Shown piece by piece: positions 1-64,000 of a stretch of 64,000 nt of DNA. A program made the translations under genes and the position numbers. The first letter of the stretch is position 1, and each line of letters begins with the position of its first letter. Under the pieces are notes generated by a model. The model was not told the DNA's origin and made no database searches. It saw only the letters and a list, made by a program, of their open reading frames with translations. This DNA is from Convolutriloba macropyga (taxonomy: Eukaryota), in assembly GCF_964194025.1 (NCBI RefSeq), contig NC_134470.1:76384001-76448000 (forward strand), written 5' to 3'.

Positions 1-522
1 CAAATTTCAGAAGCCTGCTGTAGATTCTAGGTGCTACACCAACTGCTCTAATTTCAACCAATTTTTTTTCGAAAGAAATCAGGATTCTGGACAAAGTGAA
101 GACTTGTGGAGGGTTCGTACGTAACCCCCAACTACGGTCAACTGGCAGCTCCCGCTTTTTGGAATGATTACTGCGCAAAAAAGTATACAATCCTTGGATT
201 TTAGAGTTTAAGTATACCATATTAGTAGCTGTGAGAAAAATGTCTCTTTACAAAAAGCATACTTGGGAAAAATATAAAAAATTTCGACCATAAAGGAGCA
301 ATCAAAAAAATTTTTTGTTGAATTCACTTTTTGTTTCAAATTTTGTTGTCCTGTCCTTTTCAGGTATGCATGTCAAAAACATGTCTTTCNNNNNNNNNNN
401 NNNNNNNNNNNNNNNNNNNNNNNNNNNNNNNNNNNNNNNNNNNNNNNNNNNNNNNNNNNNNNNNNNNNNNNNNNNNNNNNNNNNNNNNNNNNNNNNNNNN
501 NNNNNNNNNNNNNNNNNNNNNN

Positions 523-1485
523 TGTGACTGCATTTATTTGCTTCAAGAAGTAGTTTCGTTGAATGAATGACGAAATTGGTTTGAACAAGTTTCTATATTT
601 CGGCTGAAATGCTTTATTCAATTTTGAGTGTTTTGTTTTCAACTTCCCAAATTGTAAGTTTCATATTTTGCTGTTATATCAAATCTGGGTTCGGATCATC
701 AAGATATCGAGTTTGTGGATATCGCATTAACTTTAAACATTTATGATAACATTATCTCTTCAAAATTTTCCGGCTGATACTAACAGCAGCGAAAAAGATT
801 CTACCCTGAAAGCGGCCTCTTCAACGAAAACTAAATTTCAAAAATTGACGTCAAGCTTGAATTCTGACCAATTGAAGACGGTATCGGAAAAATGTTGAAG
901 CTTTATTTGAGCGGTCACCTACTTATGTCAAACAACTTAATAAAAAAAGCTTTTTTTTAGTTCTGATGGAAAACAAAGTGAAGCAGTTGCCAAAATTGAG
1001 GCTATGTGCATGTACAACGATATCGCTTTCTGCGGAGTTTCGCATACTAATCAATATCATGTAATGTTTGATGTGTCTGATGCTTCTACAGAGTTATTAA
1101 AACGATCTGAACGTTTTGTGTTCAAGGCTTATATACAAAATATTATTGTTCATTCTCAAATGATAAGGACTTGGAGACAATCGGAGGAGGGAATTTTGAG
1201 AACAAGAAGTTAGTTGTGGAATAAAATGGTTTAAATGCGCACAAAGGAGGATACAAACAAGGTTGAGATAGCCTTTCCAATTTGAGCAATTGCATTAGCT
1301 GCAAACCTGAGCGGACAATTTTGATTGTCCACTATAACTTTGACATTTGACAACTTCTTGCATAGTCCGTACTCTGGTGATTTCTGTCAAATAATGGATA
1401 TTTTTGTGAGTGGTGATGCAAATTTGGAGTTTTATTATGAATTTTTGAGTCATTGCTTAGATAAAAAACATTATCTATATATTTA

Positions 1486-1526
<41 letters not shown>

Positions 1527-2602
1527 AATTAAACAAGTCTGTGTGACTGCATTTATGTGTTTGAAGAAGTAGTTTCGTTAAAGGAATGAAAAACTTGGTT
1601 TGAACAAGTTTCTATATTTCGGCTGAAATGCTTTATTCAATTTTGAGTGTTTTGTTTTCAACTTCCCAAATTGTAAGTTTCATATTTTGCTGTTATATCA
1701 AATCTGGGTTCGGATCATCAAGATATCGAATCTGTGGATATCGCATTAACTTTAAACATTTATGATAACATTATCTCTTCATTAGTTACATCAGATCTTA
1801 TAGGTTCTTCAAATTTTTAAAAAAGATGATCAGGTGTTTCCACTTCAACAAAGATTAACTTTAGAAGAGTATGAAAAACTGACAAAAAGGCAAAAATTTT
1901 CCGGCTGATACTAACAGCAGCGAAAAAGATTCTACCCTGAAAGCGGCCTCTTCAACGAAAACTAAATTTCAAAAATTGACGTCAAGCTTGAATTCTGACC
2001 AATTGAAGACGGTATCGGAAAAATGTTGAAGCTTTATTTGAGCGGTCACCTACTTATGTCAAACAACTTAATAAAAAAAGCTTTTTTTTAGTTCTGATGG
2101 AAAACAAAGTGAAGCAGTTGCCAAAATTGAGGCTATGTGCATGTACAACGATATCGCTTTCTGCGGAGTTTCGCATACTAATCAATATCATGTAATGTTT
2201 GATGTGTCTGATGCTTCTACAGAGTTATTAAAACGATCTGAACGTTTTGTGTTCAAGGCTTATATACAAAATATTATTGTTCATTCCCAAATGATAAGGA
2301 CTTGGAGACAATCGGAGGAGGGAATTTTGAGAACAAGAAGTTAGTTGTGGAATAAAATGGTTTAAATGCGCACAAAGGAGGATACAAACAAGGTTGAGAT
2401 AGCCTTTCCAATTTGAGCAATTGCATTAGCTGCAAAGCTGAGCGGACAATTTTGATTGTCCACTATAACTTTGACATTTGACAACTTCTTGCATAGTCCG
2501 TACTCTGGTGATTTCTGTCAAATAATGGATATTTTTATGAGTGGTGATGCAAATTTGGAGTTTTATTATGAATTTTTGAGTCATTGCTTAGATAAAAAAT
2601 AT

Positions 2603-2642
<40 letters not shown>

Positions 2643-3724
2643 AACAATTAAACAAGTCTGTGTGGCTGCATTTATGTGTTTGAAGAAGTAGTTTCGTTAA
2701 ATGAATGAAAAATTTGGTTTGAACGAATTTCTATATTTCGGCTGAAATGCTTTATTCAATTTTGAGTGTTTTGTTTTCAACTTCCCAAATTGTAAGTTTC
2801 ATATTTTGCTGTTATATCAAATCTGGGTTCGGATCATCAAGATATCGAATTTGTGGATATCGCATTAACTTTAAACATTTATGATAACGTTATCTCTTCA
2901 TTAGTTACATCAGATCTTATAGGTTCTTCAAATTATTAAAATAGATGATCAGGTGTTTCGACTTCAACAAAGATTAACTTTAGAAGAGTATGAAAAACTG
3001 ACAAAAAGGCAAAAATTTTCCGGCTGATAATAACAGCAGCGAAAAAGATTCTACCCTGAAAGCGGCCTCTGCAACGAAAACTAAATTTCAAAAATTGACG
3101 TCAAGCTTGAATTCTGATCAATTGAAGACGGTATCGGAAAACTGTTGAAGCTTTATTTGAGCGGTCACCTACTTATGTCAAACAACTTAATAAAAAAAGC
3201 TTTTTTTAGTTCTGATGGAAAACAAAGTGAAGCAGTTGCCAAAATTGAGGCTATGTGCATGTACAACGATATCGCTTTCTGCGGAGTTTTGCATACTAAT
3301 CAATATCATGTAATGTTTGATGTGTCTGATGCTTCTACAGAGTTATTAAAACGATCTGAACGTTTTGTGTTCAAGGCTTATATACAAAATATTATTGTTC
3401 ATTCTCAAATGATAAGGACTTGGAGACAATCGGAGGAGGGAATTTTGAGAACAAGAAGTTAGTTGTGGAATAAAATGGTTTAAATGCGCACAAAGGAGGA
3501 TACAAACAAGGTTGAGATAGCCTTTCCAATTTGAGCAATTGCATTAGCTGCAAAGCTGAGCGGACAATTTTGATTGTCCACTATAACTTTGACATTTGAC
3601 AACTTCTTGCATAGTCCGTACTCTGGTGATTTCTGTCAAATAATGGATATTTTTGTGAGTGGTGATGCAAATTTGGAGTTTTTTTATGAATTTTTGATTC
3701 ATTGCTTAGATAAAAAATATTATA

Positions 3725-3760
<36 letters not shown>

Positions 3761-4833
3761 AACAATTAAACAAGTCTGTGTGGCTGCATTTATGTGTTTG
3801 AAGAAGTAGTTTCGTTAAATGAATGAAAAATTTGGTTTGAACGAATTTCTATATTTCGGCTGAAATGCTTTATTCAATTTTGAGTGTTTTGTTTTCAACT
3901 TCCCAAATTGTAAGTTTCATATTTTGCTGTTATATCAAATCTGGGTTCGGATCATCAAGATATCGAATTTGTGGATATCGCATTAACTTTAAACATTTAT
4001 GATAACGTTATCTCTTCATTAGTTACATCAGATCTTATAGGTTCTTCAAATTATTAAAATAGATGATCAGGTGTTTCGACTTCAACAAAGATTAACTTTA
4101 GAAGAGTATGAAAAACTGACAAAAAGGCAAAAATTTTCCGGCTGATAATAACAGCAGCGAAAAAGATTCTACCCTGAAAGCGGCCTCTGCAACGAAAACT
4201 AAATTTCAAAAATTGACGTCAAGCTTGAATTCTGATCAATTGAAGACGGTATCGGAAAACTGTTGAAGCTTTATTTGAGCGGTCACCTACTTATGTCAAA
4301 CAACTTAATAAAAAAAGCTTTTTTTAGTTCTGATGGAAAACAAAGTGAAGCAGTTGCCAAAATTGAGGCTATGTGCATGTACAACGATATCGCTTTCTGC
4401 GGAGTTTTGCATACTAATCAATATCATGTAATGTTTGATGTGTCTGATGCTTCTACAGAGTTATTAAAACGATCTGAACGTTTTGTGTTCAAGGCTTATA
4501 TACAAAATATTATTGTTCATTCTCAAATGATAAGGACTTGGAGACAATCGGAGGAGGGAATTTTGAGAACAAGAAGTTAGTTGTGGAATAAAATGGTTTA
4601 AATGCGCACAAAGGAGGATACAAACAAGGTTGAGATAGCCTTTCCAATTTGAGCAATTGCATTAGCTGCAAAGCTGAGCGGACAATTTTGATTGTCCACT
4701 ATAACTTTGACATTTGACAACTTCTTGCATAGTCCGTACTCTGGTAATTTCTGTCAAATAATGGATATTTTTGTGAGTGGTGATGCAAATTTGGAGTTTT
4801 TTTATGAATTTTTGAGTCATTGCTTAGATAAAA

Positions 4834-4875
<42 letters not shown>

Positions 4876-4878
4876 TAT

Positions 4879-4910
<32 letters not shown>

Positions 4911-5664
4911 AACAATTAAACAAGTCTGTGTGACTGCATTTATGTGTTTGAAGAAGTAGTTTTGTTAAAGGAATGAAAAACTTGGTTTGAACAAGTTTCT
5001 ATAGTTCGGCTGAAATGCTTAATTCTATATTGAGTGTTTTGTTTTCAACTTCCCAAATTGTAAGTTTCATATTTTGATGTTATATCAATTCTGGTTTAAT
5101 ATCAAGATATTGCATTTGTGGATATCGCATTAAGTGTAAAAATTTATGATAACACTTTTCTCTTTTTTAGTTACATCAGATCTTATAGGTTCTTCTAATT
5201 ATTAAGAAAAATGATGATCAGATGTTTCCACTTCAACAAAGGTTAACTTTAGAAGAGTATGAAAATATGACAAAAAGGCAAAAATTTTCCGGCTCATAAT
5301 AACAGCAGCGAAAATAATTGTACCCTGAAAGCTGCCTCTAAAACGGAAAATAAATTTTAAAATTGACGTCAAGCTTAAATTCGAAGCGATTGAAGACGGT
5401 ATCGAAAAAAATGTTGAAATTTTACTTGATTGGTCACCTACTTATGTCAAACAACTTCATAAAAAAGTTTTTCCTAGTTCTGATGAAAAACAAAGTGAAG
5501 CAGTTGCAGAAATTGAAGCTATGTGCATGTACAACAACATCGCCTTCTGCGGAGTTTTGCATACTAATCAATATTATGTAATGTTTGATGTGTCTGATGC
5601 TTCTACAGAGTTATTAAAACCAACTGAACGTTTTGTGTTCAAGGCTTATATACAAATTATAATT
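523..5664. repeat. Tandem macrosatellite, ~1.12 kb unit, at least 5 copies, each complete unit ending in a (TA)n microsatellite; bounded by assembly gaps
   Basis: The same ORF-track peptides recur at 1004/2135 (1131 bp apart) and 3145/4263 (1118 bp apart). Copy 1 lacks a ~110-bp internal segment and copy 5 (4926-5664) is more diverged. Confidence 0.95.
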
Positions 5665-7289
5665 NNNNNNNNNNNNNNNNNNNNNNNNNNNNNNNNNNNN
5701 NNNNNNNNNNNNNNNNNNNNNNNNNNNNNNNNNNNNNNNNNNNNNNNNNNNNNNNNNNNNNNNNNNNNNNNNNNNNNNNNNNNNNNNNNNNNNNNNNNNN
5801 NNNNNNNNNNNNNNNNNNNNNNNNNNNNNNNNNNNNNNNNNNNNNNNNNNNNNNNNNNNNNNNNCATCAAAAAATTAGTAGCTTTTGAGCATCATTTAAA
5901 GCGCAAAACGTATGAAATCAACATAATTTGCAATTTCTCTTATATGCCACAATAGAGAGCTTGGTCTTTGTATTGGTTATTTTTTCAGCAAATCAAACAC
6001 CAATTAAAAACCTCTAGCAAAATTAGCAAGACTTTTATGAAAACATTTACACCAACTCATTTTTTGTACCAGTGGGTCCTCCAAATTTTATTTTCCACTT
6101 TTCAATATTTTTTCCATTGAAACATTTTTGTGGTACGATTACCATGCGGTTTTCGTGCCTTGTCTGTTTTATAAAAGTGCGTTCGAATGAAATCTCGTAT
6201 TGGGATTGAGTTAAACAAGACATTAAAAGAGCTTTGATTAGATGTACTCACCTTAATTAGAAGTCCAAAAAAAGTAGAGAATAAAATTACGATTTTTTTT
6301 TTCAAAATTTTAGTTGAAGAAGTTCACTTCAAGTAACAAATTTGCAATGTAACAATGCAAAAGAGAATGTAGAGTGAAAGCTTTCCAAAAGTACTTTATT
6401 CTGATGAGTTTTAAGCTGGTTCATTTGCGTTTGCTTCTCGCTTCTCAAGTGATTTGCGTTTAGAAAATAAAAATGTATGATATTTTTCATTTTAGTTTTT
6501 TATTGTGTTTCTTTACTGCAAAAAAAGATATTAAAAATAAATAAATTTTGAAGCAAAGAACACAAATTTCAAATCTAATTATCAGCAAAATGCATTGATT
6601 GAATATGAACACAGTTAAGGCACTATTTTATACAATTTTTTGAATCATTGCAATAAAATAGAGTTTATTCAGAGTTTTAGGAGTTTTATTATGAGTTTTC
6701 TGTGTTCTGAGTTACAGATAAATTTTTCGTGGGACTATCCTATTGTTTTGATTGCATATTGGGGCAGCTTCAAAACTGTCTCAGGAAATATTTCTCATAA
6801 AATTTTTGCTGGAAAATCGAGAGCTGCCAAAGTTAATCCAGAAGTTAGGTTGTTGTTATTCAAAATTACAGAAAGGGGTGGACTCTACTGAGTGCCTGGA
6901 GCTTGATGGCTCCTATCCTTGGTCACGGATTGAAGTTTTGGAAAATGCGCTATCAATAGTTGATACATGTCTTGATGGAGTGCATCCAAATAACGGCGTT
7001 ACAAAAAATCCGGTAGAAAACAAACGTCACTATAAAATAACACATAACCTACCAATATCCCAGAATACAGTTCAACCTCGGAAATTAAAATAGAAATTTG
7101 AACTTTGCTTGAGTTGAGTAACTTGTTTGACATGATATTTTTACCATTTGTTTTTACTTTCTGGTTTATTTGAGAAATGTGAAAGATCAAGTATAAATTA
7201 AGAAACGTTACTTACTTCAAGTAAAAATGAAACATGATAGTTTAGAAAATGTGCTGATTTATTTCCTGAGAATGCTCATTTTTTTATTC

Positions 7290-10270
7290 ATTGCAGTTTT
7301 TCGTAGCGTTTCATTATTTCTTGACAAAAATTTTTCTGCTTCTTTGTGGTGACATAGAAAAAATTCTAGGCCCTTTGATGATTTAAAATTTTCTACTTGG
7401 ATGGTGCTTTATTTGGCGCTCAAAATAGCATTAAATTTCTACTTTTCAACGTTCGTAGCATACAAAATAAGTATCAAGATATATCAAACTTGCTCCAGCA
7501 GCTGCACTCGGAAACTATTGTTATAGTAACTGAAACTTGGATGAGCAAAGAACAAAGCTTGATTATAAACCTCAGTGCTGAGCACGATTTTATGCATTAA
7601 AATTGGTCACATCAAACAAGAGCAGCCAAGGTTGATTGTGTAGGAATATGGATGCTTTAGAAAATAAAATGTAAACGCAGAAGAGAATTTGATTTGGCTG
7701 ACCTGAAGTTTTTTGAAACGTTGTGACTGGAACTAGGCAATCCTACAATGAAAAAATGTCTCATTAACATCTCTTATTCTCCACATCAAAGCCTGGGTGA
7801 TTTTTTTTAGACGAATTAAGTGCAGAGGTTTCTAATGCGTTCTCAACTACAAGTAATATTCTTTTATTTGGTGATTATAACATTGAAATTGGCAGAAAAG
7901 CCTTCAGAATTTTGCGGCGGGATTAGGATTTCAGTTATCTGACATTGATATTCCTACACGAATAAGTAATAATAAAATAAGTTTGATAAATCACTGTTTT
8001 TCGACTAATGAGCAAATCAATAGTTGGAAAATCTGCTTACCTCCTTTCGATATTGATCATAATGTTTTTTTTTTCAGAGCAAACGTTTTTTTGTTAGGAG
8101 AAAAACAAAATTAGTTTTTCGACGAGATACAAAACATTTTGTCGATGAAAAATTCAATAGAGATCTGGCTCTTGCAGATTGGAGAACAGTGTATTAACAA
8201 AGAAATTAACAAAGAACAGTGTATTAACAATGAAATATTTGCAGAGTTTAACAGAATTTTGTTGAGAACACTCCAGAAAAACGCACCACTAGAGAAGAAA
8301 TTAGTTTCCAATATAAAAGAGACTACTTGAGGTAAACCTTGGGTGACAAAAAAATAAAACAGTTAGTTGCTGAGAAACATCATTACTTCAATGACTACAA
8401 AGTGACACAAAGTTCTGATTCATTTGTGTCTTTTAAAAATTATCTATCTTGTAAATCGAAAGTTAAAAAAACACAAAAACAATTTTCAGAGGACTTTTTA
8501 AGAAAATTGAAACCCCGAAAGAGAAATGGAAATTCATTAAGAAAAAAATGGAAAAAAACAAGAGTCCAAACATCACTGAAATTGGTGAAAAAGGTAAAAA
8601 AAAAACGAAAGACAAAAAATCAATATGCAACGCTTTTAACAGATTTTTCAGCGAAATGGGCATCGACAGAGGGCAGATTGTTCAATTGAACGTCGAAAAA
8701 ATAAAGCGAAAATTTTGAGAATTAAATTTTAGACCTTTTACTTTGAGGGAAATCTATAATGTTATTGACAAGCTAGACAACAACAAAGCGCCAGGGCCGA
8801 GATACATTATTATTTGGGCATTGAAATCCGGCAAAATGCTATTGGGACAAGTATTCAGATTATATTTAACAATTGCATTCAAAATAAAGTTTTCCCAACA
8901 AATCTTAAGGATGCACACATTATTGTCCAATTTCCGTATCACCAACTTTTGCAAAAGTTTTTAAGAGACTTTTAACTAATCAGTTAGTGGAATAACTTGT
9001 AAAGTTTTCGCTTTTGAACAAAAAACCATTTGGTTTCCAATTCAGAAAGTCGTCTACTGATGTTGTGCTTTACTTTATTGAAAAAATAATAAGAATTATG
9101 GAAGATAACAACGACACAGGTGCTGTGTTCTTAGATCTTGCAAAAGCTTTCAATTCAATTTCACATGAGATCTTTTTCAAGAAAGCTGAAAATCTGAATC
9201 TCTCTCAATCAACAATTTTGCTTATCAAATCTTTTCTCGCAAATCGAGCACAATGCGTAAATCTGGGTTTTGACTTATCAGATAAAATAACTATTAATCA
9301 TGGTGTTCCAAAAGGAACTGTGTTAGGACCTCTTATTTTACTGTTATATATCAGAAATTTTTCTGAAAAACCGGAAGGAGAAATTGATGTTGTTCAATAT
9401 GTGGATGACACTAGTATTATACGCAAATTTGAACGCAAATGAAAACATTCCACAAAAAAATGAAAAAATATTAGAGCAAACAGACAACTATCTGACAGAG
9501 AATAAACTCACTTTAAATGCCTATAAAACAGAAAGTTTTTATTTTACCAATCATACTTATTCGGATCCAGAGCTCTCTGTTATAGGCGAAGTTATCACAC
9601 CAGCTCATATTTTGGTTATCTGGGTGTACAAATCGATTCAAACCTAAACTTTGGAAATCACTTGAACTAAGTTTTGAGCAAAATGGCTAATGCAATCCGT
9701 TCTTTGTATCTTGTAAGAAATCAAATTCCCTTGAAAGTAAGAATTGATGTTTTCAAGACAGTTTTACTCTCTCATCTTTCTTTCAGTGGAGTTTTCTTTC
9801 AAACTCTTACAGCAAAAAACATAAACCGTATAAACAGGCAAATTAAATGGGAAATAAAAGTTTGTGTTTTTCGACAAAAATTTAACCATTCCATTGACCT
9901 TCTCATTGAGGATCGTATCCTGCCAGCCGAATTGTTTATCTCAAAATTTAGCCTAACGAAGCTACAAACAGATATAAGACACTGCGAAAAATCCAAAAAT
10001 TTTAAAATGTTTACTATTCGCCATAACGCTAGACAGAACATGAGAAAAAATCAAATTATTATCAAAAAGAAAATGCAAAAGAAATGGAGTAACAAATTTT
10101 TAATCTTGAATGGCGTTCAAAAATGGAACAAATTGCCCTCCTCGATAGGAGTTTTTGACCGAGTTTTTGCTCGATCAACACAAGAAAGTACCCGTTATGG
10201 ACAAATAGGAGCATTCAAATCCCATTTTACCTATGAGAACGAACAGCCATAATTTGAAGATTATTTTATT
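7290..10270 (+). mobile_element. Degenerate non-LTR retrotransposon ORF2 (APE endonuclease + RT), CR1/L2/Crack-like
   Basis: APE motifs FNVRSIQNK, VTETW and GDYNI (~7870). RT motifs GAVFLDLAKAFNSISH, GVPKGTVLGP and YVDDT, with C-terminal WNKLP. Many frameshifts and stops. Confidence 0.93.
7321..7374 (+). other. Degenerate 2A-like (StopGo) peptide upstream of the LINE APE domain
   Basis: Translates LTKIFLLLCGDIEKILGP, two single-base changes from LLLCGDIEKNPGP (att/aat, cta/cca). Confidence 0.75.
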
Positions 10271-11279
10271 AATAACAATGCTTATTAATTTATCAACATT
10301 TTAAAGCATGTAGAAATCTAACCTTAGGGTTAAATTCTGAGTAAATTAGGTGTTTCAAAAAAAAGTGTTCTCTGGGCTCAGCGTCGGAATTGGATCTACA
10401 GTAGCAGTTTGATTTGGTGACGGAGAGGTGTAGGATTAATCTGGAGATTATGGAAGCCTCCAAATTGCTGCTGTGTTCTCACATTCTTACAGACCAAAGA
10501 TCTGGTTCTTGTAAAATGGATCACAACCACAATCGTGTTTCTATATAATGTCCCTCCACTGACATATTAGATCTATGACGATCGTGCTCAAGATAAGAGA
10601 GAATTTAAGCTGATATAGTGCCAACTGAATCAACAGAACGGCCACTGCCTCATTGGTGTTTATCAAGAATCGGAGTCATAAAAATTACAACAAAACTCTT
10701 TAGCAAGCAACGCTCTTTTGTTGTCCAGTCTGTTTTCGTTGAAACGCGTCTGTGGTACGATTACAAAAAAAACTTTGATTTTCTGATATATAAGAGTGCG
10801 TTCAAGAGTGCGGTGAAAATAAAATTGGAAGTTAAGCTGTGCATATGACAATTTTTTTATTTTTTTGAGGCTAACTCTAGTTTTATTGAATTATGGCCTG
10901 AACCAAATCAATAAGTGCACAGTTAAATTACAACGACTATTGTCTAAGGTGTTCCACGCATGAATATGTTTATAAAGTTGAATCTGAACTCCACCAAGTA
11001 GGTAGTTTTTCAATGCTGTTTATATAAACATGTTAAAATGTATGGATTGTTTCGAACAAAATTAGTCTATTGACGCAAGGGTCACACGTGCACTGTTCAA
11101 GCTGGCGTTACCTGCTTAAACCAAAACAATTTTTACTTGTTTTCCGCAACCTTTGAGACCCCCAGATCGTAAAACCCCAAACTAGCATTGTAATCGTATT
11201 GTATACAAACGATAAAAGCAATTATGTTTCTGCCAACCAGACTAACGATTACCAGATTAACAGTAGCTTTAAAAGAGTT

Positions 11280-11700
11280 TGAAGAATTGACAAAAGACAG
11301 AAAAATTGAGTTCTGCAGATAATTTTAACAATTGAAACGATTCTAGTCTGAAAGCGCCTTCTGCAAAGAAATCTAAATTATGAAAAAGAAACATGAATTC
11401 TGAGCAATTGAAGACGGTATCCGAAAAATGTTGAAGCTTTATATGAGCGATCACCTACTTATGATAAACAATTTCAGTTTTTTTTTATTTCTGATGGAAA
11501 ACAAAGTGAAGCATTTGCCAAAATGTGAGGCAATGTGCATGCACAATGCTATCGCCTTCTAAATACAACCTAAAAATGTTTTTTATCAAATGGTAAGGAC
11601 TTGGAGACAATTGGAGGAGAAAATTTTGAAAAAATGAAATTGTTTGTGGAATACAACGTTAAATTGCGTCCTATGGTTTCTGTCAAATAATGGATTTTAC
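11280..11700 (+). repeat. Diverged solitary partial copy of the 523-5664 tandem unit
   Basis: Shares gaattctga..caattgaagacggtatc..aaaaatgttgaagcttta, ttctgatggaaaacaaagtgaagca and aaggacttggagacaat with the array. Confidence 0.85.
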
Positions 11701-12559
11701 AATAAATTATTGAGTTCTCGCTATATTAAGGAAAAAGGAAAAAATTCAAAAAAGTTTACTTCAATAAAAATCTTAGTGTAATTAGAGCATCATACAAGGC
11801 ACAAAGCGTACGAAATTTCGTCCCAGAAGGTCCTCTAAAACGAATTTTTTTCAGTCTTTTTTCGTTGAAACTTTTTTTCTGTACGATTACTATCCAGTTT
11901 TCTTACATTGTCTGATATATGATAATGCCTTCAAATGATTTCTGGCTTTTGGATAAAATATAGCAAGGTATTGAAAAAATTTTGAACAATTGAGATAAAC
12001 GGTTATTTTTATTCGGAAGTATAACAGCAAAGAAAAGAACTCTTTTTCTAAAATAGTGAAAATTCCTGTTTTAATGAAGCAGATTCTGGCAATGTTGAAA
12101 TGTTACTGAGACCAATAACTGAGCGTACAGTCGTTTTCCAAAATTCTAAAAACAGTTGTTTTCAGTGTTCCAATCATGAGTTTTTATATTGAATAGAATG
12201 TTTTTTTCACCAAGTAAGTAAGTACGTTGTTCAGTGTTGTTTATATGTAAAAGTTGGGTAAAGAGGTGAGCAATCTTTGTCTATGAGACACCTAAAGTCA
12301 TGCATGGACTCTTCAATCCCTTGTTATCTGCAGAAACCAAAATCAAAATTTTTATAAATTTTACACCCCACTAGAACCCCTAAGCCCAAAACTGCAAAAT
12401 TATTTTTTTGTTTGCAAAAAGTACAGCCATTTATGTTTCTGCCTACCGGACCAATGTACATGAACGGTTTACTCTTACACCAACGAAATTTCAAGTAGAA
12501 CGCAATTTATATAGAACGCTAGCTGAATATTTTGAATAAAAAGACTAAATTTTCTTTAC

Positions 12560-15500
12560 GCCAGAAAAAGACATGATGCTCGGGTGTGTTCAGATAAATA
12601 GATTGTGACCATTTCATTGCTTCAAATAATTGATTGCTTAACAAAAATGACAACAATATTTCTATAGGGGCCAGCAAATGCAAGTTTCAAAAAATTTTTG
12701 TCGTTTGAAATTTTCGGCACTAGAACCGTCATTGAGAAATAGACAGTTTTCCAGCAGTGATCACAAATCAAATACAGACAGCCTGGTGAAAATTATGTCA
12801 AACTAAAATCTATGGAACTAATCTCTGGCTGTTCATGTTAACACAAGTACTAAATTAGTTTAAAACCTGAGTAGAAGGTGTTTTTCAATGATGAAATTAA
12901 CGAATAAGTTCAGTTTCCCTAAAAGAGGATGGATGATAAATAATCAAAAAGGGTCGAACGCCTGTAGGATTTTCTTCATTGATTCGTATTTGGACCAGCG
13001 GTGCATATGTGCAATGAAAACCAAAATGCTGGCTATTCAAATAATAGAACAATAAAATCCAAATAAAAGAACACATTCTCGATCAATGAAACCCACATTT
13101 GAATACTTTCAAAAAAATTTGAGTAAAATAGACAAATTCTGATTGTGGTAATCTAGAATTGCAAAGTTTCCATTGAATACTAATTAATTCAAATCCACTC
13201 CAACTTAGGGAATCTAATTGATCTTTCCTCTTACTCATTTTAAAAACATGAAACGTTTTACAAAAATTAATTAAGATTTCAATTGCTCTGTGTGCTCATC
13301 ATTTCGACACTCGCTCATGCGAAAAAGATCATTGGTCGTGTATCCAATGTCTTTGTTTTCCTTTTTTAAAGTACTTCGTAGGTTCTCTGCATGTCGTAAC
13401 CTTTTGATCAGTAGACCATTGACTGCACAATGGTTTTGCTGATTGCCCGCTTTGTTTTCATCAGGGAGACTTTTGTCGGCAGGGTCATCTGAACTGGCGT
13501 TAGCAGCTTGTGCATATGTAAATTAATTTTTTGGTCTTTTCATCTTCTCCAGTAAAGACATGATACACTTGAAACTTCAAGCAGCAAAAGGTATTTCTTC
13601 ATCGTCACAATCTCAGTTATGGTGTACAAACACATGGTTTATTTGAAATTATTCAAGCCGTCAAATGTTATTCTTCATTGTAACGATATCCTCTATATTT
13701 CAAAGAGTGAATTTTCCTCGTTATTTTGTTTTGTCTTATGATCAATGGTAACTTGATGGTTATTCGTTATACTAGCGCATACTGTCAAATATAGAGCAGT
13801 GTTAACTAATTGAATTAGAATTATGATTTTCGATTAGCTCAAAGTTTGTTCTTTAGTTTTTCAGGGAATTAGTTAGGTCTTAAGTAAAATATTTTAAATG
13901 TTGGTAACAAAATCTTCAACTACGGGACGCAAAACTGTTTCAAAATATTTTTATTTTTTATGTAATAATGTTTGAAATAATTTTGCCTTATCCATTCCTG
14001 TAGTATAAGACATTCTTGAAGGAAATCAAAGCTTTTTGAAATGAAAATTGGAAACCAGTAAGAGATAGACGCTAAAGGTAGAAAACAGCGAGGATAAGTG
14101 CCACTTTTCCACAATAAACCAGGTAAAACTTTGCTAAATCATCGATTAAATTTTCTCTAACCAATAAAAAATGGGTCTTAGAAAACTGGTCGAAGAAATT
14201 ATATTGGGTCCAAATTGTTGTTAGAAAAAATTGACAAAATTATAATAATTAGACCGGTTTTCTAACGAAGAGAACCTTTAAAATCTTAAAGCTATTAACT
14301 TTGGGCTTTAACATTCCAGCAAACTAATAAATTCCGTTTTAATGTTTTTGGAAACAGCAAAATTTGATGAAAGTCAGGTGACCAATGTAATCGTTTGTGT
14401 CTGTACCAGGCAGAACATAAGAGTAGCCACAACTCTTTAGACTGTATTCTAAAACAAATTGTGACGCGTTATGAAGTGTTGCATGTAATTGTAGGTTTTT
14501 CTACGACTTAATATATGCATCTAGCGCCAAACTGTCTCCACCACTCAAACCACCGGATGGTCTCAAATTGACAGCTGTTTTCAAGTTAGCTTTCGGCACA
14601 AAATAAAGACACCTACGCCAAAAGCATTGAAACTGTTCACTATCTTCAAGATAGTGAACTTTTGTTTGACCAAAACTTTCACGTACTCTTTCCCAGACTA
14701 CTGTTGCAAAATTTGTGACTCAATGGTAAAATAAATTTTTGAAAAAGAGTGGTTGTTTTATTGACAGTAATAAAACTCTTTTCACAACATATTTTCCCTC
14801 ATAAATATGATAAAAAAAAATTTGGAACGGTTTTCTGTTTCAACCACTCATACCTGCTAATAATTCGAAAACTATTCGAAAACCCAACTTTTACTTCGCT
14901 ATTGTTTTAACGAATTTCATAATTTTTTACTGTTCCAACCCCCCTACAACCAAAGTGCAAAAAAGAAGTCACTGCCATTGCTTCGGATTTGGAGGAGAGT
15001 AAAGTTCACTTCTTGAAACCTTAGGACTGCAACAAACATTGAATATTCTTCGCATAATAATTATAAAAACTTTAATGCTTTAAATTTCGAGGCCCTTGTT
15101 GTTTACAATACAAAATTTTTATTATTCCTGTCTAAATGTTGTAGCCATTTTCTAAAAACTCAGCGTGTTTTTACCTTGACAGTGATAATTTCAGGAAACT
15201 CAATTTGCATATGCTACCACCCCCAAGATGAGGTACGAGACCGACGACAGGTATTGGCAGGTATTCAGATCAATAGATTGTGACCATTTAATCACTTGAA
15301 ATATTTAATTGCTTAACAAAAATGACATTAATATTTCTATAACGGCCAGCAAATGCAAGTTTTAAAAAACTGTTGTCATTCAGAAATCTCCTCACAGGAA
15401 ACATCAAAGACAAAATATAGTCTAGATGTGTACAAAATTCAAACCTAGAGAACTTAGTAAAATTTATGATCAACTAAATCTGTGCAGCTAATATGTGGCT

Positions 15501-17535
15501 GTTCCTGTTGAAAGAAGTATTAAATAGGTTTACACTTTTGTTAGAAGTTATTTCCCATTGATATTTAACAAATAAGTTCAATTTTCTCACAGGAAGAGGG
15601 TTGGCAAACAACCACGAAAAGTCTATCGCTATTGGTTTTTTTCATTGACTCTTATTTGGAGGAGCGTAGCCAACGGTATAAAAATGCAATGAAAACCAAA
15701 ACGCTGACTCTTCACAATCGAGATGAAAAAAAAAACAATCTTGATCAATGAAACCCACATTTATATACATTCATTAAAATTTGAGTAAAATGGACAAACT
15801 CCGATGGCGGTAATCCAGAGTTGCATAGTTTCTATTGAATACTAAGTAATTCAAATCTACGTTAATGAAGGAAATCTATTTGATCTTCCCTGTCACTCAT
15901 ATGAAAAACGTGCGACATTTCAAAAAACTGAATTAAAACTCCAATTTTTTCTGCTGGGTCATTATTTGGTCACTCGTTCAGCCAAAAAAGATCATAGGTC
16001 TTAAATACAGTGATTTTGTATTCCTTTTGGTAAAGTCTTTTGTAATTTTCCCACAAGCCGTAACCTTTTGAACAGTACACCATTGAGCGCACAATACCTT
16101 CGCTAATTACCCCCTTGATTTCATCAGAAATATTTTAGTCGTCCAGGGTCATCTGAACTAGTGCTAGCAGCTTGCGCAAAGGTGAAAGGGTGATTCTAGT
16201 CTTTTCATTTTCTCTCGGAAAGACATGGTACATTTAAAAGTATTCAAGCAGTAAGGAGTACTTCTTTAGCGTCACAATCTCAGTTATGTTTCACAGAACG
16301 GATTGTCCTCGTTATTCTGTTTTGTCTTCTATGATGAATGATATCGTGATGGTTTTTCGTTATACTAGCGAGTGCTGTCAAGCCAAATATGGAGCTAACT
16401 TCTCTAGGGCAATTGAAGAAGCTGCCTTCTGCATTCGACAGATCCTTGTTGGGCAGTGTTAACTAATTGAAATAGAAGAATGATTCTCTTTTAGCTCAAA
16501 ATACTTTCCATAGTTTCTTCTCATTTCTATTTTTTCCACAATGAAGTAATTATGGCACCAGTAAAATGTTCATCTTATGTGGTTCTACCCTCATTGTGGT
16601 AACAAAATTGTCATTTATGGGTCTCAGAACTGTTTCAAAATCTTTTCCTTCATTTTGTAAAAGTGTTTGAAATGATTCTGCTGTCTCCTTTCCAGTAGCA
16701 TAAAAATTTCTTGACGGAAATCAAAGATAAATTGCAATAAAATGTAGAATCCAGTAAGAGATAGACGCTGGAGATAGAAAACAGCTAAGATAAGTGCCAC
16801 TGTTCCAAGATAAGCCATGTAAAATTTTGATAAATTTGCGATGAAATTTTTTCTGAGCCTTTTTAGTGAGTCTTGGAAATCTGGTGGAAGAAAAAATGTT
16901 GGTTCCAAATTGCTGTTGGAACAAATTGACAAAACCTTGATAATCAGAACGATTTTCTTCTAACGTAAACTTTCAAAATCTTCAATTTAAGAACTTTGGG
17001 ATTTAACATTCCAGCAAATTAATTAAACTCTGTTTAAATGCTTTCATGGAGATCAAATCTTTATACAAGTCAGGTGACCAAAAAAAGTTTGTGATTGTAT
17101 CAGTCAGAGCATACGAGTAGCCAGAAGACTTTTTACCGTATTCTGCAAAAAATCTTGACGCGTCATGAAGTTTTGCATGTAATTGTAGGGTTTTCTCCGA
17201 CTTAGTGTATGCGTTTAGAGACGAATTGTCTCTGACACTAATACCAAGGGATGGTGTCACTTTGAGGGCAGTTGCACATGTGACAAACGCATTGAAACCG
17301 TTCACTATCTTCGGGATAGTGAACTTTTATTTGACCAAAACTTTCGTGGATCTTTTTCATGTCTACCGTGGCAATAGTTGTCATGCAGAATCTCAAATTG
17401 TAAAATGAATTTTTGAAGAACAGTTGCTGTTTGTATGAAAGTAATAAAAAATTCTTTGCAGAACATAATCTCCCGAAAAATAGTTTAATTAGTTTCAAAA
17501 CTGTGTACTGTTTCAACCCTTCATACCTGCTAAGC
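12560..17535 (-). mobile_element. Two diverged tandem copies (~12560-14860 and ~14990-17535) of a decayed DNA-transposon ORF, probably a hAT transposase
   Basis: Colinear duplication (e.g. ttgatcaatgaaaccccacattt-like at ~13080/15740, gtaagagatagacgct at ~14058/16753). A BED-finger-like pattern FQCVCHMC...LQLHAKLH spans a frameshift at ~17.3-17.15 kb, ETAESFQTLL lies at ~16.68 kb, and a frameshifted CERIFNVC lies at ~15.04 kb. Confidence 0.5.
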
Positions 17536-17589
17536 AAAGTAAAATGAAATTTTCAAAAAAATTAGGTTAGAATGCAAAAATAGATACTG

Positions 17590-18220
17590 ATCACACCGAA
17601 TAGACGTTGGCTGCCCTCTGTCAGACCAAACAGACGTTGGCCAACATTGGACAGAACGAACAGATTTTTTTCACACCACTGTCATGACGGAACAGACACT
17701 TGGCCAGACCATAGTTAAAACCGTTGATCAGACGGAACAAACCTTAGAACAAACCCTAGACTAGACCATTGGTCCGACCCACTTAAACGTAGAGAAGCCT
17801 CAAATAAATATTACAATTTATTGCTGTCATCTTTTTGAACCGAAAATGAATATGTGAATTTTAAAAATTATTGAAAAAACTGTCGATTTAAAGACCAATG
17901 CGAATTTCTGAAATTAGTTTGACGAAGTAGTCTAATCATCTAGAAGCAGATGTTGATTACCAATTAAGGGCTGTTTTTTTTGAAAAAAGTAGTCAATGCA
18001 GAACACGTTTATACTTTTTGCAGAGGACTGGCTTCTCTTTTGGGTGTCGCCCAGTCCAAGCTAACCCAAATGTGGGTATTGGCCAGACCAGAGAGACCGA
18101 ACTGGGGGTTTTGGCCAGACCAAAAGGTCTATAAATGGGTAATGCCCCGACCCAGCAGACCAAAATATGGATATTGGCTAGACCGAACAGACCAAAAATT
18201 GCCATTGGCTAGACGGGAGG
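17590..18220. repeat. Degenerate short tandem repeats (ttggccagacc/cagacc-rich, ~30 bp)
   Basis: Recurrent ggccagacc, gaacagacc and cagacc motifs in two clusters. Confidence 0.6.
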
Positions 18221-18279
18221 CGCTACCCACGGGAGGCTTGGGTGGTGGACCTAATCCTGGGCCTCTACACGAACTCAAG

Positions 18280-18415
18280 TCGAAAAAAATCCTGATGTCT
18301 CCCCAAATAAAATTTGTTCAAGTTTCAGCTGTCAGTGCAGCACCTAGAGTCTACACGAGACTGCTGAAACTTGAACAAAAAATTCAATTCGAAAGAAAAC
18401 AGGATTTTGGTTGAA
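18280..18415. repeat. Imperfect hairpin repeat; related copy at window positions ~1-90
   Basis: aaaatcctg...ttgttcaagtttcagc and gctgaaacttgaacaa...caggatttt are inverted. Its reverse complement resembles caaatttcag..tgtagattctaggtgct at 1-35. Confidence 0.6.
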
Positions 18416-18440
18416 TTGATGCCCCCCTGTTCGGTTCAAA

Positions 18441-19440
18441 TTTTCACAACCGTTCGGTTCGACAATTGGTTTTTCTTACTTTGATTACCCTAATTTTCAG
18501 ACTATGATATGAAAGAGAGGAGCTTTTCCGTCAGTGGGTGCATATTGTTTGTACCCCCCCCCCCCCCCCCCCCATTCGAAGCCCCCCATCCCCCTACAAG
18601 CGTATGGCAAATTGCTCTACTACTATGTACTATCTGACAAGCAGCAAAAATGACATCGACCAGTTTGTTCATCCCCGAATCGTATTATCACGTACCGTTG
18701 CTATTTCAGTATTGATTTGAGGTTGAAGATGGCACGGGTATACCATTAACACAATTAGACATGTCTTATATTGTGTAAAATTATGAATTTATGTTACAAT
18801 GCTGTATACATACGAAATTCAGAAGGATAAAATCAAGATTAGTCCAGTCTCTCTTGCTGGTGAAGGCCAGAAGTACAGACATCAACTTTTAGCTTCTGCA
18901 AATATCTTCTGTACTTTTTCTTTTTTCCTTTGTCGGGATTATTGGGTGTCCCAGGAAAGCAATTTGCTTCTCCTCAAGCAAATAAACGATAAAATGTTGA
19001 ACACAAACGCTCTTTGTGAACTTCTCGCGTAGTTTTATCAACATGTCTATTACACTCTCGTTGTCATCGTTTTCACGGAGAAGAAGATTGTCCGGAAAGC
19101 CTGCTTCCACTAGAAGTCTTGCATAGTCCACCAGCAATTTCACTACAAAATTATTAGAGCATGTTTTCTTGGTTGACAGGATTTGAACGGATGGGAAGAA
19201 AAAATGTGAATAAATACGCAAAATTTCATCAAATATAATCATTGAAATTAAAAACTCAATGACAGGGAAAGAACAATATTGGGTCCTAAAACACAAAAAA
19301 AAATGTTTCCACCCACTTCTTTTTTGTTATTTTTTTCATAACCGTTCGGTTCGACAATTGATTTTTCTTACTTTGATTACCCTAATTTTCTTACTATGAT
19401 ATGAAAGAGAGGAGTTTTCCGTTAGTGGGTGCATATTTTT
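18441..19440. repeat. ~105-bp direct repeat pair (18441-18547 and 19333-19440)
   Basis: Both copies read aaccgttcggttcgacaattg.ttttcttactttgattaccctaattttc..actatgatatgaaagagaggag...gtgggtgcatatt. Confidence 0.9.
18889..19190 (-). CDS. Candidate terminal exon (helical/ankyrin-like), possibly of the 41955 gene
   Basis: Protein-like frame VKLLVDYARLLVEAGFPDNLLLRENDDNESVIDMLIKLREK...STEDICRS*, preceded by a pyrimidine tract. Same strand as the gene; acceptor not pinned down. Confidence 0.35.
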
Positions 19441-20099
19441 CCCCCAGACGCACGTGCCGTAATGATTCACTATGTAATGACACGTGCTCTGTAACTGGGG
19501 GGTGCATAACGTACTAGGGGCACCAACGGAAGAGATCTCAAAGAGACTGATAGGGTGCTCAAACGTACGCTAAGCAAAACCGCACTTGTAATTTTCCGTT
19601 TTTGAGTTTTTTAATTCGATTTATATCAATACAGTTGAACGCAAAAGTAGAACAAAAAACTTAATTCGTAAAAAAAATTCATTCTCATCAGTAACTTAAA
19701 AAAAAATCCTGAGTTCCCCAATTCCTAAAATATTTTTGACACTGACACCTGGGTCACCCAATTTATAACGTTTTTTGATTTCACACAGGGTTTTAGTGAT
19801 TTTAATATTATTACTATGTCATATATGATTTGTCTGGTTTTTAGTCGTCAAACACAGATCATAATGGATTTCCTAATAATCACTCAGGAATCATACGAAA
19901 AAAACTGAAAGAAAAAAACAGTGGAGTTTTCATTTTCTGTGGAAGTCGAAAAACATATGCAACGACTAGTGCCATAAATAATCAAATAAAACAATGACTG
20001 GTGCCATAAATACTCGTATCAGGAAGTCAAAGGTCAATTGAAATTAATATTTTGAGTTCTGATTTCTTTTTCTTCTGTAGAAAACCAACCGTTATTTGG

Positions 20100-23000
20100 T
20101 GTGTCAACCCGGATATTGAAAGGACAATTTCTGTCCAATCTTATGAAGAGAAATCCAAAGGCGGCAACTAAAGAAGGATAAACGAATCAACAGCATAAGG
20201 CCAGCGAGACGATTTGAACAGTGCAATTCAGCAAATAGACTTAAGTGCGATCCATGCTTGAAATTGAAAACAAAAATAACAAAAAACCAGCAAACAGGCA
20301 TATCAAGATTGCAGCACAAATTCCTCACGAAGTGAGGTATTGAAGTCTATTGGACAAAATCAGCAAGAACCAAGGGCTTGGCTACAGAGTAAACGACGAT
20401 CCAGAGAACAAACTAAAAGTCCTCTAACAACAGACTGTATACTTTTCAGAGGAGAAAGCCCCGAAGCAACTGCAGCCTAAAAACAAGCATGTACATTGTT
20501 GCAGGCCAACAAAACTGCACAACGGTGTGCAATGCAAATAATGTTTGAAAAAAACTGAGCAACAGCAAGCGGTGACGACACCCAACCAGGCAGGGATTGA
20601 ACATACAAAGAGAGCCAGAGGTAGAAATGCGATGAATGAATTTAATACAAAAGACGGACTATCTGAAGAAGAGCATGAGCTAACGCTCCAAATGAAAAAC
20701 AAAACGTTGGAAAATGTTTATGCTTGTTCCCAGTCAACCAGGTCGCGGGACACAGCAACCTCCAACCAGACGCAAAAGAAGAGCGATGTTCAAACTGGGC
20801 TAATCAAATCGGCAAACTTCAAACTCCAGATCGAACAACAGCTCATTTCGAACCAATATAGGCATAGTCAAGTCCCAGGTTATCAAAGTTTTTCCAGCGT
20901 TGAATACCGGGATATTTCCCCAGAAATGGTTAACGATACAACACTGGTTATTCTGGTAACAGTCACGAAACAAAACTGAAAACGGATGGAAAACTGCTGG
21001 GATGGACGGTGCGGCATAGCAAGTTCAATTCTGCAGGGGATCAACAGCCAATACCTGACCCTGGAAAATGAACTACCTCAAGACTGTGCTTACAGAAGTA
21101 GCAAAGTCTGAAATATCAGGAATGGGGTGTTCTGGAGAATTCTGTGATGTTGCTGGGAATATTCTGGAAAAAAAATTGGCAGGCCTCACCTGATCGTCGA
21201 CAACTCGAAATTGTATAAGCCAATAGTTATCCTAAATCAAGATCTCAAAGAGAACTGGTGCTTCTATGTTTATGATGAAGATGGAGACCGGCGTGATCTG
21301 AATATATCATTTTAAAAAAGCTATCTAGGATGGAATCTAGCAAGAAAAGGTCAGTTTTCAAAGGTGAGCAAAAAAATCCGAATAAGCGCAAAAAGAGACA
21401 AACGGTTTTCGTAGACTTAGAACTTCAGTTCAACTTCGAAGTAGAAAGAAACGAAGTAAACGCAAAAGGATCACTATCCGCCATCGAATGTATTCACAAA
21501 ATTTGGAATTGCCTATTTTTCAGGAACATGAGTGTAAATTATTGACACGCAGTTGTAAGGAAACAACGCTTATGTTTCGGAATTTTGATCAAGTGAGAAG
21601 AAGTCAAAGACTGTGAAGTCAAAGCGTGCGTTGTAATGAACGTATAAGGAAGCATAGCCAAGCGCTACATTCAGAAAATCAGAAACACGAGTGCAATCAT
21701 GCAGTCAATGTAAGCGCAGCGACAAAAAATCAACGAAACGAAGCTACAGTTTTCTTCGTCAGATTTCTTCGGCTCAATACAGAGCGGTGTTAACAGGAAG
21801 AACACACATGCATTCCACGATTTCGAATCATTGGTTTCACTCGTCGATCAAAACGTGCAAAACAAGTTAAGAGCCCATGAAACCGCTTTTAGGCTTTAAT
21901 CGAGCGCAGTTGCAATCAATCGAGGCGCTTTCACACCTGTCAAGAATATTGGAAAACACAAATTATGACAACAACAAATTGAAGCAAAGCCTCAACTTTT
22001 TGAGTGTTCTACATAACAGAAGCTTGAATGTTGATTAAACTTGGCGTCGTCCTTGTTCAAGATGCTACTGTGCTACTACGCCCATTGGAAAACAAGATAG
22101 GAACAAGAATCTTTTGCCGTTCTAGGAGAGTTAGTATTGTTTGTCAGCGGACACATAACGGGCAAAAAAAAACAACATTTTTGTGATTTCGATTGCACAC
22201 ATTTGTAAAAGTTGCCGGTAATGGCCAAAGTTGGTTGGTTTTTAAAAAAAATGCTTTCAAAATTAAAGTCCTCAATTGGTCAAAGAAAGAGTTTTAGGCA
22301 AAAAATATGCTAGAGAGTACAACAGGCGAGTGGTACAAGGTGTGATTTCTGTGGAGTGAACCAGAACTAAACCTAGCGAACAGCTACAGCTCAGTTCTAA
22401 GTCAGCTTTACTCAGTGGTGCGAAGATTGCAAAGATACCTGAACGTGAGGTTTGTATCACCAATCAATGGATACAGATGTAAAAAAGGTACTATTGATAA
22501 AGAATGGTATTTGAGACGCCATCCAAAGCAAAAACCGATCAAGCCGGCAAAAGTGAGAAATAATTGAAATGATGCATCAATTGTTTTAAAAAAAAAGTAT
22601 AATACAATAAACTAGTAGCTGAACTTGATCTGTTAAACGGTTCAATTAAATTAATATTAAAATCAAATGAAGGACCAACACGCCGACATTTGATATGGAA
22701 TCTTTGCGAGTGCAGCTTCCAGAACAGGAGATAAGATGCTTGAAATTTCTATTGTGGCCGAGAACTAGCGAAGCTGCTCAAATGTACAAACATTAGCATC
22801 ACGTTTTTGTTTTTGGAGCAAAGAACTCTTCAAATTACGGTCCAAACTATTGGAACTAGATGATGAAGATTTGTAACNNNNNNNNNNNNNNNNNNNNNNN
22901 NNNNNNNNNNNNNNNNNNNNNNNNNNNNNNNNNNNNNNNNNNNNNNNNNNNNNNNNNNNNNNNNNNNNNNNNNNNNNNNNNNNNNNNNNNNNNNNNNNNN

Positions 23001-26000
23001 NNNNNNNGCGACCTCATCAAATCATAAGAAATTAGAAGAAGCAATCGGATTTTCTGATCAGTTGCAACCAATTTTCTTGCAACAGGTATTTGAATTGAAG
23101 CAGTTGACCAGCAAAAACGATTCATTTAATGAAGCAATCCCAGTAGCCTTGAAATCAATGAGCAACACAAAGCAAGTCGAAGAGGAAACCAATGCGGAAG
23201 GATCTTAAGAGCTTGGACTACAATGAAATGTTACTGATCTCATGACAGTCTTCAAATGAGTTAACAGAAAAGGAGTTGGAACAATCATTAATTAGGAGAA
23301 AATTGTTTGCTGGTTTCTTCAGTATTCGAGCCCATTGGATTGTGCTCTAAGACTATTTAATTTTGAATTACTTCTGATAGGCATCTCGACTAAGAATGGA
23401 CAACATTGGGACAAAGAAGTTGAACCTGGTGAAGCAAAATAGTTCTTGAAGTGAAAGGTCAAGTACCGATTAGGATAAAGCAACTTCAAAACATCGAGGG
23501 ATAAAACTGAACTTCGGTTTTTTGCTGAAGCATATGACGACACTATGTGTATAGCCTTTCTACTTTCAAAACCGAAAAAATCTGCTGAATTAGCATTTGT
23601 GATTGGAAAATGCACAGCGGTTCCGACGAAGCGTGTTCAATGCCATAAATGGAATTGTAGGCAGCAGTCATTGCAGTAAAGTTGAAGGAGCACATAATCA
23701 AGGGTAATGCATTCTTAGTGATTCTGTTCAGACTCAACGACAGTATGGCTGTGGATATACAGTTCGTGTTATTAAAAAACAAGTGATTGCGGTCAATCCA
23801 ATAGCTGTGATATTGGATACAACTGACATTTGACAGTGGAAACATGTAAGCTGTATATACAACCCAATTGAAATTGCCACTATGTTATTCGACGTTAAGA
23901 AACTCATTTGAAGTGAAGGGCTCACTGCGACGGACAGTTTGAAACAACCACAAGGAGAGTGGCCAGAGCAAAGCTGAAGGTAAAATACCCTCATCAGTCT
24001 TTATTACAAAGGCTGAAGAAATGAAAGCTGTTTTCATTGAGAACAACACAGTAAAATAAAAAGGGCTAGTAAAAACTGTGCCACGAGATCTGAACCAGGA
24101 AAAACTGACAACAATTGTAGTCAGCACTGGAGGGTGGGGGAAACGCAAAGGAAATCATCTTCAAACTACCACAACAAGAACAGTTTGCTGAAAAAACGAT
24201 ACTCAGGAACGCGGAAAAAAACTTCTAAAACCATTAAAATCCTGCAGTTTTTACCCCTCGTGATCCAATAAGGACCTATTCGAGCCCAATGACGAATAGA
24301 CAGAATTCAATTGAATTTTGATATAAAGCATTCAATTTTGTTAAAGTGGAAACATAAAAATTTTGTTCTTGCGTATCAAGTACATGAATCACCGAAACGA
24401 AAGTAGTGGTCATGTAGTTAACATTTTTCAGCAGATGAAATACATTCTTGAGAAACGACAAGCCATACAATCAGTCAAAACAATTGCTTTAACTGCTGAA
24501 AGGACAGAGCACAAACAATATCTTCAGGAAAAGCAAACTTACCCGAAAAGTGGATAAATGCTTCACCGGCGTTTACTTTAACCCTTTCAATGTGACGATA
24601 AGACGAAGGATCCAAAAGCGATTGTCTGGTCCGTTAACTTGACGAACTATTAAAGTGATGCAAAACAAATGGTACTGAAGTTGCACACAGACAGATGTCT
24701 CAAAATAAAAATTGGATCTGTTGGACAATAGACAAAAAGCTCACTTATTAGTTACATGAGTAATAACGTTGTTAAAGTTGAATGAGAACCTGCAGAACAC
24801 GTTACGGCAAGGAACAAAAAAGGATAAAAGAACATCTAATTTGGCAGAATGGACAGCACTAAATTGAACTTCAGTACAAACCATCCGATCAAGTTACATT
24901 GGAAACATCACAGATTTGAGTTATTTTTGCATGACAAGCTTGAGAACAAAAACCAAAAGCACTGATCATGTGCGAATTTTTTGAAGCAGAGGAGCTTGAT
25001 TCAAGGCGAACAAAACACCTCAGTGTCAATCATGAACAATTGTGTTAACAGCAGAAAATGCAGAGCACAAACGATAAGAAAAGTAAGTGCGGTTAGATGT
25101 TTCAACGGCATTTACGAATCATAGGTTAGACTATTTTGGCCCTATCACAGTGTTGATTGGGCGAACGAACGAAAAGTGATGGTCTTGCCTGTTTAATTGT
25201 CTAACTGTGAGAAACACACAAGTTGTACCCAAGTTGCACTCAGATAGTTGTCTCAATGCAAACATGGGATTGGTTGCACAAGAAAAAATCCAGGTAACAT
25301 AATCTGCTACAATAGTAGTAACTTTGCTGAAGTTGAATGAGAGCTAACAGAGTACGTTGCGGCATGGTACAAAAAGAGATAGAATATAATCTAATTTGAA
25401 CAAGATTTAGAGGAAAATGCAACCCACCCGTAGCACCTCAAGTTGGGGGTGTATAGAAACGTTTGGTCACATAATGCAAGAGAGCTATGTATGCGGTGTT
25501 GAGGAACATCTCGGTCATCAAGAAAAAGTTTTCATCCACGATGTGCATTGTGGATCCAACTTTAAACGCAAAATTGGTGACTCCATTCAGCGCAGACCTT
25601 AATAACTAAGAAGCATTGACTCCAAATCAATTTTTCCTAGGCAACAAAAACATTTGCTTACCTTTTCCACACGGCCTTGAAAAATTGTTGACGACCAAAA
25701 AATTTTTTAGACATAACCTAAGCTAATGCGAATCTATTTTGAGAAAAGTTCATCAAAGAATAGTTGCCAATTTTGAATAATGGACAAAAATGGCAATCTC
25801 GCTTGATTATCAATCTGGCCTTGAAAATCAATCTTGCTTGATTAATCTAAGTAAACAACGAGCGAGGATGTTTGCAATTAGTGTTCAGTTACAAAGAATA
25901 ACGAGGGGTTCTGAAGCACTTTTATTGATGTGATTCAATACGCGATAGTTTGAACGAACAGCGGAGTTTATTAGTGACTACTAGTCAAGATCAATTTTTT

Positions 26001-26430
26001 ACGACCAAGGGAAACTAGTGTTTTAACGATTGGAAACAGCGCCACCGCTACTAGGGGCCGAGCTTCTGAATTGAGGAAACGAACTCATGGCCAAATCAGA
26101 CAGTCAAACATGAACCTATATTCGAAGAAAAAACATTTAACGAAATTGAGAAAAAACTTTTACAAGTTTACATTAGATCGGATTCAATTGATTTGCACAA
26201 AAATTTGTTGATGATACAGAATAATTGACACTTAATCTACATGGTTAACAAACTTCCATTGACCTCAGATTTAAATTGAAAAAAGGACAATGTGGAAAAA
26301 AATTTCTGTCGACATCTTTGTCTACAAGCAATCAAAGATACAATTTATGACATTTATAACCACGTACCAAAAAAAACTAAAACCATTTAGACTAGTTTTA
26401 ATATGCCTTGTTTCGATGGATCATATTGAT
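20100..26430 (+). mobile_element. Highly degenerate BEL/Pao LTR retrotransposon internal region
   Basis: RNaseH/peptidase-A17-type motifs FAEAYDDTMCIA and FVIGKC.AVP...MEL.AA (~23.5-23.67 kb); integrase DYFGP (~25.13 kb). The 5' part (20.1-22.9 kb) is assigned only by position. Confidence 0.75.
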
Positions 26431-26439
26431 GGTCGTTCA

Positions 26440-28360
26440 TGTATTAACAAACAGAAATTTTGTGTTCTTGATGGGAAACAGAGCCAATGACTTTAGGGCC
26501 GCGCTTCTTGTTTGAGCAGAGGAACTGGAGGCCATATAAAGCAGTAAAGTAGAACAGGCTAGTAAAAACGGTGGCGTACGTACAACGAGCCCTGAACAAG
26601 CAAAAATAGTCGACAGTTGTATTCAACACCAAAAACGGGAAAAAAACGAAGGCAGTCACATTCAAACAACTAAAGCAAGAACAATTCGGTAAAACGACAA
26701 TATCTGTCAACGCTGCTAAAGGAAACTCCAAAAAACGGAAAAATCTTGCTATTTCCACCCTTCTGTCATCAAAAAGATCTTTTCAAGCCAAAGCAGGAAT
26801 TGAAGTTCAATTGGATTGCAAAAAAGCATCAAATTATCTTACCTTGTAATTATCACACAGTTGAATTACGTTGGCGTAACAAGCACAAGAAAAACTAAAA
26901 CAAAAGTTTGCAGCAGAGGAACTTGATTCAGGGCGATCGAAAAGCCTCAGTGTCAATTGAAAACAATTGCGTTATCTGCAGAAAAGGCAGAGCACAAACA
27001 ATAACAACAGTAATAGCACACTTATTTCAAGAGCGATTAGATGCTTCAACAGCGTTTGTGAATCATAAGGTAGACTATTTTGGCCCTTTCACTGTGTTGA
27101 TTGGGTGGAGTAACGAAAAGCAATGATCTTGTCTGCTGACTTGCCTGACTTTCAGAACTACACAAGGCGTATCCAAGTTTTACACGGATAGTTGTCACAA
27201 TGCAAGCATGGGATTGGTTGCACAAGAAAAGATCCGGGTAACATAATCTGCTACAAGAGTAGTAACTTTGTTGAAGTTGAATGCGAACAAACAGAGTACT
27301 TTGCGGCATGGGACGAAAAGGGATTAGAGAACCTCTATTTTGAGGAAGAAGAAGATTCATTCCAGCTGCTGTAGCAAGAGTTTTGGGAGTATGGGAATTG
27401 TTGGTAAGAAATTGCAGGAACGCAATTAATGCGGCGTAGGGGAATATATCAGTCGCCGAGGAAGTTCCTTCAACTACGATGTGTATATGGGAACCGACAC
27501 TGAACGCAAGAGTTTTGACTCCAGTCAGTTTAAAGGTTAATGACTAAGGAGCTTTAGCTCCCAAACACTTCTTCGTGGGCAACAAAAACTATTGCTTACT
27601 TTATCTACCATGCCTGGAAAGCTTGTCGACCACCGAAATCTTTTTTTGACAAATCCGAGGTAATGCAAATCTCATTTGTGAAAGATTTCGCAAAGAATAT
27701 TTACCAACTTTGAAATGGGCAAAACTGCGATGTATGGCAAACAAAAATCTTAAAGAAGCCGATCTCGTTTGATTGATCTGAGACAACAAAGAGGGATGAT
27801 TAAATAATTTTTGTTGAGTTACGGCAACTATCGATGGGTCTGAAAAACAGTTGATAGGTGTGTTTCAACCAGCAATAGTTCGAACGAACCACGATGTTTA
27901 CAGGTGACCACCAGTCAAGATCAATCTTGTACTACCAAACGAAACTAATGTTTTTGCGCTTGGAAACAGTGCCGCCGATACTAGGCGCCGAGCTTCTGAA
28001 TTGAGGAAACCATGGAAACGCATGGACATTCAGTGAGTCAAACATGAAAATATATTCGGAAGAAAAAACAAATTACAAAATTGCGAGGAAACCATTACCA
28101 ATTTGCATTAGATCGGATACGACTGATTTGCGAAACAGCTGTCGATGATACAAAAAATTGAAAAATATTCTCATTGGTTTTCAAACTTTCAATGACGTCA
28201 AATTTACATTAAAAGAAATTACTTTGCTGAAAAAATTTCTGTCGACATCCTTATCTACAAGCAATCAAATATACAATTTATGACATGTATAACCACGTAC
28301 CAAAATACTATAACCATTTAGACTAGCATAAGTATTTCTTGTTTCGATAGATCATATTAG
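26440..28360 (+). mobile_element. Second, internally deleted BEL/Pao integrase/3' copy in tandem
   Basis: CVICRK zinc-binding motif and VDYFGPFTV. 27960-28350 duplicates 26030-26430. Confidence 0.85.
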
Positions 28361-29219
28361 TGATTGTGCAGCCTAACTTACCGTTGTATTGTTGAAAAGA
28401 CCAATAGCTTATTTTCTCATTCTTTCCTACTGAGGAACAAAGTTCTCAAAAACGATAAATTTTGGGCTAAGCATAAATTTAGTTTCCCTTACTGGCTCTA
28501 ACGAAACCTAGAATATTTATGATGCTGTGTTGTTATTGGAACCAACTGAAAACAGTAGTTCTTTATTTATTTGAGTCAGTTTTTTTAATTTCCGAGTTGA
28601 TTGGAAATTGCCCCACTTCAGCAGGAGAACGATAAAAACTCTAAATTGGGTTGACGGTTACTTGATATCATCTTTCACAGTTTCTTGAGCCGATTTCCAA
28701 TATTCGATTTTTAAGTTGAGTTTTTAACACAACTCAAAAAATTTGATTCTTTCAATTTGGATTTTTTTTTTTTGATATTCTGAGCGGAAAAAGTTTGTTG
28801 AACAGTGTTAGCTGTTGAAACTAATTGAGTATTGTGTAATGCAGAGGTTATCTACAATATAGCGGAAATTACAGTTTACAAAAACTAACTGAAAAAACGT
28901 AACGGATTTGAAACCGCTGAAACGAACTGGGCGGAGTAAAGATTTCTTTGTTCTTGATAGGAGAGCAGCCGTTACAAAATGAGTTCTTTAGTCTGCTTTT
29001 TAATCTGTTGAAAATTTCATGCTGGTTTCTGGCAAAATGATTTTTTGCAACCTTGAATTGTTTGCTGAGTCTAAGCGTGACGAAAAATTCATTTGAACTT
29101 TTGTCCAGGTCTGAGCTGACCAAACCAAGTTTGAATACAGCATTGTTTTTCCACTTGCAGTGAAATAAACACAAAAAATAACTATCAAAAGTTTTGACAA
29201 GCGTTTTTATTTAACTAAC

Positions 29220-29745
29220 CGTAATTTTCATCGTAGCTCTTTTGAGCTTTGAAAACGACCCACTGCAGCATTGTCATTCCCTCTTTAGTCCGGCTGATTT
29301 CATATTGTAGGAGATTGTATCTCCTCAGCAAACCCAGACCCATTTGAAGTGTCTCATATTCTCTATTGTTCAGCAGAGTGAAGAGTATGTCTCCTCCCCA
29401 CTGCTGGTACTTGTCATTTCTTCTCTCTTCACTGTCTTCAATTTCAAAGCCAAGATATTCCGCGAAGAATACATCGCACTTGGCAGAATCAGAGAACAAC
29501 ATACAGAAGAATTCTAACTTTTTCAAACTGCACTCGAACACACACTGGTCTTCAAACTTGTTGGTGAGGGTAGACGATTTAATCTCACTACAGCCAAGTA
29601 GCATAAACAGTTTGTCTTTTCTGTCCCGATAATAACTCTGCCTAACTATTATATCAATTAAAGTCGCTTGTGGATATCTTCTGTTTATTTCATGTGACAG
29701 CACATTGCGTTTGCGGAGTAGTTCGATACAGTTCTTTGTTGCGCT
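29220..29745 (-). CDS. Candidate internal exon with duplicated ankyrin-like helical motif
   Basis: Open frame of ~175 codons ending at a phase-1 donor ACG|GTTAGT. Internal repeat ELLRKRNVLSHEINRRYPQATLIDII / GLLRRYNLLQYEISRTKEGMTMLQWV. Acceptor uncertain. Confidence 0.55.
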
Positions 29746-30278
29746 ACCTCCATCCTGGTAGAGATCTCGACTGTTTTATTCAATAGAAAACTTCGTGTTG
29801 CCAAGATCTTGTTTCGTTATAGCCACGCAAAGATCATACAAGTTCAAACATATCTTGATGTTTTTTGCCATGTAACATGACAAGAACTTGGCAATATTAT
29901 GCATGTTTTATCATGTTTCTTATGTTTTTTATCATTATCAAGTTTGGTTTCACTGGGGTAGCAATCAACTTGATTGCAACTAGAACTCTGAACGACATTT
30001 TATTTGAAACAATTTTAAAAAAGAAAGGAAATTGTACCGAAAAAAGAGAACTAGTTTGAGTCACAATAAAAGTGTTCATCTGGTGGTGGTCAAGAGAAAA
30101 GAGCGACGTAAAAGCGACTTTTGAGAGTGCGTTTTTAGACGCCCTCCGCGAATTCCAAGAATATACCACAGCTGATGGCAGGCATGGTCATGAATAGCGG
30201 TCTGATTCAGAGTTAAGGAAAATTTACGGAATTTGAATTATTTTAATTTTATTTGAAAAAAATTTCATAATCAAAGCA

Positions 30279-30692
30279 AACGCTAAAAAAAGTTTAAGTG
30301 ATTTTACCTGAATCGGATTCAGGTAATCACAAGTACATGTGAATTTTAGTTCAAATGCACCTGCAACACACCTGAACTGTAGTTCAGGTAAATTTATACC
30401 TGAACGAGTTTAGATGTAGTTACCTGAAAAAAATTTTTATTGCATTTAGCAAAATAACAACAAGAAATTTTCTTCAAATTAAATTATACTATAAATAAGA
30501 CAAATATACCAAATTTAGGGAAACAACACATTTACCAAGCAATGTCCAGCAATTTCTTGAGTTTCACTGCGGTTAATTAAATTTAAAATTTTTCTACTCT
30601 TCAACCCTACTGTTGTGTCTGGCTCAATAAAGCTTTTTTGACCTAAATTCAAGTGTTGTTTCAGTTAAATTTACTTGAACTTTTTTAGAGTG
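30279..30692. mobile_element. Non-autonomous CACTA/EnSpm-like element (414 bp)
   Basis: Imperfect TIRs aacgctaaaaaaagtttaagtgattttacctgaa / reverse complement cactctaaaaaagttcaagtaaatttaactgaa. 2-bp TSD CA; subterminal acctgaa repeats. Confidence 0.75.
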
Positions 30693-30869
30693 CACCGGCA
30701 AGTTTAAACGTTAATCGACGTACTATTTTCGAAAGAAATTGTAATTATTTACATAATTTTCCGCTAGATTTTTTAGAGCCAGTTTGTGTTTCCCAATCGG
30801 ATCACATTTAGAGAGTCGATATATTTTGATATTGTCATTACAGCAATAACCGGAATATATTACAACTTA

Positions 30870-31136
30870 TTATTATAGTTTTTGGTGGACCGATTTTCCA
30901 GCTAAAATCACTGTACAACTCAAAATCAATGTGTTTTGGAAGTCTCATGGGGGGACTCATAGGGGAGCTTTCATTGCCTTTACTAGTCATGTTCATGGCG
31001 GAATTCCCAAAAGTCAAAATCTCTACCCAGTGTTTATCTGAGACAGCGCACCAATAGAGTAAGTTGAGAGTACAAATTGTTCCATCATCAACACAATCCA
31101 CCTCTTCACACGACACTATGGTGTTTTCAAGCAAGC
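30870..31136 (-). CDS. Candidate exon 3 of the helicase gene
   Basis: Acceptor ttgtttag|gc is phase 1, matching the phase-1 donor of exon 2. It opens (G)LLENTIVSCEEVDCVDDGTICTLNLLYWCAV... The 3' boundary is uncertain. Confidence 0.45.
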
Positions 31137-32848
31137 CTAAACAAAGAGAGTGTTCAGATTGAAACCCAGACCGAAATCTTCTTTGATCAGAACGTCCCAG
31201 ACCAAAGGTAACTCTGAACAGACCGATTCTGGCCGAAGTAATCTCTGTTCTCAGATCGTGGGCTCAGAGCTCCGTTTGCTCTCAAAATGCTTCCGAAAAC
31301 CTCCTCTGGTTCAGTCAGCCTCTGGAAATCGTCTCTGATCATACTCGAAAAGCCTCTCGTAAGAAACAAGTGTGCTTTAAATGGTCTGATCAGATGGTCG
31401 TTTTAACTTTGGACATATCTCCTGTTATCGCTGTAACACATATCTTTCTTTAAAATAAGGTTTTCAGTCAAATAGTTTCATCTAAGGAAACCAATTCTAA
31501 AAGTTTTTGCCAACAAAAAAATCACAATCGCAGGAAAAATAAATTACTAAGCATGCCACTAAGTAATTAAGCAGTGGTTTTGACTCAGAAGATGAAATTA
31601 GACAATACGAAGGACTTGATCCACTGATACTAACTTTAATTTCTAAAGGGGACCGGTAATTGTTATCAATTGGACCGCTGAGTTATGACTGCTGGCATCA
31701 TCAGACTCTATATGAGTGTGCGAGACGAAAACTGCCATTTTCTTGCCCCCTGACAAAAACCAAAATACCTCAGGCGAAAAAAGACATAAAAACCGAGAGG
31801 CAAAAATTATTTCAAAAGGAACCAATTGGTTATACTCAAAATAACCCGTTAATGGTTATGGTTGTGGTAAACTACGGCTAAAGCTTGGTGTTTAGCCACA
31901 GATGAAGAGTTATGGCTAGCCACGAGCAAAGGTGCTTCGCTCTTTGTTCCACAAAATCGTTCAGCTTTGATATAGACCATTCGTTCTTGGTCCACCACAA
32001 GCATAGTCTGTTGGGTAACCAAAAGCTAAGTAATGAGTCAGTAGCAGCTGTAACAGCTGATACTTATTTGAGACTTATCACTCCACCAAATGATGCGTCT
32101 GGATAAAAACGTGTGTATATTGAAGTTGTACTAGCCAAAATGAAAGGCCATTTACTGGCTTATTCCAGCCACTATGTTGCATTTTTCTCATTATTTAGAA
32201 TAGTATGACAAATTTTTTATTCTTTTAAATGTAAGCACTTGTTGAAGCTATAATTCTTTTATTTTTCAGCTATCATTTCAATTTTTAGATATATAAGCTT
32301 TGGTATTTCCTTTTTATTTCAATTATGTTTAATTTATAGGCTTCTATGTTTCTTGATCAACTTTACAATCAAATAATAACTCTCTATCTCTTTCAGCTTT
32401 GTTGACTGTACCTTATCTCGTTTTATTTTTTATTATTCATTGTTTAAGTCCACATCATATCTCAGGGAAAGCATGATTAGTATACTATTGAATGCTTTAT
32501 TAAAGTTCTTGAAGAATGCCGAACCGTTGTAAGTTTAAATTTAATTTGTGTTTGTATTGAAGTTTTACATGATGTCTATCTGTGCTGGTTTATGATACAT
32601 TATATCATCATCATCTCTACCTGTTGTAAAATTTTGTGCTGAGTTTTCATCTAGATTATCACCAATATCATCCATTAAAATCGTATTTGTTGTTTATAGT
32701 AAGACCATTAATATTTCCAATGTTGTAACTTTTCAATCTATTTCATATTTACAGAATAAATAACTAAATATTTTCGAATTTTCAAATTGTTCGAATTGTT
32801 CTAGAGTTTTTCGAATTGTTCTAAGTACTCCTTAACGAAATATGTTTT

Positions 32849-34028
32849 CCCGTACCGAACTCCAAGTCTATATCAGTACTAGGCAAGTCTAAATCCAAGT
32901 CTTATTTCGTTTTCCAGTACTGGGCAAGTCTTAAAAAAAGTCTTACAAGTCTGACAAGTCTTGGCCAAGACTTGGGTAACACTTGCAAGTTGATTCCCAA
33001 GTCAAACCCAACTTTTCAAAAAAATTCGAGTGAAATTTTCGAATTCAAAAAAATTTCGCAACGTGCCACGATTTTGGCATTACTTTTTGGCCACTTTCCC
33101 GGGGTGCTAGAAAATGATGCCGGGGGCATACCAAATTGATTATTGGGTGATTATTAGCCCCCCGGGAGGGTCCATTGAGGGTTTTTCAGGTGTTTTGGGC
33201 CGTTTTGAGCCATTTTTCAGCCGTTTGGAGCCGAATTTTAGCCGAAAATCACCAAATTTATGTACTTTTCAGATCAGCCAAATGTCGAACTTTAACCGAG
33301 GCAAAATTGTCAAAAGGGGTGCTACTGTGAGGGTTCCCATGATAGCCCGAGGTCCCGTGGTGCGGCACCCAGTGGACCCTATTATGGCGCAAAGTCCTAC
33401 AAATCTGCCCGAACAAGCGCCGAGAGACTGGATTAAGACTTGGCAAGTCTTGGCCAAGACTTGGATTAAGACTTGCCAAGTCTTGACCAAGACTTGGATT
33501 AAGACTTGCCAAGTCTTGGCCAAGACTTGGATTAAGACTTGGCAAGTCTTGGCCAAGACTTGGATTAAGACTTGGCAAGTCTTGACCAAGACTTGGATTA
33601 AGACTTGCCAAGTCTTGGCCAAGACTTGGATTAAGACTTGGCAAGTCTTGGCCAAGACTTGGATTAAGACTTGCCAAGTCTTGGCCAAGACTTGGATTAA
33701 GACTTGGCAAGTCTTGGCCAAGACTTGGATTAAGACTTGGCAAGTCTTGGCCAAGACTTGGATTAAGACTTGCCAAGTCTTGACCAAGACTTGGATTAAG
33801 ACTTGCCAAGTCTTGGCCAAGACTTGGATTAAGACTTGGCAAGTCTTGGCCAAGACTTGGATTAAGACTTGGCAAGTCTTGGCCAAGACTTGGATCAAGA
33901 CTTGCCAAGTCTTGGCCAAGTCTGACAAGTCTTAAATGTGTTATGATCATAGCTCTGAATCAGCACTGATACCTAGACTTGCAATTAGACTTGCCCAGTA
34001 CTGATATTGACTTGGCGTTAAGTACGGG
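32849..34028. mobile_element. Non-autonomous CMC/EnSpm-like element (1180 bp) containing a palindromic minisatellite
   Basis: ~45-bp TIRs cccgtaccgaactccaagtctatatcagtactaggcaagtctaa / reverse complement cccgtacttaacgccaagtcaatatcagtactgggcaagtctaa; flanking TT on both sides. Confidence 0.85.
33425..33932. repeat. 33-bp minisatellite (~15 copies) TTGGATTAAGACTTG(G/C)CAAGTCTTG(G/A)CCAAGAC
   Basis: Near-perfect period of 33, built from three 11-bp AAG(A/T)CTTG subunits; contains overlapping palindromes. Confidence 0.97.
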
Positions 34029-35579
34029 TTACCAGATCATGTTGCACCATAAACAATTATGTGTATTGGTCAGTTTTCTAAATAAAACTAGCCTAGCTCT
34101 CTTTATAAACCTAAAACGTGTCTTCTAGTTTTGCATAATTTTCTAATGCGAAACAGTAGAATAAATAAGGGCAAAAGAAATTTTCATTAAATAGGGTTAA
34201 AAACCCGTACCAATAATCACACTGATACTTGTTATATGAAGACAACAGAAACGAAGAAAACCGGCAAAGTTCAATGTTCAGCATTCTTCTGTAACAATGG
34301 TTGAAAAGCAGAAAACCATTTGACAATTTTTACAGATGAACAAAGAGATTGATTTTCTGTCATTCGACGGTTGGGCTAGTCATTATTGAGACTAAGTATT
34401 AAATCAACAAAAAAAGAACGATAAAAGTATAAATAAATCTTTTCAAATTTCAAAAACAACATAATTTAAGGCACTTTAGCGGTATACAATCAACTGAATT
34501 CTTTATACATGTAAAGCCTTGCCCATAAAAAAATCAAAGAAATTTTAATTTTAGACAACTACTGCAACAAATTAGTGTTTTATGAACGCACATAGTGTTT
34601 CCACAATAAAAATCACAACACTTTATATGAAAACATTTAACACTTTCTCCTAAGCAAAGGTGAGGATATATATTACTACTAATTATGAGAAAAATACTAC
34701 TAAATTATTACTAAAACAAACAGGAAACACGGTTCAATCCAGGTTTTTAAATCTTCTTCTATGAAAACGCAATCTCAAAATCATTAAGTTCATTAGCTGC
34801 CCATTGACCGATTAAAACTATTGAACTATCTAGAAAAAATGACGTCTTAATACTATTTGCCATCAAAGTAAAAGAATTTCAATCGCTTCACCTGAAAAAC
34901 AAAACTTGATTACAGCACCTCACTCTTTTTACCTCACTTCAAAAGGGGAGTGCAAACTCTTTGCAACCAAGCTCTTCGGTGCGCTTTTTTAATTAATATA
35001 GTTTTACCCAAATCCAATCTGTTGCCAACATCAAAATGTCAAAAATTAAGCAGATTTTGCAAAAGATGGCACCAATTTTCATTCAATGTTTATGGATTCC
35101 GGAAAACATCTAGGATTGTTCATATCAATAACAACCCTTTTTGCTTCGCAGCTATTGAAATTTCTAATGTAAATTCTAATGAAAATTTTTTTCAAAAGAT
35201 CTGGCGACTAAAAAATGCGCTAAAAAACCAAAAATTTCTTCAAGCGACTTAAATTAGCAAAATTTTTAAAACCCTTTTTCTAAGTGGTATAAATTCATTG
35301 TGCCCCCGTTTTAGTTGTTGAAGATAGTTTGAGTCGATTTTAGGCAGTGCTCCAGAGAAAAATTATTAGTTTTAACTAAATTAAAGGAGTTTTTGCCGGT
35401 TAAACAAAAGATTGCACAACCAGGTCTCAACTTAAAAAAAGAAAACTTTGTTGTAATTGAGCACATTCTAACTCAATTCGGCAAAAAAAACAACTTTTCG
35501 AAGAAATTTTAAATGAGCTAGCAAATTTCAGCCAAAGTTCGTTGAAACATTCTACACCAATAACTCTTCAAAAAAGAAA

Positions 35580-35985
35580 AAAAAATCGTAAAATAAGAAC
35601 GATAACTCAATGGAGCCCTGTTGATTGTGCCCAACGGATTTTGTGGGAACTGGAACTATCCCCTCAAAGCGCTTTCTTAAGTTAATGTTGCCGAAATCTT
35701 TTATAATTTTTGTCCCCTAGAGTTTTGAATGATATCACTAGAAAAATAGAGGGCTTTTTTGATAACACTAGAAGGCTCTTAATCACATTATTTTACGCTT
35801 GACGGGTTTTCTAGTGATATCTTTTTAAACTAGGCCATAAAAATGTTAAAGTCTGTTAACAAAGATAATCGAAAAAACACGAGTTGAGCGTATAGTTCCC
35901 CTTCCCATAAACTGGCCTGGGCAGAATCAACAGAAAGTCGTTTCAGTGCTCTCGCGCGTTATTGCTCTTTTTATTTATGATATAA
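35580..35985. mobile_element. Degenerate foldback/MITE-like inverted repeat
   Basis: gatatcactagaaaa (35731) vs ttttctagtgatatc (~35807), and ctgttgattgtgccca..ggaactat vs atagttcc..tgggcagaatcaacag. Confidence 0.65.
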
Positions 35986-36683
35986 TTATTTTTGATACTT
36001 TTTATTTATGATACCTGAAGATAAAATTTGAAAGAAAGGTATTTATGGAAGAAAAGTGTGATTACTTTCTGTTTGTCAGTAGTTAACTCTAATGCTGTGT
36101 AGCAGAAACCTCTTTTAATTATTTGCTTTGGCACAGTTGCTGCTTTATAAGTATGCTGATATTGTTTGATGGATTCATTTTCAAGCAAAAAAATGCACTA
36201 AATGGTAGTAAATTGTAAATTTCAGGAGTCAGAACCTAACAAATAACGAGCCTTTTAGTATGTAACGGGCGCGATGTTTTACAGAACAATAGTGTGGCTG
36301 AGAGATTTGCTGTAAAAAACAGTAAAAATAAATATTTTTCACCGTATTAAAGTACTTGCATCTTTTACCTGTGAATTTTTATTGAACTTTTGTAACAATT
36401 GCGGTGAATGTGTCACTTCTTACCATAGCAAAATCAACATGCCAGTTTGAGACGCCGACCTCTTCCAGGCTTATATGCTAAAACTTAGTATCGTAAACTT
36501 TTTAAAATCTAAATCGGATTAATTCTGCTATAAATAAAAAATTATAATCGGCCCCGTCAGCGGTTTTTTACGGCAATTTTTTAAACCCCATTTACTGAAT
36601 TGAGCATTAAAAGACGCAATTCTTACAACCAATCACCGCAAGTATGAACATTTATATTTACACTCAAAATAAACAAAATCAAC

Positions 36684-37605
36684 CTGCATCGGGTTTCGCA
36701 GGGCTGGTCGGGGAGGGCCATCTGAAGAGACCGGGAAATGCGGCCGAAAGTTGAAGGCGGATCGTGCTTGGTTTTCTCATTATTGTTTGCGTGAAATTCC
36801 CCTTCATCAGTTTACCCAGTTCACTTCTCCACCAATCCCATGCCTGTGTTAGATCACAATCCTGTGGTTCTAGCCAGTTGGTGAACGTGACCTTTTCATC
36901 CAGAAACTGGTAGAACAATGTAACGTAAATATTGGTATCTGGTGACACGTAAGTTGAAAGCAACTCTTTGACTTCTGAAAGTCCTGCATTAACAATTATT
37001 CCTACCTCATATTGGGCTCTTGAAATAGCCAAGGTAACATCATTCAAAAGACGATTGTCTGTTTTGTCTATTGCAAGTAAGACTGATTGAAACTCTGAAC
37101 CTGAAACTTGCCATGAATATTGAGAAAAAACGACTTCAGTTGCCTTCCATTTTGATTTTAGCTGGTCAATTTTGCATTCTTCTGGCAAGTCATCAGACGA
37201 TAAAATAACAATCAATCTGCTGGAAAAATTGTCTCCAAGGAAAGCATCGCACCCAGTGAACAAAGATTCAAAGACGTTCTGTACGTAACAAACGGATACA
37301 TTTCGCTGTTCAGCCGTGAAGCATCCAGCCAATTTCACATTTTCCACAGGGAAAGGAAGTTCATTTCTCTGCTTCTCGATATATTTGCTTGTTATAGTGC
37401 TAATGTGGCTTGAACTTCGAAAGAGAATGTTCAAATTCTCATGCTTAAAATAAGCAGGAAGTTTACGCATCTCTATTTCAGAATAAGTTCCCAGTCCGAT
37501 TCCAGTAGAAGATATCCAGCAGATTCGGAAGTTAGGTAAATACTCCATCATGCCATCATCTATGCGGAATTTCATTTCGTCTATCATCAAAGCACTTTGC
37601 TTTCG
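36684..37605 (-). CDS. Exon 2: SF1 (Schlafen/UvrD-like) helicase motifs II-VI
   Basis: Phase-0 acceptor ttatag|CGA. Motifs ALMIDE (Walker B), LNILFRSSSHI, QVSGSEFQSVLL (V) and LAISRAQ (VI). Donor GCAG|GTTGAT is phase 1. Confidence 0.8.
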
Positions 37606-39921
37606 CTATAACGAATCATTTTCAAGCAAGAAAAGTTACACCAAACATTCTTGATGTTTTAGATTATTATATAAATCTCTGACCATTAGTGTGAATTTAT
37701 TTCTATATGTCTTTGGGCCGATTGAAAAAAAAACTTTTTTTAAAAAAAAAGGACAATAGCGAAGATGTCCTAAAAACCGTATGATAACAAAAAATTTTTT
37801 TCAAGGCCGGCTACATAAAAGTTTTTAACTAAAAACTTTTTGAAATTTTAGAAACCAAAATAAAAATCAAAATTACTTGAAACTAAAAAGAGATGAGTTT
37901 CATAAAACATAAAACTAACATAAAACTTGCCCGATTAATAAAACTTGCCCGATTAATAGTTGTTTTTTTAAAAAAAAATTAATCGCTTATTGGCAAATTT
38001 ATGAAAAAAACTGCCTGTTTTCTTTATGGGTGGTTTCAGTTACTCTTATCGCTTCAAGTTGATGTTACCCAGCCCTTGGGCCTCAAGCCAAGCCAAAACT
38101 CCTGTCGATCTTCTGGACTTTTTTCCATGAAAACTATTCTGAGACTAACCTCTGCTCTTGGCGCTATTCATGTAGATGCTCCATATGTATTACCTGACTT
38201 CTGTGAGAGGGATATTGAATCACCTCAACTTTTTCATATTATTATTATTATACTGATGGCAAACATAACAATTATCAACAAAAGCTGGGCTTCTTTTCTG
38301 ACGAAATAGTGACTTCGGGCTTTTTTAAAATGTTTTTAGCAACTAAAACACGCAAAAGAAGCAAAACACTCAAAACTAGATAAGCAATCTTAAAAATTCT
38401 GCCTGCTACAGACGTTGACGCAATAAGTGATCGCTTTGAGTTCATTTTGTTGAAAAAATATTCCTACATAAATGCCAAAAAAACTTCTGTGGGGGTTGCA
38501 AAAAAAGAAAAACTTATTTAAGTTTTCATCTAATAGGACGCAGAGGATGTAACGAAATACAGTTTCGAGAACTCCAAAACTTAACAGCTGCCGGTTGCTA
38601 CAATAATATCTTTAAAATGATTAATTAGAGTGCTAAACGGGAATCATATTTTGAAAATCATTTTTTACCGAAACGATCGTTGCTACCACTACAGCAGCTG
38701 TGTGCGCGGTTCAACAAATTTTACTGAAAAAGCAGTAAAAAATTTTTTAACCACTTTAAACGCATTCACCTCAAATCTTACATGATTCATTAAGAAATCG
38801 AGGCTATAGAAAACAGTGCTAACTTATTGAGGAAGCTTTGTACAGATTTGTAGTGTAGCGCAGTTTGAGTTTTTTTAACGTTGTCAATGCATTCACGGCT
38901 ATTCTTGCATCTTTTCCTGCGGAAAATTTACGCGATGAAGATATTCGGTAAATTTGGCGGTCCATTTTTTGTAAGATTTACACTTTCTGGCGGTAAAATA
39001 TTTCTTTTTTTCCACGCTCAAAGCAATTTCTACATTTTTCAGCTATTTTTAGCGTTCACACGTCGACTCGAGCAACAGTTACCTTTAGTCATCACATCGA
39101 TTCCTGTCATTGAGTTTCTCAAAAAAAGGAAAATAGTGGACATCAATCACGAAATTAACCTGATCTTTGTCACCAGAATCAGCGGATAACATTCCTGCGT
39201 CGCTCACCATAAGTTTTTCTTAGTACTCATACAGAGTCGTACATGTTTCTAAGTAACGGTATAAAGTCATATATGATTTGTATGAATTCTTGTAAATCAT
39301 GCCAATATCTTAAAAATTTATATAGTTTCTAATCAAATTGTCCTTTGACTTGTAGCTCATGGCTGCGAATTTTTCTCGTTCTTTTTAGTATGGAAATAAA
39401 GTTGAACTTTTAAATAGAATTTCGGTTTTTTTCTTAGGTGCCCCCCATTTCTTGTGCCCTTATAAGTACTTCTCACTATTCTGGTGTACATTTCGCTTTC
39501 TTTTATAATTTAGGGTGCTATATTTCTGTTCCTCCTGCGTTTTTAGGTTCTGGCGTATCCGGAACCCTTTTATGTCTTTTAGCTATCATAGCCTTTGTTT
39601 TTTCTTGCGTTTTTGTTCTTGTGCTTTGCCAACCAATTACGCTTTCTTTGATTACGTCGGATTGTCACTCGATTAAGTGTCATTGAAAAAAAATATTGTT
39701 ACCAAGAGCAACAGTTATGATGCGGACAACAGCGACAGCACGAGTAGACCACAGCACTTGATTTGTACACAGTTGTCCACAATTGCTCGGAAACAATCGT
39801 CACTTTTTTGTCCTTACACTCTTATGCTAACTTTTTTTTGCAAACTAACGATGGTTGTATTAGTCATGTGTAGAGTTTCTTTTTTTAAGATTCCGTTTTT
39901 GTGAACAGTGGAAATGATTAC

Positions 39922-41955
39922 GTGATTCGAATACTCCAACTCCCCGTTGATCTTACTGGATATGGATTTGAAGTCCGCAACTCCTTCTACTTTCAGTTTG
40001 CCTTTGAGGTCTTGGCTACAATTTCTCTCTACCAGAGCATCCAAATGTTTCCGAAATAAACATCTGTTTTTATCGTAGAAGTAAAAAATGTCGCCAACAC
40101 CTTCACATCTGGCCATTTGTTCACATTTGGCTAGTAGAAGTAAAGTCTTACCAGTTCCAGGTTGACCAGTTAGTATCAAGTGAGTAATGCTTTTATCGAG
40201 TAGAATTCGATGCTGTTGTGGACTTAACACAAATTTGAACTGCGGATGGCCACCAGATTTTCCCTCACGTTTTTTGTTCCTCCATACTTCGAATGATTCC
40301 TGGTACCGCTCGTCGACGTCTAAAGCGGTTTTCTCAATGAAAGCAGACATGCTTAAAGTAGCACTGGCGAAGCAAGCAGAGACATAGTCAAGGAAACTGT
40401 GTTTTGGTGTCGAGCGGGAGTCTCCCGGGCTAACTTCAACGTCATCAAATTTAGAAAGAACTGATACTGAGGGGTCCGTCTGTTTGTCAAATAATTCGTC
40501 AATGGTACTGTCACATTTCACGACCTTAAAATTGTCATTAATTCGCAGCCAAACAAGATCATCGCTGGATGAACTGGAGACCAGAAAGGACAAGTAGTTT
40601 GAAACTTGTGCCCAATTTCTGTTTAGTAGGATTGCCAAATCGCTTGGGCTAGTGATTTCCCGTATTTTTGTGACTTCTTCTTTTATGCTTGCGATTTGTG
40701 CAATAAAAATGTCATATTTTAAGTTTGGAAGGCATACAACGACCTTCAACCTGTTCAAATCTTCTAATGTCGTGTTAGCAGAATACAAGTTCCGAAAAGA
40801 ATAAATTATGAACTGCATCTGTGGAATTATCTTTGTAAGGCATTGCTTTAGTTTGTTTGAGACTGATGATTGCTTTGCTTTTTCGGGACTTTCAGACAAG
40901 CCGACCTCGAAAGCAACAATGTGCTCTTTTCCCAAGTACAACCAGTTTGGAATCTTTGAATTTTCTGGCAACGTTGCAATGGTCTGCAAGTGTTCGTGGG
41001 AGAAGCCTCGGATCAGAACCCCACAAGATTTCTCAATTTTAGCCAATAACAGTTCAGAGAACAGTCGGACTTCACCCAAATATATTGAGTAGTCTTTAAA
41101 TTTTCCCAACTCTCCCTTTTCTGTGTAACAATACAGCATGTTGTCCAGCATTCTATTGAAAGAGGGAATCGACTCAAGTTTGCACTCACGGTCGGGAAAG
41201 AAAAAGTCGAAGGTTTCAACAACTTTGTCAATTTGATTTATTGACACTGGCTCCCCACCCATGAACTTGTGAGTTGGGCCCGGAAGATAAAGTTCTTCTC
41301 TGTTTAGGTTGTAAATATAAAACGCTATCAATTTCTCGACAAAATCAAACTGCCTACGTGAACAAGCGACTGGTTTGTCGATAACTTCAGCCAGCTTTCT
41401 TTTTCTTGTTAAAATAAAAACTGGACTGATGTTGCCCGAATCACAGTTTTTCGAGATGTAGTCGTTCATCAATGACTGGAACTTGAGGAATTCTTTGCAT
41501 TTTTCATTTTTCGGAGCAGTACAAATCACAAGTTGTATAGTCATGGCATTCTGACCAAAACTCGGTCCGTAAAACTGTTTTACGACTTCATTCAAATTTC
41601 TGAGTTGGTGTTGAAAAGATTTGTAAATTTTGTAAATTTTGTCCCCCTCTCCTTTTTTGGAAATATCTTCTATCATTTTGAATATAAACACTTTACCCGA
41701 ATTCGGCGCCGGAATGAACAAACATCCAAACGGTATTTCTTCTGGTGGTGATGTAGAAGTTTTCGATGTGTTGTCAAGTGTTTTTGGATGCTTTCGAACA
41801 ACTAATCCGTTTTGTCCTGTCAGAAGAAGAAATGAAATCAACCTATTGTGCGAGAGGACGCTCTGAATAAATGGGTTAAGCAAAACTAGTTCACGTTTAG
41901 GCGAGGGAAGCACCACTAAGCTGCTTTCCATTGCGTCTCGTAAGTTTGGGCTCAT
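39922..41955 (-). CDS. Exon 1: NERD-like domain(s) + helicase Q-motif and Walker A
   Basis: Intact ATG-initiated ORF of 713 codons. GEVRLF...IPNWLYLG..IVAFEVG (from aa ~294), then LSPQQ and LTGQPGTGKT (aa ~597). Phase-0 donor CAC|GTAATC joins in frame to exon 2. Confidence 0.85.
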
Positions 41956-44058
41956 TTTATTAACAAAATAGGAACAGTTTCATTTGCAAAACAACAAAAT
42001 CAAAAAATCTCATTTTATAGGTTTCTCAATTTGTCAGCTCGTGAATCTGAATTCTTTTCGCTTTGACAAATTATCATTTAAAAAATGACAAATGTCGGTC
42101 AAGTGATATTGGGTAAAAGTTTAACGTCTAATCATTGTAGATATAAACTGAGGTTCAAAAAATTCCCTCATAAAGCTCACGTTTTTCGGTTTGAATGTGA
42201 TAGAAATTTTTAATTAATCTGTTGCGTCCCCACAGACCCGGGTTGACACGTAACATTTTTTACACAGTGACGTGCGATGTAACGAATAATTTGTAACTGG
42301 GGTTCTAAAACACACTGGGGATCGAAGACAGAAAAGATCCAAAATTTCTTTAAAGAGATACAATCTTTTCAAAAGGGTTCAGCAATCATCAGCGCCACAT
42401 GTTCAAAAGTGAAACAATTTAAGTCAATAAGTAACAAAAGTTCTAAAAAGAATAGCAGTACAATTTGATTTTTGTGACTGTTTTTCAATGCACCGTAGCT
42501 TTCTAACGAAACATTTATGAAACTCATAACGTTTACATCTCGTACCAAACAGTGAACATAAAACAAAACAAAAGTATTCGTATTGAATATTAAAAACAAA
42601 GTAAAATCAAGCAACACAAAAAGAGTCCGATTGAAGAAAGCTAAAACATGCTCGTTTAATTAGAATGTCAAAAAGCTTCTTTTTGCTGCTCACTTTATTT
42701 TTTATTTGATAAAAATTAAAAATGAATAGTGAGAGCAATAAAAAATGTAACAAAAGCTGCTCAAACTTGGTATTGATGCAAACACGTGCTCATTGAGATG
42801 AGTTTTCAAGGATTTCGCAATTTTCCTGAAAATAAACTCTTGTCGGCACCAGATGGTTATCTTCCAAGAATTTGTAATATTCTTGCTTGCAAAAATGGCT
42901 ATCTTGCAAGCCGGTGGCTATCTTGTAAGATCTTGTAAAGCAAATGGTTCGTTCCAGTCGAGCTCTTCTGTCATTGGCTGTTATAGACGCATTATCGTCC
43001 AATTAGCACGGAAACTTCCCAAAATTTAATTGAGTGAGTTATAGGAGATAATTTGAATCAATATTTTCATCAGATATCAAAAAATGAAACATGAGTGCAA
43101 TCAACTAAGAGTTAAGTTTTAACGTTTCGTTGAGCAATACAAACTTGAAAACTCCTCAAAACACATATACTGTTCAATTATTTTTTAATTTTTCCACAAT
43201 AACACATTTCAATTATTTACACTTTTTTGCATCACACAATTTGGATCTGTTCTGTTTCCCTAGTGGGTGCTATATAACAGCATATAATTTGTAACGGGAG
43301 AGAGCTCCGCTGTCATACATAAAGTTCCGTTTTCTTGTTTTCCTATTTTGGCGAAATGACCAAAAACTTTCAAATTATAGTTTTTTTACACACCTGGTTA
43401 TTTTTCTCAAGAACATTGCAAGAAATAGTGTCATTCAATGACCTGGCAACTGTATCATAAAATCAATTGATCGCGAATTACAAAAAACATAACTGCGATT
43501 TCTCACGTTTAGAAACTAACACAATGACGAAAATGCAAATGAGAGGATTTCTGTCTTTTATTTGTCTAAGGGCGGTAAAACTGTCAATTGTCTTGCGTTT
43601 AGAAACAACAATTGCAGGCATTCAGATAACATTAAGAATTTTTGCGTATTTTTCACGAAAATTTATTTTATCAGTTTTTAATAGTTTTGATCTATCTGCT
43701 GTTTCTTCAACCTTTTCCCCTCACTCAGCTGAAAATCATGAGCGTTCGGCGAGCGGGACTGTTCAATATCCCGCCTCAGTTTTGCTAAACGCTAAATTCA
43801 ATTAGAGTTTACAGGGAAGGAAGCAAAAGTTGAAGTCAACATCGACATGAAACCAAGTTGCGCAAATGGGCCAATTATTTTGTTCCTAAACAGAAGCGGG
43901 CCACAAATCTGGTGAATGTGGTTACACGCATTGCCCAAACAGGCAGAATAGACCTTCGGGCGACCCTGGCAACGATACATACCGCAAATAGAACAGAATA
44001 GGTGATGTGTTTGTTTGAGATCAGAAGTTGTGTTATATTATGAAAAGACAACAGCACA

Positions 44059-44963
44059 CCCAGGCCTTGGCCTCGACTTATGAAAAGACTTTAAAAGTTT
44101 AGTAGGGGGCCAATACTGACTATAACTACACGGTCGAGCTTCCTAGTTAAAGTCGAGCTAATATCTTTTCATGAGTCCACCATTAGTCATTTCATAACAA
44201 ACAAAGTCGAGTAAAGGTCTTTTCATGGGTCCATCATTATCCTTTTCATAAGTCTGTTTTTTTCAAAATCCAAATTTTTTTCCTGCTTCTGTACATACAG
44301 AATCAGAGCCGGAGCAAGACTAAATAGCTTTGCACCAGAGCAGTCCAAATTAAGAGAAGAGAACTGACAAAAACTCTTCAGATCTTTGTCAAATCTTGAG
44401 AAAAAGAGCTATGACAGCTCGAGTATTTTATGACATTACTTGATTCAATGAAACCAGCTAGCTTAAGTGTATTGGTCCTAGTCCCATTTGCCATGACAAA
44501 ATTTCGGCGTTATTCAGATTGTTTTCCCTTCCAAATTTATGAACTATTATTTTTTAAGAATAATGAAGGTTTTTGAGGGAAAAAGAGGTTCTTCTGAATC
44601 GTAAAAAAAATGAAGGGGCATACACGCTGACTACGTTATATGCGAAATTGCCCGGAGAATTTTGATGGCAATAAAGCAAACTATTGAAAAAACCAACGAT
44701 GGATCCATGAAAAGACTTTAACTCGACTTTGCAAACATGGTGTCGAGCTGAAGTCAAGCCCAAATATTACGTCGAGCTAAGGTCTTTTAAAAAAATTTGG
44801 GTGCAGCTAAAATCTTTTGCAAAAAATCTGAGTCGAGCTTAAGTCCAGAATGTTTTAAAGTCCAGCTAAGATCTTTTCATTTCTCAAAGGATTTGAGTTT
44901 GGTCAATTCATAGTAGATTTGAGTCGAGCATTGTCTTTTCATAAGTATGTGCCTAGACCTGGG
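44059..44963. mobile_element. Non-autonomous CMC/EnSpm-like element (905 bp)
   Basis: TIRs cccaggccttggcctcgacttatgaaaagac / reverse complement cccaggtctaggcacatacttatgaaaagac. 2-bp TSD CA; repeated gtcgagct and gtcttttcat subterminal motifs. Confidence 0.85.
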
Positions 44964-45599
44964 CAGTTTGAAGTTTTCGTTAAAATTTACCCCTTACCCC
45001 GTTTTAATAATGTAAGAAACGTCGGTTTTCGATTTTATAAAGGTTAATAAAAATTTCGTATAATTTTCGATAAAAAGCCTCTCTCGCCAAATAATACTCC
45101 AAGCTAGTTCAAAATACTTTTAATGCCCAAAAGTTCCAGTGACTACGGAAACATTCCGTAACTTAATTAGATTATCATCAGTTTAAAGTTACGGAGAAAA
45201 ATTTTCCAAGCAGGCTGGAGTCTATTGACGGACTAGAAGCAGGTTAATGAATTAAACATCCCTGTGGGAAGAGTTGCAACTTCCCACAAAATTTTATTTT
45301 CTTTGTTCACGAGAAGGCAAAAATAATTTTTTGAACCAAACTTCGAACCAAAACCATTGGTTTTTCAGTTTTGCAAAAAAATTGATAAAAAATTTTTGAT
45401 TCCATAACCACACCATTAAAGGCAACAAAAAGCAGATTAAAATTAAAAAGCAATTTTTTTCACAAACTGTGAATTAGAAATTTCAGTGTCAATTTCCAGA
45501 CTGCAATTTTCACAAAATGAAGTCCAATTCTGGATAACTGAGTAATCTTTTTCGTCTCATTTAAGATCACTGAGTTGTTTTCTTAAATTATGATGCCAG

Positions 45600-48500
45600 T
45601 CACTGTAAATGGATGGATTTTTTGTTTATGTGTATAGTTTTGACATAAAAATATTTATTATTTTGCTTATTTAAGACCAGACAAGAATGAATCTATTTAT
45701 GAAGCACGGAATCTGTCAAAAATGTCCTTGGGTAACTCGTCATCCCATGCTCTTCCATTGACACGCCAATGTTTATCAAGATTAAACGAGCACCTAAAAT
45801 AAATCGCAAAAAGGCCAATTGGTTCGTAGACGTTTGATATAAGACATTAAAAAAAGCGCTTTGCTATACGTTTCGGTATGGTGCTATTAGTACCCCTGCT
45901 CACAACTGTGGCGTTGTTGTTGTGCTCCCATTTAAACCCAAGCGTGTGCTTTGATTCCTCCTCGGATGGAACGATGACTTTCGGTTCAGAAAATTGAACG
46001 GACACATCACTTCAGTCAGCCAGATATGGCACATTGCATAAAAATTAGGTAAGCTTGAACACACCTAGTTAAAGAGTTGGTACCAACTCCTTCGACATAT
46101 ATAGGGACCTTTGGGGTGATATCACTGAATCTAGGTAGTCGTCTGTGTGGAATTTCTCAAGGACGGATTTGGGGCTTCCAGATCTTTTCTGCGTTATCTC
46201 GTGGGTGCGCTGAAGCGCGTTGTTAGCGCAAGCGGGCGACTCTTTTGCCCTTAACATGTGCCGTGCATACTTTTCTACAGTGACTTTTTGTTGGGTTCTC
46301 CCACAACAAAGAAGCGCAAAGCTGGCTGATCACATGGTAATATTCTAATGCAGGAACATTCCCTCGATATCTACTGATCAGGCAAAACGGCAAAAGCATG
46401 TTGTGTGAAAGGGAGGTTTAAATAGACCGGGGTTAATAGGGATTTGTAGTCAGCAGTGTCCCGTTGAGTAAAGGCCTAATAGGAGATGATACGTGCCATT
46501 TTCAACACTGCTTTTGACAATTTTTACAAAATGCAGCCCGGATCTGGATAAAATATTGATTGTTTTTGTGTGATTTAACATCATTGAGCTTAGCTTCTCG
46601 AATTTTGATGTTATTTGGAGCCCTATGGGGGAAACCACTAAATCTAGGAAATCGTCCGTGTAAAAGTTCTCAACGACGGTTTTTGTGGCTTCGAGATACT
46701 ATTGCGTTCTCTCGTGGGTGCACTGAAGCGACTGGTTAGCGCAAGCGGGAGACTCCTTTGCCCTAAACGTGACATGCATACTGTTGTACAGCGATTTCAT
46801 TGTTGTGACCTCCCACCACAAAAAAGCGCAAAGCTGGCTGATCACATGGTACTAATCTCATGTAGGAAATATCCCTCATAATCAAATGATCAGGCAAAAT
46901 GGCAAATGGATGTTGCCTGAACTATTGGTTTACATAAATTAGGTTTTGTACTAAACAGGGTACGTTGAGTATAGGCTTATTAAGACATGATCGGTGCTAT
47001 TATTAGGGTGCTTTCAACTATTTTCACAGAATGCAGCCTTATTCTTGATGAATGATCGATCGTTGGGAGTAATATAAGATCACTGAGTTTCGTTTCTGGA
47101 ATTTTTATATCAATCAAAGTAAATGCACAAATTTTGTTATTTATATGTATCGTTCTGACATAAAACTGTTGATTATTTTGCTTAATTATACCAGACAGGA
47201 ATGAAGCAACTGATGAAGCACGGAGTCAGTCATTTTTGCCTTTGGTCATCTCGTCGTTCTATGTTTGTCCATTAACACGCCAAATGTCTATCAAGATTAA
47301 ACGAGCACCTATATTAACAGCGCGACCAGGCCAATTGAATTGTACACGATTGACATAAGATATAAAAACAAGCGCTATGCTAAACGTTTCGAGATAGAGC
47401 TATAAGTACCCCTTACCACAATTGTAGTGTTGTTGTTGTGCTCCAACTTTAACCCAAGGACGCGCATTAATTCCTCTTCCGGTGAAACGTTGACTTACGG
47501 TTCAGAAGATTGAGCAGACACATCAGTTCGGTCTGCCAGTTCTAGCACAATGCACGCAAACTAAGTGAGCTTTAAGACAACTAGTTGGAGAATTTGTAGC
47601 AATTCCTTTGACATATTTAGGGCCCTCTGTGGGGATACCACTGAATCTAGGTAATTGTCCGTGTAGAAGTTCTCAAGTGCTTCCAGATATTCTTTGAGTA
47701 AGCTTCCGAGTGGGCTAAAGCGCGTTGTTAGCGCAAGCGGGCGAGTCCTTTGCCCAAAGATATAGCGTACATACTGGTATACAACGAAGTTTATAGTGTG
47801 GTCCCCCACCAAAGAGAAGCAAAAAGCTGGCTGTTCATATGTTAGTGATCGAATGTAGGAAAATTCCACCGATATCAAATGATCAGGTAAAACGACGAAC
47901 AGGTGTTGTCTGAACAATAAGTTTACATAGATTTAGCTTTGTAGTAAGCAGGGTCCGTTGAGTAAAAGCTTATTAAGAGATGATCAGTGCCCTTTTTAAG
48001 ACTGCTTTTGACAATTTTCAAAGAATGCAACCAATTCCTGATGAATGATTGATCGTTTGGTGTGATATAAGATCACTGAGTTTCGTTTCTGGAGTTTTTA
48101 TGTCAGTCAAAGTAAATGCACAAATTTCTGCCTTTATATGTATCGTTCTGACATAAAATTGTTTTTTATTTTGCTTAATTACGACCAGGCAGGAAGGAAG
48201 CAACTGATGAAGCACGGAATCAGTCATATTTGCCTTTGGGTATCTCGTCATCCCATGCTTGTCCATTAACACGCCAATTGTCTATCAAGATTAAACGAGC
48301 ACCTATGTTAACAGGCGCGACCAGGCCAATTGGATCGTAGACAATTGACATAAGACATAAAAATAAGCGCTATGCTAAACGTTTCGAGATGGTGCTATTA
48401 GTACCCCTTCCCACATTTTTAGTATTGTTAGTAAGGACGCTCATTGATTCCTCCTCCAATTAAACAATAACTTACTGTTCAGAAGATTGAGCGGACACAT

Positions 48501-49180
48501 CAGTTTGGTCAACCAGTTCTAGCACAATGCACGCAAACTAAGCGAGCTTTAACACACCTAGCTGGAGAATTTGGAATAATTTTTTGACATATTTAGGGCC
48601 CTTGGGGGGATACCACTGAATCTAGGTAATCGTCCGTAAAGAAGTTCTCAAGTGCTTCCAGATGTTCTTTGAGTTAGATAGTGAGTGCGCTAAAGAGCGT
48701 TGTTAGCGCAAGCGAAGAGTCCTTTGGCCCAAAGATATGGCGTGCATACTGGAGTACTATGAAATTTATAGTGTGATCCCTACCAAATAGAAGCGAAAAG
48801 TTGGTTGTTCACATTGTACTAATTGCATGTAGGAAAATTCCACCGATATCAAATGATCAGGTAAAATGGCAATCGGGTGTTGTCTGAAACAAAAGTTTAC
48901 TTAGATTTGGTTTTTTAGTAGGTAGGTTCCATTGAGTAAAGGCTAATTAAGAGACGATCCTCGCCGTTTTCAAGACTGCTTTTATCAGTTTTCACAAAAT
49001 GAAGCCCGATTCTCAATAAAAGATAGATGGTTTTTGTGTGATTCAAGATCACTAAGTTTTGTTTCTGGAATTTTGATGTGGGTCACTGAAACTGCACGGT
49101 TTTTCTCGTTTATATGTATCGTTTTGATTCAAAATTGTTTATTATTTTGCTTAATTAAGAGCAGACAAGAGTGAAGCTAT
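45600..49180 (-). mobile_element. Tandem array of degenerate BEL/Pao RT fragments
   Basis: F(H/Y)TD(D/N)(Y/F)LD RT motif at ~46135, ~46650, ~47650 and ~48625, with colinear flanks. Confidence 0.85.
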
Positions 49181-49829
49181 TGTTCGAAAGATGGTGATAA
49201 AGCACAGGCACATCTCATTTCTCATTGACTTTTTTCTAATCCTAATCTTTAGTTCACTCTAAGTCAAATCAGCAAACCCAAAAGTAATGTTTAATTACTT
49301 CTTGTAATTGATAAATAATTTACATATTTTAGACACCGATTGATGATAATCGCAGTAAATTGTACTATGTTTTTGGCTCTGGTGATGAGATCTATATGTC
49401 CATTCGCGTACTTTTCTATCACTTCTTTCAATTTTTACGGCTTGAGATAAACTTTGACTTTAATCCTGATTATTATGTACTTCTTTCTCCTGCTGAATCT
49501 AATTGCTATCTAAATGTAACAAGCACACTTTTGATAATGTTAATTCTACAAACCTCAACAGTTAATCCACGACGTTAAAAACAAAAGTAAACGAACACAA
49601 AATGGCAAATAAAGCAACATTTTCTGACAGATTGTATTGTAAGATGGGCTTAGATTGGTCACCTATTGAAATATGGAACCTAAAAATTATAAGCCTAAAA
49701 TGTGCGCAATTAGTTCATTCGACTTCTACTTATAAAAGAACATCTCTACGTGCATTAATTCTTCTCAAGGGAAAAATTGTTGTTTTAAAAAGCTTTTTTT
49801 ATAATTTTGTTGCTTACATCAATAATGCG

Positions 49830-52800
49830 GTAATATCCTCCGGTCCGGGAAAAGGTGTTGGCAGGATTGGGTCAAGCTTAACGAGCGGATGGACGAGCAT
49901 TCCGGAACATATGCGCACGACGCCCGAGCGGAGAACGCTCTCGGAAAATTATCGGAGTTCTTCAATCCGAGCCGTGGGATAGTTACCCTAGAGTTGCTTT
50001 CTGCAGCAATACAGAATAAATCCTCAATCTTGAGGTGCTGCACTGCAGACATCTGCCACTTAGATGTACGGCTAAGAACACGTATCAATTCTTTCAACGA
50101 ACGCAATCAATTTCCATTAGCATATTGCTGCGCTGAAGAATTGCATTGCGCATTTGCCTAGTACTGCCACAACAGTTGACGGAAATCAGGTTTCTTGGTT
50201 GCCAAGTAGAAACAGATTGGTGTTATTGCGTTCATTACATATTCAACTACACAAAGGTTGTGATCAAAACCTCATCTTATAGGTGACATTTACCGGGTAT
50301 GGTTTACAGCAATCTGTTAAAACTATGGACCATCATTTTCCAGATGCCACATTGGCGTCACGCACTGGGCGCATCAAACCTCCACTTAATACCCTTATGC
50401 GCAAAATCCGCCGTTTTTTCTATTTTTCATTACATTAAGTGAGTTCCTTCTCCGTTCCGGAGGAAGATGGACGGAAAAACATCAAAATGTACAGTACGAT
50501 CAGTCAGACACGTGAAGAGAAATCCCTTCCTCTTTTGGTAGTCCGACGTAAGCAAACATAAAAATGGCCAGCGTAATCAACCCCGGTTTTTGTGGTGGGA
50601 GGTGACTGATAGGCTAGTCCCTCCTTTGGGAGGTCTGCCGTGATCAGTTGAATGATTGCCGCAAGGATTTTTCAGCACAAGCCGCAGTATGACTCTATGG
50701 AACGCAGCGAAAGAACGTAGTCTAAAGGTAACGAAACGTTTTTTGACTTTTGACCGCATCAAATTGACGTCTGATTGGTCTTTTTCAAATGACTATGCCG
50801 CAGAAAAGTTTAACAACTGTATGACATGCATTCAGCACGATATGATGCTTAGTGTCAAAGATAATTTCCACTAGCCGTGGCAGTCCATCAGAAGAACGGA
50901 TGAGACAGTGTGGACCAACAAACGGTGTAAATTGAACAATGCGATTGTTCCTCTTGACGGAATCGTTTTTCAAAAAAAAGCCTTTCTTTCGGTAGTAAAG
51001 AATTTTTCTAGATCAAAGTACTGGAAATGGGGCTCGACTTCGTCAAACTAAGCAAGATCTGCGATGTTGCCGTCTTCCGTACTTTTTTTTCATGAGATTG
51101 TAAAATGTGCACCATCTATGTGGTAACAAAAATTAGTTTTTGATAAACACTGAATTTGTCAAACAAGATTCGTGAAGCGATCGGTTCCCTGACGGGATTG
51201 GCTGCGGATGAGGTGGATTTATCGTCCTGTTCCTTGGTTACAACGCCGAGCTTAATGTTGTCGATGAGGGCCGATATTTGGTACGACAGGGAATTGCTTA
51301 CTTCTCATGAAGTCAGTGTTTTTGCCCCGCTACTGATTTGCAAAATTTCAGCTGACGTAACAGTCGTGCAAGCATCTGCCGTTCTATGACAAGTGGCGAC
51401 GTGGTTGCAATTACCACCCTGGTGTGCTTCGCATTTCACTTACACAATCTGTAATGAAGATGGGAAGATGGGGTGCTTTTTTTAAGATTACCCACTGCAA
51501 GAAGATCGTAATATCTGTACAAATTAAAACTTTCTCTAAAGTAACGATCAATGATACAGTGCTAGAAAAATTTTCTTTTCAGGTGTCCAATGACAAGAGT
51601 TGTTGGCATTCCAAACTCTGGGTAGCTGGTCCAGAATAGGAGCTTCTTGGTAAATTGAACTCGGTCAACTGCGCTGCATGAAAATACGATGCACGGAATC
51701 TGTTAACTTTGTCTTGGGTTACTCGTCATCTTATGTTTTTCTATTGACGCACTGGGCGGATCAAACCTCTACTTAATGCCCCTATGCGCATCATTCGCGG
51801 TGTGTTCCATTTTTCAACACAATAACTGAGTTCTATCTCCGTTCCGGAGAACGACGGACAGAACAGTTTCAAAATGGACAGTACAAGTAGTCATACACGT
51901 GAAGAGAAATCCCCACCTCTTTCGGTAGTCCAACGTAAGGAAACATAAAAACGGCCAATGTAATCAACCCCGGTGTTTGTGAGGGGAGGTGACTGATACG
52001 CTAGTCCCTCCTTTGAGAGATCTGCCGTGATCAGTTGTATGATTTCCGCGTGGAAATTTCGGCACACGCAATAGTTTGACTCTATGGAACGCAGTAAAAG
52101 AACGTACTCTAAAAATAACAAAATGTTCTTGTACTTTTGACCGCATCAAATTGACGCTTGAATCGTCTTATTCAAATGACCACAAACAATTTAACAACTG
52201 TTTGACATGCAACCAGCACGATATGATGCTTATCGTCACAGTCAGTTTCCTCTAGCCGTTGCAGTCGACCAGATGAACGGATGAGACAGTGAGGGCCAAC
52301 AAATGGTGTAAATTGAACAATGCGATTGTTTCTCTTGAGGGAATCGTTGTTGAAAAAAAGCTTTTCGTTCGGTAGTAAAGAACATTTTTAGTTCAAAGTA
52401 CTGGAGATGGCGCTCGACTTCGTCAAACGCAGCAAGATCTGCGATGCTGTCGTCTACGGTAAGGTAATTTTCATAAGATTGTAAAATGTGCAGCATCTAT
52501 GTGGTAACACAAATTATTTTTTGATAAAACCTGAATTTGTCAAACAAGATTCGTGAAGCGATCGGTTCCCTAACGGGATTGGCTGCGGATGAGGTGGATT
52601 TATCATCCTGTTCCTTGGTTACAACGCCGAGCTTGATATTGTCGATGAGGTCGATATTTGGTACGACAGAGAATTGCTTACTTCTAATGAAGTCAGTGCT
52701 TTTGCCCCGCTACTGATTTGCAAAATTTCAGCTGACGTAACAGTCGTGCAAGCATCTGCCAGTCTATGACAAGTGGTGATGTGGTTGCAATTACCAACCC

Positions 52801-53790
52801 TGGTGGCATTTCACTTACACATTGCAATGAAGATGGGGTGCCTTTTTTAGGATTAACCACTGCAAGAAGATCGTACTATCTTTAAACAATTTTTAATGTA
52901 ACGGTCAACGCTAGACACTTTTTTTACGTGTTCAGTGAGAAGAACTGTTTGCATTTCAAAATCTGGGTAGCTGGTCCTGAATCGTAACTTCTTTTTATTT
53001 TGAACTTAGTCAACTGCGCCACATGAAAACACGATGCACGCAATCTGTTAACTTTGTCCTTGGGTAACTCGTCATCTTATGTTTTTCCATTGACACGCCA
53101 AATGTATATCAAGATGTGAATGGGCATCTATAGTAAACGGTGCGACAAGGTAAAATGGGTCGTAGACCTTTGACACAAGACATGAAAACAAGCGCTTTGA
53201 TAAATTTTTTGGAATGTTGCGATTAGCACCTCTGCTCACAATTGCAGTGTCGTTGTTGTGCTCTCATTTAAACACAATTACGTGCATTGATTGCTCCTCA
53301 GATGAAACGATGGCTTTCTGTTTGGACGATTGAGCTGGCACATCAAATCGGTCAGCCGTATCTATCATATTGAATAAGAACTTAGTATGCTCACGCTCGA
53401 ACACAACTAGATGGAGAAGTTTTATTTAACAGATTGAGGCTCTCTCGGTGGATTTCATTGAATCTAGGTAATCGGCCCTGTAGAAGTTCTCAAGAGAGGT
53501 TTTTGTGGCTTCCAGATACTCTTTGCGTTTTCTCATGTGTGTGCTGAAGCGGCAAGTTGGCGAGTCCTAAATGTGTAGCGTGCTTACTTGTTAACCACAA
53601 CATTTATTGTGGGGTCCTCCCACCTTAAAAAAACGTAAAGCTGGCTGATCACAAGTTATCAATCTAATTTGCAGGAGAATTCCATCATATAAAACTGATA
53701 AGGCAAAAAGGAAGATGAATGTTGTCTGAGCCCTAGGATTACATAGATTAGGTTTTGTATTAAGCAGGGTCCGTTGAGACACGGCCTATT
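49830..53790 (-). mobile_element. Two tandem degenerate BEL/Pao pol (RT-RNaseH-integrase) segments
   Basis: PPLTNTGVDYIGRFYV integrase motif at ~51960 with a copy at ~50575 (~1.39 kb period); another RT YLDS at ~53465. Confidence 0.85.
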
Positions 53791-54329
53791 AGGAGATGGT
53801 CAGAGGAATTTAGCTGCCCCATTGAGTACTCTAAGGAATTTGCCGGCTTGTTCGGGTTTACAACCGTACAGTAATGTAGGTTCCACTAACGTCCCAAGCG
53901 ATTTTCTGCATTGTGGGTTTTTTATTCCTACAACGTGGCCCCGCTCTAAGACCTCATTACAAGGTATTTGAGTACTTTTTCCTTAAATGCTTGTCTTTTA
54001 TAAGCCGCTTCTCTAAACAATTTGATTGAACGAGCGCTGCGAAGTAAATATTGGGCAGTTTGAGGTTATATTCAAATCATAGCGTTCCTACATTGCATCT
54101 TTTTTTATTATGCACTGTGGTATTTTTGGAGATTTTCTTTCGCACTTGCGGATTCTAGATCTACTTGTTAAAGTGGGCCAACATTTTACAAAATCGTGGC
54201 GCACTTAATCGACTGCGCCTAGATTTTACCAACTCTGTGTCGTACCGAGAATTTACTTTGCTAATAAGCTCAAAAACTAGCGCCATATTTGCTTTGAAAC
54301 AAGTCAAAAATACAAAAATAAACTCTATT

Positions 54330-54560
54330 TGACTGCTTAAAACGCAACCTATGGGCAGAAAACAGCAAATGCCCAGCATTTTTTGTCGACGGCGAAGTAC
54401 TCTAACAGGCAGATGGCATAAAACACATCATGTCCAAGTATCATATTGGTGTTTTCAAAGCAATTTGTAACCAGGTTTAACTCTTCGGGTTGTGGGTATG
54501 TTTCATGAAGTGCATTTATAATGATTACGTCGTCGCCTACCTGCAAATCTTCCTTCATGT
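54330..54560 (-). mobile_element. BEL/Pao protease-region fragment
   Basis: MILGHDVFYAI..LEY...AV plus a frameshifted LPIGCVLSS, resembling ILGQD...LPIGWVLSGP. Confidence 0.6.
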
Positions 54561-54679
54561 AAGAAACAGTTTGAAATGTTCGAATATTTGGTTGTCGCTT
54601 CTTGTTACAGTCATTTTTTCCAAATTGTTGTCAATAGCCTCCTCGGTATTTACAACCCTGTCGCACACAGAGTTAGTTG

Positions 54680-55272
54680 CGCTAAGCCTTAAAAGAAAGC
54701 ATCCAAGCGTATGGATATGAGGTGACTGAAAAGTGGCATTAACTCTCAGAAGAGTTTGAGAACCTCTTAAAATGACCAAGAAAGCTCAAATTACGTTTGA
54801 GAAAATCTGAAATCAGCTCTAAGACAAATTTGATCCTTGCATCCGTCATGTAGTGGATAATATTGACGAGATTTACAAAGATTTCTGTCAGAACTCAAGT
54901 GCACAAGCCTATCTGGGTGCTCAAATTTTAGAAGAACCTTACATAGGTGGTATTACGTTCAACTGCGTAGCTCCCGGAAAACCATATCGCCATGTGGATA
55001 ATCTATCCGGAGGTGAAAAGACAATTGCAGCGCTGGCGGTTTTGTTCTGAATTCAAAGTTAGCAGCCGGTCCCGCTTAATGCTTTGGAAAACACTATCAT
55101 AGGAAAAGTAGTGCAATATATGAAGACCGAAAGCAGGAGTAAATTCCAATGTATTGTAATATCTCTAAATGATGTGTTCTTCACTAATACTGAGACATTG
55201 ATTGGCGTTTATTCCACAATTCGAGAAACAGAGCACATGAGTCAAGTTTTAACCTTGGGTCTGAACCGGTAG
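54680..55272 (+). pseudogene. SMC1: Intronless disabled SMC1 (cohesin) C-terminal head fragment
   Basis: [48 protein letters not shown]...ALENT.IGKV..Y...FQCIVISL...LIGVY. In-frame stops, a frameshift near 54770, and loss of the FFVLDEID Walker B segment. Confidence 0.92.
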
Positions 55273-55699
55273 GATGAACAAAAGACAAATGTGAATTTTG
55301 AAATCAACGTTTGAAAGGTTTCTAACTAACAGTTAAGCTGTACATCTCAATAGCTCTCAAATGGGAATCAGTTAACTTTTTGTGTTTTTCTTCTAAAATA
55401 ATCTTGACAAAAGATTTCCTCAAGCGCTTGAATTTTAGGTGGTTTTAGCTGCTCTCATTCCGCAATATGATTTTTAGTTCAACCAAAGCCGATGGTTAGA
55501 GAATAGATGACAAAAAACTGATACCTTAGTGGTTAATGCCTCCGTGGAATTAACACAATCGGACTCAGTTGGTCGAGCTTTAAATCCTACCCTCGGATTT
55601 TTGCACCAATAAAGATAAACCTGTCTAGTCTACATCCCCTGATTAAAATTGCGCCACCTGTCATTTTAAAGCAAATTTTTCCGACCGTAGTCGTTTTAC

Positions 55700-58600
55700 G
55701 TTTAGCTACTTTCTGCGTTAGATTTTTCCCAGTTTGGTGCTGGTAATGGTGCTGGTAATTGGCAAAACAGTACAAAATACTAATTTTGCCGTCAAAAAAA
55801 TAAATGTATAGTGTTCTTAAACAAAAACTCAGCGGCAATTTTTGAGTAAACAATCTAATATAGAATGCCTTTGAAGGATTTGTATAAATCAATTTGTTCC
55901 AGTCAATAAGAATAAAAATAATTAAGAATAAGAATGCATTAAAAAATCTTGAGACGATACACAAATTGCAAATATATTCTAACATTGCAAATTACATTCT
56001 AACAATCGCAATGATAAGCTGAGTTGAGATTAGTGCTTTGCCGCTCACTGAACTAAATCTATAGTGATCCTAACACAATTTTCTAATGACAAGCGAGCTC
56101 TAGTTAAATGTGCACCAAAAACTCTGAGACAAAACAAGCGAGTTTCATAAAAGTAGAATTCATTTTTATCCACGGCTATGGTATTGATTTCGATAAATTT
56201 GTCTGTCTTGGTTTATTTCTAAATTTCCTTCATCTGAAATTTAAAAATAAACAGATCTTTTATTTTAATCAAATTCTCCATGCCCTTCATATAATTCTGT
56301 TCAATTTTCTTAGTTCAATTTCTAAGTTTTTAGTTAACTTCGATTACCACTAAAGCCCAAATAACAGTAAATGTATTTATTAGAGCCAAAACTCAAAGTT
56401 TCCAACAGTTTGAGCGTTTCTTATTTGGGGTATGTTGGCTTAGCATCAATACCCACAAGTCAACAGTCGTTCTCTCACCAACATCATTTTCGAGACGCTG
56501 CGCTAATGTACTTTCATACTCGTTCCGAAACTACTAAAAACTACATGGAACTAAGGCTAAACGCACATGTAGATGAAATTGCCAACAAAGATCTACATAA
56601 AGTTCACGTTGTCAAGTTGAGACAATTAGGATTCGACCTGAAAAGTGACAAACCAAAAAAACTTTGTGCATTTCAAAAAAGGGATCAGTGCACCTATCAA
56701 TCGGCCAACGGGCCAGAAATTTCCGTATTAGCTTTTACCGGTGACGGAGGAGCCGGTGCTACAGTTGATCACTTTTATGTTGACAAAGAAGTAGCTGGAT
56801 AAAATATTCCATATATTTCATGATATTCTCTAAATTTGTCTATCTTTAAATGACAAGAACCACCATTCAATGCAACTCTCGATTTTGAACGCTACATCAT
56901 ACGGAATTAGGCTAGAAAACAATCTCTACTACAAAAATAGTGCCCCACAAAAAAGAGAGGGAGACAAAGGTACTGGAAATTGGCAAAACATTACTGATTA
57001 TCATTTCCGCAAAAAAAAATACTTTTCCTAAATCAAAATTCAGCGGCAATTTATATAAATTATAAAAACAATTCTAATGCTTTCGCATGATTTGTGTAAT
57101 ACCCAATTTCTTACAATCATTGAGAAATGCCGCTATTAAAAACATTTAACTGTTTCACAGATTGCAAATATATGCATTTTGGTGATCTTTTAAAAAGCAC
57201 AAATTAAAACTCAATAGGGATTTTATCTCTTATCGTTTACGAAACTAAATTGATAGTGTTCCCGATCCAAGACTCTAATGAAAAGCATGCTCTATTTAGA
57301 TGTGCACCAAAAACTTAGAGACAAAAAGTAACCGAGTTTTATAAAACTAGATGCATTGTGATCCACAGCTTTGATATTGACTTGACAAATTTTGTTTTTC
57401 TTGGTTGAATTCTAAATGCCCTTCGTCTTTTTTCAAAAAAAAATCTCAACTTTTTATCAAGAGCTTCTACCCTTCAAATATTTCTCTTCACCTTCCTCTG
57501 TTTAATTTTTATTTTTGTAGATGCTTCCGATGACCGCTAACGCTAAAATAACAATAAAATTTCTGGAGCTTTAGAACTAGAGCCAGGACACACAGTTTTT
57601 GCTAGTTTGAGCACCTCATTTTGTGGTATGTTGGAGTACCATCAATACTCGCTAGTCAACAGCCGTTTTTTCTCCAGCATCATCGTCGAGACGCTGCGCT
57701 AATGTACTTTCATACTCTTTCCGAAGCTAATAGAAACTAAATGGAACCAAGGCTAAAGGCACTTGGAGATGACTTTGCCAACCCAAATCTACATTATTTT
57801 CACGTTGTTAAGTTTATACAATTAGGATTCCACCTGAAAAGTGACAAACCAGAAAGTTTTTGTGCCTTTTCAAAAAAAGGGGTCAGTGCACCTATAAATC
57901 AGCCTACGGGCCAGCAATTGCCGTATTAGCTTTTACCGGTGACGGAGGAGCCCGTGCTACAGTTGATCACTTTTGTGTTGACAAAAAAGTAGCTGGATAA
58001 AATATTCCATATTCTTCATGATATTCTCTACAATCGTCTATCTTTAAATGGCAAGAACCACCATTCAGTTTTCAATGCAACTCTCGATTTTGAACGCTAC
58101 TTCATACCGAATTAGGCTAGAAAACAATCTCTACTACAAAATTAGTGCCCCACAAAAAAGAGGGAGACAAAGTTACTGGTAATTGGCAAAACATTACTGA
58201 TTATTTTTTCCGCAAAAAAAGAATTACTTTTCCTAAATCAAAATTCAGCGGCAATTTATATAAAATATAAAAACAATTCTAATGCCATCGCATGATTTGT
58301 GTAATACCCAATTTCTTACAATCATTGAGAAATGCCGCTATTAAAAACATTTAACGATTTCACAGATTGCAAAAATATGCATTTTGGTGATCTTTTAAAA
58401 GGCACAATTTAAAACTCAATAGGGATTTTATCTCTTATCGCTTACGAAACTAAACTGATATTGTTCCCGATCCAAGACTCTAATGAAAAGCATGCTCTAA
58501 TTAGATGTGCACCAAAAATTCAGAGACAAAAAGTAACCGAGTTTTATAAATATTGACTTGAAAAATTTTGTTTTTCTTCGTTGAATTCTAAATGCCCTTC

Positions 58601-61600
58601 GTCTTTTTTTCAAAAAAAGTAGATCTCAACGTTTTATCAAGAGCTTTTACCCTTCAAATATTTCTCTTCACCTTCCTCAGTTTAATTTTTATTTTTGTAG
58701 ATGCTTCCGATGACCGCTAACGCTAAAATAACAATAAAATTTCTGGAGTTTTAGAACTAGAGTCAAGGCACACAGTTTTTGCCAGTTTGAGCGCCTCATT
58801 TTGCGGTATGTTGGAGTACCATCAACACCCGCTAGTCAACAGACGTTCTTTCTCCAACATCATCGTCGAGACGCTGCGCTAATGTACTTTCATACTCTTT
58901 CCGAAGCTAATTGAAATTAAATGGAACCAAGGCTAAAGGCACTTGGAGATGACTTTGCCAACAAAAATCTACATTATTTTCACGTTGCTAAGTTTATACA
59001 ATTAGGATTCTACCTGAAAAGTGACAAACCAGAAAATTTTTGTGCCTTTTCAAAAAAAGGGGTCAGTGCACCTATCAATCAGCCTACGGGCCAGCAATTG
59101 CCGTATTAGCTCTTAACGCTGACGGAGGAACCGGTGCTACAGTTGATCACTTTTGTGTTGACAAAGAAGTAGCTGGATAAAATATTCCATATTCTTCATG
59201 ATATTCTCTACATTCGTCTATCTTTAAATGGCAAGAACCACCATTCAGTTTTCAATGCAACTCTCGATTTTGAACGCTACATCATACGGAATTAGGCTAG
59301 AAAACAATCTCTACTACAAAAATAGTGCCCCACAGACAAGAGAAGGAGACAAAGGTACTGGTAATTGGCAAAACATTACTGATTATTATTTCCGCAAAAA
59401 AAGAATTTGTTTTCCTAAATCAAAATTCAGCGGCAATTGATATAAAATATAAAAACAATTCTAATGCCTTCGCATGATTTGTGTAATACCCATTTTCTTC
59501 CATTCTCTTAAGAAATGCCGCTCTTCAAAACATTTTAGCGATTGCACAGATTGCAAATATAGGCATTTCGGTAAACTTTAAAAAGCACAATTAAAAAATC
59601 AAAAGAGGTTAATTCTCTTGCTGCTCACAAAACTAAATTAATAGTGTTCCCAACCCAAGACTCTAATGAAAAATGTGCTCTTATAAAATGTGCACCAAAT
59701 ACTTAGCGACAAAACGAAACCGAGTTTTATAAAACTAGATACATTATGATTCACGGCAAACTAGATACTATATGATTTTCCCGTTGACACAGGAGCCGAT
59801 GATATAGTGGATCATTTTTGTATTGATAAAGAAGTAGCTGGATAAAATGTCCCATATTCTTCATGGTATTCTCATATTTCGTCTATCCTCAAGTGGCAAG
59901 AACAACCACTCATATTTCAAACCAACTCTCGATTTTGAATACAACATCGTACGAAATTTGGGTAGAAAAAAAACTCAGTTGACACAATCTATACTACAAA
60001 AATAGAGCACCACAAAAAGGAGAGGGAGACAAAAGTACTGTCAATTGGCAAAACAGTACTAATTATTAATTTTGCAGTCGAAAAAAATAGTTCTCCCAGA
60101 TCAAAATTCAGCGGGAAGTTGTGAGTTATAAATAAATTAAAAAACAATACAGCGGAAATCATGTCTTCGCATGATTTGGATAAAACTATATTTCTTCCAT
60201 TCGCTGAAGAAATGCCGCCATTCAAAATATTTTAACTATTGCACAGATTGAAAATATATGCATTTCGGTAACCTTTCAGAAAGCACAATTAAAAGTTCAA
60301 TAGGGGTTAATTCTTTTGCTGCTCACAAAACTAAACTTATAGTGTTCCCAACCCAAGACTTGAATGAAATGAAACATGTGCTCTTATTAAATGTGCACCA
60401 AATACTTAGCGACAAAAACCAAACCGAGTTTTATAAAACTAGATGCATTATGATTTACGGCTTTGATGTTGACTTGAATGATTTTGTTTTCCTTGGTTTA
60501 TTTCAAAATTCCCTTCGTCGTTATTTAAGAAAAATATATCTTTACGTTTAATCAAGTGCTTCTACCCTTTATATATTTTTCTTCACTTTCCTCAGTTTGA
60601 TTTTTATTTTTATAAATGTTTGCGATGACCGCTAATTCCAAAATAACAAAAAAATTTCTGGAGCTTTAAAAGTAAAATTTCTGAAGTCTTTATGCCTACG
60701 TTTGAATTGTGTAATACCCAATTTCTTCCAGTCATTGAGAAAAGCCGCTATTCAAAACATTTTAACGATTGCACGGATTGCAAAAACATGCATTTCGGTA
60801 ACTTTTAAAAAGCACAATTAAAAACTCAATAGAGGTTATTTTTTTGCTGCGCACAAAACTAAACTTATAGTGTTCCCAACCCAAGACTTTAATGAAATAT
60901 GTGCTCTTATTAAATGTGCACCAAATACTTAGCGACAAAACGAAACCGAGTTTTATAAAATTAGATGCATTATGATTTACGGCTTTGATGTTGACTTGAA
61001 TGATTTTGTTTTCCTTGGTTTATTTCAAAATTCACTTCGTCGTTATTTAAGAAAAATATATTTTTACGTTTAATCAAGTGCTTCTACCCTTCATATATTT
61101 TTCTTCACTTTCCTCAGTTTCATTTTTATTTTTATAAATGCTTGCGATGACCGCTAATTCCAAAATAACAAAAAATTTTCTGGAGCTTTAGAAGTAAAAT
61201 TTCTGAAGTCTTTATGCCTTCGTTTGAATTGTGTAATACCCAATTTCTTCCAGTCATTGAGAAATGCCGCTATTCAAAACATTTTAACGATTGCACAGAT
61301 TGCAAAAATATGCATTTCGGTAACCTTTAAAAAGCACAATTAAAACTCAATAGAGGTTAATTTTTTGCTGCTCACAAAACTAAACTTATAGTGTTCCCAA
61401 CCCAAGACTTGAATGAAATGAAACATGTGCTCTTATTAAATGTGCACCAAATACTTCGCGACAAAAACGAAACCGAGTTTTATAAAACTAGATGCATTAT
61501 GATTTACGGCTTTGATGTTGACTTGAATGATTTTGTTTTCCTTGGTTTATTTCAAAATTCCCTTTGACGTTATTTAAGAAAAATAGATCTTGAAGTTTAA

Positions 61601-64000
61601 TCAAGCGCTTCTTCCCTTCATATATTTCTCTTCCTTTTTCCTCTGTTTAATTTTTATTTTCATAGATGCTTCCGAAGACTGCTAACGCCAGAATAACAGT
61701 GAAATTTCTGGAATTTTAGAAGTAGAGCCAGAACACACAGTTTTTGCCAATTTGAGCACCTCTTTTTGGGGTATGTTGGAGTAGCATTAATACCCGCCAG
61801 TCAACAGTCGTTCTTTCTTGAACATCATCTTCGAGACGCTGCGCTAATGTGATTTCAAACTCTTACCGAAGCTACTAGAAACAACATTGAACCAAGGCTA
61901 AAGGCACTTGGAGATGACTTTACCAACAAAGATCTACATTAACTTTACGTTGTTAAATTGATACAATTAGGATTTGACCTGAAAAGTGACAAACCAAAAA
62001 AACTTTGTGCCTGTTCCAAAAAGGGATCAGTGCACCTATCAATCGGCCAACGGGCCAGCAATTGCCGTATTAGCTTTTCCCGTTGACGGAGGAGACGGTG
62101 GTAGAGCCGACCACTTTTGTTTTGCCAAAAAAATAGAAGTATATAATACCTCATATTTTCCATGATATTCTCTAATTTCATCTCTCCTTAAATGGCGAGA
62201 AAGTATGATCAATTTTCATTCCATTTCTTGATTTTAAATGCTACAAAATACGGAATTTGAAGTGAAGTTAAAATGCGCTCAACTGACACAATGTCTTCTA
62301 CACACACACACAGTGCCTCACAAACAAAAAAGAGAGAGAGAGAAAGGTGCTGGTAGTTTGTAAGAAAGTACTAATTATTGCTTTTGCAAGCAAAAAAAGA
62401 TTTAGTGTTTTTAAACCAAAACTCAGCAACAATTCTAAGTTAGAACTAAAACAGAAACAATTCTTATATGAAATGCCTTTGCTTGATCTGTATAATACCC
62501 ATTTTCTTCCATTCTCTTAAGAAATGCCTCTATTCAAAACATTTTAGCGATTGCACAGATTGCAAATATATGCATTTTTCGGTAACCTTTAAAAAGCACA
62601 ATTAAAAACTCAATAGAGGTTAATTTTTTTGCTGCTCACAAAACTAAACTTATAGTGTTCCCAACCCAAGACTTTAATGAAACATGTGCTCTTATTAAAT
62701 GTGCACCAAATACTTAGTGACAAAACGAAAACGAGTTTTATAATACTAGATACATTATCATTTACGGCTTTGATTTTGGCTTGAATGATTTTGTTTTCCT
62801 TGGTTTATTTCAAAATTCCCTTTGTCGTTATTTATGAAAAATAGATCTTCACGTTTAATCAAATGCTTCTACCCTTCATATATTTCTCTTCACTTTCCTC
62901 TGATTACTTTTTATTTTCATAGATGCTTCCGAAGACCGGTAACGCCAGAATAACAGTTAAATTTCTGGAATTTTAGAAGTAGAGCCAGAACACACAGTTT
63001 TTGCCAATTTGAGCACCTCCTTTTGGGGTATGTTGGAGTAGCATTAATACCCGCCAGTCAACAGTCATTCTTTCTCGAACATCATCTTCGAGACGCTGCG
63101 CTAATGTACTTTCATACTCTTTCCAAAGCTACTAGAAACTAAATGGAACCAAGGCTAAAGGCACTTGGAGATAACTTTGCCAACAAAAATTTACATTAAA
63201 TTCACGTTGTTAAGTTTATACAATTAGGATTTGACCTGAAAAGTGACAAACCAGAAAAGTTTTATGCCTTTTCAAAAAAGGGATCAGTGCACCTATCAAT
63301 CAGCCAACGGGCCAGCAATTGCCGTATTAGCTTTTCCCGTTGACGGAGTAGACGGTGGTAGAGCCGACCACTTTATTTTTGCCAAAGAAATAGACGTATA
63401 TAATACTTCATATTTTCCATGATATTCTCTCCTTTCATCTATCCTTACATGGCGAGAATGTATGATCAATTTTCATTCCAATTCTTGATTTTAAAGGCAA
63501 CAAAATACGGAATTTGAAGAAAAGTTAAAATGCGCTGAACTGACACAATGTCTTCTACACACAAAGTGTCCCACAAACAAAAAAGAGAGAGAGAGAGAAA
63601 GGTACTTGTAGTTAGTAAAACAGTACTAATCACTGCTTTTGCAGCCAAAAAAAGATTTAGTGTTCTTAAACAAAAACCCAGCAACAATTCTTAGTTAGAG
63701 CTAAAACAGAAACAATTCTTATATTGAATGCCGTCGCTTGATTTGTATAATACCCATTTTCTTCCATTCTCTTAATAAATGCCTCTATTCAAAACATTTT
63801 AGCGATTGCACAGATTGCAAATATATGCATTTTTTGGTATCCTTTAAAAAGCACAATTAAAAACTCAATAGAGGTTAATTTTTTTGCTGCTCACAAAACT
63901 AAACTTATAGTGTTCCCAACCCAAGACATTAATGAAACATGTGCTCTTATTAAATGTGCACCAAATACTTAGCGACAAAACGAAACCGAGTTTTATAAAA
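55700..64000. repeat. Modular tandem array (~1.18-1.26 kb units with ~0.52 kb sub-duplications) containing a Ty3/gypsy gag fragment on the + strand
   Basis: MEPRLKALG recurs at 57741/58921 (1180 bp apart), with related copies at ~56545, ~61888 and ~63143. The translation FEHLLLGYVGVALIPASQQSFFLEHHLRDAALMYFHTLSKATRN..LKAL.D.F...HVVK..QLGFD resembles a retrotransposon gag domain. Confidence 0.85.

What the first reader, a model, noticed from the sequence alone, without database searches (positions are those of the whole stretch)
36684..41955. Intact spliced gene: NERD-like pseudo-nuclease fused to a Schlafen/UvrD-like SF1 helicase (candidate immune/defence protein)
Seen: two long uninterrupted exons amid otherwise decayed DNA. 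They join in frame through phase-0 GT-AG sites (39921/37606) and give an ordered Q-motif (LSPQQ), Walker A (GQPGTGKT), Walker B (LMIDE), FRS, SGSEF and ISRA motifs. Known: SGLE/SRA-type motifs occur in Schlafen C-terminal helicases, and NERD-helicase fusions are known mostly from bacteria. Inference: aa ~294-420 (GE..LF..L, VLIRGF, PNWLYL, IVAFEVG) is a NERD/PD-(D/E)xK fold, so the protein may be a lineage-specific nucleic-acid sensor or effector, possibly of horizontal origin given the very long exons.
Basis: partly seen in the sequence, partly recalled or inferred. Interest (0 to 1): 0.85.

Follow-up and report, generated by a model that had tools for sequence, protein, structure and literature searches.

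The report
Acoel nuclease-helicase gene, crippled allele
This is a real, spliced gene of an acoel flatworm, from a large undescribed family that joins restriction-enzyme-like nuclease domains to a Schlafen-like helicase motor, an architecture typical of antiviral defence proteins, but this copy has lost a key catalytic residue.

Summary
Two long minus-strand ORFs (41955-39922 and 37605-36684) join in phase 0 through GT (39921) and AG (37606). The join restores an ordered SF1 helicase motif set. The junction is backed by an NCBI mRNA model of a 75%-identical paralogue (Convolutriloba macropyga LOC142345554), by a conserved GTA donor in over 10 paralogues, and by intronless relatives that read straight across it. 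No RNA run could be found.

The gene is longer than reported. The "stop" lies in a donor (GCAG|GTTGAT), and two further exons (31136-31027, 29754-29215) give 1201 aa.

- Structure searches put the motor closest to Schlafen 11/14/5/13 helicases.
- They put the whole nuclease-plus-helicase core closest to bacterial NERD-helicases.
- Pfam NERD and SLFN-g3 models are not met, and no Schlafen core is present.
- A second, weaker restriction-enzyme-like domain sits at the N-terminus.

The family has at least 109 representatives at 50% identity, in at least four assemblies including Symsagittifera. It carries invariant D, E and K and a nearly invariant E, so it is probably an active nuclease.

The window allele alone lacks the Asp, through a 12-nt in-frame deletion. 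The other haplotype has a premature TGA. No bacterial relative was found, so horizontal origin is unsupported.

The parts
39922..41955 (-). Exon 1 (678 codons). ATG at 41955. Encodes the N-terminal REase-like domain, the NERD-like domain, a middle region, the Q motif and Walker A.
   Evidence: ORF. Donor CAC|GTAATC. All paralogues start at the same Met and lose similarity at the same GTA.
37606..39921 (-). Intron 1 (GT..AG, phase 0). Contains high-copy repeats.
   Evidence: DNA depth peaks at 39136-39334 and 37942-38339.
36684..37605 (-). Exon 2 (922 nt). Encodes Walker B and helicase motifs III-VI plus a post-helicase helical region. Ends at the phase-1 donor GCAG|GTTGAT.
   Evidence: NCBI paralogue isoform X4 (P0005) joins at the same place.
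31027..31136 (-). Exon 3 (110 nt), predicted. Acceptor tttgtttag|GC, donor CACTGG|GTAGAG.
   Evidence: tblastn of paralogue isoform X2 (P0008). Splice motifs. Frame-consistent model.
29215..29754 (-). Exon 4, predicted. Acceptor taccag|GAT. Encodes an ankyrin-like helical C-terminus. TAG stop at 29217-29215, followed by AATAAA at 29211-29206.
   Evidence: 67% identity to P0008 residues 480-648. Sequence. Model. The ankyrin lead is weak.
41311..41922 (-). N-terminal domain (aa about 12-215). The fold resembles restriction endonucleases (Mrr/REase-ARP/Cfr10I/Can2-type). No conserved catalytic motif.
40711..41103 (-). NERD-like PD-(D/E)xK domain (aa about 285-415): GE helix, beta strands, FEV strand, NK..Q helix.
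   Evidence: The family has invariant D73, E86 and K104 and nearly invariant E27, in P0005 numbering. Secondary structure of the paralogue model. dN/dS 0.12.
40946..40947 (-). Site of a 12-nt in-frame deletion, specific to this haplotype, that removes Phe-Glu-Ile-Asp including the family-invariant Asp.
   Evidence: Alignment with the collinear allele L001. Every other member has NFE(I/F)DW. The window model loses confidence at aa 310-342.
41125..41127 (-). Codon 277. It is TAC (Tyr) here. The other haplotype has TGA (premature stop).
   Evidence: L001 translation. The same two changed letters appear as minority letters in DNA runs X2-X4 of one sample (table 3).
40213..40227 (-). Q motif LSPQQ.
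   Evidence: The two Gln are invariant in the 20-sequence alignment.
40144..40167 (-). Walker A GQPGTGKT.
37576..37590 (-). Walker B LMIDE.
   Evidence: D and E are invariant.
37402..37437 (-). Motif IV-like NLNILFRSSSHI.
   Evidence: N, R, H and I are invariant or nearly so.
37081..37104 (-). Motif V-like SGSEFQSV.
   Evidence: Invariant in the exon-2 family. G and E are invariant in the wider family.
37003..37026 (-). Motif VI-like ISRAQYEV.
   Evidence: RAQYE is invariant.

Best explanation
The locus is a four-exon, 1201-codon gene of the acoel Convolutriloba macropyga or a very close relative. It belongs to a large, fast-diversifying, so far undescribed protein family found in acoel-type assemblies.

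The domain order is:
- an N-terminal restriction-endonuclease-like domain with no conserved active site;
- a NERD-like PD-(D/E)xK nuclease domain with a conserved Glu-Asp-Glu-Lys set;
- a linker;
- a two-RecA-domain SF1 helicase-type ATPase whose closest structural relatives are the Schlafen group III (DUF2075-type) helicases;
- a helical, possibly ankyrin-like tail.

Inferred mechanism: the motor uses ATP to load on and translocate along single-stranded nucleic acid. It feeds that strand to the in-cis nuclease, as in the bacterial single-protein defence enzyme Nhi and other NERD-helicase fusions. The terminal domains select or sense the target.

Inferred biology: a nucleic-acid-directed defence or genome-conflict effector family, acting on viruses or transposons and evolving by gene birth and death.

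The copy in this window is open and spliceable, but its nuclease Asp has been removed by a 12-nt in-frame deletion. The other haplotype carries a premature TGA. This particular locus is therefore probably nuclease-dead and on its way to becoming a pseudogene.

Shown: the gene structure by homology, the motifs, the fold similarities, the family size, the purifying selection and the two lesions. Inferred: the enzymatic activities, the coupling of motor and nuclease, and the defence role.
For: Gene structure. The donor GTA is conserved in paralogues, and intronless relatives align across the junction without a gap.

Organism and family:
- Hits come only from C. macropyga, S. roscoffensis and unnamed ENA eukaryote-like contigs.
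- They come from at least four assemblies.
- The tree has many deep clades, and the window copy sits in a young clade.

Helicase:
- SF1 motifs are conserved.
- Foldseek PDB top hits are SLFN11/SLFN14, E 7e-11 to 1e-7. Swiss-Prot top hits are SLFN5/11/8/13/14.

Nuclease:
- D, E and K are invariant and E is nearly invariant, placed on alpha1, beta2, beta3 and alpha2.
- It is the most constrained part of the protein, dN/dS 0.12.
- Atlas feature hits score 0.97, and all ten families shown carry NERD. Shape hits to NERD plus SLFN-g3/UvrD clusters cover residues 5-595.

Selection: omega is 0.30 against the paralogue and 0.37 between alleles.

Lesions: (table 3).

Analogy: Nhi is a PD-(D/E)xK nuclease plus DUF2075 helicase with antiphage activity, and DUF2075 includes the Schlafens (10.1101/776245). 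NERD domains are enriched in defence islands (10.64898/2026.09.30.754977).
Against: - There is no RNA evidence for this locus. The only runs found are genomic DNA.
- Exons 3-4 and the terminal stop rest on a single paralogue isoform and on splice motifs.
- Pfam NERD, SLFN-g3_helicase and UvrD models, and the PADLOC Nhi model, are all below threshold.
- The AF2 models are mediocre (pLDDT 63-66, pTM 0.40-0.44), and whole-chain TM scores are under 0.5.
- No biochemical or expression data exist for any family member.
- The defence role is by analogy only.
- Both haplotypes of this locus look damaged, so this copy may have no function at all.
Confidence: 0.6

Rival explanations
1. This locus is simply a young pseudogene, a dying duplicate of the family. 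It has no function of its own, and its long open frame is only a remnant of recent selection.
For: - A 12-nt deletion removes a family-invariant catalytic Asp.
- The other haplotype has a premature TGA at codon 277, also seen in reads.
- Exon 1 differs more between haplotypes (97.4% identity) than intron 1 does (98.7%).
- There is a 9-nt KIY duplication.
- No NCBI protein identical to the window product was returned.
Against: - 1201 codons carry no frameshift or stop, and the deletion is in frame.
- All helicase motifs are intact.
- Allelic dN/dS is 0.37, not 1.
- The NCBI search was length-limited to 1186 aa, so a full-length model would have been missed.
Confidence: 0.3
2. The family is a passenger or enzyme of a mobile element (a transposon-encoded helicase/nuclease). 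Its copy number would then reflect transposition rather than host gene duplication.
For: - There are many copies.
- Neighbouring reverse-transcriptase fragments occur at several loci.
- Structural hits include the yeast Y' element helicases.
- Some members have long intronless ORFs.
Against: - Paralogues are old: 30-76% amino-acid identity, dS 0.40 to the nearest one examined.
- The intron donor is conserved across paralogues.
- Similarity to the paralogous locus stops about 0.9 kb upstream and 85 bp into the intron, with no shared termini.
- No transposase, Rep or integrase domain occurs in the protein.
- The RT fragments lie on the other strand.
Confidence: 0.06
3. The P-loop module is a STAND/NLR-type signalling NTPase (NACHT or NPHP3_N-like) with ankyrin repeats. 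On this reading the protein is an oligomerising sensor rather than a translocating helicase.
For: The most frequent Pfam hits are AAA_22, NPHP3_N, nSTAND3/5, AAA_16 and NACHT. The C-terminal tail gives weak ankyrin-like leads, including mollusc nSTAND3-ankyrin clusters.
Against: - Those hits cover only the Walker A to Walker B half and are mostly below the cut-offs.
- The model has a second alpha/beta RecA-like domain, not a helical HD1-WHD.
- SF1 motifs Q, IV, V and VI are conserved.
- The best structural matches are Schlafen, Ighmbp2, Upf1, Sen1, and XPD/Hef-type two-domain helicases.
Confidence: 0.04
4. The gene was recently acquired by horizontal transfer from bacteria (a NERD-helicase defence gene).
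For: Nearest neighbours by language-model features and by shape are mostly bacterial NERD-helicases. Exons are long, and distant members are intronless.
Against: - No bacterial or archaeal locus encodes a detectable relative.
- A phmmer scan of 1.84 billion representatives returned 109 proteins; the contigs examined were eukaryote-like, and plasmid tblastn gave only E = 1 or worse.
- The family is deeply diversified within acoel-type genomes and has conserved introns.
- An ancient transfer cannot be excluded.
Confidence: 0.05

Closest known systems
Bacterial NERD-helicase fusions, including Nhi (nuclease-helicase immunity; PD-(D/E)xK nuclease + DUF2075/SF1 helicase)
   Same: The order of modules is the same: a restriction-endonuclease-fold nuclease upstream of an SF1 motor in one chain. 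They are the nearest clusters by ESM features (0.97) and by shape over residues 5-595. There are weak PADLOC hits to Nhi and AbiO at the Q motif/Walker A, placed at the matching profile position. Nhi's nuclease and helicase activities are both needed for phage defence (10.1101/776245).
   Different: There is no HMM-level sequence match. The Lys is not in an ExK triplet but on the next helix. The acoel protein also has an extra N-terminal REase-like domain, a linker of about 150 residues and an ankyrin-like tail. It is a eukaryotic, intron-containing, multi-copy gene.
Schlafen group III proteins (SLFN5/11/13/14)
   Same: Their helicase domains are the best structural matches in PDB and Swiss-Prot (E 7e-11 to 1e-8). 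The overall logic is shared: a nuclease N-terminal to an SF1 helicase-like domain, in an expanded, fast-evolving, immunity-linked family.
   Different: No Schlafen core (AlbA_2) or SWADL linker is detectable, and the nuclease here is PD-(D/E)xK-like rather than the Schlafen RNase fold. Pfam SLFN-g3_helicase scores are 16-17 bits against a cut-off of 24. Sequence identity is 10-16%.
UvrD/Rep/PcrA-type SF1A helicases and PhoH2
   Different: The 1B/2B accessory domains typical of UvrD are not evident. All Pfam scores are below threshold.

Membership tests
NERD (Pfam PF08378) | Match to the Pfam NERD HMM at or above the gathering score | tested here: not met
   Only 1 of 72 family domain segments hit NERD, at E 0.073. 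There was no hit for the window exon or for P0005.
NERD / PD-(D/E)xK superfamily | An alpha-beta-beta-beta-alpha-beta core with acidic residues on alpha1, beta2 and beta3 and a Lys completing the site | tested here: inconclusive
   - The AF2 secondary structure of P0005 is H22-38, E45-51, E71-77, E82-87, H100-127, E143-153, carrying E27, D73, E86 and K104. D73, E86 and K104 are invariant and E27 is nearly invariant.
- Lys is on alpha2, not in ExK.
- No domain-level structural search was possible. Whole-chain shape and feature hits go to NERD-helicases.
- In the window allele the Asp is deleted.
SF1 helicase (UvrD-like / DUF2075-SLFN-g3) | Two RecA-like domains with Q motif, Walker A, Walker B and motifs III-VI in order | tested here: met
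   The motifs are conserved in 14 to 20-sequence alignments. The two-domain model matches SLFN11/14, Ighmbp2, Upf1 and Sen1 and XPD/Hef-type helicases over residues 316-646.
SF1 helicase (UvrD-like / DUF2075-SLFN-g3) | Pfam SLFN-g3_helicase, UvrD-helicase, UvrD_C_2 or AAA_19 at gathering score | tested here: not met
   The best scores are SLFN-g3_helicase 16-17 bits (cut-off 24), AAA_19 about 22 bits (cut-off 25.1), and UvrD_C_2 at E 0.21 in 1 of 14 members.
Schlafen family | N-terminal Schlafen core (AlbA_2 / SLFN RNase fold) | tested here: not met
   No AlbA_2/SLFN core hit in any Pfam scan. In the Swiss-Prot AFDB searches the Schlafen alignments begin at SLFN residues about 388-576, that is the linker plus the helicase.
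Nhi (PADLOC PDLC02372) | Significant full-length match to the Nhi model | tested here: not met
   14.6 bits, E 0.0023, over 46 residues at the Q motif/Walker A only. 1 of 72 nuclease segments matched, at E 0.0026.
STAND NTPases (NACHT / nSTAND) | An NBD-HD1-WHD module, with the Pfam model at gathering score | tested here: not met
   Hits are below the cut-offs and confined to the P-loop half. The only exception is NPHP3_N on paralogue P0005, at 25.8 bits against a cut-off of 24.8, confined to residues 336-400. The region after Walker B is alpha/beta RecA-like in the model.
Any enzymatic class | ATPase, translocase and nuclease activity | not testable with these tools
   This needs purified protein.

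The most novel reading that the evidence does not exclude
Acoels, an early-branching bilaterian lineage, carry a large, previously unrecognised innate-immunity gene family. Each protein joins two restriction-enzyme-fold domains, a Schlafen-type SF1 motor and an ankyrin-like tail in one chain. This would be an animal counterpart of bacterial single-protein nuclease-helicase defence (Nhi/NERD-helicases). It would link prokaryotic DUF2075 defence enzymes to vertebrate Schlafens through an intermediate architecture, and it evolves by rapid birth and death, with the window locus caught while dying.
Probability: 0.3. Interest if true: 0.7.

Novelty: new variant of a known kind. Interest (0 to 1): 0.5.

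Why it matters
Nuclease-helicase fusions are a recurrent solution for nucleic-acid immunity: Nhi and the NERD-helicases in bacteria, and the Schlafens in vertebrates. Almost nothing is known about such proteins in early-branching animals.

This family is invisible to Pfam apart from generic P-loop hits. It is large, selectively constrained (above all in the nuclease domain) and restricted, so far, to acoel-type genomes. If it is a defence family, it gives a testable animal case of motor-coupled nuclease immunity. It also gives a structural bridge between bacterial DUF2075 enzymes and Schlafen helicases.

For annotation, the finding shows that the local gene model needs four exons. It also shows that this allele is probably nuclease-dead.

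Tried and rejected
- **RNA support.** The look-up of sequencing runs found only four runs, and their even depth over the introns shows they are genomic DNA. A second search restricted to RNA-Seq listed none. Splicing therefore remains untested by reads.
- **Sequence searches of solved structures.** Both exons, and the profiles A4 and A5, gave only P-loop-level hits such as DnaI, PhoH and RFC.
- **Family libraries.** Pfam, NCBIfam and PADLOC scans of single proteins and of 14 to 72-member sets gave no nuclease family and no helicase family above threshold.
- **Combined alignment.** A mixed alignment of exon-1-type and exon-2-type fragments (A3) was misaligned by MAFFT and was discarded.
- **Window exon-1 model against PDB.** Foldseek gave nothing significant.
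- **Bacterial and archaeal genome scan.** No relative was found. Plasmid tblastn gave only E = 1 or worse. The Bacillus UvrD-domain protein that was fetched has no NERD part, so it was useless as a NERD reference.
- **STAND/NLR reading.** Considered and rejected; see the rival explanations.
- **Transposon reading.** Considered and rejected after comparing flanks.

Full report
**1. What is in the sequence**

The window is AT-rich eukaryotic DNA, about 35% GC. On the minus strand there are two exceptional ORFs, 39814-41955 (713 aa) and 36679-37590 (303 aa from the first start codon).

Read on the minus strand, exon 1 ends ...TCG AAT CAC | GTAATC, with the G of GT at 39921. Exon 2 begins after ...TTATAG |, with the G of AG at 37606, as CGA AAG CAA AGT GCT TTG ATG ATA GAC GAA. 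The codon just upstream of exon 2 in frame is TAG, so the acceptor cannot lie further upstream.

The join places Walker B (ALMIDE) after the Q motif (LSPQQ) and Walker A (GQPGTGKT).

**2. Support for the junction without RNA**

Four lines of evidence support it.
- NCBI's model of a 75%-identical paralogue, Convolutriloba macropyga LOC142345554 isoform X4 (P0005), reads ...SSKINKLKKRNRRNQSALMIDE... It is joined at the same place.
- In the alignment of 19 exon-1-type proteins, similarity ends at one column. Most of the read-through ORFs then continue with Val/Ile-Ile/Leu, which is a conserved GTA... donor.
- More distant relatives encode the whole region in a single ORF. They align across the junction without a gap.
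- No RNA test was possible. The four runs returned for exon 1 cover introns and exons evenly and assemble across the intron, so they are genomic DNA of one sample. An RNA-Seq-restricted search listed nothing.

**3. The gene is longer than reported**

Exon 2 ends ...CCC GAT GCA G|GTTGAT.

Paralogue isoform X2 (P0008) continues past the homologous ...PSPTSPAKLNTG. Its continuation matches the window collinearly at 31158-30859 and 29760-29263, at 67% identity for the latter.

The splice motifs are tttgtttag|GC (31136), CACTGG|GTAGAG (31027) and taccag|GAT (29754). With these the frame stays open to TAG at 29217-29215, followed by AATAAA. The resulting model has four exons and 1201 codons.

Exons 3-4 rest on one paralogue isoform and on splice motifs, so they are less certain than exons 1-2. 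P0008 has no match below 29263.

**4. Organism and family**

All sequence relatives come from three sources:
- C. macropyga (NCBI names);
- Symsagittifera roscoffensis (P0136, LOC134848914, 35% identity over 97% of P0005);
- unnamed ENA contigs that look eukaryotic, with reverse-transcriptase fragments and 35-40% GC.

The contigs come from at least four assemblies: ERZ25071359, ERZ25878734, ERZ25074608 and ERZ26859043. One of them holds a protein 97% identical to the S. roscoffensis one.

An exhaustive phmmer scan of 1.84 billion representatives gave 109 proteins at E ≤ 1e-3.

A tree of the nuclease-like domain shows many deep clades. The window copy sits in a young clade with three other Convolutriloba-type sequences.

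No bacterial or archaeal genome encodes a detectable relative. Plasmid tblastn gave only E ≥ 1.

**5. Domains**

Pfam, NCBIfam and PADLOC see only the P-loop half of the motor, through models such as AAA_22, NPHP3_N, nSTAND, AAA_19, ResIII, PhoH, SLFN-g3_helicase, GajB, AbiO and Nhi. Almost all scores are below the cut-offs.

*Conserved residues.* The 20-sequence alignment of single-ORF relatives (A4) shows these conserved positions, in P0005 numbering:
- D73, E86 and K104 are invariant, and G26-E27 is nearly invariant.
- Q327 and Q328 are invariant.
- G347, G349, K350 and T351 are invariant.
- D433 and E434 are invariant.
- W454 is invariant.
- N483 is nearly invariant, and R487, H491 and I492 are invariant.
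- G594 is invariant, and E596 is nearly invariant.

In the 72-sequence domain alignment, G, E, F, G, F, D, W, E and K are each at least 90% conserved.

*The NERD-like domain.* The AlphaFold model of P0005 (pLDDT 66) places these residues as follows:
- E27 on helix 22-38;
- D73 on strand 71-77;
- E86 on strand 82-87;
- K104 on helix 100-127.

This is the alpha-beta-beta-beta-alpha-beta order of PD-(D/E)xK nucleases, with the Lys moved to the following helix.

*The motor.* After Walker B the model shows a second alpha/beta domain. Structural searches give:
- Foldseek against PDB: SLFN11 (E 7e-11) and SLFN14 first, then Ighmbp2, tobamovirus helicase, Sen1 and Upf1.
- Swiss-Prot AFDB: SLFN5/11/8/13/14 first.

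*The whole core.* ESM-Atlas feature search on P0005 gives score 0.97. Its first hits are mollusc NERD-containing proteins, followed by bacterial NERD-UvrD/ResIII/SLFN-g3 helicases. The shape search aligns residues 5-595 to bacterial NERD plus SLFN-g3/UvrD clusters, with TM 0.36-0.49.

Pfam NERD itself matches only 1 of 72 segments. The domain is therefore NERD-like by fold, motif order and context, but it is not a demonstrable Pfam NERD member.

*The N-terminal domain.* Residues about 12-215 of the window protein are modelled with pLDDT 70-88. They repeatedly draw weak restriction-endonuclease-fold neighbours:
- small unnamed AFDB proteins and an Mrr-domain protein;
- REase-ARP and Mrr clusters;
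- Mrr_cat/NERD/PDDEXK feature hits at 0.75.

No catalytic motif is conserved there. I read it as a probably non-catalytic second REase-fold domain, at low confidence.

*The C-terminal tail.* It gives only weak ankyrin-like leads, score 0.73.

**6. Selection and the state of this copy**

Against the paralogous gene on L007, exon 1 has dS 0.40 and dN/dS 0.30. The NERD-like part is the most constrained, at 0.12. The family is therefore under purifying selection, and the nuclease-like domain matters most.

The contig L001 is collinear with the window over about 20 kb at 94-98% identity, so it is an allele or other haplotype.

Compared with L001 and with every other family member, the window lacks 12 nt between 40947 and 40946. 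The lost bases, ACTTTGAAATCG, are flanked by ACT microhomology. The deletion removes Phe-Glu-Ile-Asp, including the invariant Asp. The window's own AlphaFold model loses confidence exactly there, at residues 310-342.

The L001 allele keeps FEID but has TGA at codon 277, where the ENA caller wrote W. The same two base changes, at 41125 and 41126, appear as minority letters in DNA runs X2-X4 of the single sample (table 3).

Allelic dN/dS is 0.37 (24 synonymous and 34 non-synonymous differences), and exon 1 is more divergent than intron 1.

Both haplotypes therefore carry a likely disabling lesion in the nuclease-bearing exon.

**7. Mechanism and rivals**

The best-supported reading is a single-chain nuclease-helicase. 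An SF1 motor translocates on nucleic acid and presents it to an in-cis PD-(D/E)xK nuclease. This parallels bacterial Nhi and the NERD-helicases, and is structurally allied to the Schlafen helicase module.

Two published points support the analogy. DUF2075 links Nhi and the Schlafens (10.1101/776245). NERD domains are enriched in defence islands (10.64898/2026.09.30.754977).

A defence or genome-conflict role is inferred from the architecture, the lineage-restricted expansion and the birth-and-death signs. It has not been shown.

- *STAND/NLR reading.* Rejected on the second RecA domain and the SF1 motifs.
- *Transposon reading.* Unlikely. The paralogues are old and the donor is conserved. Similarity to a paralogous locus ends about 0.9 kb upstream and 85 bp into the intron, with no shared termini.
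- *Recent horizontal transfer.* Unsupported.
- *Young pseudogene.* That this particular locus is a young pseudogene is a serious possibility.

**8. Verdict**

- two extra exons;
- an extra N-terminal domain;
- an allele-specific loss of the catalytic Asp;
- no evidence for horizontal transfer.

The family is a new variant of the known nuclease-plus-SF1-helicase kind and is not described in the literature I could search. Interest is moderate.

Noticed in passing
window 39136-39334 and 37942-38339 (intron 1): The DNA word depth in the sample's runs jumps to about 3000-4300x and 200-380x, against about 55-65x nearby. These intron segments are therefore high-copy repeats.
   Followed up: no
L001:2509-6066 and 6576-10152 versus window 45327-41804: In the other haplotype or assembly, the 3.5 kb upstream of the gene is tandemly duplicated. 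The duplication includes the first 152 bp of exon 1.
   Followed up: partly
L001:10819-10821 / protein P0001 residue 274: The public ENA protein shows Trp where the DNA has TGA. The gene caller for that contig therefore used a code reading TGA as sense, and other ENA 'proteins' of this family may hide stop codons in the same way.
   Followed up: partly
window 18889-19296 (-): This is a 135-aa ORF with a helical-repeat look (…LLVDYARLLVEAGFPDNLL…). It has no match to paralogue isoform X2, so its link to this gene is open.
   Followed up: partly
window 33114-33950, both strands: Three overlapping ORFs of 219-273 aa lie on opposite strands, inside intron 2 of the model. They were not examined.
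   Followed up: no
window about 22900-23020: There is an assembly gap or masked run of N, seen as X in ORF 22856-23125. It was left untouched.
   Followed up: no
window 41632-41640 (codons 106-108): A 9-nt tandem duplication (KIY KIY) is present in the window allele but in none of the other 16 full-length family sequences of the alignment, P0001 (the other allele) among them.
   Followed up: partly
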